From positions 434,001 to 481,058 of the forward strand of contig BAAIJX010000015.1 in the NCBI GenBank assembly GCA_054600435.1: 47,058 nucleotides of DNA. Direction: 5' to 3'. This DNA is from Neophaeotheca triangularis. Taxonomy: Eukaryota. The notes below the pieces were generated by a model. That model was not told the DNA's origin, made no database searches, and saw nothing but the letters and a program-made list of their open reading frames with translations. Shown here in pieces: positions 1 to 47,058 of this stretch; the stretch's first letter is position 1, and each line of letters starts with the position of its first letter. A program made the translations under genes and the position numbers.

Positions 1-212
1 AACACTCTTCTTCCGCTGGTGCCATTGGCATACTCTCCGTCAAGAAGACGGTCGATGGCGCCTGGTTGTACTTTGGGCACAACACGGATTCATTCGCCAT
101 TGCTTCCATGCATTCGGATGAGAGTAAGCCCCAAACCACCATGAGTCGCAAGTCGGGTAGTAGCTCACTTGCGCAGGGGGGTAGGGGGATCAGATTTCGC
201 AAGAGGAAATGA
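1..212 (+). CDS. 3' end (partial) of a Taspase1-like / type-2 asparaginase Ntn-hydrolase
   Basis: Not in the ORF track. Frame from nt 3 reads HSSSAGAIGILSVKKTVDGAWLYFGHNTDSFAIASMHSDESKPQTTMSRK...AQGGRGIRFRKRK*, TGA at 210-212. The AGAIG...YFxHNTDSFA motif matches my recollection of fungal threonine-aspartase C-termini. Confidence 0.75.
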   Translation, partial: HSSSAGAIGILSVKKTVDGAWLYFGHNTDSFAIASMHSDESKPQTTMSRKSGSSSLAQGGRGIRFRKRK

Positions 213-1624
213 GAAGGGGGAGGGGGCGGTTGTAGCGGGTGTGCATAGATTGAGGAGGTAGTCTTGCTTTGCTTGGTGGAATAGCGGGCGAGGCGTTCGG
301 AACACATTGCTTTCAATGTGGCTCTTGCATTTTCCTGAGCTCCTTTGCTTGGTACGCGATACCCTCGTACCTAGCCGCATATGATAACCTGAGAATGAGA
401 ACACAGGATGAGGATGGTATTGCGCGCACTACGAAGGGATTAACGCTTCGACACTGATGACTTCCTAAGCATCACATGAATAGTCTAATCCTCTGTTGAC
501 CGAAGCTAACGACACTACGAGGAGAGATATACCCACTGCTCCGCGTGGGCTAATTGCAGTCAAAAGCCGAAGAGGGGAGTAGCTAGAGATCACTGTAGCA
601 AAAAGTACCACCTTTTCCAAAATCGTCGACTAATCTATCCATAGCATATAGAGTCTTGCTACACAGTCATGGTATGGACTATGGGGGCTGTAAAGGATTT
701 GAAGATACCTGAGTAATATCTAGGACCACATTCACATGATATTCTGACAGACCTGACTATAAGATCATCGACTACAGCGATTTTACGCTGGAACAGTCAC
801 GGCTCTATCACGAAGTAGCTGAGGGTGAGTGAATGTTGCCGGGTGGGAAACTTACCCTAAAGGCAAACCCGACTAACTGACTGACGAAACAATCGCTTTC
901 ATGGCCCGCCCACTCACTACATAAGCAGGCCGCCAACTAACAAAGACAGATGACACCCCTCTAAGCAGCAATCCAAAGAAAGTATACCTCTAAAAAAGCA
1001 ACAATCAGTTATCACCAATGAACGGCTAAATACCTCATGTTAGTAGTAGAAATCATAGCAAGCGTGCTACATAATATATACTTCATAAGCGCCCAGGATA
1101 CATGCCGAGAAGAGAGGCATTATAGTCCACCTACCGTACCCATTACCTCGACGACCATCCCAATCGTAACGATAACGAGTACAAGTCAAAGTATCTTGCC
1201 GTCGGAGATCAAAATGGCTCGGGTGGTGGACTTGGCTTGTAAGTGGATCATGGGCGGGAGCGTTTCTCCTTGAGCTATAATGTAGAGAACACCCCGCTGA
1301 CCTAGTCCTAGAGGTTGTGGTGAGGGGTTTTTCTTCCGTAATGAGCACGCACATGTCGATACTGGCAAGCTTGTTCCATGTCTTTCTTGCTTGCGCTGGA
1401 CTTCGTTGGTGGAAACCTTCAGGAGGGAACGTCTACATCAACAATTACATCGCAGTTCTTTGATCATTGACAATGACTAGACAGATCTGGCCAACCAGCA
1501 AGAAGAAATCTTCACAACGACTATATTTGTTTTGATACTCACGTGACCTTATGCTCGACGGGAAACCACGAGCGAGCTTCACACTCTCGCTTCCGTTCGA
1601 GCCAATCACAACGTCCAAAAGACG

Positions 1625-1721
1625 GGTCAGGTGTCCGAGTGGTTATGGAGCTGCGTTTAGGCCTATCTAAACACTTTTCCGCAGTGGCGTTGCCTCGCGC
1701 GTTCGAATCGCGCCCTGATCA
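1625..1721 (+). tRNA. tRNA-Leu(UAG) with a 17-nt canonical intron (1662-1678)
   Basis: Acceptor GGTCAGG/CCTGATC plus discriminator A; anticodon stem CTGCG/CGCAG with TAG at 1658-1660; long variable arm TGGCGTTGCCTC; T-arm GCGCG-TTCGAAT-CGCGC; intron CTAAAC pairs with GTTTAG; T10 terminator at 1731-1740. Confidence 0.95.
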
Positions 1722-2572
1722 ACATTATTGTTTTTTTTTTCTAAATCTTGTATCTAGTCTTCGTTGGTTTCTTTTTCTTTTCTTTTTTCTCTTTTCCCGC
1801 GTTGGCTCGTAGGCACAAGATGCGTACAGGAGGGAATTGGGGATTTTGCGCTTTTGCGAGAAGAGGTTGTGTCTTTGTCCGGTGCTTTGTAGATGGATGG
1901 CGCTGGATATGCATGGTGACCATCCACACGATCGCGTTTTATTATTATCTGCTTGCCTCTAAAAACTGCCAGGGGAGTAAAAGAAAGAGTTTAAGAATTT
2001 TTCGCTTGATACTTGCCAGAGTACATTGGAGGTGTAACGCATTAAACACCATAGCTCCGTGGTCTAATGTATTTCAAACGCAAGCGTGATAAGAGTCGAA
2101 GAAACTCGCGGTTTCTGCATACATGCAAGCTGAATACATCACAATTTGCCATCCGCCGAGTCATCTACGCACGAGAAACCGCTGGACGAAGAGAAACTAC
2201 GACGGCGCCTGCGTCTGCTGCGAGATGATCGTTTATCGGAATCGGCGGTCAGCCGGATTCACGCGCATGACGGATTCAGCCAGAAAGATATCGCGTGGGT
2301 GTAGAGCGAGCGCATCATGTGTAAACTCCGAATCGACAATCTAGCTTCTTAGACGGTCTGCAGTCACCGCGAGAGATTCAGCTTTCTGACCGATGTTGCG
2401 AAATAATAAGGTTAGCCGACGGAGCAACGGCGTTGGGGTATCTAATCTTAGGAAACAACTCAAAAACGCTTTTATGTCGGAGAATGCTTGATATAGATGG
2501 CATCGCACGCAATCGCCCCCCCTCCTCAAGTTCAGTTCGCACACGTAATGGAGCTCTAGCCTCTGCACTGCT

Positions 2573-3886
2573 TCACCTCAAATCATCCAAGTCGAGAAAG
2601 TCTTTTAGTTCGCTAGGCATATTCGGAGGGCCTTGCGGCAGTCCTATCCACTTGATCGGGAAGCGGTGGATGTCTGTGGCATTTCCTATCGATCCTTGCG
2701 CATCCAAAGCAATTTCAAGACTCGAGTCCCCTGATCCATAGGATGTGGGCTCGACGAGGAGAGACAGTCGATCGCTCAAAGGGCGTGGTTTTAGCATTCC
2801 CACGGCTTTCGCGGGCTGGGCGGTGTTGTTGTTGCTGTTGCCGTTGAGGCTTTTGATCGTGAGTTGGGAGTCTGGGATCGACAGGGAGAAGCTGGTTGTC
2901 TTTGCGACGTTGATGATGTGGAGGAGGTTTTTTCTTTGTCGGAGCATTTTCAGCGCCGGGAGGTCTTGGGCGTCTTTTTGTGAGCAGTCTGCAGATGTTT
3001 GAGAGCGGGAACAGTCGAAGGTGCCGGCGCCGTTTAGTAGGATGCTGTCTGGTGGGTTGGATATGTTCCCGGCGTTGGCTGGTGAGTGGTACCAATCGCT
3101 CACTAAGAGGAGATACTCATCGTAGGTCGGTGTTGCTGCGGGCTTGTGTACAAAGAGACCGCCGTGTACCACATGATGCTGCTGAGTGCCGTCGGTCAAC
3201 CGGTACGAGAAAGGCCCATACTCTTCTTCGCCTGTAGTGAAGTCAAGCGTCGTGCTTTTCCCAGCCGGTAGTCTCGAGATGTTGGCAGCCTTAGCATCGG
3301 ATAGCCCAGCCCACTGTATTGTGACTTCATCTTCAAGCGTATTCTCCACCTCGATCTTCAAGGTATCACCAGGTCGAGCCTCGATAGTTGGGCCGGGCCA
3401 TTGCTCGTTGATGAGGTAGAGCTGCTGGAGCACACCGTCTGGCCTCCTACTGCCTTGGGTGATGCGCCAGCTCTCGTGTATTGTTTTTGGTTCACGACTG
3501 ATGTGGTCTAGGGGGTGGAGTGCAAAGTCCATTATGGGCTGCGGTGTTTCGGGTGCGCTCTCGAGGGTGGGAGCTGTAGTGGGAGGTAGTATTGATTTGG
3601 TAGGTGAATGGTGTGCTTTAGTCGCTGCCTGCTCGGTCTCAGGGGCAGAATGGGTGTGAGTGGATGGAGAGGGTGTGGTGTATGCATTCAGCAGGACAAA
3701 GACAATGAGCAGCGTTGAGATCAAGGCTATCGTCGACACCACCTTCCGGGTACGTGACGTGGCGTTTCTGGTTGCCTGGTAAGAAGAGTCCCAGCGAAAG
3801 GAGTTTGTCCGTTGGTCGTTGTTGTCGTCGTTGTCGTCGTCGTCGTCCAGCCCCGCGTTGACCGGCTTGTAGCGTGAAGCAGCCAT
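2573..3886 (-). CDS. Membrane-anchored multicopper-oxidase-like protein (about 437 aa), copper ligands degenerate
   Basis: ATG at 3886 (MAASRYKPV); TM helix VVSTIALISTLLIVFVLL; S/T/P stalk; laccase-type motifs RPDGV..LINEQWPGPTIEARPGDTL.IEVEN, LLVSDWYH, PDSILLNG, LHIIN. The HWHG and WYHSH positions read QWAG and SYRLT. Confidence 0.8.
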   Translation of the reverse strand: MAASRYKPVNAGLDDDDDNDDNNDQRTNSFRWDSSYQATRNATSRTRKVVSTIALISTLLIVFVLLNAYTTPSPSTHTHSAPETEQAATKAHHSPTKSILPPTTAPTLESAPETPQPIMDFALHPLDHISREPKTIHESWRITQGSRRPDGVLQQLYLINEQWPGPTIEARPGDTLKIEVENTLEDEVTIQWAGLSDAKAANISRLPAGKSTTLDFTTGEEEYGPFSYRLTDGTQQHHVVHGGLFVHKPAATPTYDEYLLLVSDWYHSPANAGNISNPPDSILLNGAGTFDCSRSQTSADCSQKDAQDLPALKMLRQRKNLLHIINVAKTTSFSLSIPDSQLTIKSLNGNSNNNTAQPAKAVGMLKPRPLSDRLSLLVEPTSYGSGDSSLEIALDAQGSIGNATDIHRFPIKWIGLPQGPPNMPSELKDFLDLDDLR

Positions 3887-4239
3887 GGAATGATGATGAA
3901 TGATCACCACAGCGAGTAGAGGGTGCTGATGTAGATAGATATTAGTATTATCGATGTGAGGGCAGTCTGTCCATCTTGTCACTTGGGGCGCGAGACAACT
4001 GGAACCCCTTAAAGTCTCTCCTCTGTTGGATATGATGCCCGTATCGTCAGCGCCTCCTCGTGTTCGCTTCCAAGTCAGCCAGGCTTCAGCTCGTCGGCTG
4101 TCTGTGCGAAGCCGTCACACCTCAGCTCCCGGCTGCTCACTGCCCACCACACTCACCTATAATACGTAGTATCTTCAATACACGTGCAATTCCATGTCGG
4201 ACAAAGCCATCGGACTGAAGTGGTCTATCTATCTATCTA

Positions 4240-4560
4240 CGTTGTAAGGAAGAAGCTATTTGCCTGAAGGTGGTAGGTAACAGCGACGACAGCTACGGCG
4301 TCTCCAACCACCAACACGCCATGCCCTCAAAACCATCCCCAACCCGACAGAAAACCCCAACTCCCAACTTACACCTGACTCTCATTAAATCACGGCAATT
4401 CGACCTCGGACACCTCCTTCCCCAAGTGCCTACAAAGCGGCCCCCACCCACTACCGATCCCATACTCCAGTAACCTCCCCCCCTCCTCTCTAGCCTCCAG
4501 GCAACCCCTAACGACCTCATGATCCTCCTGATAAGCCGCCCTCTGTATCCGATCATTTCC
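4240..4560 (-). pseudogene. Relic of a Sulfotransfer_4-type (P-loop sulfotransferase-like) gene, C-terminal fragment
   Basis: Minus frame from 4560: RAAYQEDHEVVRGCLEAREEGGRLLEYGIGSGWGPLCRHLGKEVSEVELP*FNE, resembling the family motif RLLEy.lgsGWePLCeFLGkeVPd.pFPrvNe. Stops at 4390-4392 and downstream; no N-terminal half visible. Confidence 0.7.
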
Positions 4561-4710
4561 GGAGTGTCGTCTATGTATGCGATCACATCACCAAACACAA
4601 GAAGCGAGTCGAAGCCGGTTCTTAACCATAATTCCGACTGCAGGCTTAACATCACATGATACATAAATACTAGTATCGCACCGCTAGATAGACATGCCTC
4701 CCCACAACCA

Positions 4711-7035
4711 CTAAACCTCGACAACCTTCGGCCTGCCCTTGCGATCAACCCGCTGGTCCCTGGGATCAAATCCCCCCTTGCCCCAAAGCGCCCACTCAGG
4801 CGTCGGCTTGCCAATGTAATCCTCCGGCGAAAAGGGCTCGCCGCTCTCCAAACACTGGAAAAATTTCGCATAGTCGATGAGGGTATGCCACTTTGGCTCG
4901 CCCTGGGGGTCCTCCTCCGCTGGCCGGAAGAACCGCTGTCGATCCGCCAGCAGGATGCAACAGCTGTGCGCGTGCTCGGCGCCGACACCGTAGTCCAGAC
5001 CCCGCCGCTTGAGGGCCGCTTCCAGCGCTAGCACAAACGTGCACACTTCTTCGTAGAAGGGCACGTTCTGCATGGATAGTCCTGCGCCCGCTGCCGTCGA
5101 AGTGCCGCAGTATGTGACTCCTTTGACTTCGACGAAACCGGGTAGAGCGCGCTCTACAAGGTCGGCGTAACCCTCGGCCTCTTCCTCAACGTTGAAACCT
5201 TTGACGAGCGTGAGGCGGAAGACGGTGCGGTGGGTGAAGCGCTTGCGGCCGAGAATGTCCATGCAGCGGATGAAGCGTTCCCAGAAATCGCGGTGCAGCG
5301 GACGATCGATTTTCTTGAGACTTTCCTTGTTGCTTGCGTCGATGGAGACGTAGAGTTGAGTCACGGGACCAAGGCTTTCGAGTTGGTCCGGGTGTTGGGC
5401 GTTGCAGACGAGGAAGCTGGAGATGTGCTCGCGGTGCAGCATCGCTAGAAGGTCGTTGATGTAGGGGTAGAAGATGGGCTCGCCGACGAGTGATAGAGCG
5501 CAGTGCCGGATCCTCATGGCTTCTTGGAAGCGCTCCGCTCGAACACCTGGGACGCCTTTCATCATTTTAATTTTCTTGTAATGACCTTCTTTCATTCCGT
5601 CAAAGACGAGCTCGGGTCTGTCGACTTCCCAACGCCATGTGGTGCCTACTGGGTTCGTGCCATGGCGCCAGCAGAAAACGCACTTGTTGCTGCAGCTTAG
5701 ACTTGGTGTGGCTTCCATGCAAAGATGAGAGGCGATTCCGTAGAAGGAGAACTTGTAGCAAGAACCGCGACCACGGAGAGCGGATTTGGTCCAACGGCAA
5801 ATCTTGACGCCAGAGTGAGAGCCGACGATAGTGTAGCCCTGCTTCGTCAAGGACTGATATGTTGGTGAAGATACAGGAACCATAGCCTTGGGCGCAGCGA
5901 CTTCATCTTTGCGCGATGATTTCGACGTCGTGGTGAAATCCACTGGAATGGGTGTCTTGCCGCCCAAATCCTCCAAATCAGCCGTCTTGGACCGCTTCAT
6001 TCCTTTCCGCTGCGGCTTCTTAGGAAGAGTAACAGTATCCGCGTCCACTTCATCTTCAGCCTCAGCTTCCTCCTCGTCTTCGCTCTCCACAGCTTTTCCA
6101 CTCCCCACAACGCCTTCTCCAAAACCTTTTCCAGCAGCCAAATCCAGTAACACCCCTTGCACACCCTCCTGCCATTCCTCCAGCCTCTTCTGAGCATCAC
6201 TCCTCACATCACCCATTCCGAGCGGGAACGCCCTCTTCCGCCCTGTCAGTTTAGCCATCCACTTGTCCACCTCGACAGCCTGGCTGCAATATCCTTCCTG
6301 CTCCGTCGGCCATTCCTGACGATCGCCAAACCCAAAGACGCTATATCCAGCCAGGCCAGACAACGGCGCCGTGTCAATCCTGAAATCGTTGTGAGTCTCT
6401 TCCAAATGTTCCAAAAACCGGCCAAGGTCGGTGTCGATATTGTAGCTCGGTAGGAGTATAAGGTAAAAGTGCGCACTACTCTTGCTGGGGCCGCTTGGTG
6501 GGCTGACGAAGAAGTCGTCGTAGTCGAGTTCTGTCAAGTCGTGTAGGATCGGTGGCTGTACGCTTGCAATGGCATCCGGGGCGGGCTTGATTTCAAAGTC
6601 TCTGGCGAATGCTTCGGCGTGGGCTTTTGTAGAGCCGCCGACGGAATAGTAGAAGATGAGAGGCTGAATACTCTCTAGATTGGAGCCAGCGTTGCGACCA
6701 TTGGGAGACGCCTTGTTGCGTTTGACACCTGTCACTCGTTTGGGTCCGGCTCGAGATTTAGTGGGGGGTTCTGTAGCCACTGGCGGACCATGATCGAAGT
6801 GGTCGGCTTCCGCCAGAAGCTCCTTTGCTGGTACATGGGGTGTCTCCAAGCGCTTCTCGTCCAAGGGAGATCCGGGCGGAGACTTGGTCGTTGGCTGGGC
6901 GCGTCGGCTTCTCCAATGGACGGCTAGTTGAACAGCTGCCACCAATAGCCCCGCTGAAAATAGTATCTCGATGCGGTAGGCATGCCAGAGGTAGAGCAGC
7001 TCTCCAGGTAAGTCCAGCAGTTTGTTTTCGTCCAT
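4711..7035 (-). CDS. TYW1: tRNA 4-demethylwyosine synthase (flavodoxin + radical SAM), intronless
   Basis: ATG at 7035 (MDENKLL); N-terminal TM segment; flavodoxin-like domain; GYTIVGSHSGVKICRWTK, CSNKCVFCWRH (CxxxCxxC), HCALSLVGEP, EVKGVTYCG. Confidence 0.96.
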   Translation of the reverse strand: MDENKLLDLPGELLYLWHAYRIEILFSAGLLVAAVQLAVHWRSRRAQPTTKSPPGSPLDEKRLETPHVPAKELLAEADHFDHGPPVATEPPTKSRAGPKRVTGVKRNKASPNGRNAGSNLESIQPLIFYYSVGGSTKAHAEAFARDFEIKPAPDAIASVQPPILHDLTELDYDDFFVSPPSGPSKSSAHFYLILLPSYNIDTDLGRFLEHLEETHNDFRIDTAPLSGLAGYSVFGFGDRQEWPTEQEGYCSQAVEVDKWMAKLTGRKRAFPLGMGDVRSDAQKRLEEWQEGVQGVLLDLAAGKGFGEGVVGSGKAVESEDEEEAEAEDEVDADTVTLPKKPQRKGMKRSKTADLEDLGGKTPIPVDFTTTSKSSRKDEVAAPKAMVPVSSPTYQSLTKQGYTIVGSHSGVKICRWTKSALRGRGSCYKFSFYGIASHLCMEATPSLSCSNKCVFCWRHGTNPVGTTWRWEVDRPELVFDGMKEGHYKKIKMMKGVPGVRAERFQEAMRIRHCALSLVGEPIFYPYINDLLAMLHREHISSFLVCNAQHPDQLESLGPVTQLYVSIDASNKESLKKIDRPLHRDFWERFIRCMDILGRKRFTHRTVFRLTLVKGFNVEEEAEGYADLVERALPGFVEVKGVTYCGTSTAAGAGLSMQNVPFYEEVCTFVLALEAALKRRGLDYGVGAEHAHSCCILLADRQRFFRPAEEDPQGEPKWHTLIDYAKFFQCLESGEPFSPEDYIGKPTPEWALWGKGGFDPRDQRVDRKGRPKVVEV

Positions 7036-7132
7036 ATTCGACCGTGGTGGTCTTGAGGTTGTTGCGGTCAACCCCACCGCCGTTTTTGCTCGTCAGGCAC
7101 GTCAGGGTCTGACTGATCGTGGGGCGGGTGTT

Positions 7133-7179
7133 GATAAAGCACGATAAGATACTTATCTTATCTTATCTTATCTTATCTT
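7133..7179. promoter_or_regulatory. Cluster of 7 GATAA motifs including (CTTAT)5, in the divergent TYW1 / PQ-loop intergenic region
   Basis: GATAA at 7133 and 7143 on +; five tandem GATAAG on - (7152-7179). GATA-factor binding is inferred only. Confidence 0.5.
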
Positions 7180-7468
7180 GCCACCACCCACTTAGTAGGT
7201 ATGAACGTGTGTCGTTTGTTGGACGCGCCGTGGCCTGACCTGACCTGATCTGACCCGAGCAAAGACGGGCCACCCGACTGTACATTGTTTGTCACTTCCC
7301 TACATTCAAGAATACTCAATACTTTCAACCCCTTGCTTTCGGAGGAACGGCCATCTATTTGTTTCAACACGAACATGTGACCCTCCACCGTGTCAGCACC
7401 CTCCACCGTCTTCCAACACCCTTCAAAAACCCTCCCGCCCTAACCGCCAACCGTATCCAAGCACGAAC

Positions 7469-8690
7469 ATGGCTTCCACCCTCGAACTGGCAACATCAGT
7501 CTCGTCAGTCTCGGAGCACTGTCGCAAACTTGAGTCTCCCAACCCATTCGCCGTGCTTCTAGCTGCATTCCTCGTCGCCGGCATCATCGTCTCCTACCTC
7601 CCGCAACACATCAAAATCGCCGCTAGGCGCTCGTCTGAAGGTCTCTCGCCATGGTGGGTGCTTCTGGGCGGTCTCTCCTCCATAGCAGCCATTGGGAACA
7701 TACTCGTACTTCCAGAGAGCAGAAAGGATGTCGCCTGCTGTAAGGAAGTCTCGGGCAAGGCTTGCGCCGCTGCCCTGCTGGGTATCGCCCAGATTGGCGT
7801 GCAATGGGGGAGTTTCATGTTCATGTAAGCCTCTCTCACTTCTCTGCCGCTTTGGGTTTGAAGCCGCTTTGGGTTTGAACAGCATACTACGCTGTAGCTA
7901 GATGAATATATACTAATGAACCCGTTCCAGAGTAATGCTCTTTCTCATCTTCTTTCCCACCCGGCCATCCACGGACCTATCATCCTCGACTGCCTCAATC
8001 ACCTCCTCCCCGCCTCCAAAGCGTCGCGACGCTGTCTTTGTCGGCTTCACCACTCTGGCAGCTCTCTTAGGCGTCGGAATCACCTCGATTGCACTGGTTG
8101 CTTCATATCCAAAACACACTCAAAATTGGGCCAACATTCTCGGCGTCTTCGCAGGGGTGCTTTCAGCCGTTCAATATGTGCCACAAATCTGGTTTACCTA
8201 CCGTCTGGGAGATGTCAAGAGCTTGTCGGTCGTGACGATGCTCATACAAGTGCCAGGCGCATTTCTGTTCGCATTCTCTTTGTGGTTGAGGGTCGGCTGG
8301 GTTGGCTGGAGCACTTGGCTCGTTTATTGCATCACGGGTACACTGCAAGCTGTCCTTTTGTGTCTGGCTGTTGGCTACTGGATCGCAGAGCGTCAAATGG
8401 CTGCAAAAGAATCAGACGACGAGTCAGCGACGGGTTGTGATGACGTGGATGGAACTACGGACGAGCCAACAAGTAGGCCGGCAGATGAGAGAACTTCTTT
8501 GCTCAGTCACGAGCGTGGCAGTCTGCAAAATGGACGTCCGCGGGCGGAAAGCAGTAAGAGCCGAAGCAAAAGCTACAGTGGGAAGAGCAGACCAAAGCCT
8601 GTTGAGGATTCTCGCAGAAGGGCAAGTTCGCGCCAATTCGGCATGTTGTATGCCGCCACTCCACCGGAGCATGATTCCGACAGTGTCTAG
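7469..8690 (+). CDS. PQ-loop repeat membrane protein; exons 7469-7824, 7931-8690
   Basis: Two PQ motifs (SYLPQHIKI..SSEGLS; QYVPQIWFT..VKSLS) and several TM helices. Intron 7825-7930 (GTAAGC..ACTAAT..CAG) joins the frames correctly. Confidence 0.92.
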
Positions 8691-9514
8691 AAAATAACGA
8701 AAGCGATGGAAACGATTTCACGAGGGCCTACGCCGCAGAAGCGACTGTCTCAGCCCACTATGTTCCAGGAAGCCACATGCTCAAGCGCATGCGCGCAGCA
8801 GATCCCGCCAATGCGAGATACCCAGTTCAGGTTCTGAGGCCGAATAAGATACTGAACAATGAAGCACGTCGCGCGCAGTGCAACTATAACAAAGGAAGCA
8901 TCAACTGCCAGCATTCCACCGACGGCAAGAATGCTTGGCAGGTCTCACCAACGACATTTACAACATCTGCACAACGAACGTTCAGACTTCCAGCTTCGAA
9001 TCCTCAATGAGCTACATTGGCTAGCAAGTTTGATACAATATTCGCTAACACGTTGCTTTGCTTGGACCGTTATCATTATTCCTCGAGCAGGAAGACCTCA
9101 CCGCGGCGAAACTCACAGAGTAGGTAGGTGGCAGCAGTAATAGGCAGGTGTCAAAACACGCAACTAGACTGAACTTGACATGCTTTCTCTTTCCTGTTAG
9201 TCTCTCCCACTATCGTTGTCTTGTCATCAAGTTTACAACACGTTGTCTCGCAAAGTTATTGGCGATAGCGTTTTGAAACCACACAGTGCAACGCCTCGCA
9301 TGAGACGCCTGCTCGCAACGCACAACGCTTCTGCCTATATCTGAAGCCCTCTCCTTCCGCAACAGTTCCAGAAACCACTCTACTTGCATTGTTTCCTTGT
9401 TGCGGCACCTCCAGATCCACCTCCCACAATCGAATAACCCCCCTTTGTCGATCCTCCACTCGAACCAGCCGAATCCGGCCACCACCCTCAACAAAGACAA
9501 AGACTTCGACCATA

Positions 9515-12500
9515 ATGGACGACTCCCCAGACCCCCCAGGAGAAGATGCAGCAGCCTACAACCTCAGCCCTGATTCCAACCTCTCCATCACGCTCTCCTA
9601 CAACGCAAGTGCGACCAACACAGCGCACGCGACCACCACGGAAGTCAAAATGTCCAGCAACTCGCCCAGAACCCCTGACCTCGGTGAGCACGTCTCGCCA
9701 CACAAGCCAAGCCCCGCATACTCAAGCTCCGGCTACTACGGTTCCGAGCACTCGAGCGACGAGGAATGGGACCCCAAAGCAGAGCCAAAAGCCCTTCCCA
9801 CAGATGCAAAGCCATCGAGCGACGCCGCTCAAGATCCCGAGCCCAAGGCTCCCGATTTCGACGAGTTGTACGAGCTGACGCCGCCGAGGGGCAGGAGCCC
9901 CGTTGATCCCACCGAGTCCGAGTCCAAGTCTTACAATGAGTCGATGCGCGATATCGAGATTGCTCTTTTCAACCATGCTAATGCCGAGATGACGAGGGTG
10001 AAGGAGGTTGAGGGGAGAGGGAGGACGTTGGATTACAGTCTTGTGGGGGATTATTGGGCGGCTGTTAAGCGGAGGGAGGCGATTATCGAGGAGGAGAATG
10101 TGGGTAGGAAGAGGAGGGAGGATGGGGATAAGGGTGATGGAGATGGGAACGGAGGTCGTGGGGATGGCGGGGACGACGGCAATGGTGGTGCTGGTCATGG
10201 TGACAACGGTGGCGACGACGGCCCCTCCGGCGGCAATGGCGAAGGTGGCAGTCAGCCCTACGAATCACCATCGGATCCTTCGGATTACAGAGACTTTTTC
10301 GCCCCCGGCGAGGATGCACATATCCCGACTGAGAACACGCGCGCAGGTACCATCCTCACTCGCAAGAACGATGTAAAGCCCCTGCAGCAGTCAAAAGACA
10401 AAGTGCCACATCCCCCGCGTACCCCGAGCGTCCAACGTCCAGCGGACTTTGACGAGTTGTACGACTTGACACCGCCAAGGGTACCGAGGGGGCCGAAGAC
10501 GAAGCCTACCGCAGCACACCACGACAAGGGCAGCCCGAAGTTTTCTCTCGAACCTGATGAACAAGCCGAGATTCTCAAGCAGCATGAGCTTGCCATAGCC
10601 CGCGAAAAGCAGGCTGTTCGAAAACGATCACCATCCGACTCGTCCGCATCGTCCGGTTTTTCGTTTGCGGGAGACTGGTTGGAGGATGAACTGGCTAATT
10701 CGTTCAACGAGTATGAACTGGCTAATTCTTTCAGCGAGGACGAACGAGCGTGGCTGAGAGCTGCCAAAGACGTGGACGATGCCCGAGCCAAAGGGAAAGA
10801 TACAGACGACAAGACAGTGAAAGCCAGGGTGGAGACGTTGAAAAAGCTACCGTTTCCGACAGACAATGACGAGACTTTCAACAACCACCTCAAAGAACTA
10901 CGCCAAAGGGGCATGAAAAAAATCACTGCCGAAATAGAGGCTTCAGTCTCCGCTGCAGAGCCGTCTTCCAGCAGACACAAGCAACCTGGAACCTCCGGCG
11001 CTCAAGTGTCGTGGCGGAGGAAACAGATACCGGAGATCGACCAGGCCGACCTCGAGGAGCACAGAAAGAGGCTACAGCAGGGCGAAGAAGAATTGACACA
11101 GTACCTCAGCGAGATGCACAAGCTGAAGCTCTTCGAATCCGTCGGCCGCGATCCTGTACGCTACCAGGCACTCGTCGACTCCCGGCGCAAGATGCACTTA
11201 CAATTGAGGGAAAGGTCGCGGAAGTTTCTCGACTCGTTTGACAAATTGGAAGTGCCGAAGCACCTGGAAGTGCCAAAGCACCCAGAGGAATCCGATCACG
11301 AGCAACTCATGCAGATTGAGACGATGAAGGAACACCGTCGCCGTGAAGCTCTGGGTTTGCCAATTACCCAACAGAAGGTCATGGATCCGATGGTGGTGGC
11401 TTTCATGAAACGCATGAAACAGGAGAAGAGGCGGAGGGATCAGGAAGCCTCTCAAAGCTTTCTGGAGAGACTTGCAGCACTGCCTTCACCGGAGCCTTCG
11501 CCGGGGGCCAAGACCTTTGGGGATGCGTATGCATCGATGACGCCGGAACCAGAGGGGTACACCCCCTTCGAACTCCCTCCGGATACGCCTCGCATACTGG
11601 AGTGGAATGTTTACCGTGAGGACATGTGGGACAAAGAGTCTACCGTAGACGAACCCATACAATCTGAATCAGCAGCTATCGAGGAAGTGGGAGCCTTTCG
11701 CAAACAGTCTTCGGGTTTGCCTCAAAAGACCACGGCTACAGACGATGTGATCTCTCAAGCCGAACCGGTTACGTCGAAGCCGTACACGCCTTTCGTTCTA
11801 CCTCCAGACACACCTCGCCAGCCGCAGATGGTATCGTACCAGGAGGACTCGCGGGATAAGGAAGAGGAGAAATCGATTGCCAAGCAAACTCAAGCTGTGC
11901 CACAAGAGACGTCAATGATGGGAGAAGCGTGGTCCAGACCTGACTCGACAACCCGCAAATCCGAGCCAGCAGTCCGCGAAACCAAGCGAGTAGAGTCGGG
12001 ACGTTTGCCACCAGGTTCCCGAAAGGCTCAGGACCTTGCGAGCGCCACAGCAAACACTGTCGACCCCCGAACGCTTTCTCCCAGCGGCAACAATGCCGTC
12101 GTCGACATCAGAGTCAAAATCATGCTCACGTCTGCTCTCGCCGTGGTTAAGTCCCCACAAGAACCAAGCCTCCAAGCGCTGAAAGAAGCTTTCGTCAAAG
12201 TGAAGGAAGTATACCAGTTTGCAGAAGCTCAGGGTGCAAACAAGGAGCTGTTAGGCCGCTGCACTTACTGGTGCGGCCACGTTCGATTCTTGATGGACAT
12301 GCGTATCTCAGGGGAGGTCAGCGATGAATGCAAGAGGTACATCGCTCAGTCTGGCGTGGACGTGACGTGCTACTTCGAAGGCGAGCTTGCTCGCTGGCGT
12401 ACAGAGCACTGGGACGATAGCCGTGAGGAAGCAGTGAGAGCGGCTACAATCAGAGCAGAGGGACGTGAAGTTGCCTCGCCTCGCGCGAAGTCTGGCCTCC

Positions 12501-14023
12501 ATTCGCCCAGAGTCCAGCAAACCAGCGAGACAGTTCCAGACTTCGAAAGCGAGCACGCTTCTGACAATGAAATTCCCATGGACAAGGGCAAGGGGAAGAA
12601 GGTTGCTTCCACCACAGTCCGCAGCGACGGAAGCCCCCGCTCGCCCTGGAAACCCACCTACCCCAACGACAGGTACAAAACGACCCCTCCCGTGGCCGCC
12701 AGCGCCCCCCAAGACGACAACAGCCCGACTTATGTTCCCAGCGATCCCGACATCAGTCGCTCGCGCTTCGATGATCTCCGTTATGCCCCGACGTTCCCTA
12801 GAAACGCCGACAGAAACTCACCCATGGACAGCAATCCTTCCTACGCCCCAACGGCACACCTGTATCCCGACATCAGTCGCTCGCGCTTTGATGATCTACG
12901 TTATGCCCCGACGTTCCCTGGAACCGCCGACAGAAACTCACCCAAGGACAGCAATCCTTCCTACGCCCCCACGCCTGCACACCTGTATCGCGAGAAGTCC
13001 CGCAAGCCCGGCATCGAGCCACCCGTATACAACTCAAACAATCCTCCCACGGCACGGCACCCCGGCGGTATACCTCTTTCGCCTAGCAATGGAAAGTACA
13101 CTGCCGCGTCCCCTGAACGCTACGTTCCGGAAGACTCTCCCACAGCATGGCACCCCGACGGCATACCTCGTCCGCTCAGCATTGGTGATTACACTCCCAT
13201 GTTCACTGAACGCTACGTTCCGAAAGACTCTCCCATAGCCCGGCACCCCAACGGCATACCTCTTTCGCCCAGCCACCCAGAACACCCCTACTACACCGGT
13301 TCACCCAAGCAAAAGAACGTCGCCACTACCCCCGTAATCGCTACCCCAGAAAACTTCAACACGAATCCAACCACCAACTATCCCAGCGCCTACACGACCC
13401 CAGCGAGTACAAAACCCTTCGCACGCTCTAACGCAAGTTCACAGAAATCTACCAAGAGCTCCTCGCACTCCTCACAATCCACACCACCCAGAGTCCTCGT
13501 CGTCCGCAACCCCGACCCTCAGCCCACGAGCCCAGACACTCCGCCGCAAAACAGACGCCCCTCGTACAAACCCGAGAGACCGGGCGTCGTCTTCAGCCCC
13601 TTGGAGGGCGCTCTGCCCAGCCCAACAGCATCCTCCCAACCCGCAAGCGCTGCGGTCAAGAAAGAAGCGAACCTGAAGCATTTCAACCAACTCGACAAAA
13701 CTGCGACGACGACGAAACCCAGCGGCAAAGCAGCATCGGCACCGCTACCGCAGACGGCGTTTTCGAGCTCGGTAGATGCGCGCAAAAGCTCCATCGCCCA
13801 GCGCCGTCACGGGAGGGCAAAGTCCGTGGCTTTCGCGGATGTCGAGGGCGAGGGAAATGGCGGCGCAGGCGAGGGTGTGGATGCTAAGCCTGCTTCGCCC
13901 AGTTCGTGGCGGAGACGTCTGAGCAGCGTCACGGGGCTTGGGATTACCTTGAACCCTCATGACGATCTCCGCGAGGCCGAGGAGGGGCAGAGTAGCCCGA
14001 GGTTGCCCGAGGGGAAGAAGTAG
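9515..14023 (+). CDS. Large, mostly disordered hypothetical protein (about 1502 aa) with internal repeats
   Basis: 4.5-kb stop-free frame, first ATG at 9515; P/S/E-rich; one possibly folded helical segment (about 12110-12420, ...LLGRCTYWCGHVRF). Confidence 0.8.
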   Translation: MDDSPDPPGEDAAAYNLSPDSNLSITLSYNASATNTAHATTTEVKMSSNSPRTPDLGEHVSPHKPSPAYSSSGYYGSEHSSDEEWDPKAEPKALPTDAKPSSDAAQDPEPKAPDFDELYELTPPRGRSPVDPTESESKSYNESMRDIEIALFNHANAEMTRVKEVEGRGRTLDYSLVGDYWAAVKRREAIIEEENVGRKRREDGDKGDGDGNGGRGDGGDDGNGGAGHGDNGGDDGPSGGNGEGGSQPYESPSDPSDYRDFFAPGEDAHIPTENTRAGTILTRKNDVKPLQQSKDKVPHPPRTPSVQRPADFDELYDLTPPRVPRGPKTKPTAAHHDKGSPKFSLEPDEQAEILKQHELAIAREKQAVRKRSPSDSSASSGFSFAGDWLEDELANSFNEYELANSFSEDERAWLRAAKDVDDARAKGKDTDDKTVKARVETLKKLPFPTDNDETFNNHLKELRQRGMKKITAEIEASVSAAEPSSSRHKQPGTSGAQVSWRRKQIPEIDQADLEEHRKRLQQGEEELTQYLSEMHKLKLFESVGRDPVRYQALVDSRRKMHLQLRERSRKFLDSFDKLEVPKHLEVPKHPEESDHEQLMQIETMKEHRRREALGLPITQQKVMDPMVVAFMKRMKQEKRRRDQEASQSFLERLAALPSPEPSPGAKTFGDAYASMTPEPEGYTPFELPPDTPRILEWNVYREDMWDKESTVDEPIQSESAAIEEVGAFRKQSSGLPQKTTATDDVISQAEPVTSKPYTPFVLPPDTPRQPQMVSYQEDSRDKEEEKSIAKQTQAVPQETSMMGEAWSRPDSTTRKSEPAVRETKRVESGRLPPGSRKAQDLASATANTVDPRTLSPSGNNAVVDIRVKIMLTSALAVVKSPQEPSLQALKEAFVKVKEVYQFAEAQGANKELLGRCTYWCGHVRFLMDMRISGEVSDECKRYIAQSGVDVTCYFEGELARWRTEHWDDSREEAVRAATIRAEGREVASPRAKSGLHSPRVQQTSETVPDFESEHASDNEIPMDKGKGKKVASTTVRSDGSPRSPWKPTYPNDRYKTTPPVAASAPQDDNSPTYVPSDPDISRSRFDDLRYAPTFPRNADRNSPMDSNPSYAPTAHLYPDISRSRFDDLRYAPTFPGTADRNSPKDSNPSYAPTPAHLYREKSRKPGIEPPVYNSNNPPTARHPGGIPLSPSNGKYTAASPERYVPEDSPTAWHPDGIPRPLSIGDYTPMFTERYVPKDSPIARHPNGIPLSPSHPEHPYYTGSPKQKNVATTPVIATPENFNTNPTTNYPSAYTTPASTKPFARSNASSQKSTKSSSHSSQSTPPRVLVVRNPDPQPTSPDTPPQNRRPSYKPERPGVVFSPLEGALPSPTASSQPASAAVKKEANLKHFNQLDKTATTTKPSGKAASAPLPQTAFSSSVDARKSSIAQRRHGRAKSVAFADVEGEGNGGAGEGVDAKPASPSSWRRRLSSVTGLGITLNPHDDLREAEEGQSSPRLPEGKK
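12744..12989 (+). repeat. In-frame tandem duplication, 120-bp unit x2
   Basis: ATCCCGACATCAGTCGCTCGCGCTT... starts at 12744 and 12864; peptide PDISRSRFDDLRYAPTFP..ADRNSP.DSNPSYAPT occurs twice. Confidence 0.95.
13044..13275 (+). repeat. In-frame tandem repeat, 93-bp (31-aa) unit, about 2.5 copies
   Basis: HPGGIPLSP..ERYVPEDSPTAW / HPDGIPRPL..ERYVPKDSPIAR / HPNGIPLSP. Confidence 0.85.
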
Positions 14024-14303
14024 TTGGTCGAGGTTGAATTGGGCGTTGGTTGGAGTTTGACAGATTGGATTATTTGTTATTTAGAAAAATTAAGGAAAGA
14101 AGGAGGAATATTGTTTTGCTACGTCTATAGTCATCTAAACGTTTTCTTTTTCTTTTTTAAAATTTTTCGAAAAATCCCAATTGCAAACTCGTGGCGCCGG
14201 AAGAGGTACGCCTTGTAAAGAAGCCTTTCATCAACGCCGTCGCTATGCACGTTCGACACTTTTTGCAGACCCGTGGGATCGTGGCAGAGCATACTCCATC
14301 ACC

Positions 14304-17300
14304 CTATTGACCCATGACGAGGGCCAGCAAGGCCATACGGACAAACATGCCGTAGCGCATCTGAAAGACTGTTAGCACAAGGCACCCCATGTCGGCAGTA
14401 GCGGTGGAAGAAGACTTACCTGTCGGAAGTACGCCGCCCTGGGATCATCATCCACTTCCTTGTCCAACTCCTGGTTCCTAGGCAAAGGATGCATGACAAT
14501 CATGTTCTTCTTGGCCTCCTTCAGGGTCTTCATGTTGACGACAAACTCATCCTTGACCTGCTCATACAATTCAGGGTCCTCGAAGCGCTCCTTTTGCACG
14601 CGCGTGCAGTAGAGGACGTCAGTCTTGGCGATCATCTCGGGGGTGAGACGGTCCGCTTCCACATCGAGCTGGCCGCGTGATTGCAGGGCTGCGCGAACTT
14701 TACTCGGCAGGGCAAGCGCCGCGGGGGCTGCGAGCTGGATGGTGACATTGTAGTGGCGGAGTAGTTCGCAGAGCGAGTGGACGGTGCGGCCGTACTTGAG
14801 GTCACCAGTGAAGGTGATGGTCAGGCCGTTGACAGTACCAAGTTCCTCACGGATGGTGAAGAGGTCGAGGAAGGCTTGGGTAGGGTGCTCGCGGGAGCCG
14901 TTACCAGCGTTGATGATCGGGCCATCGGCGTACTTAGCGGCGATGTCCGCACTGTCGTTGTCTGGGTGGCGCAAGACGGTCGCGTCGCCGTATTGATCCA
15001 AGGTGCGAATGGTGTCTTCAAGCGACTCGCCCTTCTTGGTCGAAGAGTGGGACTCGTTGATCATGACTGTACGTCCACCCAGACGCTTCATGGCTGCGTC
15101 AAAAGAGGATGAAGTCCGAGTGGAGGGCTCGAAGAACATCAGGCACAGCACACGGCCCTTCAATACATCAAGGCAGCCATCACGCTCAACACCGAGCCTC
15201 ATTTCAGCAGCAACGGTGAAGAGAAGATGCAACTCCTCCCTCGAGAATTGCTTGACGGAAATGATGTCGAGGCCCTTTAGCGGCGAGTTCTTGAGCAGAT
15301 CCGACAAAGAAGGAGACACCTCAGGCTTCTCGATGACGGCAGGGGCGGTCGGGATCTCAGCGAAAGTCTGGTAGTCGACCTTGCTGATGCCCAGATCGTA
15401 GCACCGAGCAATGGCTTCGACAAGAATCTTTGCGTTCTTGACGTTGGTGACCAAGGGCGTCTGGTAGTCCACTGCCATTCTTCGCGTCCGGTAACCCTTG
15501 CTCATGTAGTTGGCAGGACGTCTGAACTGGTTGCTCGAAGGCAAGTTGATGTACAGGTCAATCAGATTGTTGGCCAAAGCGTGAGTAAGCGAGTATTCAG
15601 TGCGCTGGTCCTCGTCTTGCAGCGCTTCCAAGAATTGAACGTCAAGGCCGTGCTCCTCAAGGAAGTCCGCGGTACCGGCAGTGGCAAACAACTTGTATCC
15701 CAACTTGTGCAGCTTCTCGATAGAAGGCAGCATCTCCACCTTGTCCTTGAAGGAGCCGATAGAGAGGAGTATGTTCTTCTTTGGCAGTTTGAAGCCCGTT
15801 GCGATAAGGCCCTTAATGTAGGCTTCGTACTTGGTACGGCCAAAGCAAGCAACCTCTCCCGTGGAAGCCATCTCTACACCCATCACAGGGTCGGCGCCAG
15901 ACAATCGCGAGAAAGAGAACTGAGGTACCTTGACACCGACGTAGTCAGGCGGGACCGTAAGTGGCGGGTATTCTTTCAGAGGGATGCCAGTCATAGCCTT
16001 GGTAGCCAGAGAGATTAAATCGCAGCCCATGACCTTAGACACGAAGGGGAATGAACGCGACGCACGAACGTTACACTCAATCACCTTGATGTCGTTGTCC
16101 TTGGCAATGAATTGAATGTTGTAAGGGCCAGTGACATTCAGAGCATCACCAATCTTGCGAGTCGCATCCTCAATTCTGCGGACGGTCTCGGGGTCAAGGT
16201 CCTGCGGTGGAAGGATGAGCGTGGCATCTCCAGAGTGCACACCTGCGTTTTCGACGTGCTCGGAGATGAAGTGGCCAATCATGCTGCCATTGCGAGCCAC
16301 TGCGTCCATTTCAATTTCCTTGGCACCCTCAATGTACTTGGTAATGACAACGGGGTATTCTTTCGATACCGCAGCAGCCTGCGCAAGGTATGCAGCCAAG
16401 TCGTGCTCGGAGTAGACGGTGTTCATGGCCGCACCAGACAGGACGTAGGAAGGTCGCACGAGCACGGGGTACTTGACGCGCTTGCAGAAGTCCTTTGCTT
16501 CGTCGATGCTGGAAAGTTCCTTCCACTCAGGTTGGTCGACACCGAGACGGTCAAGCATACGAGAGAACTTGTATCGGTTCTCAGCAGTATCGATCATCTC
16601 CGGGGATGTACCCAAGATCTTGACGTTCGCACGGTAGAGCGGAAGAGAGATGTTGTTCGGCGTCTGTCCACCCATGGACAGGATGACACCGCTGGAGTTC
16701 TCGAGCTGGTATATGTCGAGCACCGTCTCAAGCGTGATGTTCTCGAAGTAGAGACGGTCTGCCTCGTCGTAATCTGTGCTCACAGTCTCGGGGTTGTAAT
16801 TGACCATGACAGTCTTGTATCCGCTGTCGCGCAGAGTACGAACAGCGCGGACCGAACACCAGTCGAACTCGACAGAGGACCCAATACGGTAGACTCCGGA
16901 TCCCAAGACCATGACGCCTCTATCCTCAAAGGCAATGTCGTTTTCATTGCCGTTATAGGTGAGGTACAGGTAGTTAGTGAAGGCGGGCGACTCGGCAGCG
17001 ACCGTATCAATCTGCTTGACGACAGGAACAATGCCCTCTTCAATCCTCGAGCGGCGCACGTGAGCCTCGTTACTGTCCCAGAACAGAGCCAGTTGCTTGT
17101 CGGAGAAACCGAGCTCCTTGGCACGCCTGAACTGCTTGGTGGTCACGCTGTCGACGCCATATGTCTGCATCTCTTTGCTGAAGTCGCTGAGACCCTTGAG
17201 CTTTGTGAGAAACCAGCGATCGATCTTGGTCAGCTCCCAAATCTTCTCGACAGAGTAGCCACCGTGCATGGCGTTCGCAAGGGCAAACATGCGCTGGTCA

Positions 17301-20000
17301 GAAGGCGTTTGAAGCTCAGTGTCCACATCGATGGACATGAGGGCGGTCGTTTCATTGAACCCGAGGTTGCTTGGGTCGACGGAACGAATGGCCTTTTGCA
17401 ACGCTTCCTCAAAGGATCTTCCGATGGCCATGACCTCACCAACACTCTTCATGGAAGAGCCCAGTAGCGTGGAGACCCTCGTGAACTTCTTCAGGTCCCA
17501 TCTCGGGATCTTGACGACCACGTAGTCGAGTGAAGGCTCAAAGCAGGCACAAGTGACCTTGGTGACGGTGTTCTTGATCTCGTTCAGCGGAATGTTCAAG
17601 CCTAGTTTGGCCGCAATAAACGCAAGTGGATAGCCAGTGGCCTTGGAAGCCAGTGCCGAGGATCTGGAGAGACGGGCGTTGACTTCGATGATGCAGTATT
17701 CTCTGCTCTCTGGGTTCAAAGCGTATTGGATGTTGCATTCGCCCACGACTCCCAAGTGGCGAATAACTCGAACGGCGGTCGTACGAAGCATATTGTAGTC
17801 CTCGTCTGAGAGTGTCTGAGATGGTGCTACCACAACCGAGTCGCCAGTGTGAATGCCCAAAGGATCGAAGTTCTCCATGTTGCAGACCGTGATGCAGTTA
17901 TCGTTTGCATCTCTGACGACTTCGTATTCGATTTCTTTCCAGCCCTTCATACTGCGCTCGACAAGAATCTGGGGACTGGCCGCGAACGCCTTGTTGCAAA
18001 GGTCCAAGAGTTGCGCCTTGTTCTCGGCGAAACCACTTCCTAGGCCTCCGAGAGCATAGGCCGCGCGCACGATGACCGGGTAGCCGATGCTGTCGACACA
18101 AGCGAGAGCTTCTTCGACGTTGTTGGCGGACTTGGACTTGGCGCAAGGAGCATTGATCGATTCCATACTGCGAGCAAAGAGCTCACGGTCCTCGGTCGTG
18201 ATGATTGTGTCAATGGGAGTTCCCAGCACCTTGACACCCAGAGCCTCAAATTCATCCTTCAGCTGGATACCGACCTGGAGGGCGGTCTGTCCACCGAAGG
18301 TGCAGTAGATGGCATCTGGACGCTCCGATTTGATGACTTTGCGGACGAAGTCTGCGTTCACCGGCAAAAAGAAGACCTTGTCGGCCAGTCCTTTTGAGGT
18401 TTGGATCGTTGCGATGTTGGGGTTAATCAAGATCGTGTAGATGCCTTCCTCCTTCAAAGCCTTGATTGCTTGACTTCCGGAGTAGTCGAACTCGCCGGCC
18501 TGTCCAATGCTGAGACCACCGCTTCCCAGGACCAAAACCTTCTTGACATCGACTCTGGGCTTCAACGCCGCATTCTCCGCAGCGTTACCGCCTGGGAAAA
18601 CGACGGGTTGCTCCATAGTCTTCGGCTCGTTGACAGACTTGACAATGGTATCGATGAAGACATCGAACAAGAACTCGGTGTCGCGAGGTCCTGGCGCACT
18701 CTCGGGGTGGAACTGGACACTGAAGTACGGTCGGCTTACGTGTCGAATACCCTCATTGCTTTGGTCGTTGGCGTTGATGAAGAGTTCGGCCCATCCAGAC
18801 GGCAAAGAGTCTGCGTCGACGGCGTAACCGTGGTTTTGCGACGTGATGTAACACTTTCCCGAGACCAAGCTCGTGCAGGGGATGTTGTGTCCTCGGTTAC
18901 CGAACTTCATCTTCAAAGTCTTCGCGCCGGCTGCTCGGGCGAGCAATTGATGACCCAAGCAAATACCAAAGATGGGGACCCTTGCTTCTTCCATTGCAGA
19001 TGCAATATGCTTGACCGTGTCGCTCATCATTGCTGGATCACCTGGACCGTTCGAGATGAAGAGACCATCGTATTCGTTGCCGGCAAGCTTGGGGAAGTCA
19101 TAGTCCCAGGGCACAACCTCGACTTCAACACCACGGGATACCAGGCACCTCAGCTGGTTGAACTTGAGGCCTACATCAACGCAAACAACACGCACGGGTC
19201 TACCTGACGGATGCTTCAACGCATTGGACGGATTGGGCGAATAGATCTTCGGCTTGGCCGTCGAAACTAATCGGAATCATCAGATACGGTTGACTACTTA
19301 AGAGGAAGGAGTGTTGAAGCTCACCGTTGGCTACTAGGTTTTCAGTGTTGGGATCGTACCAGGAGATCTCTTCGTAGGTGGCCACCTCTTTGCTTTTGAA
19401 ATATCCGTTGATTCCATTCGCCAGCTGTTGCGGGCCTGGAGTGACCGCCGGTGTCGCAATACCGTTAGGTGTCTGTGTGCCGCTAGGTGTGAGGGCGCCA
19501 GTAGGCGCTGAGATTTTCTTCGTCCCGTTCTGCATGAGCAATCGCCCAAGCATGCTACCCTTCTCCCGTATCCTCTTAGTCAAAGCTCGGGTGTCCACAC
19601 CGCATACCGCCGGTACGTTCTGCTCCTTCAGCCATGTTCCCAGCGATGACGTGGCCAGATAGTGTGAATAGTCTTCGCCGCAGTATGAAGCCACAACCAG
19701 GCCGGAGATGTGAATTTCAGCGGCCTCGAAATGAGCCGGTAGGTCCTTGAGCAGAGGGTCCATCTCTTCCCGGGAAGGGACGCCATAGTTGCCGACGAGG
19801 GGGAAAGTGACGACCAGAATCTGCCCGCGGTATGAAGGGTCTGTTATGGACTCTGGGTAACCGACCATACCAGTCTGGAAGACCAGTTCACCGCTGACAC
19901 TACGGTGAGCTCCGAAGCTGGTTCCTTCGGCAAATCGAAGGGCGCCGTCGGCAGTCTTTAGTTCGAGAGCCATGTTGCTCTCCTGCTTTTGATTTGCCAT
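14304..20000 (-). CDS. URA2: Pyrimidine-specific GATase-CPSase-ATCase multifunctional enzyme (about 1859 aa); exons 20000-19325, 19266-14420, 14360-14304
   Basis: [33 protein letters not shown] (GATase); [17 protein letters not shown] and [15 protein letters not shown] (CPS large); [21 protein letters not shown] (ATCase). Introns 19267-19324 (GTGAGC..TAG) and 14361-14419 (GTAAGT..GCTAAC..CAG); last exon [18 protein letters not shown]. Confidence 0.97.
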
Positions 20001-20375
20001 GCCGACTGTTTCTTCCCGCGAGGCAGCAAAGTATCAACAGAAAGGTGGCATGAGAGAAGGAAAGGGAAAAAAAAGAGTGAGCGACCGAATAAAAAGCTCA
20101 AGTCTTCTCGAGAATATTTCGCGCTAGCAAAGAAGCTCAAAGCGCGGCCTGGACCCCGCGTCAAACCTTGCAGTAGTGGATGTTCGCACGTGAATAAGTG
20201 GGGCTTGAGACCGAAGCTCTCTACCAAGCCATGGCTTAGGTACTACTGGTTGTTTTGAAGGATGCTATCGATAATGTACACGATGCTGTTCGAGTTCGCA
20301 TACAACGACAATGAAACGATGCAGAGTACTGTAAGGTTCATCGAAACATCTCTCATGAATTCGAGCCCTCCTTTT

Positions 20376-21895
20376 CTACTCCCTTCTTTTCGGCAACTTA
20401 GGCATCATGAACCAGCGACTCAGCATCACAACAAAGAAAGCAATGCACATCGAGTGCAGCACAAACGTCGCAGCTGCCGAAGCCAAAGCTCCAGTCAAAA
20501 ACGGCACAACGGCACCTCCACTGGATCTTGCATTGGAAATGAAACTCATCGAAGTGGTATGTATGTCGCTTGGCAGCGACCTAGCAAAGATCGTCTGGGC
20601 ACAGGGGTACACCGGACCTCACAACAGGCCGACAACTGAGACGAACACTGCGAAGGCGGTCAGCATGAACTACGGAAATTGCACCAACCTGAGTCGACAA
20701 GTCTCACCTGAAGCGCCGACCACATTCGGCACGAACCAACACAGAATCTGGAAAACTATCACTCCTATCCCCAAGGCGTAGACAAACGGTTTTTCCCCAA
20801 TGTAAGGCGTAGCGTGCATGAGTGTGAATCTTCCAAGGGTGATACCTGGCCAGAAGCCTGCAGTGACGTAGCCGACTTTTGCTGGGTCGCCGCCGCGGTT
20901 ATTGATGAGATATAAAATGAACCAGCCAGAGATTGAGTCCTCGGCGCCTTGGTAGGCGAAGATGAATATGGCCCCAGATACTGTGACTCTGCTTTTGAGT
21001 GCTCGGCCAAGAAGTGTAAGCTTGGAGGGCTCCACTTGACGTGTTGTGTCTTGCCCGCCCGGGGGCACTTTGCAAGCTGTTGACGAAGTGATTCACCCTT
21101 CCTTCTCGTAGTTCCAGAATGTGGTGTTGCAGGAGAAAGCTACGGACCTAATATCAATCATGATAAAGAAGAAACGGGACCAGACGATGCCGTTAGACGC
21201 TACTGCAGTCGCGATGAATGATCCGTAGACACCACCAAGTCAATAGCAGCCATGGACGAGCCCTAGTGTTTGGGAAAGCTTGTTCATGTTGGCGCAAAAG
21301 ACATTATCCAACGTTAAATTGAGGGCGTTCCCAAGGCCAGAAGAGAAGTAGGCTACCACCACAACTGGGAATGGTGGCGAGCAAGCAATCATAACGTAAG
21401 CCATAGTCATACATGCTTCCGATGCCATCAAGGATCTCGCCCGAGCTAGTCTGAGGGAGATAGGATCGGTAAGGAAGGCAGTAGTGATGAAGCCAGCTGC
21501 GGTTGCAACCCAAATCAAAGACATAATCGCGTAGCCAATGGAGTAGTAAGTTTCCATGTAGGGGATGGGTGCCCCTGGCGCGCTATCATTCATGCCGTTT
21601 CCGAAATACACCAGACAGGCGGATAAAATACGCCATTTGTACATCTTCGAATAAGACCACGATGGAACAACCGCTGTGGGATCCTCCCCCGACTTGATGG
21701 CGGACTGCTTTCGAGCTCGCCAGCGCTGAACGAGTGAGCTACATTGCGGCCGCTTGAGAGATGGCCATAGTCGTTGAGCTCGATGGTATCCAACTCTTGT
21801 ACGGAAGGGGCTCTTTTATTGCTAGTCTTGACCGACGGTGGTTTCGGGATGGCATCTTTCAGAAGGGCGTCTAGCCCGGCGGCTAGGGAGCCCAT
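20376..21895 (-). pseudogene. Disrupted MFS transporter (BSC6/TsgA-like)
   Basis: Motifs GMNDSAPGA.IPYME.YY.IGYA, FIFAYQGAE.SISGW, GYVTAGFW.GITLGR, GPVYP. Frameshift near the G-run at 21686-21690; in-frame TGA at 21240-21242, 21093-21095 and 20619-20621; intron 20648-20707 retained. Confidence 0.88.
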
Positions 21896-22308
21896 TGTAG
21901 AGGCTGACGATCCGTATCTGTGAAGATGTATATGCATGCAGAATGTTCACGGTTTGACGCAACAGGTGACTGTCATCTGCACAAAGACCATGTATAAGAG
22001 GACCTAACTTAACTTAGAGGACTGAACGCTTTGTAATGCACATGTCGGAGAGAGTTAGCTATAAAGACAAAGTGTGCCTTACATCCGAAGTGAGTTTCAA
22101 GCATCACCGCGGGAAGCAGTCGAGGTAATAAACGAGAGGTGAGGTAAAGGTCGAGGTAAGGCGGTCGGGTGTCGGCAAGTACAAAAGCGGTCAAATGCCA
22201 CTCCAGGGAAGGTGAGCCGGGAAAGCAGCAACGTCCAGTGAGCGACATATGAAAAAAAAGGTAAGCAAGAATGAAAGTGGACGCAGCTTGTTGATCGTGC
22301 TAAGATCA

Positions 22309-24180
22309 ATGTTCGCTATACGAAGCTGCGCCTTTCGACGATTAACACTCCCACTGCCCCTCTTCTCTCGAGCAGTAGCAGTCATGCCCGCGCAAAAGAG
22401 GCCCTTCAACGAAGGCAAAAGGCATTTCAAGAAGAACAAAAAGCAGAAAAAGGGAGCCAGTGACGGTCAAATAACGGGTTCGAACGAGGAGGTGCTTCTG
22501 GCAGATGTACAGAGACTGTTGAAGGATGCACAACAATCCAGCGAAGAAGAGGTGCCGAGTCTGCCGGAACCATTTACAGAAATCGAGCTGGACATTGAGG
22601 AACTCTCCTCTACGGGAGATGGTTTGGCGCGGAAGAACGGCCAAGTATACGTCGTCCCGTTCACGGCACCGGGGGATCGCGTGGCAGCAAAAGTGATTAG
22701 GCATCTTCGGGAGGAAGGGTATACTGTTGCAGACTTCGTCAAGGTAGTCAAAGCCTCCGGGCATCGAACAGGGACACCCAAATGCCCGTATTTCTCAAAG
22801 TGCTCAGGCTGCCAATTCCAACACTTGCCCTACACTTTTCAGCTTGCCCACAAACGGAGCATTGTCGAGAAGGCATACCAGAACTTCTCCAAGCTTCCCA
22901 AAGACAGGGTCCCTGTCGTTGAGGAGACGTGTGGTTCGCCGTTGCAGTATGGGTACCGTACGAAGTTGACGCCTCATTTCGATGGACCGCCAGGCGGTAG
23001 GCGAGACAGGAGAAACGGCGAGAAGCCCAGCTGGCCGGAGGTGCCTCCTATCGGTTTCATGCTGAAGGGCACGAGAAAGACTCTGGACATTGAAGATTGT
23101 CCGATAGGCACAGACGCAGTTCGGGCGGGACTGAAACGGGAGAAGAAGCGAGTAGCGGAAAACATCAACGACTACCAAAGGGGAGCCACAGTGCTCCTAC
23201 GCGAAACGACAAAAAGGATAGCAAAAGAAGACGAAGCAGCAAAGCAAAGAACACCCGACGAGCTCCAAGACCCCGTAATCGAGCACCTCGGCGAGCACCT
23301 CCACCGCAAAACCTGCCTGACAGACCACAAAGCAACCTCGACCGAATACATTGACGACTACCGCCTCGACAACCCCGCAGGCGCCTTCTTCCAAAACAAC
23401 AACTCGATCCTCCCCCTCGTAACGGGCTACATCCGGGACCGCATCCTCGGGCCCTCGTCCACCAGCACCAGCACCAGCACCCCCAAAATCAAAAACATGA
23501 TCGACGCCTACTGCGGCAGCGGCTTCTTCACCATCACCCTCTCCCCAGCTTTCACGCAAAGCATCGGCATCGACATCTCCAGCCAGAGCATCGACTTCGC
23601 CGCCCACAACGCCCGCCTCAACAACCTCGCCCCCTCCAGCACCCACTTCATCGCCGCAGACGCCAACGCCCTCTTCGGCGCCGTCGACGGCTCCAAGTAC
23701 CCGCCGGACGAAACCGTCGTCGTCATCGACCCGCCGCGCAAGGGCTGCGATGAGGGTTTCATCCGCCAGCTGATGCGCTACCGGCCCGCGAGGGTTTGTT
23801 ACGTCAGTTGTAACGTGCATACTCAGGCCAGGGATGTGGGGATGCTTGTTGCCGGTTTCGGGCAAGGTGAGGGCAGGCAGGAGGGCGGGTATGAGATTGA
23901 GAGTTTGAGGGGGTTTGATTTCTTCCCGCAGACGGGGCATGTGGAGGGCGTGGCGATGTTGAGGAGGAAGGAGGGAGCTGGTAGTGGTGAGAGTGGTGCT
24001 GGGGCTGTTGGGAAGGGTGCGGAGTTGAAGGTGGATGGGCAGAAGGTTGAAGAGCCAAAGCAGGACGGGCAGACTCAGGTCGAGCAGAAGCAGGACGAGC
24101 AGAAGCAGAAGCAGGACGAACAGAAGCAGAACGAACAGAAGCAGGACGAACAGAAGCAGGACGAGCAGAAGCAGGTATAG
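22309..24180 (+). CDS. TRM2: tRNA (uracil-54-C5)-methyltransferase
   Basis: TRAM-like N-terminal region, CPYFSKCSGCQFQ, YGYRTKLTPHF, FFQNN, IDAYCGSGFF, IDPPRKG, YVSCN, FDFFPQTGHVE. Start uncertain (22249, 22309 or 22384). Confidence 0.95.
   Translation: MFAIRSCAFRRLTLPLPLFSRAVAVMPAQKRPFNEGKRHFKKNKKQKKGASDGQITGSNEEVLLADVQRLLKDAQQSSEEEVPSLPEPFTEIELDIEELSSTGDGLARKNGQVYVVPFTAPGDRVAAKVIRHLREEGYTVADFVKVVKASGHRTGTPKCPYFSKCSGCQFQHLPYTFQLAHKRSIVEKAYQNFSKLPKDRVPVVEETCGSPLQYGYRTKLTPHFDGPPGGRRDRRNGEKPSWPEVPPIGFMLKGTRKTLDIEDCPIGTDAVRAGLKREKKRVAENINDYQRGATVLLRETTKRIAKEDEAAKQRTPDELQDPVIEHLGEHLHRKTCLTDHKATSTEYIDDYRLDNPAGAFFQNNNSILPLVTGYIRDRILGPSSTSTSTSTPKIKNMIDAYCGSGFFTITLSPAFTQSIGIDISSQSIDFAAHNARLNNLAPSSTHFIAADANALFGAVDGSKYPPDETVVVIDPPRKGCDEGFIRQLMRYRPARVCYVSCNVHTQARDVGMLVAGFGQGEGRQEGGYEIESLRGFDFFPQTGHVEGVAMLRRKEGAGSGESGAGAVGKGAELKVDGQKVEEPKQDGQTQVEQKQDEQKQKQDEQKQNEQKQDEQKQDEQKQV
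24061..24174 (+). repeat. Coding minisatellite, about 15-bp unit, giving a (QDEQK)n tail on TRM2
   Basis: CAGGACGARCAGAAG variants repeated up to the stop codon. Confidence 0.9.
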
Positions 24181-24759
24181 ATGGATGAAGGCAGAAAAGG
24201 GCGATTGACTATATTGCTTTGATGCCAGAGCTACCTCCGGAGACAGCGATTACCACATTTTCGTCCCTCAATACCATCAAACCTGCCAGCTTAAATTCCC
24301 ACTCTCATCTCAACAAGGAACTCCTTTTGTCAGCCAATGAAATCCACCTGGCCCAGCCAGCAAACACCTCTTTCCAAAAACTCTTCAACAAAATATACAA
24401 TAAATATCCCTCGTCAGAAAATTATAACATAAATCCGGGAAAAAAGGGTGGGGGTATCGAGCGTTCTATACCGATGAGAAGCCATCCGTGCCATGCGAAA
24501 GTGTAAAAGAGCAGCTCCGCGATGAGAGCAAATAGAACAAGAAAGGCAAAGAATCACGGTCGGGAATTGGGTGGGTAGAGAGCGTAAGGCCGTTTTTCTT
24601 TTTTCTTTTTTCTTTTTTTTTTTCTTTTTGCTTCGTCGTAACGGGCGTGCAGCAATCAAAGGCGGGTCGAACAAAGAAAATGTGAGGTGGGTGCTGCTGT
24701 ACACTCTGACGCGATTCTCCTTCCAGCCGGGGAGGGAGTGATGCGATACCGAACAGCTT

Positions 24760-27471
24760 CTAGCTTTCGGGTTGGCGTGGCGGAGCAGGTGAGTGGCCGG
24801 CGGAGGCTGTAGACCGGGCGTCCAGCGCCGAGGAGGCATCCATGGAGGCCCGTTTTGAGCTCGGCCCGACGTCGAGGAGTTTGGCGCTGCCGGCGGACAT
24901 TTGCCGGGCGTGCCCCCTACCCATGTTTACGCTGCGGGCTTTTTCAACGCGCGATTCCCGCGGGTATTGTTCTTCTTCTTCATCGTCAGAGGCTTCGGCG
25001 CCGTGCAGGGAGGCGCTTTGGCCGGCATAGTCTGTGAGGAGGCCTTCGCGGGATCGCTCGCGTTGATTGCGGTGAATGAGGGTTGGTTTTCTGCGAACAC
25101 TGTCGTGGACTTTGAGTGGTTCCCCAGAAGTTGCGGCAGGAGTTTCGGTCAAGACACTTGCGTCGTCTTGGCGATCTCTAACGGCTTCTTTGCCTTTGGT
25201 GCTGGGCTTTGTGCGCTGAGTATATTCGGCGTCTTTGTCGACGCCGAGCTCTTCGTAGCTACCGACGAAGTCTGGATTGCGCTTGCTTAGCGAGCCGTTG
25301 CTTCTGCCAATCGCCGAGTAAATCGATGCGCGCTGACCGGGGCCCCCTGCTAGCCAAGATCCTTCAGAGTCTACGGATGCGAGAGAGGGTGACACCATTG
25401 CTTGCGCTTGTGTGCCAGGACTAGTCGCTCCGCCCGCGCTACTGGGGTCTGGAAAAGAATGTCGAATGTTACTTTCACCTCTGCCCGGGATGTTCATTGG
25501 TTTGGGCGGAGGTGGCATCTGCTGTCTTTGTGCGGCTGCGATGGATGCTGAGGCATTGGACGGCAGGTCTGGGGAGTGCACCCTCGAGTCTGGCGGCGAT
25601 ATGGGCAGTTCTGGCAAGTCTTCCCTAAACTTGCTCTGTGTGCGCACCGGGGCGCCCGACTTCCGGCGCTGCGCTACTTGTGGAGGGTCAGCGCTCAGAT
25701 GCGCAGGGATTGGTTGTTGTCGAACCATTGACTCTCTGGAGGTATTGGAGAAGGAGAATTCTGATGGCGAGTATTCGCCTTGGGGTTTCTTGAGGTTTGT
25801 TCCACCACGTCGGAAGAAGGTAGCCCAGGCGCCTGCTCGACGCCCATCCTTTGTTTCCGAAATCCTCCGCTCGGACGGATATGACGGTGGATGCATGGTA
25901 TCTGGGGTGCTGATGCGCCGTAGATCGCTCAGTCGCGAGACGCTCGACATGGCTCGCGGGTTGGAGGCTGGCGACAGTGGTGGTGTGGCGGTCTGCGAAG
26001 CTTGCGACGTACGAACGACAGGCGGGCGTTCTTCTGTCGGCGTCCTTGCAGCAGGTGTGAAAGAGCCCGGAACAACGGGCAACGGTCTATCGTCATCTTC
26101 CATCGGTGTGCCGGCTGGCGAGCCCTCGAACGGGTTTTCTGGTATGTCAGTGTTCGGTCGGTAGTTAAGATAGGTGCCTGTGTTTTCAGTTCCCCTCTCT
26201 TGGGTAGTAGGAAGGATATTTTGAGGCGCGTCTGTGGAGATAGCAGCACCAATACCAAGGCCCACGTTCTCTGGCGGACTTGAAGCGCTTTCGTCCCCTC
26301 CGTCACGTAGCGCAGGATGGACAGCAGTTGGCGGGGTCATCATACGCCTCGTCCTAGCCTCTTCCACAGCGCGTGCCCTTGCATCGTCCGCGCGCTTGAC
26401 TTCTTCTGCTTCACGAGCTTCTCTTTTCCTTCTATCACTGTTCGCACGGTGTCTCCCTTCCTTCTGCAGCTTCTTATCCAACTTTTCTTGCTGCTCGAGC
26501 TTTCTCTTCTCTCTACGTTTCTGATCTCGTTCCAACAACATGCGCAGATCACTCGCATCGAAATCGTCAGCCTCCTGGCCAATGGTCGCTCGTTTCCTAT
26601 CCGAGCTCCTCGACGCCGGCGCCTTCTCCTTGGCTCTAGACGTATTTGGCGAAAGCGGCGAAGAAGTACCTTGTACGCTGCCCGGCCTCGCATACTGCGC
26701 ATGACCGGAAAGGCGGACGGCGGGTCTTGCTGAAAACATGCCGATACCGCCAATTTCCCAACCCCTCTGTTCTGGGATGCCAGACATGCTCGAATGGATC
26801 GAGCCTTCGAGTGGTAGTGAGACGTTCGAGTCTCTGTTGATGCCACGGAACTTCTTGCTGTCCCTCCTCATCAGGCCTTCGCCTGGGCCTCCGTGTCGTT
26901 TTGGTATAGGCATTGGAGCGGTCATGCTACGTATCTCCTCTTCCCTCAAATGCTCGTCCTTTCGCTTCTTGCTTGAGCGTCTTCGCTGTGGCGTGCCAGA
27001 GTCGTTGGCGCTGCGCTTGGATCTCAGGGTCTGCGGTCTCGAGGGCCTTCCAGTAGCCGATTCAGGCTGCAGACTTGTGTGGGAGGCCGAGTGGCCGCGA
27101 AAGCTGTATGGTATCTTGGCCGGCTCCATGTCGACAGGTCGCAAATGAGGGCTCGAGTCGAGCCTCCTGCTCACAGGCAGCGCGGTGATGTTCTCGATGC
27201 TTCCTCTAGACGCAGGAGCGTTCTCCTTGTTGTGTTCAGGCACAGGTCGCACCTGTTTCTCGTTGGCAAATCCAGCTTCTTTTGCTTTGATGTCCTCTCT
27301 CGTCGGCTCACGCTTCCTTCTTTTGCTGGTCTCGCGCTGTACTTGTGACTTTGCTGGCGTTGGTGTCGAAGCTCCGTCGGCGCGGGCTTTTTCACTGGCA
27401 GGAGGATGCGCCGGCGCGTCCTCCTTTTTGGGGCTGTTGCGCCGCCTCTTCCTAAAAGGCCAAATGGGCAT
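24760..27471 (-). CDS. Hypothetical low-complexity protein (903 aa), R/S/P-rich with a central coiled coil
   Basis: 2.7-kb open frame from ATG (MPIWPFRKRR); coiled-coil-like DASDLRMLLERDQKRREKRKLEQQEKL; function not recognised. Confidence 0.85.
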   Translation of the reverse strand: MPIWPFRKRRRNSPKKEDAPAHPPASEKARADGASTPTPAKSQVQRETSKRRKREPTREDIKAKEAGFANEKQVRPVPEHNKENAPASRGSIENITALPVSRRLDSSPHLRPVDMEPAKIPYSFRGHSASHTSLQPESATGRPSRPQTLRSKRSANDSGTPQRRRSSKKRKDEHLREEEIRSMTAPMPIPKRHGGPGEGLMRRDSKKFRGINRDSNVSLPLEGSIHSSMSGIPEQRGWEIGGIGMFSARPAVRLSGHAQYARPGSVQGTSSPLSPNTSRAKEKAPASRSSDRKRATIGQEADDFDASDLRMLLERDQKRREKRKLEQQEKLDKKLQKEGRHRANSDRRKREAREAEEVKRADDARARAVEEARTRRMMTPPTAVHPALRDGGDESASSPPENVGLGIGAAISTDAPQNILPTTQERGTENTGTYLNYRPNTDIPENPFEGSPAGTPMEDDDRPLPVVPGSFTPAARTPTEERPPVVRTSQASQTATPPLSPASNPRAMSSVSRLSDLRRISTPDTMHPPSYPSERRISETKDGRRAGAWATFFRRGGTNLKKPQGEYSPSEFSFSNTSRESMVRQQPIPAHLSADPPQVAQRRKSGAPVRTQSKFREDLPELPISPPDSRVHSPDLPSNASASIAAAQRQQMPPPPKPMNIPGRGESNIRHSFPDPSSAGGATSPGTQAQAMVSPSLASVDSEGSWLAGGPGQRASIYSAIGRSNGSLSKRNPDFVGSYEELGVDKDAEYTQRTKPSTKGKEAVRDRQDDASVLTETPAATSGEPLKVHDSVRRKPTLIHRNQRERSREGLLTDYAGQSASLHGAEASDDEEEEQYPRESRVEKARSVNMGRGHARQMSAGSAKLLDVGPSSKRASMDASSALDARSTASAGHSPAPPRQPES

Positions 27472-28869
27472 TCTGCGCGCGCGAATGTTTCATGTCACAA
27501 AAGTGATGTTTGTTGTTCGCATTGCTGGCGCATATAGCTGGTAAACAAGCCCGGGCCGCTGGCGGATGAGAATAGATGCTTGACGTCGGGGCAGTAGTGT
27601 TTGGCCTTGTGGGGGACGTTTCGAAAGAGCGGTGATACTCGGGTAGAGCTTGCGTCACACAAGGCGGCTTCGACCTAGACGGCTATGATGGTGTTGCCGC
27701 GATGCTGGGTATCCGCGTTGGGCGGAGATTGGAATAGAGTACAAGCGTCGGGGTAGGTCGCGTCGAAGAAGGACAAGGCATATGGTTGAGGTAACAATCA
27801 GAAGAAGGAGAAGAAGAAGAAGAAGAATGCGATTCCTTGTGCGTCCGCGATGGGAATTGGAGGCGGTCGATGCTGGACTGACTGATGAAAGGTTGTGTGG
27901 CTCGTGCCCCGTTCGTCTGGATCGTGGGCTGCGAGCGCCTCCAGGGACCGACCGACCGATGCCCGGGGCCGTACCAAGGTTGATGATTTTACTACCTACT
28001 ACTTCAGTAGTGCACTGACTACTAGTAGTAGTAGTCCAGTATGTCTTTCTGTGCGAGCAAGCCCGATCGGGGACCAAATACGAGACTAGGATATAATCAA
28101 AATTGGATGAAATATCAGTATTTTGTGCGATGGGGTGAGTGAAATGTCTTGGAAGGGGGTAAGGAAAGGGAAAAGAAGTGTCAGTACAGTAGTCGGGTGT
28201 GTGTGATGATGGTCCTTGCCGATGTTGATGATCCCTCGGTCTGGCCTTTGAGTTGCTGCCCAGCTCTGACCTGATCTAACATTTTTCTTTTCTGATCACG
28301 CGAGACTGCAAATAACAACATCGACCTTCTAATTCCCACGATACTAAGGTAATACTTACTAGTACGTAGACACTACATCCTGTACATGAGATACACAAGC
28401 TACACGCGCGACACCACCTTGCTTTGCCTCCCTGGCGCCTGCCAATCTGCTTCCTTCAGCCGTCGTCCACCCTTGCACAGCCGTCCGTCAGTTGTCACAC
28501 GTTGCTGTACTCGACGACGGCAATAACAGAAACTGCTAAAGACGTTGCTATGCGTCTTATGTCTTGCCTTGCGTCTCCATGGACCACAAGGTACCGAGTA
28601 GCAACAACACAAACACAACCTTTTTGTCGTCGTCGAGCAGCGTCTTGTCGGCACTACATACCCTGAACACACCTCAGTGAACAGAGCTAGCTCCTCGCTC
28701 GAGCTCTAGCCGTTCGCGCAACCCGTTGACCCGTTCGTGGCTTGCGCTCAAGCGTCCCCCCAAGAAAGGGTCGGTCGAGGTCCAAGGACTCGGCTCCGCA
28801 CTTCTGCACACCATAGGTGAACTTTGCCGTTTCCGGGCGTTGCAATCAGACCAGTCGACCCAGGTTTCC

Positions 28870-30420
28870 ACCACAACCTAGAGTCTCTAGAGTCTACGAA
28901 TAACAATATTAATAACAAATCGAGAATGGTAGGTTGTCGCGGCTAGCGCAATCTTGATCGAATCGCTTCCTGCTTCCTTTCTATCTCACCCCTTTCTCTA
29001 GCCAAAACTCGGGAATCCTCCGTACTCGACGGCAGGGAGTGAACCCAAACCCTAGCCCGTCTTCTCCCTTGAATCGTTACCTTATCACTAATCATACGAC
29101 TATCCCTATTGGAAAAGTAGCTCTCGGTATTCTCTATAAAAATACAGTGTTACCACCTATACTCGGTATGTGCTCTCCTAAAAAAACTCGAACAACTTTG
29201 ATTTCGAGAACCCCTTGGACTTTTGAAAAAGCTCCTAAGGCTTCTAGAAGTTTACCTTCGACACCTCACTTGATAGATTCGAACATCTGAGATCAAAAGC
29301 ATCGCGTCTCGGCGCTACGCTCGCAATTACTGTTCTCCGTTAATATAGAAAACATTCGACGGTACACACGTGCCCGCCTTTTGCGCCCAGCGAATTTAAG
29401 TATTTCAATAATGTTTAGACAGCCGCAGGCCTCCCTCAAATTCTAGGCTGACATCTTGCAGACCTCATAGGCGAGGTGATAAGACTACGTACACCGTATT
29501 AAATTGTCAACTGTGCTCTGAACACCGACGCCACCTTGTAGCAAGCCGCTCAGTGTAGTGAGTAGGTATTGCTCATAGTAGCTCCGCTTCGCTCGGAAAC
29601 ACCCACTATATCGCCAGAGAATGTTGGCCAAAACCTTCCAGCGAGCCGAGTTCAGCTGCTACTAGGAAACACTTCGAGCTCATCCGCTTTCTAGACAGGT
29701 GCGCCACCACTGTAGACGTTGCTGGCCAAAGCAAGACATTCCACCGCTTCCATGCCGATCGTGAAGAGCACTGACGTACTGATAGCTACCGTCGCTGTAC
29801 TCGGCCCTCTCTAGACACAACTGATCATGGAGACTATCGCTATAGAAGAGCAGAGGGAGCTGAGGTTGCCCTCCTAAGTCATAAGCGGAGAACGTTCAAT
29901 CAGGTAGCTGTCGCCGGAGAGAAATGCTACCGGAGAGAAATGCTACCAGAGAGAAATGCCACCGGAATTGGCTCTCGGTCTTCGTGTCTGTCCGCCTTGG
30001 CCCGTCATCTACCTTCAAACAGTATACAGGTAAGCTATAGTACTAGGACCATATCGAACGACGACAAAGATTTCCTAGTCGAAAACTGCCAGCGCTCTAG
30101 CGAGCTCACCGACGGTCAAAGCCGTAGTAGATCTTCTTGCGGTTCATGAATATCGCTTCTCAGATCCCGGGCCGTATTGGTACTAATCGATTCGGCTTTC
30201 ATAGCAGGTGCCGTCGTGCAGTAAGCTGCTAGAAGTGGTTGTCTGGTGAGGTTCTCGTGCCTTTCGTTGGCCCGGGAACGTATACATCGTCGGAGAGTGC
30301 TCTCGAAAGCTCGCTTCGGAATGACTGAACCGGAGTATTGCCTGGGTAGTCATTTGGAAGCATACTACCTAGCTACTCTATAGTTAATAGAGGAATCGAA
30401 TGTATGCATTAACGCGATGT
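28870..30420. other. Degenerate, possibly RIP-mutated relic (TE or gene); identity unknown
   Basis: No long ORF; by eye enriched in TpA/CTAG relative to flanking genes; frames punctuated by TAG stops. RIP indices not computed. Confidence 0.35.
29914..29965 (+). repeat. 16-bp tandem repeat x3
   Basis: CCGGAGAGAAATGCTA / CCGGAGAGAAATGCTA / CCAGAGAGAAATGCCA / CCGG. Confidence 0.9.
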
Positions 30421-30613
30421 ACGCTTCCGTTTCCATACAGGAGTTATAGTCCTCGATTTCCAAGGTTCTTTGTATGATCCGGCTCGTCACGGCGGCAAGG
30501 CGCTGGGCTTGGGCGGTGCTCAATTATCAGCGATATATTTTTTGTCACCAAAGATGAGTCATCAACGAAATCAATCAATGGTTTCAAGTCCGCAGAGGCA
30601 AGGTTTCCTGGTG

Positions 30614-30671
30614 GTTCGTCTCCCCTGACTCTAAGCTCCACTGAAGAATCACTCGCTAACAATCCTAATAG
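30614..30671 (+). other. 58-nt spliceosomal-type (GT-AG) intron in the tRNA-Val D-stem, between tRNA nt 12 and 13
   Basis: 5' GTTCGT; branch site GCTAAC at 30655-30660; 3' TAG; exact removal restores the D-arm and A box. Confidence 0.85.
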
Positions 30672-30697
30672 TAGTTGGTTATCACGTCTGCCTAACA

Positions 30698-30721
30698 TCC
30701 GCTTCTAAGAAGTAATGTGGG
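30698..30721 (+). other. 24-nt canonical tRNA intron (position 37/38) of tRNA-Val
   Basis: Begins one nt 3' of the anticodon; removal restores a 7-nt loop CTAACAC; G at intron -3 can pair with C32. Confidence 0.9.
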
Positions 30722-31183
30722 CGCAGAAGGTCGGCGGTTCGAACCCGCCGGAAATCACGATGATATTTCTTTTTGCCAATTTTGGAGTGCGCTCTGCGAA
30801 TACCCTTTTTGCCTTCCAGCCTTTTTTCTTTTTGCGTTTGATAGAAAAATGGGTCAACCCGAGTAGACGCATACAACGTTTAGCAGCACCAGAGTTAGCC
30901 GCTAGAACTACCTCCTATCAGTAGTACTCTTTGTGATCAAGTCGTAAAGTTGAAACGAATTTGGCGGGGTGTATCGTTGATTCATACTTTGAGAACATCT
31001 TCCATTTCCACAGACCCTCATAACACTTTCATATTCGCCAAACTGAAGCCCACTTCGATTGCCAGACAGCTCATTCGAGCAAACAAATCACCACCGAAGT
31101 ACCTGCGTTCTAGAAAAGACCCGCTCATTCGCCAGCCGTTCGCGTGGAACAATCGCAGTATTCGATACAGCACCACCTCAATC

Positions 31184-32595
31184 ATGGCCTCTACAGCACT
31201 CGATGGAAAGGCAAAAGAGCTCGTCACAAAGTCCTACCCGCAGGCTCAGGAAGAGAGCGGTGATGCTGTGAAGCTCTCGCACGCTGTCTTCCCTAAGGTG
31301 GAGGTGAGCCAAACCATAGCGACAATATCAAAGCAAATGCTCGGGGCTAACAATGATCCCAGTACTCGACCGCAGAAAAGACGGAAATCGAGCAATGGAT
31401 CATCACTTCCTCCCACATCGCTTCGCCCTCCGAGGATGGTGCAAAGACCGCCGAACGCCTCTCCTCCCTCAACACCCACCTGTCCACCCGCACTATGCTG
31501 TTAGGCAACAAGCCTTCAGTCGCAGACATTGCCATGTTCTCGCGCCTCGCGCCCGTCGTCAAAGACTGGACCCCTGAGCAACGAACCGGCGAGCAAGGTT
31601 GCCATCACATCGTCCGGCACCTCGACTTCGTCCAGAACTCCCCAATGTTCGGCCTCAAGCTCTCCTCCGACGAGAAGGTCGCCATTGACCCCTCTCAAGT
31701 CGTCTCCCCAATCAAACCTATTGATGCCAAAGCCGAGAAGGAGCGCAAGAAGAAAGAGAAGGCTCTGGCCGCAGCGGGCGCAGACACAGCAGCAGCATCA
31801 GGAGGCGCCGTCAGCTCCGCAGCCAGCAAGGACACGCAAGAAGCCGAGCAGAACAAGCCCGCAACCGAAAAGGCCAAAGAACTGGGCGAAAAAGTCGCCG
31901 GCGCCGTCGGCGCAGAAACCCCAGGCGTGAGCAAGAAGAAGGAGAAGCAACCCAAGCAGCCCAAACCCCAAAAGAACGCCCCAGCCGCGGACAAACCCCT
32001 TTCCCCCGCCCTCATCGACCTGCGCGTCGGCCACATCCTCAAAGCCGTCCAGCACCCCAACGCCGACAGCTTATACGTCAGCACCATCGCCTGCGGCGAC
32101 GCCCCCGGCACCGACAACACTTCCGAGTACGAGGGCAAGATTGTGCGAACCGTCTGCTCCGGCTTGAACGGGCTGATCCCGCTGGAGCAAATGCAGAACC
32201 GCAAAATCGTCGCCGTCTGCAACCTCAAACCCGTGACCATGCGCGGCATCAAATCCTGCGCCATGGTCCTGGCCGCCTCGCCTCGCCCCGTCCCCGGCGA
32301 AGAAGACAAGCACGCCGGACCAGTCGAGTTGGTGAACCCGCCTGCCGATGCCGAAGCGGGCGAGAGAGTCTTTTTTGAGGGCTGGGAGGGCGAGCCGGAG
32401 GGTGTTCTTAACCCGAAGAAGAAGGTCTGGGAGGATTGCCAGCCGGGTTTCACCACCACGGGGGCTAAGGAGGTGGCTTTTGAGCCGCTGGCTGTGGAGA
32501 AGTTGAAGGAGGGGGAGAAGAAGGAGGTGGCCAAGTTGAGGACGAAGCAGGGTGTTTGTACTGTTAGTACGCTTGAGGGCGCTACTGTGAGGTAG
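31184..32595 (+). CDS. ARC1: tRNA-aminoacylation cofactor (GST-like N-domain + EMAPII-like OB fold), about 450 aa; exons 31184-31303, 31363-32595
   Basis: Intron 31304-31362 (GTGAGC..GCTAAC..CAG); EIEQW..LNTHL..RTMLLG..PSVAD; IDLRVGHILKA..HPNADSLYVS, RTVCSGL, VCNLKPVTMRGIKS.AMVL, LNPKKKVWE. Confidence 0.93.
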
Positions 32596-32996
32596 AATGC
32601 TTGATTTAGTGTGAGGGATGTGAGCTCGATGTGGCAGTGGATGATTTCTAGACGAATGTATGCGAAGACAATAGAACTTCAGGCTTGTGGTTCCTACCAT
32701 GTATCTTTCCGTCCGACCGTCGCGATATGTTCCTGTCGAGCCAACGTCTGCCTTCGGCAATCCCTGCTGGCCAAACCAAGTCGAGATAAGCAAATACAGA
32801 AGCAGGCGTTTCCCGCAAGCAGAAGTCGCCAAACCAATACTAAGCCACTATTGTAAAGCCTCTATATTCTCAAGCAAATGCTAACACGATACCACTTTCA
32901 ATCATGAGCAAAAATACCTCCCACAAGCTCGAGCAGACACCCCTACCACACTAGCAACTATCACCGCCACAGCCATTAACAACTCTGTCCTATTTC

Positions 32997-35114
32997 TCAC
33001 ACCGCCTTCCACGGCGACCGAAACCCCGAACCAGATCCCCTCCTAACACTCTGGCTCAAAGTCCCAAACTCCTTACTAACCCTCCTGGTCAGACTCTTCA
33101 AATCGCCCGCCTCGGCAAACCCGCGACAGCTAGAAGTATAAACGACATCCTCGGTCTTACTCAGCGAGTACAACTGACCAGAACCTGTAAAATTGGCCGA
33201 GCCATCGACGCCAGAGTCGTCCGGCAGGGTGTGTAGCTCATACTCGAGGTCGAGGAAGGTGGACTGGCGGCGGACTTTCTTGTTAGTCCCGGGGCGCGGT
33301 GTTGATTCGCCGTCGGGGCTCGTGAGCTCGTCTTGGGCGGTTGTGAAGTAGCGGCTTGAGGCTGCTTGGGTGAGAGTGTTGCGACGTGTGTTGGAGCCTG
33401 TGTCTTCGGGTCTTGTTGTCGCTCTTGATATTGGGTGAAAGCTTGACTTTAGGATCGAACGAGGGCGGGCTGAACTGACGATTCGTGGAGGTGATGCTGG
33501 TGGACCGTCGTCAAGCATGTCCTCTCCGGTGATCTGGCTTTGGAGGCTGGAGAATCGAGATGGTGCTCGAGGGTAGCAACTTGAATCTTCGATCTCGATG
33601 ACACTGTCTTCAATATCGGTCGGTTTTCGCTTGCGGCAACTTCGTTGCGAAATCCAAGGGATTCGCGGCTTGCGGACGTCGCAATACACGCCTATCGACT
33701 CTGGGATAGTAGATGGTAGTTGGGGCGATGATCCAGAACGTTCGCTGATGATGGTGCTCTGTCGGCTGAGTGCTGTGGCAGCTTCGGACCTTACTGATGG
33801 AGTTGGAAAGCTCCTCAGGTCTTCGTCTTCGTCCTCATCTTGCTCTTCCGTTGTATCCACGATCTCGTCGCCTTCCGTGCTCATGAGCTCTTCAAGTTCG
33901 TCCTCAGCTGCCTCTTCGTCGGCATCGGGAAGCGGTCTCGGAGGAGCTGAGATACTAGAGAGCTTGCTTGCGATGTCATCAAGCTCCAGACTGGTAGGGA
34001 AATATACTTGGCCCGTCGAGTGGTACGAATGCTGTATTGGCCGATGGCCGATGTTAATCATTGCACCAGGGTTACTGTCAACAATGATATTGTCATCGTC
34101 CAGGTGATCCAGCTTGACGTCCGAGGTGCCTGTAGGGTCGCCAAATTCCACAGATGGAAGCGGCCCTTTGCCCAGCTCCAGCGTAGAGAGGGCATAAGTA
34201 ACAGGCTCAACATATCCGCTGTGGCGCTTGCGTTTGCCCTTTCGGCGACCCTTCACAGCAGCCTCGGAGACCTCGAAACCATCACCAATCGCCCGCATGG
34301 CATTGGATGGCGCACGAGATATCTTCTTTCGCGCAATTTGCTTGAACTTTTGGGCGACGAACGGCTTTTGAATTCTCTTCCTGAACTCAAAGGACAATAC
34401 ATTTTGTTTGTCCGAGCAGGCTTCTTCACTATCACGGCGGGCAGAACTCGAGAAGCCCTCGATCGGGTCTTCACTCAGATAATCAAGCACTTCGCTCTCC
34501 ACTTCGCTCTCCACTTCGCCAGGCGGCTGGTCATCGGACGTGCCAGTTACCAGCAGCAGCTCATTGACTGGAAGATGCCTTGATAGAGCTAGTGCTCGCT
34601 TTCTCGACGCTTTAGCAACTTTCTGCTGGCGGGAAGGATTTGACTTGGCCACACGGCCCTCCGGTCCAGATTTCTGCCGCCGAGTCTTGGTAACCATGCA
34701 AGGTATGCGCTCTTTCTTCAGGCCTCGTGAGACAGTGCCTTTAGGTACGGCCTTCAGCTTCCCGGGGCGGGGAATGTCAGTCTTTGTCGTAGTTTCGCTC
34801 TCATGTTGACTAGACTCGTGGCCAGAGTCTTCCGCACCAGAAAGCAGCGAACTGTCGCTCTCTGAGTTGTGGTGCAAGGGTGTCTGAAAAGAAGGACCAA
34901 TTGCGTCGTCTAGGGATTTCGCAGCCGGCGCCTCGTCTTCCGGGATGTCGAAGATGGATGACAGTAGGAATTGGCTACCAGTCAGGGAGAGCGGCTTGGC
35001 TTGCTTGCCATACGTGACAATGGGTTTCTGACGCCTTGCAGTGGAGGCGTACGGTCCTTGGATCTTCGAAGAGGCTGTGCCCTGGACCGTGGAAGGGAGA
35101 AGGTTCTGGGACAT
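32997..35114 (-). CDS. Hypothetical low-complexity protein (about 705 aa), basic N-half with acidic central tract
   Basis: 2.1-kb open frame; first in-frame ATG at 35114 (true start or upstream exon uncertain); no domain recognised. Confidence 0.7.
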   Translation of the reverse strand: MSQNLLPSTVQGTASSKIQGPYASTARRQKPIVTYGKQAKPLSLTGSQFLLSSIFDIPEDEAPAAKSLDDAIGPSFQTPLHHNSESDSSLLSGAEDSGHESSQHESETTTKTDIPRPGKLKAVPKGTVSRGLKKERIPCMVTKTRRQKSGPEGRVAKSNPSRQQKVAKASRKRALALSRHLPVNELLLVTGTSDDQPPGEVESEVESEVLDYLSEDPIEGFSSSARRDSEEACSDKQNVLSFEFRKRIQKPFVAQKFKQIARKKISRAPSNAMRAIGDGFEVSEAAVKGRRKGKRKRHSGYVEPVTYALSTLELGKGPLPSVEFGDPTGTSDVKLDHLDDDNIIVDSNPGAMINIGHRPIQHSYHSTGQVYFPTSLELDDIASKLSSISAPPRPLPDADEEAAEDELEELMSTEGDEIVDTTEEQDEDEDEDLRSFPTPSVRSEAATALSRQSTIISERSGSSPQLPSTIPESIGVYCDVRKPRIPWISQRSCRKRKPTDIEDSVIEIEDSSCYPRAPSRFSSLQSQITGEDMLDDGPPASPPRIVSSARPRSILKSSFHPISRATTRPEDTGSNTRRNTLTQAASSRYFTTAQDELTSPDGESTPRPGTNKKVRRQSTFLDLEYELHTLPDDSGVDGSANFTGSGQLYSLSKTEDVVYTSSCRGFAEAGDLKSLTRRVSKEFGTLSQSVRRGSGSGFRSPWKAV

Positions 35115-35572
35115 GCTCTCGACTCTCTTTGCTGGAGGGCGTCCCAAAACTGCTCAATCGCGGCAGCTTGTGGCCCTGTTCATTGCAGTCAGCAGCATCG
35201 TGTAGGTGGAGGTATTGTGCATCCATTGTCAGAATCTGCGAAGAATTGGATGAATGATTGCTATCAAGCACACGTCGCTCTTGCTCGTTCTTGTTCTGGT
35301 TAGAATACTGCCTTAATCACGTCGCGTACACCAAATCACGTGTCCAAATTTCCACATAGAATTAAGGTAGGTATTCACTCCAACTTGGAAGGAAGGAGCA
35401 AGCTAACACCAACCTCAAGGATCCCGTCATATACGGAGAAGAAGATGACTGGGATATTGTACGTTTGGCGACCCTGCAAATTCCCCTTGTTCACGCCCCA
35501 TGGTATCTCGAAAACTGATTTGCAATGCATCCAACGCCCTAAATGCCGCTTGCCCGCCGAAAATCGCCCCCT

Positions 35573-36373
35573 TTACATACGTCGGATCTCTGTCTCTCCC
35601 ATGTACTTGTCGAGTCCATCGTTCAAGTGGTCCCACCACTCAAACATCATCGTATTGCAGATGAGCTTGAACCACGGGGTAAACTTCAACTTGTCATCCT
35701 TGAACATCTCCTTGAGCTCGTTCTCCCTGACGTATCGCGTCGCTTGCACCTCGTTAGGGTTGACGTCGAGATCAACATCGGCCTTGATGAATAGAATATA
35801 GTCAATCTCGTGCTCTCCCCACTTCCCATCGCTCGGCGCCTTGTAGTGTATCCTTGTCAGAAACTTGAAGTTCTCAATCGGCACCTGGCTCGCCTTGATC
35901 CCAAGCTCGTGGTTCAGCTTTCTTTGTGCCGCGCGCTTCACGCCGAGAATTGCTGTATCGAGGGTTGCGCCAGTCTCGCCGGGCACACCCAACGGATGCG
36001 AGCAGCACGTGTTGGTCCACATGTCCGGGAACGTGATTTTCTCCGAAGCCCTTTGCTGCAGCAGCAATTGATCGTCCTTGTCAAAAAGGAAGACGGAGAA
36101 TGCGCGGTGAAGCAGGCCTTTGTTGATATTCTCCATGAGATGGCAGACCTTCTTGCTTCCACTGCCGATTGGTACATCATTTTCGTCCAACACTATGCAA
36201 ACCTCGTCCATGAGGCGTATCTGCTCCTCATCATAGCCGCTGAGGTCGGAGTCTTGAGAGACGGAGTTTGTTTGAGTTTGCGTGGCCAGTTCAGTGTTGA
36301 TTTCTGGGAAAAGGCGTAGAATGGTTTGCGCATTCTCAGATTGCGGCTGTGTGACCGTGGTAGTGGTAGACAT
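35573..36373 (-). CDS. IDI1: Isopentenyl-diphosphate delta-isomerase (type 1)
   Basis: LLHRAFSVFLF, LLQQRA.EKITFPDMWTNTCCSHP, WGEHEIDYIL, FTPWFKLI. Confidence 0.98.
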   Translation of the reverse strand: MSTTTTVTQPQSENAQTILRLFPEINTELATQTQTNSVSQDSDLSGYDEEQIRLMDEVCIVLDENDVPIGSGSKKVCHLMENINKGLLHRAFSVFLFDKDDQLLLQQRASEKITFPDMWTNTCCSHPLGVPGETGATLDTAILGVKRAAQRKLNHELGIKASQVPIENFKFLTRIHYKAPSDGKWGEHEIDYILFIKADVDLDVNPNEVQATRYVRENELKEMFKDDKLKFTPWFKLICNTMMFEWWDHLNDGLDKYMGETEIRRM

Positions 36374-36571
36374 GATGCTGGTGGGTTCGTAGAGAGGGGG
36401 GACGAGGCGAGGGTGCGAGCGGGCTCTTTATGTTTCTGGCGAGAATGGTTCGACGTTCACAAGAAATCAGGAATAAAGGGAGCACAGCAACGCCCTGTAC
36501 CGTGCATAATAAGATGAGCGGGGAGTGTAAAGTATCGATCGCTTCGACTAAATGGTCTTCCGAACCACTTT

Positions 36572-36595
36572 ACGCGCTAGGCAAAATGAACGCGT
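36572..36595. promoter_or_regulatory. MCB-like elements upstream of MCM6
   Basis: ACGCGT at 36590-36595 and ACGCG at 36572-36576, about 180-200 nt upstream of the MCM6 ATG. MCB/MBF control of replication genes is established in ascomycetes. Confidence 0.55.
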
Positions 36596-36772
36596 CGGCC
36601 GTGACAAGTTGGCGCTTTGCCCCTCGAGCTCGTCTGAAGCCAAACAGAAAGTGACAGAGCCATAGCAACGACACTTGACTAATACGCCTTCACGACTGAA
36701 TAACACCTTTAAACGTACAGGCCCTCACGATCTTACGACGACGACGACGACGACCTGAACCCAACAACAGCC

Positions 36773-39700
36773 ATGTCTTCCATCGTCGACGCTATGATGC
36801 GTTCCGACAACGACGCTCAAGATGTACGAAGTGATGCCCCCTCACAACAGAGACGACAGGCCCGATCCTCGTCGCGGCCAAGAGGTCCGCCGTCAGTTAG
36901 CACACCAGGAATGCAAAGCGATGTTGGTTTTGCCGACGATGAGGTAGTGGGTGCGCGAGGCGTTCGGAGGCGGACACAAGGGGCTGGAGAAGTACAGCGA
37001 GTCGTCGATACCACAGGAGAGACACTTGCGATCCGCTTTCAAGAGTTCCTGGAGGAGTAAGTGGTCCAATACAACATACACCTCTAGAAACCTTGCGCTG
37101 ACATGGCACAGTTTTACAGAAGATCCTGCCTCCTCCGGTGCGCCAACATCCAGCGCCATCACCACCAACAAGTACTACATTGCTCAAGTTCACGGGCTCG
37201 CGCAGTTCAAGCTCTCCACCCTCTACATCGACTTTACACATCTCATGAGCTTCGGCGAAGGCGTACTGGCCGGAGCTATTCAGAGCGACTACTACCGATA
37301 CCAGCCATACATGCTTCGAGCACTGCACAATCTCATTATGAAGTACGAGCCACAGTACTTTAGAGAACACAGGCAGCCTGGATCTACCACGAATCGCACC
37401 GATACCTCAATGGCCAACAACAGCCTTAGCGAAGAGGATACCATCAACGACAAGACACCAAATCAGCAGACCGACAAGATTTTCGCATTGGCCTTTTACA
37501 ACTTGCCTCTTGTCTCGAGAGTGCGGCAATTGCGGACGGAACATATCGGTCATTTGGCCTCAATCTCTGGGACAGTCACCAGGACATCAGAAGTACGGCC
37601 TGAGCTCTACCTTGCGACTTTTATCTGCGAAGGCTGCAATACTGTCATCCCAGATGTTGAGCAAACATTCCGCTATTCTGAACCAACTCAATGTCCAAAT
37701 GCAACATGCATGAACAGGCAAGGCTGGCGACTCGACATTCGTCAGAGCACGTTCGTCGACTGGCAGAAGGTTCGCATTCAGGAGAACAGTTCGGAGATCC
37801 CGACAGGAAGCATGCCGCGCACAATGGATGTAATTCTACGTGGAGAAATGGTGGACCGGGCCAAGGCGGGCGAGAAATGTATCTTCACGGGGACGCTTAT
37901 CGTGGTGCCGGATGTGAGCCAGTTTAGAGTCCCGGGCGTTCGACCGCAAGCATACAGAGACTCTCAGAACCCGCGTCAAGGAGAAGCCGGTGGCAGCGGT
38001 GTTAGCGGTCTCAAGGCACTTGGTGTTCGCGACCTTACTTACCGTATGGCATTCCTCGCCAACATGGTCACTCCTGACACGACAACGCAAGGTCAAGCAG
38101 CGAACCAGCACCTCAAGGGCCAAGCGGGGAATATCCTGACTTCGCTGAATCAGACCATCGACCTGAACGAGACTACTGGCGACCAAGCGCAGCAGGATTA
38201 CCTGGACACTCTGAACCCAGCCGAAATCGAGGACCTGAGAAAGATGGTGCAGATGCCAAACATCTTCATGCGGCTTGTCGATTCGCTAGCTCCCATGGTA
38301 TATGGTCATACAGTAGTCAAGAAGGGTCTTCTCCTCCAGCTTCTGGGTGGCGTTAGCAAAGTCACACCAGAAGGCATGGGCCTGCGTGGCGACATCAACA
38401 TTTGCATTGTCGGTGATCCTTCAACGAGCAAGTCGCAGTTTCTCAAATACATCTGCTCCTTCCTGCCACGAGCAGTATACACCTCGGGCAAAGCATCTTC
38501 CGCGGCTGGTCTGACTGCGGCTGTCGTGAAGGACGAGGAAACTGGCGAATTCACAATCGAAGCCGGTGCGCTCATGCTGGCAGACAACGGCATCTGCGCC
38601 ATTGACGAATTCGACAAAATGGACATTACCGACCAAGTCGCCATCCACGAAGCAATGGAACAGCAAACCATCTCCATCGCCAAAGCCGGCATCCAAGCCA
38701 CCCTCAACGCCCGCACCAGCATCCTCGCCGCCGCCAACCCAGTAGGAGGCCGCTACAACCGCAAAACCACTCTACGCGCCAACATCAACATGAGCGCGCC
38801 CATCATGTCGCGTTTCGATCTCTTCTTCGTCGTGCTCGACGAATGTAACGAGCAGGTCGACGAGCACCTCGCCCGCCACATCGTCGACATTCACCGTCTG
38901 CGCGACGAGGCCGTCGAGCCCGAATTCAGCACCGAGCAGCTGCAGCGCTACATCCGCTTCGCGCGCCTCTTCCAGCCCGTCTTCACTGAGGAAGCCAAGC
39001 TCACGCTCGTCGAGCGCTACAAGGAACTCCGGTCCGATGACGCCCAGGGCGGTGTCGGACGCAACAGCTACCGCATCACCGTCCGCCAGCTCGAGTCTCT
39101 CATCCGTCTGAGCGAGGCCATCGCCAAAGCCACTTGCGTCGACCAAGTCACTCCGGAGTTTGTCGACGAGGCTTTCCGCCTCTTGCGCCAGAGCATCATC
39201 TCGGTCGAGAAGGACGATGTAGAATTTGAAGACGAAAACGACGCGGCCATGGCGGATGCAGGCGATGCCGACGGTGGCGCTGGAGACAACGACGCAGACA
39301 TGGACGACGGCAACGACATGGATGAAGATGACGCTGGCGCGGCGCCCACACCCGGTTCAGCGGCCCGCGGCGCTTCGCAGACACCGGCAGCGGCTGCCGT
39401 CGCCCGGCCGCGCACGAAGATCACGCACGCCGAGTACATGAAGATTCAGAACTTACTTCTGAGGAAAGTTCAACAAGAGGAGAACACGGCGAGCGATGGC
39501 GTGGGCGAGGAGGACTTGCTCGTCTGGTACCTAGAGCAGGTCGAGGAGTCGTTGCAGAGCCAGGAGGATTTGGAAAGCCAGCGGGGACTGGCTAGCAAGG
39601 TTTTGAAGAGGATGGTTAAGGTGAGTCTTCTTTCTTTTTATATCCTTTCAAGGTCACAGATTTCCTGTGTTGTTGGATGTGGACGTTTTGCTGACTTGGT

Positions 39701-39833
39701 TTGTGATTGATAGGATAATGTTCTCATGGGTGTCCGAGGGGAGGGGCTTGCGGATGAGGGCGGCGAGGGAAGTGGGCTCGAGGAGGGCGGCGAGATGGTT
39801 TACGTCGTTCATCCCAACTGTCCCGAGTTGTGA
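36773..39833 (+). CDS. MCM6: DNA replication licensing factor; exons 36773-37056, 37112-39620, 39714-39833
   Basis: GTVTRTSEVRPEL, Zn finger, GDPSTSKSQFL (Walker A), IDEFDKM, SRFDL, SYRITVRQLES, C-terminal YVVHPNC. Introns 37057-37111 and 39621-39713 have canonical signals and restore frame. Confidence 0.97.
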
Positions 39834-40600
39834 GCGTAGAACTCATGGCTGTGTGCCTCATGGTTGCTATGGCCCTTGACAAGGTGGACGTGGAGTCACG
39901 GCGAGAACGGTCAAGGAACTAAGTTTGGCGTTCGCGTTGGCTGGCATGGTCATGTTCTATAGCTGCGTTTTTTTTTTTTTTTGTGATACCAATGAGTGTA
40001 CCTACGTTTGATTGAAACACCTGACGTTCGTTGGTATTGGTATAGAGCTACGAGAAGATGGCTTTCGAAATCCCGCCGTGGAGGGGTTTGGTGCAAAAGG
40101 TTTCTGGTCAACCCCTTTTCTCCTCGGGCGCGCATGCGCTGCACCGGTCGGACTGCTATTAGCCAGGCGCGGTGCTTTGAGCCAGCTGACCCGTGATGTC
40201 CATGCGGATGAGTGCTGGACGACCAAGCCTGCTGTAGCGGTAACAGCAACCAGGCCGGGGATTCCGAGGTATGGGAGCAGTGGACTGGGCGAGCGCTGGA
40301 GAAGGATTTGCAGCGACGAAAAAAAAAAAAAAAGCTACAGTAGCTTTTTGGTCTTCCTACTATGCTAGAGAACGGCGGGCATTGGGAGAGCCGCCCAAGA
40401 GTCCAGGTCTTTGATCTCGCATGCAACGATGGCAGGGAGGCCTGAAGGTTTGTAAGTTGATCGGAATGGTGTTTCCGATAGGCTGCTAATTTACTGCTGT
40501 CCTCAATAGGCCAGATTATATGCCTCTTCAAGAAAACTTCTGCCCCGAAAGCTGGAGATGCAGCCGGCCGTATCCGGGAACACTAGCATCTGAGCACCAT

Positions 40601-43215
40601 TCAAACGTAAATCGTCTCCACGACCGTGACGATAGTCAAGAAAGTCGACAGCAGTGCTCCCGCAGTCGTCGTGGCCGGTGCATCAGTAGGCGCGGGCATC
40701 GTGCAATCGCCCCTTGCGGTATTCGAAGTGGTTTCGAGTACGCGAGACGTCGAGTGCGAGTCCATCGACCATGACTGCGGAAGCGATGCAGACTTGAGCG
40801 CGCTCTCTTCGTCTCTTGAACTCGTCGCCACACTGCTCTCGCTGGCCGGCTCTTCAATATCCTCACCCTCGACCGCCTGACCCGGTTGAGAAGGTCGGTT
40901 CGCCGCTTTGATGACATCTGCGGCCTATCCATCCCAACAGCATCAGCACTTCACTGCACTCAGAAGAGCCAAAAAGAACCCAAGCACACAACGTCCCAAC
41001 CCAAACGAAACAGAATAAAATAAAATAGAAGAACTCACCTTCTCAGCGACCGCATAAACCACGGCCTGCAAATGCGCAGCCGGCAGCAAAGCAAACACAC
41101 TGGCATCGACGACTCTCAAATTCCGCGTGCCGTAAACCCGCAAAGAAGCATCCACAACGCCCCCCAGCTCCAAAGCCATCATAGCACAAGTTCCGCCAGG
41201 ATGGTACTCGGTTTGCAAAAACCTGGCGATGTGTTCTTCGAGCTGCGCGTCCGTGGCGTCGGCCGGGGGAGACCGCGGCTGCGGTTCTAGAGCGCCGAGA
41301 GCGGCCGTCGAGAGGAGGCGGGTGTTGAATCGTAGGGCCGCGAGTAGGATTCGCGTGTCTAGTGGGTTTGAGCCGTAGCGGGGGTTTATTAGGGGTGGGG
41401 TGAAGGGGTTTGCGGATTCGAGGGTTAGTGTTCCGCGGGAGAAGGGTCGCATGGTTGCTATGGGGAGGGTGCCGTCGTTGGAGTTTAGGATTTCAAAGGC
41501 GGCGCGGGAGGGGGATGTTAGGGCGGTTGTTAGGAGAGGGTGTTGAGCTGAGTAGCCTGCTAGGACTGTTGGTGGAAGGTTGGGGGGTAGATAGGTGGTG
41601 AAGTTCTCTGTGAGGGCGGTTTGGAGGATGGAGTGGAAAGTGGTGTTGGAAGTTGTGGCTGCGAGGGAGGGGAAGGCCACCCCGTTGATCCAGCCGGTGG
41701 TCCAGGGGCCGGTACGGTTGAGCCAGTAGGTTTCTTGGGCGCGGTGGAGGAAAGTGGTGTTGGTGAGGAGTTGGGGCGGGGTGGCGAAGGGAGCGTTGTT
41801 GTAGGGGTAGCTGGACCAGACTTGCGCGTGGTCTTGTAGGTTGTGACCGACGCCGGGGAGGTCGATCAAGGTTTGGATATCTAGCTCGGAGAGTGCTGAG
41901 GCTGGTCCGATCCCTGAAAGCATTAGGAGCTGGGGACTGTGAATTGCGCCGGCAGAGACAATAACTTCCTTGGTTGCTGAGATTATCTGTCGGGAGCTGT
42001 GGGCATCCCTGGCGCATTGCACGCCTGTAACCGTGTGAAGACCGGTCTTGGATGGGATCGTTCTAGGGAGTAACCAACGTTTGAAGCGCCGCAAAGGTCT
42101 CGACAGTTTGCGTCGGATGCGTCTCAAAACTTGAAGGCTGTAATCGGTGGTATCTGGAGAGGAGCCCAGCCCATACATGCCATCCAATGCGCCAGAAGCA
42201 TGACCCTGTCCAGTAGAGGAACTGCCATCGAGCGGTTCTACCGTATCTTCGCTCATGGCCACACCATCGAAAATCAACTGCGTTACAAACTGCTCAGTCA
42301 AAACGGACAGATTCGGCCTGTCGGCTACCGGGTCAAAGTAAGCTCTTCTAGCATCTGACCGGGTCTGCGTGAGCGGGTTCAAATTATAGGGCAAAAAGCT
42401 AGCTCCAGCAACGTCCCCAGCATTCGGATCGTAAGCGGTAGGAACACCCAGCTCGTTCAAAGCGTCAAAGAAGTGGGCAGAGGCATTCCAGAAGTAGCGA
42501 GGGTAGCTGACGTTGACTTTCCCGCCATAACCATGGACGTCTGGGTTTTCGTGTATCGAATACTTTTGGGCGATTTTGCTGGACCGGACGGGTGTAAACC
42601 TCTCGCTCTGGAATAAGTCAGTACCAATCCTCTGCAACCAGTCTGCCTCAAAACATACCTTCTTGAAGTACGGCAACATATCGTCCCATCCCCACCCGGG
42701 ATTCCCAAGCTTCACCCAATCATCAAAATCCCCCCTCCCGCCCCGGTTCCAAAGCATACCATTGATGATAGTACCGCCTACACCTGTCTTAGCGCCCGCC
42801 ATGCCAAAAGCGTAGAAACCGACTCACCTCCCAGCGCCCTTCCTTGCGGAAACCGCCTCGCGACACCATCGAGGTGCTTCTGCGGCACTGTCGTGAAATT
42901 CCAGCCGTAGCTAGCCTCCATGTCTACGCCGATGAGACCCGGTATGGCCACTGCATGCTCCGAACGGTCTTGCTCTCCTGCTTCGAGGAGGAGGACGTTG
43001 ATGTCCGGGTTTTCAGTGAGGCGGTTGGCAATCGTGAGGCCTGCTGGGCCGCCGCCGACGACTGAGGTTGTTGTTAGTGGTGGTTGTAAGGACGAGATTG
43101 CCATGGCAAGGGATGGTGTACCGATGTAGTCGTAGCTGTTCAGTAGGGGCGCGTTGATTGGGAGTGCTTGAGCGGATTGTAGGCAAAGAAGCGCAAGAGC
43201 AAGGAGGTCAGACAT
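40601..43215 (-). CDS. Secreted GMC oxidoreductase (AA3_2-like); exons 43215-43122, 43061-42828, 42777-42659, 42607-41039, 40924-40601
   Basis: Signal peptide; YDYIVVGGGPAG, LLEAG, ALGGGTIINGM, SAGAIHSPQLLMLSGIG, GHNLQDH, EYHPGGTC, NLRVVDAS, AHLQA..YAVAEKAAD. Four GT-AG introns; S/T-rich C-terminal exon. Confidence 0.92.
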
Positions 43216-43920
43216 TATGGTAAGTGACTGTGTGTAAGGAAAATGCTGGGAAAGGGTAGTGGTTTAGTATGCCAGAGCGTTATGTCCAACTCGGTCGTAT
43301 GCAGTATGGTCCGTGTATGAGAAGTTCGCAACCAAATACCATCAGGAACTGGAAGATGTCGGGTGCTGGACATGACTGCCATGGGGCTGAAGTGGGCTGT
43401 GGATGTGAAGGTGCCGTCGAGGGTGCCTGCACCCGGCATCTCAGGTTACCGCGCGCTCTCCATGCCGTCTTTCCACCTGCGATGACCTTTTCAGTCTGCA
43501 GTATACGGAAAGTCGCTTGCTCTTGAAAACCTCTGGACAGCATCCAGACCGCGAGATAATTTTTTTTTAGTCCCAAACCACTTCTCTTCAAATTTAAAAA
43601 GGGGTTCTAGAAATATCCCTATAATACTTTGGCTTCTCGGCAATCAATGAGGTTGAAACAGCGAGACTCATCCTACGTCGATTGCCTGGATAGCGTCTCG
43701 GGCCTGCTGCCCTATACCAGTAGTGGGCTGAGTAGAGTGCTCTCAAAGATGTCGAGGGCCTTTGTGAATCTACGACTGACTGCTCGAGGCCCCCTTGCAT
43801 GCTTTCCGATGAAGCAGCGTTCGGCCACGCGGAGATTTCGATAGTGACCCTGAGTTCTCAAGGGGAGCTTCGAATTGTCTACCCCATGATGAAGAGCAGA
43901 GCAACAGCAGCAAAAGCTCT

Positions 43921-43980
43921 CAACATCGACGTTCCCAACACCGACGCTCCCAACACCGACGCTCCCAACACCGACGCTCA
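43921..43980 (+). repeat. 15-bp tandem repeat x4
   Basis: CAACAYCGACGYTCC units. Confidence 0.9.
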
Positions 43981-44051
43981 ACATAAAAATAAAAACGTAA
44001 CGACACACAGAGAAAACAGGAGAAAACCCCAATCTCTTCCCTCCACGGCCC

Positions 44052-44552
44052 TCACTTACTCATCCTCCCATCCCCCAGCTCAAACCTCTGCACCTCCTGA
44101 CGCGGCGGCGCGCCATCCAACTCCACAACATTCGTCTGCGACAACCCCCGCTCCCCGCCTTTGTGGCCCAACCCCGCAGGACTCGCACACCTGTCCATGA
44201 AAACTTGCACATGCGCAGGGGTCTTCAGGCTTGATGTGCTCCCGAGCGCACTACCAGGAAGCACAACCGAGTTTGTGGCGGCAGGAGCATCGTGAGAATA
44301 GGAAAAAGCCGTTCCAGGCCGCGAAAAGGCTGTGTTGGGTTGATGGAACGTGAAAGCGGAGTCGTTGTGATTGTCGGGGAGTTTGTACATGAGTTTCGGG
44401 CCGCGGGAATTGCGGGATCTTTCTTTTCGGAGGAGGAGGAGGGTTGTGATTAGGGCGGTTAGCAAGGGTAGAGCGAGGCCCAGGGCTAGTCCGGCCATTT
44501 GACCGCTGGTGAAGAGGGTGCTGGTGTCGGGGCAGGTGGTTGTGGAGTCCAT
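44052..44552 (-). CDS. Small single-pass membrane protein (S/T-rich ectodomain, TM, cytosolic tail); upstream exon possible
   Basis: GQMAGLALGLALPLLTALITTLLLL followed by RKER; tail with VVELDG and RFELGDG; frame stays open upstream to a CTACAG acceptor near 44656. Confidence 0.7.
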   Translation of the reverse strand: MDSTTTCPDTSTLFTSGQMAGLALGLALPLLTALITTLLLLRKERSRNSRGPKLMYKLPDNHNDSAFTFHQPNTAFSRPGTAFSYSHDAPAATNSVVLPGSALGSTSSLKTPAHVQVFMDRCASPAGLGHKGGERGLSQTNVVELDGAPPRQEVQRFELGDGRMSK

Positions 44553-44708
44553 GTTGAGTGTGCTGTTCTCGCCGGAGGTTTTTGATGGTACTGTAGAGGC
44601 TGTAGAGACTGTGGTGGCGTATCGAAATGGACTCGTCAAGCTTCCTGTCTTGGCCCTGTAGTTTTATTAAGATTGAATGCAGGGAACATCAGTAAAGGGA
44701 GGAGAGTG

Positions 44709-44712
<4 letters not shown>

Positions 44713-44765
<53 letters not shown>
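44713..44765 (+). repeat. (GA)26 microsatellite
   Basis: Uninterrupted GA dinucleotide run. Confidence 0.98.
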
Positions 44766-44768
<3 letters not shown>

Positions 44769-45321
44769 GAAAGGAAAAGAATAGAAAGGAAAAGGTGGAA
44801 CAACAGGAATAACAGGAAACGGAGTGAAACAGATGTCCAAACTCCAAACCGTCGAGTTGGCAGGTCGGGGTCGGAAAGAAATGGAACAGATCAAACGGGG
44901 AATATCCAATCGTTAATGGATGTATCGTGTCGGCCATGTCTCATGTCTATCAGCCATGTCTCATGTCTTAGGATCAGCCTGTCAATTGATAGGAGGTATA
45001 AGTATCTGAGGGGCGGACTCCCGAAGTTGACCCGTACCTCGGCTCAACTCAACTGTAGCTCGACTTTCATCCATCATCCCATACCTCCTCTCCCTATGAG
45101 GTACCCGTCGCCTGGCCTCTAACCTAGGCTACTCCATGTCGTCCATCTTTCATAGCTACCTTACACTGTGTACCTTATTAATTCAACCATATCGAGGTAG
45201 GACCATATAGTTATAGCTACCTACCTAGCTACTTACACTCTTCCTGGTCACCACTCACTCCCCCCACCATCCCATCAACCTCATCTCCCTCCCACCCAAC
45301 ACAAAACCCATAGCATCCACC

Positions 45322-46356
45322 ATGTCCGGCGCAGCCAAAGCCCGCGTCCAAGCCCTCAGCGAACAACTCTCCGTCCCACGCCCCGACCCAGGCAAATTCG
45401 AAAACATCCCCCGAATCCCCACCATTGCCGGCGAGTCCAATGGCCCGTAAGTCCCACCCATGCTGCCTCCAACAGCCCAGCCCAACCCACACCACCAACC
45501 CAAACTAACACTCCCCCCTTTTCCTCCCCTCTCCAGCCGCGTCAAAGACAAAATCGTCATCATAACCGGCGCCAACTCGCCCCTAGGCATCGGCCGCGCC
45601 TCAGCCCACCAATACGCCCGCAACGGCGCCCGCGCAATCTTCCTCTGCGACGCCAGCGACGAGCACCTCACCACGCACGTCCGCGAGATCAAAGAACTAT
45701 ACCCGGCCTGCGAGTGCCAAGCCCGAAAAATCGACGCCGGGGACGAAAAGGACGTTTCGGCAGTCGTGCAAGAGGCGCTTCAGAAGTACGGGCGGCTGGA
45801 CGTCTTCTTCGCCAACGCGGGCATCGTCGGCAGCCATGCGCGCGTGACCGAGTGCGGCGCGGATGATTTTATGAAAGTCATGCGCGTTAATGCTCTGGGG
45901 GTTTTTTTGGCTGTCAAGCATGCTGCCAAGGCTATGATGGTGACGTCGCAGTCCAAGCCGTATCCCAGTGGGAGTATTATTGGCACGGCCAGCACGGCTG
46001 GGTTGAGGTCGAATGCCGGTGGGACCGATTACTCGGCTTCCAAGGCGGCGGTTATTAGTATTGCGCAGACGAGCTCGTATCAGTTGAGCGGGACGGGGGT
46101 TAGGGTTAATGCTGTATGTCCTGGGATTATTGAGACGGGCATGACGAGCGTGGTTTATGAAATGGCGAGGTCGAGGGGTACGGAGAAGAAGATTGGGCAG
46201 TTGAATCCGACCATGCGTGGTGGTGTGGCCGATGAGGTTGCCAGGGTTGCCTTATTCCTGGGCAGTGATGAGGCCAGTTATGTTAATGGCCAGGCTTGGG
46301 CTGTCGATGGTGGGCTGAGTGCTGGTCATCCTTTTGTGCCGGGAAAGATGGCGTAG
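45322..46356 (+). CDS. Classical short-chain dehydrogenase/reductase (about 314 aa); exons 45322-45446, 45537-46356
   Basis: ITGANSPLGIG, LDVFFANAGI, catalytic YSASK, VRVNAVCPG, SYVNGQ..VDGG; intron 45447-45536 (GTAAGT..ACTAAC..CAG). Confidence 0.94.
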
Positions 46357-47058
46357 GAAGAGAACTGCTAATCAGATTCACGTCGTGCGCTTGGATGGCA
46401 TTAAGGTCTCGGAGGAAGTGGTGGCACGTTGTGTCATGCAAAGCTCGTAAAGGCTGCCCGCTAGAGCTACGAACGCCCGACTGTTTCGTTTCCCTTGACC
46501 CAGTAGTCGCCAGAACCCAGTGAAGTGATCAAGGCTATTCCGTTTTGTTTCTATTTACACCCTTACTCCCATCCGAGAACATACCAACGCACTCTACTCT
46601 GTACCAACGCCGCCGCATATCCGACCAGACTCCTACAGGAAAGCTCGGAACAATTGCATTAGGAAAAAAAGAACAAAAGAAAAAGGAAAGCGAAAGAAAC
46701 CAAGAACGCGAAGACTCCACCTCAACAACCACCACCACAAAAACGCAACTCAAAAGGTAACAAATCAAAACCCCCCCCAACTTCGCCAAACGAAAGGAAC
46801 CACCAACCCGCCCCCCGACCAGCCTTTAAAAAAAAAACGACAGCGACAGCTCCAGCTCGCAACGACAAGTGCAAACCTCTCGTGTAACCGGCGACAGTAC
46901 ATCCTAGGTACTAAGGCACCCGACAAGAGACAGAAGCACAGCCAATGCAGCACAACCCCACCGACCCCCAAAACCTCCAGCAAATGGGGGCCCCCCCCCC
47001 CCCCCCCCCCCCCCCGGGGGGGGGGGGGGGGGTGAGAACGGGGGGGGGGGGGGGGCGC

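Follow-up and report, generated by a model that had tools for sequence, protein, structure and literature searches.

By the textbook division of labor, the spliceosome attends to the messages made by RNA polymerase II (Pol II), along with U6, a few snRNAs and rRNAs, and the introns of tRNAs are left to an endonuclease and a ligase. What, then, is one to make of a tRNA gene whose D-stem is interrupted by 58 nucleotides that begin with GT and end with AG? The gene in question lies within a stretch of 47,058 nucleotides from Neophaeotheca triangularis (positions 434,001 to 481,058 of contig BAAIJX010000015.1), hereafter called the window. If its precursor is indeed spliced like an mRNA, then a natural tRNA would need the spliceosome, in this case together with the tRNA-splicing enzymes, and the separation of the two intron worlds would break down. 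The supply of a tRNA would be linked to the activity of the spliceosome, and there would be a second, unrelated substrate made by RNA polymerase III (Pol III) with which to study the spliceosome without coupling to Pol II and without a cap. I consider it fairly probable that what interrupts this nuclear tRNA-Val(AAC) gene, from an ascomycete, is a genuine spliceosomal intron of the U2 type (GT-AG).

The gene occupies positions 30602-30757 of the window, on the forward strand like every feature described here, and contains two introns, of 58 and 24 nt. Exon 1 (30602..30613) supplies the first 12 nt of the tRNA: the 5' strand of the acceptor stem, positions 8-9, and the first three bases of the D-stem. 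Exon 2 (30672..30697) supplies the remainder of the D-arm, the 5' strand of the anticodon stem, and the anticodon AAC, up to position 37. There the shorter intron intervenes (30698..30721), 24 nt at the canonical 37/38 site, of the endonuclease/ligase type and without GT..AG; its excision gives Val(AAC). Exon 3 (30722..30757) completes the molecule with the 3' strand of the anticodon stem, the variable loop, the T-arm, the 3' strand of the acceptor stem, and the discriminator A. Each element was found where the sequence-only reading had placed it, and the coordinates of exon 1, the insert, and the remaining tRNA were all reproduced.

ARAGORN recovers a cloverleaf once the 58-nt insert is excised, and a clean 74-nt tRNA-Val(AAC) cloverleaf once both introns are excised, the 24-nt one at 37/38. 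The program's own placement of the second intron, at 34/35, turns the product into Pro(TGG), a solution I rejected: the anticodon arm of the homologues described below, free of an intron, is that of Val(AAC). From the native DNA, ARAGORN makes no tRNA call at the split gene, and Rfam yields nothing at gathering score in the whole window, nor at E values up to 1 between 30400 and 30900, bearing out the expectation that tRNA finders would miss it. Split genes would be invisible to tools of the tRNAscan type and may be systematically missing from catalogues of fungal tRNAs. With ARAGORN and Rfam both empty on such genes, counts of fungal tRNA genes and estimates of codon adaptation may be biased.

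Besides the cloverleaf, the anticodon AAC, and the discriminator A, the locus has two further marks of a tRNA gene. The T-arm within exon 3 contains a B-box-like sequence, GGTTCGAACC (30736-30745), a perfect B box, and a run of five T's (30770..30774), read from the sequence as resembling a Pol III terminator, lies 13 nt past the 3' end of the tRNA. The integrity of the promoter is only partial: the insert, as read from the sequence, splits the region of the A box, so that transcription from upstream of exon 1 is not guaranteed. A T-rich, TATA-like element at 30534..30543, about 60-68 nt before the mature 5' end, might conceivably serve as an upstream Pol III promoter element, going by its letters. 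A contig from an RNA library starts at about 30564-30567, about 25-30 nt to the 3' side of this element, giving a 5' leader that extends at a minimum over 30567..30601, since contigs cannot fix the start of a transcript. The idea that a TATA at -30 might characterize the Pol III genes of this fungus in general finds no support in the second tRNA gene of the window, tRNA-Leu, where nothing comparable lies near -30.

Consider now the insert itself (30614..30671), which follows tRNA position 12 and thus splits the D-stem at the 12/13 site. Its 5' splice site, GTTCGT (30614-30619), has G at +5 and T at +6 in addition to the initial GT. At +3 and +4 it has T and C, off the usual purine and A, and the donor looks weak. 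The few mRNA introns of the window held with high confidence, from a list that is heuristic and noisy, start with GTAAGT, GTAAGC or GTGAGC. The branch motif GCTAAC (30655-30660, with CTAAC at 30656-30660) leaves 11 nt to the end of the intron, the branch A being A30659, 12 nt before the 3' end. The terminal TAG (30669-30671) provides the first AG downstream of A30659 and is directly abutted by a second TAG in the exon, forming a tandem acceptor. The boundary of the insert is ambiguous by 1 nt, exon 1 and insert both ending in G, and the GT..AG register was chosen because it alone fits the splice signals.

A full set of signals (GTNNGT, CTRAY at 6-25 nt from the end, and YAG) is found in 14 of the 2,913,876 window segments of 45-75 nt, a frequency of 4.8e-6. 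When 29,152 GT..AG segments were removed from the window and seven other loci, a tRNA was rebuilt across the junction only at the window locus and at L003, one of the metagenomic loci taken up below. The same type of scan with CA..TC, TG..GA, and AC..CT removals restored the window Val gene in no instance. The mRNA introns of the window were catalogued by joining open reading frames, giving 48 candidates, many of them false, from which only ARC1 and a few cases with long reading frames were used. Runs of four or more T's occur in 9 of the 48, an observation given no weight, as the catalogue is too noisy.

The first intron of ARC1 (31304..31362, outside the tRNA element) provides a comparator known to be spliced: an X4 RNA contig joins 31301 to 31361, skipping 59 nt with GT..AG. 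The insert had been said to resemble this intron, and so it does in length (58 versus 59 nt, within the range of the host's mRNA introns), in its signals, and in the distance from branch A to intron end, which is equal in the two. The resemblance does not extend to their interiors, which are no more alike than shuffled sequence. The notion that the insert is a local copy of the ARC1 intron was rejected on these numbers: interior identity is 47.7%, compared with 47.1% after shuffling, and the actual figure is equalled or exceeded in 217 of 500 shuffles. The 9-mer common to both is the branch consensus plus 4 nt, and the 17-nt string at the end of the ARC1 intron has a single occurrence, at 31346-31362.

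Two other identities for the insert were considered. Within the window it does not look like a repeat or transposon: the 47-kb stretch has no second copy of it beyond chance matches of 8-10 nt, and there are no terminal repeats and no target duplication beyond one base. An introner-like or otherwise repeated mobile family would be expected to have several near-identical copies in the genome; sequencing depth over the interior of the insert in a second sample, X3, is about that of a single haplotype (79, with about 120 in the flanks). Nor does it look like a self-splicing intron of group I or group II, as it measures 58 nt rather than hundreds and matches nothing in Rfam.

Are there other genes of this kind? 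The sequence-only reading had expected that related loci would have conserved exons and splice signals with a variable interior, and it is this pattern that emerged from metagenomes. These were scanned for the letters of the exons separated by any 40-70 nt, with neither GT nor AG required. All seven matches are split genes of the tRNA-Val(AAC) type, representing four distinct loci (L001/2/4/7, L003, L005, and L006). Each distinct locus has a 52-55-nt GT..AG intron after position 15 that starts with GTYAGT, ends with TAG, and contains a branch motif, CTAAC or CTAAT, 9-13 nt from its end. The L001-type gene and L005 have a second intron, 54-55 nt with the form GTATGT..CAG, at 28/29 in the anticodon stem. 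Two of the matches, L006 and L007, run off their contigs and were excluded from the comparison of complete products. The other five (L001, L002, L003, L004, and L005, from three distinct loci) give identical 74-nt tRNA-Val(AAC) products when spliced.

The interiors of the introns are another matter. Intron 1 of L001 is 58% identical to that of L003 or L006 and 57% identical to that of L005, and L003 or L006 is 67% identical to L005, where random sequence gives 48-49% (standard deviation about 4); L003 and L006 are 91% identical to each other. Splice signals have been kept and exons are identical where complete, while interiors have diverged, in some pairs nearly to the level of random sequence. 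This argues for selection on signals and exons and against it on the interiors, at any rate the more diverged ones. Among the alleles L001, L002, L004, and L007, none of the 74 exon sites varies, while 2 of 107 intron sites and 7 of 1156 flanking sites do, numbers too small for a test of selection. As a control, a looser pattern was run against 596 billion bases of prokaryote genomes: none of its 17 matches has a GT..AG insert, and none has a recognizable 3' part of a tRNA in the 80 nt downstream.

The differences in stems between the window tRNA and the L-type tRNA are compensated, and the two are, judging by sequence, functional orthologues in different lineages. Their introns sit at different sites, 12/13 in the window and 15/16 in the L loci, so the comparative support for the window intron is by analogy, not orthology. 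The earlier claim that this pre-tRNA is a substrate of the spliceosome thus comes away with strong comparative support, from the GT..AG introns, identical exons, and retained signals of the L loci, but no direct sighting: neither a spliced junction nor a lariat was seen at the window locus, for which RNA amounts to one unspliced contig from a library of a sort in which mature tRNAs are not expected, and no spliced RNA junction was seen at the L loci. The sequences nonetheless argue that spliceosomal introns form a real class within the tRNA genes of fungi, and some tRNAs probably need the machinery of mRNA splicing to mature.

What has become of the window locus in other samples? The comparison comprised X3 (DNA from a different sample), X7 (an RNA library from another study), X4, and X5; X1 and X2 were left out as possible sources of the window itself. 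A contig of X3 (record 4, 30584-30700, depth 60.7) retains the insert, with two substitutions, at 30624 and 30663. A 180-nt contig of X7 (record 12) covers 30567-30743 without gaps, with both introns retained and a variant at 30624. Among the changes listed, which leave out 7 more, the variants of X3 and X7, two or three of them within the window intron, fall outside GTTCGT, GCTAAC, and TAG; none falls in the exons, where about 2 would be expected, a difference uninformative as to conservation of exons in the window's lineage. RNA from X4 gives no cover on the tRNA, its ARC1 contigs beginning at 31032, and X5 covers only 30997-31184. Another DNA contig from X3, with the same leader and a depth of 53.8, joins 30612 to 30671 and is missing exactly 58 nt, GT..AG. 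Close relatives thus differ in whether they have the intron. Within X3, the forms with and without the insert have about equal depth, and two haplotypes run throughout the flanks. Depth over the T-arm exon in X3 is about five times that of single-copy sequence (651 versus about 120), which means that other Val copies exist. Given the insert-free contig and the roughly fivefold depth, the copy bearing the insert is young or dispensable, and it could be a freshly disabled gene.

This last possibility is the rival that fares best. It supposes that 58 nt, possibly derived from an mRNA intron, were recently inserted into one of several tRNA-Val(AAC) copies, are spliced poorly or not at all in their Pol III setting, and have left a young pseudogene whose exons have yet to decay. 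An insert-free contig with the same leader at similar depth and the presence of other Val copies are what one would look for in such a case, and the 5' site that departs from consensus at +3 and +4, the split A box, and the fact that the sole RNA-library contig over the locus is unspliced (it could be DNA carry-over) fit as well. Function had been read from the intact stems. Intact they are, but the argument is weak for the window copy, since, with an insert-free counterpart in a related sample, the intron may be of so recent an origin that decay would not yet be visible. An insertion of random or degenerate sequence, however, would very rarely bring all three signals in exactly the register needed to rebuild the tRNA, and the variants of X3 and X7, among the changes listed, have spared those signals. 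Moreover, comparable introns have been kept at no fewer than four distinct loci of other fungi, with exons identical where complete and interiors diverged, so such introns are compatible with long-term function. A disabled copy strikes me as unlikely, though it deserves to be taken seriously.

For the spliceosomal intron, I infer splicing of the window pre-tRNA and, in the following sequence, its transcription by Pol III and the order of its maturation. Relying on the intact B box and stopping at the T-run, Pol III would produce a precursor of roughly 200 nt. This precursor, its D-stem interrupted beyond position 12, would be unable to fold as a tRNA before splicing. The spliceosome would recognize GTTCGT, branch A30659, and the first AG downstream, joining position 12 to position 13. 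Only with the D-stem intron gone would the body of the tRNA fold and its ends be trimmed by RNase P and RNase Z, after which the tRNA-splicing endonuclease and ligase would excise the 24-nt intron at 37/38. One 74-nt RNA would then require both splicing machineries.

The transcript might instead be made by Pol II, for example as a non-coding RNA made upstream within the ARC1 region that contains a tRNA-like sequence and undergoes splicing of the Pol II type, the tRNA being released secondarily or never. The gene does precede ARC1, by 430 nt and on the same strand, a TATA-like element is present about 65 nt upstream, and the RNA-library contig begins at least 35 nt before the mature 5' end, long for a Pol III leader. 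Against this stand the perfect B box and the run of five T's after the gene, with T-runs also following those L homologues whose 3' ends are on the available contigs. Runs of four or more T's, a Pol III stop, occur in none of the distinct tRNA introns analyzed, as though avoided, and the ARC1 RNA contigs of X4 begin short of the tRNA. I regard transcription by Pol II as very unlikely.

I put almost no faith in the proposal that the insert is cut by the tRNA-splicing endonuclease, or some other, at a fold resembling a bulge-helix-bulge (BHB). There is precedent in Cyanidioschyzon merolae, where ectopic and multiple tRNA introns are reported to be cut by endonuclease (PMC3728597), and intron 1 of the L type allows a central helix of 4 bp to be drawn, mostly of G-U pairs. 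But in the D-arm intron of the window, at 12/13 rather than 37/38, no more than 3 of 4 central pairs can form, along with 1 of 3 outer pairs, and the anticodon-stem introns attain 3 of 4 with 0-1 flanking pairs. Of 2000 random segments, 440 achieve the full 4 of 4 by the same rule. The rule is lenient, and its evidence is weak, the 37/38 intron that served as positive control also reaching just 3 of 4. Every one of the introns has GT..AG, GTNNGT, and a branch motif, for which an endonuclease has no need.

That the insert is an artifact of assembly or sequencing, absent from the organism's DNA, is scarcely credible: apart from the joined form in X3, which could in principle suggest one, nothing was found in its support, whereas the insert turns up in contigs of X3, with substitutions of its own, and of X7, from a different study, and X3 has both forms at about equal depth with two haplotypes across the flanks.

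Putting the window and the metagenomes together, I lean towards the view that fungi recurrently carry heritable spliceosomal introns in their nuclear tRNA-Val(AAC) genes, at three or more sites (12/13, 15/16, and 28/29) and in at least two ascomycete lineages, and that the window locus is in addition a live presence/absence polymorphism, the result of a very recent gain or a precise loss in a Pol III gene. On that view some tRNAs would depend on the spliceosome, and the window tRNA on both the spliceosome and the tRNA endonuclease. An insert-free counterpart in a close relative makes this one of the few instances of intron gain or loss that can be dated and whose boundaries are exact, material for testing models of reverse splicing and reverse transcriptase.

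How does this compare with what is known? Introns of the mRNA type are found in the U6 snRNA of fission yeast and other fungi, a Pol III product, in U2, U5, and U1 snRNA of Rhodotorula hasegawae, and in rRNA genes of ascomycetes, according to the available text of a review of U6 (PMC5855946). As there described, those introns, like the ones considered here, use GT..AG and branch signals to interrupt conserved, structured, non-coding RNAs outside the realm of Pol II messages, and they are patchy, lineage-specific insertions with little conserved apart from their splice signals; U6 establishes that a Pol III transcript can serve as a substrate of the spliceosome (PMC5855946). The difference is that the host here is a tRNA, which is absent from the list in the available part of that review (PMC5855946). 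Unlike the snRNAs, a tRNA is no part of the spliceosome, so the argument from closeness to the active site does not apply, and unlike the snRNA and rRNA cases, the window intron coexists with one of the endonuclease type.

Canonical eukaryotic tRNA introns lie at 37/38 and are removed by the SEN/TSEN endonuclease and a ligase, and TSEN54 is described, in the available text, as a ruler on the mature domain (PMC10275265). The introns at issue resemble these in residing in nuclear tRNA genes and in having to be removed for function, and the window gene has one of each. They differ in their sites, 12/13 in the window and 15/16 and 28/29 in the metagenomes, in their GT..AG and branch signals, and in disrupting the very domain that TSEN54 is said, in that text, to measure from (PMC10275265). 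The eukaryotic endonuclease does not cut in the D-arm or at 28/29 in the anticodon stem, and the ruler, as there described, may be cited in support. The ectopic introns of C. merolae, nucleomorphs, and archaea offer a parallel in their non-canonical positions, the D-arm included, and in numbering more than one per tRNA gene; those introns, by the accessible portions of the accounts, rely on BHB folds and the tRNA endonuclease, whereas here no BHB is convincing and the signals are spliceosomal (PMC3728597, PMC3978253).

No description of a nuclear tRNA gene with a spliceosomal intron came to light in the literature outside subscription journals. The nearest approach is a construct: Kohrer, Vogel and Domdey, in EMBO J in 1990, reportedly engineered a yeast tRNA gene with the actin pre-mRNA intron and saw it spliced by the pre-mRNA pathway. 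This would demonstrate, in principle, that the spliceosome is able to process a Pol III pre-tRNA, artificial in that case, natural and heritable in this one.

The split gene occupies 30602-30757 on the + strand and, read from the sequence, comes in three pieces. Exon 1 (30602-30613, 12 nt) supplies the 5' strand of the acceptor stem, positions 8-9, and the first three bases of the D-stem, by the sequence and by ARAGORN alike. It is followed by a 58-nt insert (30614-30671) that begins GTTCGT, ends TAG, and carries the branch motif GCTAAC at 30655-30660, the branch A being at 30659, 12 nt from the insert's end. The remainder of the tRNA (30672-30757, same strand) contains an intron of 24 nt (30698-30721) at the canonical 37/38 position, evident in the sequence. 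The sequence-only reading claimed that removal of the insert restores a tRNA, and it does: excision of the insert by script gives a cloverleaf found by ARAGORN, and excision of both intervening sequences gives a 74-nt tRNA-Val(AAC) with regular stems and discriminator A. ARAGORN's own placement of the second intron, at 34/35, makes the product Pro(TGG) and was rejected. The identity is taken as Val(AAC) because 37/38 is the canonical placement and the metagenome homologues described below have no intron there. The insert's boundary is ambiguous by one base, with GT..AG in one register only. The acceptor is tandem (30669-30674): the intron's TAG is followed at once by a TAG in the exon, and if the second AG, three bases on, were used, tRNA positions 13-15 would be lost.

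An mRNA intron close by was correctly chosen as a comparator. Intron 1 of ARC1, a gene downstream on the same strand, is 59 nt long (31304-31362), has the same branch-to-end spacing as the insert, and is spliced in RNA: a contig of the RNA run X4 joins 31301 to 31361, GT..AG.

It had been predicted that standard tRNA finders would miss the split gene, and on native DNA they are blank. ARAGORN did not detect it with the intron option on or off, and Rfam gave no match to it at the gathering score and none within 30400-30900 at E up to 1. Elsewhere in the window, a tRNA-Leu(TAG) gene (1625-1721, +), with a 17-nt intron at the canonical position and then a T10 run, is found only by ARAGORN with the intron option; default ARAGORN and Rfam at the gathering score miss it.

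The combination of GTNNGT, CTRAY 6-25 nt from the end, and a final YAG occurs in 14 of the 2,913,876 window segments of 45-75 nt (4.8e-6), and the 14 include some real mRNA introns. When each of 29,152 GT..AG segments from the window and from seven metagenome loci (L001-L007) was removed, ARAGORN found a tRNA across the junction only at L003 and at the window's Val locus, the latter in three neighbouring registers. In no case did a control removal between CA..TC, TG..GA or AC..CT restore the Val gene of the window. Control hits at L003 show that ARAGORN accepts boundaries that are slightly off, and therefore the exact boundaries rest on the canonical tRNA sequence and on a joined form in X3, a DNA sample.

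The metagenome loci came from a scan of JGI metagenome contigs for the letters of the tRNA exons with any 40-70 nt between them, no splice signal being required. All seven are split genes of tRNA-Val(AAC) type, and their flanks sort them into four distinct loci (L001/L002/L004/L007, L003, L005 and L006). Intron 1 lies after position 15 in each and is 52-55 nt long; its first six bases are GTTAGT or GTCAGT, CTAAC or CTAAT stands 9-13 nt before its end, and its last three bases are TAG. The pattern caught these loci because the exon ends TAG and the intron does also. The L001-type loci and L005 have a second intron, in the anticodon stem, that separates position 28 from 29; it is 54-55 nt long, opens with GTATGT, has CTAAC or TTAAC 9-12 nt before its end, and closes with CAG. 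In L003 this intron is precisely absent.

After intron removal the five loci with a complete gene, L001 to L005, give one identical 74-nt tRNA-Val(AAC) (L006 and L007 run off their contigs). Intron 1 is 58% identical between L001 and either L003 or L006, 57% between L001 and L005, 67% between L005 and either L003 or L006, and 91% between L003 and L006, as compared with 48-49% (sd about 4) for random or shuffled 55-mers; the leaders are 51-63% identical. The pattern of exons, signals, interiors and leaders therefore argues that exons and splice signals are under selection and that the interiors, at least the more diverged ones, drift. Judged from these comparisons, the loci bear the signature of introns removed from a functional RNA.

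Conserved exons and splice signals around a variable interior were what the sequence-only reading expected of related loci. The expectation holds among the metagenome loci; the window's own intron site, 12/13, is a different one, three bases from 15/16. The sole difference between the two arrangements is the side of the intron on which the exon's TAG lies, and they could have arisen by intron sliding or by independent insertion. The window's tRNA is set apart from the metagenome type by compensated changes in three stems (acceptor, anticodon and T), which mark it, on sequence grounds, as another lineage. Atlas clusters of a neighbouring gene, in the window and in L005, are both commonest in Ascomycota (weak evidence). 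A looser pattern gave 17 hits in 596 billion bases of prokaryote genomes, none with a GT..AG insert and, over the 80 nt that follow, none with a recognisable 3' part of a tRNA.

Other features of these loci may be recorded here. About 50 nt upstream of the intron-bearing gene of L001, facing away from it, is a tRNA-half fragment, an inverted copy of the 3' part of tRNA-Val (1413-1451, - strand), running from about position 37 to the discriminator and then a short T-run. The spliced tRNA of L001-L005 has A in place of the usual T54 (T-loop ATCGAGC), which puts its B box off consensus. L003, L005 and L006 have TATA-like elements about 30-37 nt upstream. In L005 the split tRNA gene is preceded on its own strand, at a distance of about 240 nt, by the end of a ubiquitin-hydrolase gene, in which a hexanucleotide repeat (about 1125-1250) near the C-terminus encodes a run of HVE triplets.

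Four sequencing runs were compared over window positions 30200-31700. X3, a different DNA sample, has the insert in record 4 (30584-30700, depth 60.7), with two substitutions relative to the window, 30624 C>T and 30663 T>A. A 180-nt contig from X7, a metatranscriptome of another study, covers 30567-30743 without gaps and retains both introns; it has four differing letters in all, two of which are 30624 C>T and 30699 C>G. Among the RNA contigs, only this one covers the gene, and no spliced junction of the insert was seen. Support from reads, a check set at the outset, is thus provided by contigs of both runs, and an assembly artefact is excluded as the source of the insert.

The X3 flanks come as two haplotypes of roughly equal depth (records 2 and 3; records 5 and 6), with, for example, 4 vs 18 differences over 30408-30579 in the intergenic flanks within 30200-30905, and over ARC1 the two merge into a single contig. 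X3 is either a diploid, a hybrid, a heterokaryon or a mixture. In a further X3 contig (depth 53.8, unphased with the flanking haplotypes) position 30612 is joined directly to 30671, with 58 nt left out; the skipped segment is GT..AG with the cut moved one place rightwards, and the shorter side has 29 letters. This contig is marked 'between: not known' and is absent from the listed pieces. Record 4 extends 30 nt to either side of the stretch in which the two forms differ, from which I infer two branches of a bubble in a 31-mer graph. Given this, the insert-free form would have in common with record 4 at least 18 nt of the leader specific to this locus, together with the opening bases of the 37/38 intron, which suggests an allele or orthologue rather than a paralogue. 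X3 behaves as DNA in having even depth and in keeping the ARC1 intron; the joined form therefore exists as DNA, and close relatives thus either have or lack the 58-nt intron, its boundaries exact.

This polymorphism also fits the main rival, that the gene is a young, disabled copy of tRNA-Val. So do the X3 depth on the shared T-arm exon, several-fold higher (651 vs about 120), the unspliced state of the X7 contig, and the weakness of the donor. A bulge-helix-bulge is unsupported, the window intron having 3 of 4 central pairs and 1 of 3 outer ones and the anticodon-stem introns doing no better; under the lenient rule 440 of 2000 random segments reach 4/4, and the positive control was weak, so this exclusion is not strong. 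A self-splicing intron is rejected on the insert's short length and want of an Rfam match, and a copy of the ARC1 intron is excluded; the 47,058-nt window holds no second copy of the insert. That the split tRNA is part of the ARC1 transcript is unlikely: X4 RNA contigs of ARC1 begin at 31032, short of the tRNA. Adapter-like loose letters precede that start, which lies ~150 nt upstream of the ATG and may mark roughly where the ARC1 mRNA begins.

The reading preferred here is of a spliceosomal intron within a tRNA gene. A perfect B-box-like GGTTCGAACC at 30736-30745 and a T5 run downstream of the gene at 30770-30774 fit Pol III. T-runs also lie 3' of the metagenome homologues whose 3' end is in the sequence examined, and runs of four or more T are absent from all tRNA introns analysed. 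Because the insert divides the A-box region, initiation upstream of exon 1 cannot be taken for granted. The contig from X7 runs upstream past the mature 5' end by 35 nt or more and is that run's only cover over 1.5 kb, modestly favouring a primary transcript over DNA carry-over, contigs being unable to show starts. A TATA-like, T-rich element (30534-30543) about 25-30 nt upstream of that contig's start is given little weight, because the tRNA-Leu gene has nothing similar near -30.

I infer the following course of maturation, splicing included. Pol III would make a precursor unable to fold because its D-stem is split. The spliceosome would then cut out the 58 nt, with A30659 as branch point and the first AG after it as acceptor, and release them as a lariat. 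Next the tRNA body would fold and its ends be processed, after which the 24-nt intron would be removed by endonuclease and ligase.

A yeast tRNA gene given the actin intron was reportedly spliced by the pre-mRNA pathway, in work of 1990 in the EMBO Journal. A literature search outside the subscription journals found no natural spliceosomal intron reported from a nuclear tRNA gene. The tRNAscan-SE 2.0 paper, in the text available, treats non-canonical introns for archaea only (PMC8450103), and the available portion of a 2023 tRNA review contrasts the spliceosome with the tRNA endonuclease, whose TSEN54 acts as a ruler on the mature domain (PMC10275265). The accessible part of a U6 review lists spliceosomal introns in the genes of U6, U2, U5 and U1 snRNA and of rRNA, with tRNA not among them (PMC5855946). 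The present finding would extend mRNA-type introns in non-coding RNA genes to tRNA.

Follow-up and report, generated by a model that had tools for sequence, protein, structure and literature searches.

Whether a nuclear tRNA gene can depend on the spliceosome as well as on the tRNA-splicing endonuclease (TSEN) is the question raised by a locus in a 47,058-nucleotide stretch of the genome of the fungus Neophaeotheca triangularis (this whole stretch is hereafter called the window). In textbooks and in recent accounts, spliceosomal introns and tRNA introns are separate systems with separate substrates, and a 2025 paper assigns spliceosomal introns to mRNAs and further transcripts of Pol II and regards the three intron types as unrelated (PMC12530127). 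At positions 30602–30757 (+) of the window, three exons and two inserts are found, and removal of both inserts yields a 74-nt tRNA-Val(AAC) cloverleaf as called by ARAGORN, in which 20 of the 21 stem pairs are standard.

All parts of this gene lie on the plus strand. Exon 1 (30602–30613; 12 nt) comprises the 5′ strand of the acceptor stem, nucleotides 8–9, and D-stem nucleotides 10–12. Exon 2 (30672–30697; 26 nt) comprises D-stem nucleotide 13, the D-loop, the 3′ strand of the D-stem, the 5′ strand of the anticodon stem and, at its 3′ end (up to 30697), the anticodon loop as far as A37, including the anticodon AAC. Exon 3 (30722–30757; 36 nt) supplies the 3′ strand of the anticodon stem, the variable loop, the T-arm, the 3′ strand of the acceptor stem, and the discriminator A. 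Intron 1 (30614–30671; 58 nt), which is of the spliceosomal (GT..AG) type, interrupts the D-stem between positions 12 and 13, within the A-box region, and intron 2 (30698–30721; 24 nt) is a canonical tRNA intron at position 37/38. The initial annotation had described a GT-AG insert at 30614–30671 and a 37/38 insert at 30698–30721 around a 26-nt middle exon, and both the coordinates and the description proved correct upon in silico splicing and analysis with ARAGORN. It had further assigned the two inserts to two intron classes within one tRNA, and this assignment holds: the insert in the D-stem resembles a spliceosomal intron and lacks a bulge-helix-bulge (BHB) motif, whereas the one at 37/38 is of the canonical kind, with a predicted fold that includes an anticodon–intron helix. 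The presence of both the D-stem GT..AG insert and the 37/38 insert in the tRNA-Val(AAC) gene is confirmed.

The unspliced gene escapes standard detection. ARAGORN calls no tRNA at 30602–30757 in the unspliced DNA, with its intron mode either on or off, and Rfam gives no match at the gathering score over the window and none at E ≤ 10 over 30400–30950. When the first insert alone is removed, ARAGORN in intron mode calls a tRNA with a 24-nt intron that is set three bases earlier, and names it Pro(TGG); this call was rejected, as it would place the intron at 34/35 rather than at the standard 37/38. The window also contains an ordinary tRNA-Leu(TAG) gene at 1625–1721 (+), whose canonical intron is 17 nt long and which is followed, after 9 nt, by a T10 run; it is likewise missed by default ARAGORN and by Rfam at the gathering score.

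Intron 1 carries the signals of an mRNA intron, as judged by the fungal branch-site and splice-site consensus. The 5′ splice site GTTCGT (30614–30619) has the form GTNNGT, the presumed branch A of the branch-site motif GCTAAC (30655–30660) is 30659, which is 12 nt upstream of the terminal base of the intron, and TAG (30669–30671), as the 3′ splice site, contains the first AG past the branch motif. Two choices of intron boundary fit the same mature sequence, and only one of these gives GT..AG. The chance occurrence of this set of signals was estimated with 400,000 random 58-mers drawn from the window and set into the same tRNA context. A GT..AG reading is permitted by 3,672 of these, and the GTNNGT form is added in 266; 12 have in addition a CTRAY motif 8–30 nt from the 3′ end, and 7 of the 400,000 also have no AG between the branch motif and the 3′ end. 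Intron 1 has all four features, and its splice signals are non-random.

The same signals are found in an mRNA intron of the window. A 59-nt GT..AG intron at 31304–31362 (coordinates given after a +2 shift) is verified at the RNA level, in that a contig of a metatranscriptome joins the flanking sequences and skips it. This intron has the same GCTAACAAT branch motif and the same 12-nt branch distance as intron 1, and in these two respects intron 1 therefore resembles the mRNA introns of its own genome; the two introns also differ in length by a single nucleotide (58 versus 59 nt), with the verified one located 630 nt downstream. A GTTCGA start is seen in one candidate intron that bridges ORFs (25674–25725, −). 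The ORF-bridging search for local mRNA introns is noisy (1,264 raw rows, 49 after filtering), and the few candidates used serve as illustrations and not as a consensus. Taken together, these signals suggest that intron 1 is a U2-type intron, which would be excised by the spliceosome.

A second copy of intron 1 is absent from the 47-kb window and from 21 kb of related loci (described below), in which the best other match is 10 nt long, so that a multicopy introner is unsupported, although this is little DNA. Each of 282 candidates of the form GTNNGT..CTRAY..AG in the window and these loci was removed in turn and the product was submitted to ARAGORN. Only Val loci emerged (that of the window and L003, in four rows) from this single-removal scan, which is blind to genes with two GT..AG inserts.

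Relatives of the split gene occur in metagenome contigs. These contigs were scanned with a pattern consisting of exon 1, a gap of 40–70 nt, and the start of exon 2; neither GT nor AG was demanded, and since an insert was required, intron-less Val copies are invisible to the scan. Seven loci of another Val(AAC) gene (L001–L007) were found, and a relaxed pattern gave no match over prokaryote genome contigs, as expected. By blastn, the seven loci represent three locus types (L001/L002/L004/L007, L003/L006, and L005). Within the first type, the blastn identity to L001 is 99.4% for L002 and 95.7% for L007, and an ungapped comparison of L004 with L001 shows 4 differences over about 2,930 positions; L003 and L006 are 82.7% identical across 729 nt (blastn).

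In all seven metagenome loci the first insert can be read as GTYAGT..CTAAC/CTAAT..TAG and is located in the D-loop at position 15/16, 3 nt away from the 12/13 site of the window gene. Homology of the introns at these two sites is unproven. A further insert that begins with GTATGT is present in the anticodon stem at position 28/29 in L001 (2582–2636), L002, L004, L005 (gene offsets 85–138, −), and the cut-off L007, and is missing from L003. In the four loci in which this second insert is complete, it is 54–55 nt long and has the form GTATGT..ACTAAC or TTAAC..CAG. Contig ends truncate two of the loci (L006 and L007), which leaves five complete metagenome genes, and none of these five has a 37/38 intron; all of their inserts are of the GT..AG type.

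The spliced products of the five complete metagenome genes are identical at 74 of 74 positions and are called Val(AAC) in every case (six of six by ARAGORN when the window gene is included). Their introns and surroundings have diverged considerably. Intron identity between locus types is 0.62–0.73, as against 0.53–0.62 for pairs of unrelated introns by the same measure; the upstream flanks of the three locus types have no blastn match in common, and alignment in the downstream direction extends only a few bases past the gene. The tRNAs of the window and the metagenome differ at 14 of 74 positions, 12 of which form six base pairs and two of which are in the T-loop. All six of these pairs are compensatory, with both sides changed and pairing kept, and no one-sided change is seen; C7–G66, C31–G39, and a GGCGG/CCGCC T-stem are specific to the window gene; the pattern holds only if the inserts are cut exactly at their GT..AG boundaries. 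Because every change in a stem is compensatory, these genes are best read as encoding functional tRNAs under structural selection rather than as pseudogenes. At the level of sequence, the split-tRNA arrangement is conserved in another lineage, with compensatory stem changes.

Several additional features of the metagenome loci were observed. In L003 (about 945–1049, +) and L006 (about 575–660, +), an inverted, 5′-truncated second Val copy is located about 500 nt from the intact gene and comprises about 27 nt from the 3′ end of intron 1, exons 2 and 3, the T-run, and 3′ flanking sequence; no exon 1 is found for these truncated copies within three mismatches. Intact and truncated copies share intron variants within each of the two contigs, which suggests gene conversion. 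In L001 (2406–2453, −), and also in L002, L004, and L007, an inverted 3′ half of the Val gene is located 48 nt upstream of the intact gene and extends from the anticodon loop onward, followed by a T4 run; together with the 3′ exon of the gene itself, this copy forms an inverted repeat of 44–49 nt. In the Val genes of L001–L005 the T-loop is ATCGAGC, with A54, G59, and C60, where a TTCGA.. form is usual, and the B box of these genes is therefore atypical.

The evidence above is best explained, and in our judgement probably, by a working tRNA-Val(AAC) gene with a spliceosomal-type intron. A different reading is that the tRNA-Val copy in the window is dead or dying and has taken up a random insertion, such that the insert is never removed and no functional tRNA is made. 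ARAGORN and Rfam see no tRNA there, the A box is disrupted, no RNA contig covers the locus in the one metatranscriptome available, and the partial inverted Val copies of L003, L006, and the L001-type loci, which are truncated at the 5′ end, indicate that Val debris does occur in such genomes. Against this stand a complete set of splice signals that only about 2–3 in 100,000 random 58-mers match, the integrity of all exons with 20 of 21 stem pairs, the retained terminator, and the second lineage, which keeps GT..AG inserts in the same arm and identical exons despite diverged introns and flanks, and from which the window gene differs in its stems by six changes that are all compensatory. We regard a dead gene as quite improbable. 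It is highly improbable, in turn, that intron 1 is removed from a living gene without the spliceosome, either by the tRNA-splicing endonuclease acting on a BHB-like fold or by some other nuclease and ligase. The appeal of such a route is that D-arm and T-arm introns removed through a BHB are the only known extra tRNA introns of eukaryotes, according to one report (PMC4090602). At the strict BHB positions of intron 1, however, only 2 of 4 pairs form in the central helix, 1 of 4 in the exon-side helix, and 0 of 4 in the intron-side helix, and a 4-bp central helix is found in none of six GT..AG inserts from the window and metagenome genes (2 of 4 pairs at best, in the strict hBHBh′ register). The predicted fold of intron 1 by itself is weak (−3.7 kcal/mol), and GT, CTAAC (with the variants given above), and AG are kept in every insert, although BHB introns need none of them. 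With 58 nt, intron 1 is also far below the size of self-splicing introns.

The choice of polymerase bears on a further alternative, in which the spliceosome still excises intron 1 but from another precursor, made by another polymerase: the tRNA would be embedded in a longer Pol II transcript (a lncRNA or UTR) and freed by RNase P and RNase Z. In a tRNA gene the A box occupies positions 8–19 and the B box positions 52–62. In the window gene the 58-nt insert interrupts the A-box region after position 12, so that no intact A box is present in the DNA, and TATA-like elements, which are found near −30 in L003, L005, and L006, are not obvious upstream of the window gene; for both reasons, it is not assured that Pol III initiates in the standard way upstream of exon 1. 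On a transcript that lacks a cap, moreover, a 5′ exon of 12 nt plus leader is very short for a spliceosome to assemble, and the long capped leader of a Pol II transcript would ease the splicing of such an exon. It also speaks for Pol II that the spliceosome normally works on Pol II transcripts, as described in the 2025 paper (PMC12530127), and that the Val gene of L005 is located about 240 nt downstream of a ubiquitin-hydrolase ORF on the same strand. The 3′ side of the gene, in contrast, has the appearance of a Pol III unit. A terminator-like T-run, TTTCTTTTT (30766–30774, +; T5 at 30770–30774), begins 9 nt after the tRNA 3′ end, and a run of at least five T residues occurs within 25 nt past the gene in four of four independent Val loci, as well as at the ordinary tRNA-Leu gene of the window, whereas T5 is present in only 1.7% of random 25-mers from the window (0.7–3.3% across the same sequences). 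Such a run is expected of Pol III and has no role for Pol II. No T-run within seven GT..AG inserts is longer than 3, and the B-box-like GGTTCGAACC (30736–30745, +) in the T-arm of exon 3 is intact. The RNA contigs near the locus start at 31032, 275 nt past the tRNA, and none joins the tRNA to its neighbor in what is a shallow run. The Pol II precursor is in our view rather unlikely. Pol III is the most likely polymerase for the window tRNA-Val gene, given that the T-run terminator is kept directly after the gene and that the B box is intact; since the A box is split in the DNA, the choice of start site would then have to rely on something else. The leaders of the Val (30588–30601) and Leu (1611–1624) genes both have GTCC 12–14 nt before the mature 5′ end, and CAATCA is present 17–30 nt upstream in both genes; as only two sequences are compared, a shared start-site context is possible at most.

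A pathway can be proposed for the working gene. The interval 30602–30757 would be a nuclear tRNA-Val(AAC) gene of an ascomycete, transcribed by Pol III into an RNA with two unrelated introns. Intron 1 would be recognized via GTTCGT, CTAAC, and TAG and removed by the nuclear spliceosome, as is the case for the intron of U6, a Pol III transcript, in Schizosaccharomyces pombe according to one account (PMC5855946). Only when intron 1 is out, leaving a G12–T13 junction, would the D-arm form, and intron 2 would then be removed by the tRNA-splicing endonuclease, which needs the body formed by the acceptor stem together with the D-arm, and by ligase. In this pathway we infer the excision itself, the enzyme responsible, the polymerase used, and the order of splicing.

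Intron 2 has the properties of a canonical tRNA intron. In the minimum free energy (MFE) fold of the transcript without intron 1, the anticodon pairs with intron 2 and the 3′ splice site is located at a bulge beside the anticodon stem; the outer helix (the anticodon stem beside the 3′ site) has four of four pairs. The acceptor, D, and T arms are all present in the MFE fold without intron 1, and the D and T arms are missing from the fold that includes it, although MFE folds are weak evidence for splicing order. The initial annotation had rested its proposed order on recognition of the folded tRNA body by the tRNA endonuclease, and this premise agrees with a published account in which TSEN contacts the D-arm and reads the tRNA body (PMC10485636). 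It is plausible that the D-stem intron is removed first, by the spliceosome, before the TSEN step, because TSEN reads a tRNA body that the 58-nt insert would disrupt. The two steps would also be separated in space. In budding yeast as well as in fission yeast, TSEN resides on the outer face of mitochondria, and the same is expected in other ascomycetes (PMC10485636). If the window species conforms, compartments would enforce the order, with TSEN at the mitochondrial surface acting after a spliceosome confined to the nucleus. A dependence of the Val-tRNA supply on the spliceosome, which the initial annotation also proposed, is possible and would hinge on how many copies of the gene the genome contains.

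The combination of the two intron classes is not conserved, since no 37/38 intron occurs in the metagenome relatives. That both classes are present in the window gene probably reflects introns that were gained separately and by accident, and neither a coupling by design nor a means of regulation kept in evolution.

The neighborhood of the gene was also characterized. In one marine metatranscriptome (assembled as contigs), four contig pieces fall within 30000–32700: they match 31032–31487 and, as two short, less similar pieces, the region near 32400–32535, and no contig matches 30000–31031. RNA-seq contigs rarely contain tRNAs, and this blank carries no information on expression. About 430 nt downstream of the tRNA-Val gene is a gene for an Arc1p-like tRNA-binding protein (31184–32595, +), with matches to tRNA_bind and Arc1p_N_like clusters that are mostly from Ascomycota, and this protein assigns the window to the ascomycetes. 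The 59-nt GT..AG intron at 31304–31362, which is joined in an RNA contig, belongs to this gene. That a gene for a tRNA-binding protein adjoins an unusual tRNA gene may be a coincidence.

The closest precedents for intron 1 are found in other non-coding RNA genes of fungi, with the introns of U6 genes as the nearest working analogue. Bhattacharya et al., as cited in PMC5855946, reportedly described spliceosomal introns in ascomycete rRNA genes in 2000. Those introns resemble intron 1 in being of the spliceosomal type within a gene that is not transcribed by Pol II, and differ in that the host is a Pol I rRNA gene and not a tRNA gene. Spliceosomal introns are also described in fungal genes for U6 snRNA (in S. 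pombe, and up to four per gene in other fungi), for U1, U2, and U5 snRNAs, and for rRNA (PMC5855946). Like intron 1, the introns of U6 and the other snRNA genes are short, of the GT..AG type with canonical sites, and located inside a small structured non-coding RNA gene; in both fungal U6 and tRNA-Val, moreover, intron sequence is not conserved between lineages, insofar as the U6 introns are described in that account (PMC5855946). The tRNA-Val gene differs from U6 in that its product is not part of the spliceosome, its 5′ exon is only 12 nt, its intron splits the A box, and its splicing is predicted from sequence. Since the tRNA is not part of the spliceosome, an origin by reverse splicing at the active site, as proposed for U6 introns, is not obviously applicable.

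Extra introns have been described in tRNA genes of other organisms. In nucleomorphs and in Cyanidioschyzon merolae, these depend on a BHB (PMC4090602). As in the gene described here, the tRNA introns of archaea, C. merolae, and nucleomorphs occupy non-canonical sites that include the D arm and sometimes occur as several per gene and in combination with a canonical intron, as summarized in the same report (PMC4090602). They nevertheless adopt a BHB fold and are cut by the tRNA endonuclease, whereas intron 1 has GT, CTAAC, and AG and lacks a BHB. The canonical 37/38 introns cut by TSEN are matched by intron 2 (24 nt, a predicted anticodon–intron helix, and a bulged 3′ site), and not by intron 1, whose position at 12/13 the ruler mechanism described for TSEN does not reach (PMC10485636). 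In a full-text search of the literature outside subscription journals and supplements, no paper was found that reports introns of the spliceosomal or mRNA type in nuclear tRNA genes. Introns of the mRNA type, known in small non-coding RNA genes, appear here in a tRNA gene, a situation undescribed in the literature found.

A bolder proposal, which we hold to be tentative and somewhat doubtful, is that the spliceosome serves as a routine maturation enzyme for Pol III tRNA transcripts in this fungus and that it acquired this role independently in one or more further lineages of fungi. Every tRNA-Val(AAC) copy would then carry an mRNA-type intron in its D-arm, the A box would be whole only in the RNA, decoding of valine would depend on the spliceosome, and a nuclear step would obligatorily precede cytoplasmic cleavage by TSEN. 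Because split genes of this kind are invisible to standard tRNA finders, the tRNA gene sets of fungi would be systematically under-counted.

If the split gene works as proposed, tRNAs would join the short list of RNAs not made by Pol II that contain mRNA-type introns, which so far includes U6 and rRNA. It would then have to be explained how Pol III can serve a gene whose A box is divided, and how splicing copes with a first exon of only 12 nt. Programs for finding tRNA genes would miss real genes, as illustrated by the blank that both ARAGORN and Rfam return at 30602–30757. The two-intron gene also provides a natural test of the order of splicing, as it combines nuclear splicing with the cytoplasmic, mitochondrion-bound splicing of ascomycete yeasts. 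For the organism itself, the supply of a decoder tRNA would be tied to its splicing capacity.
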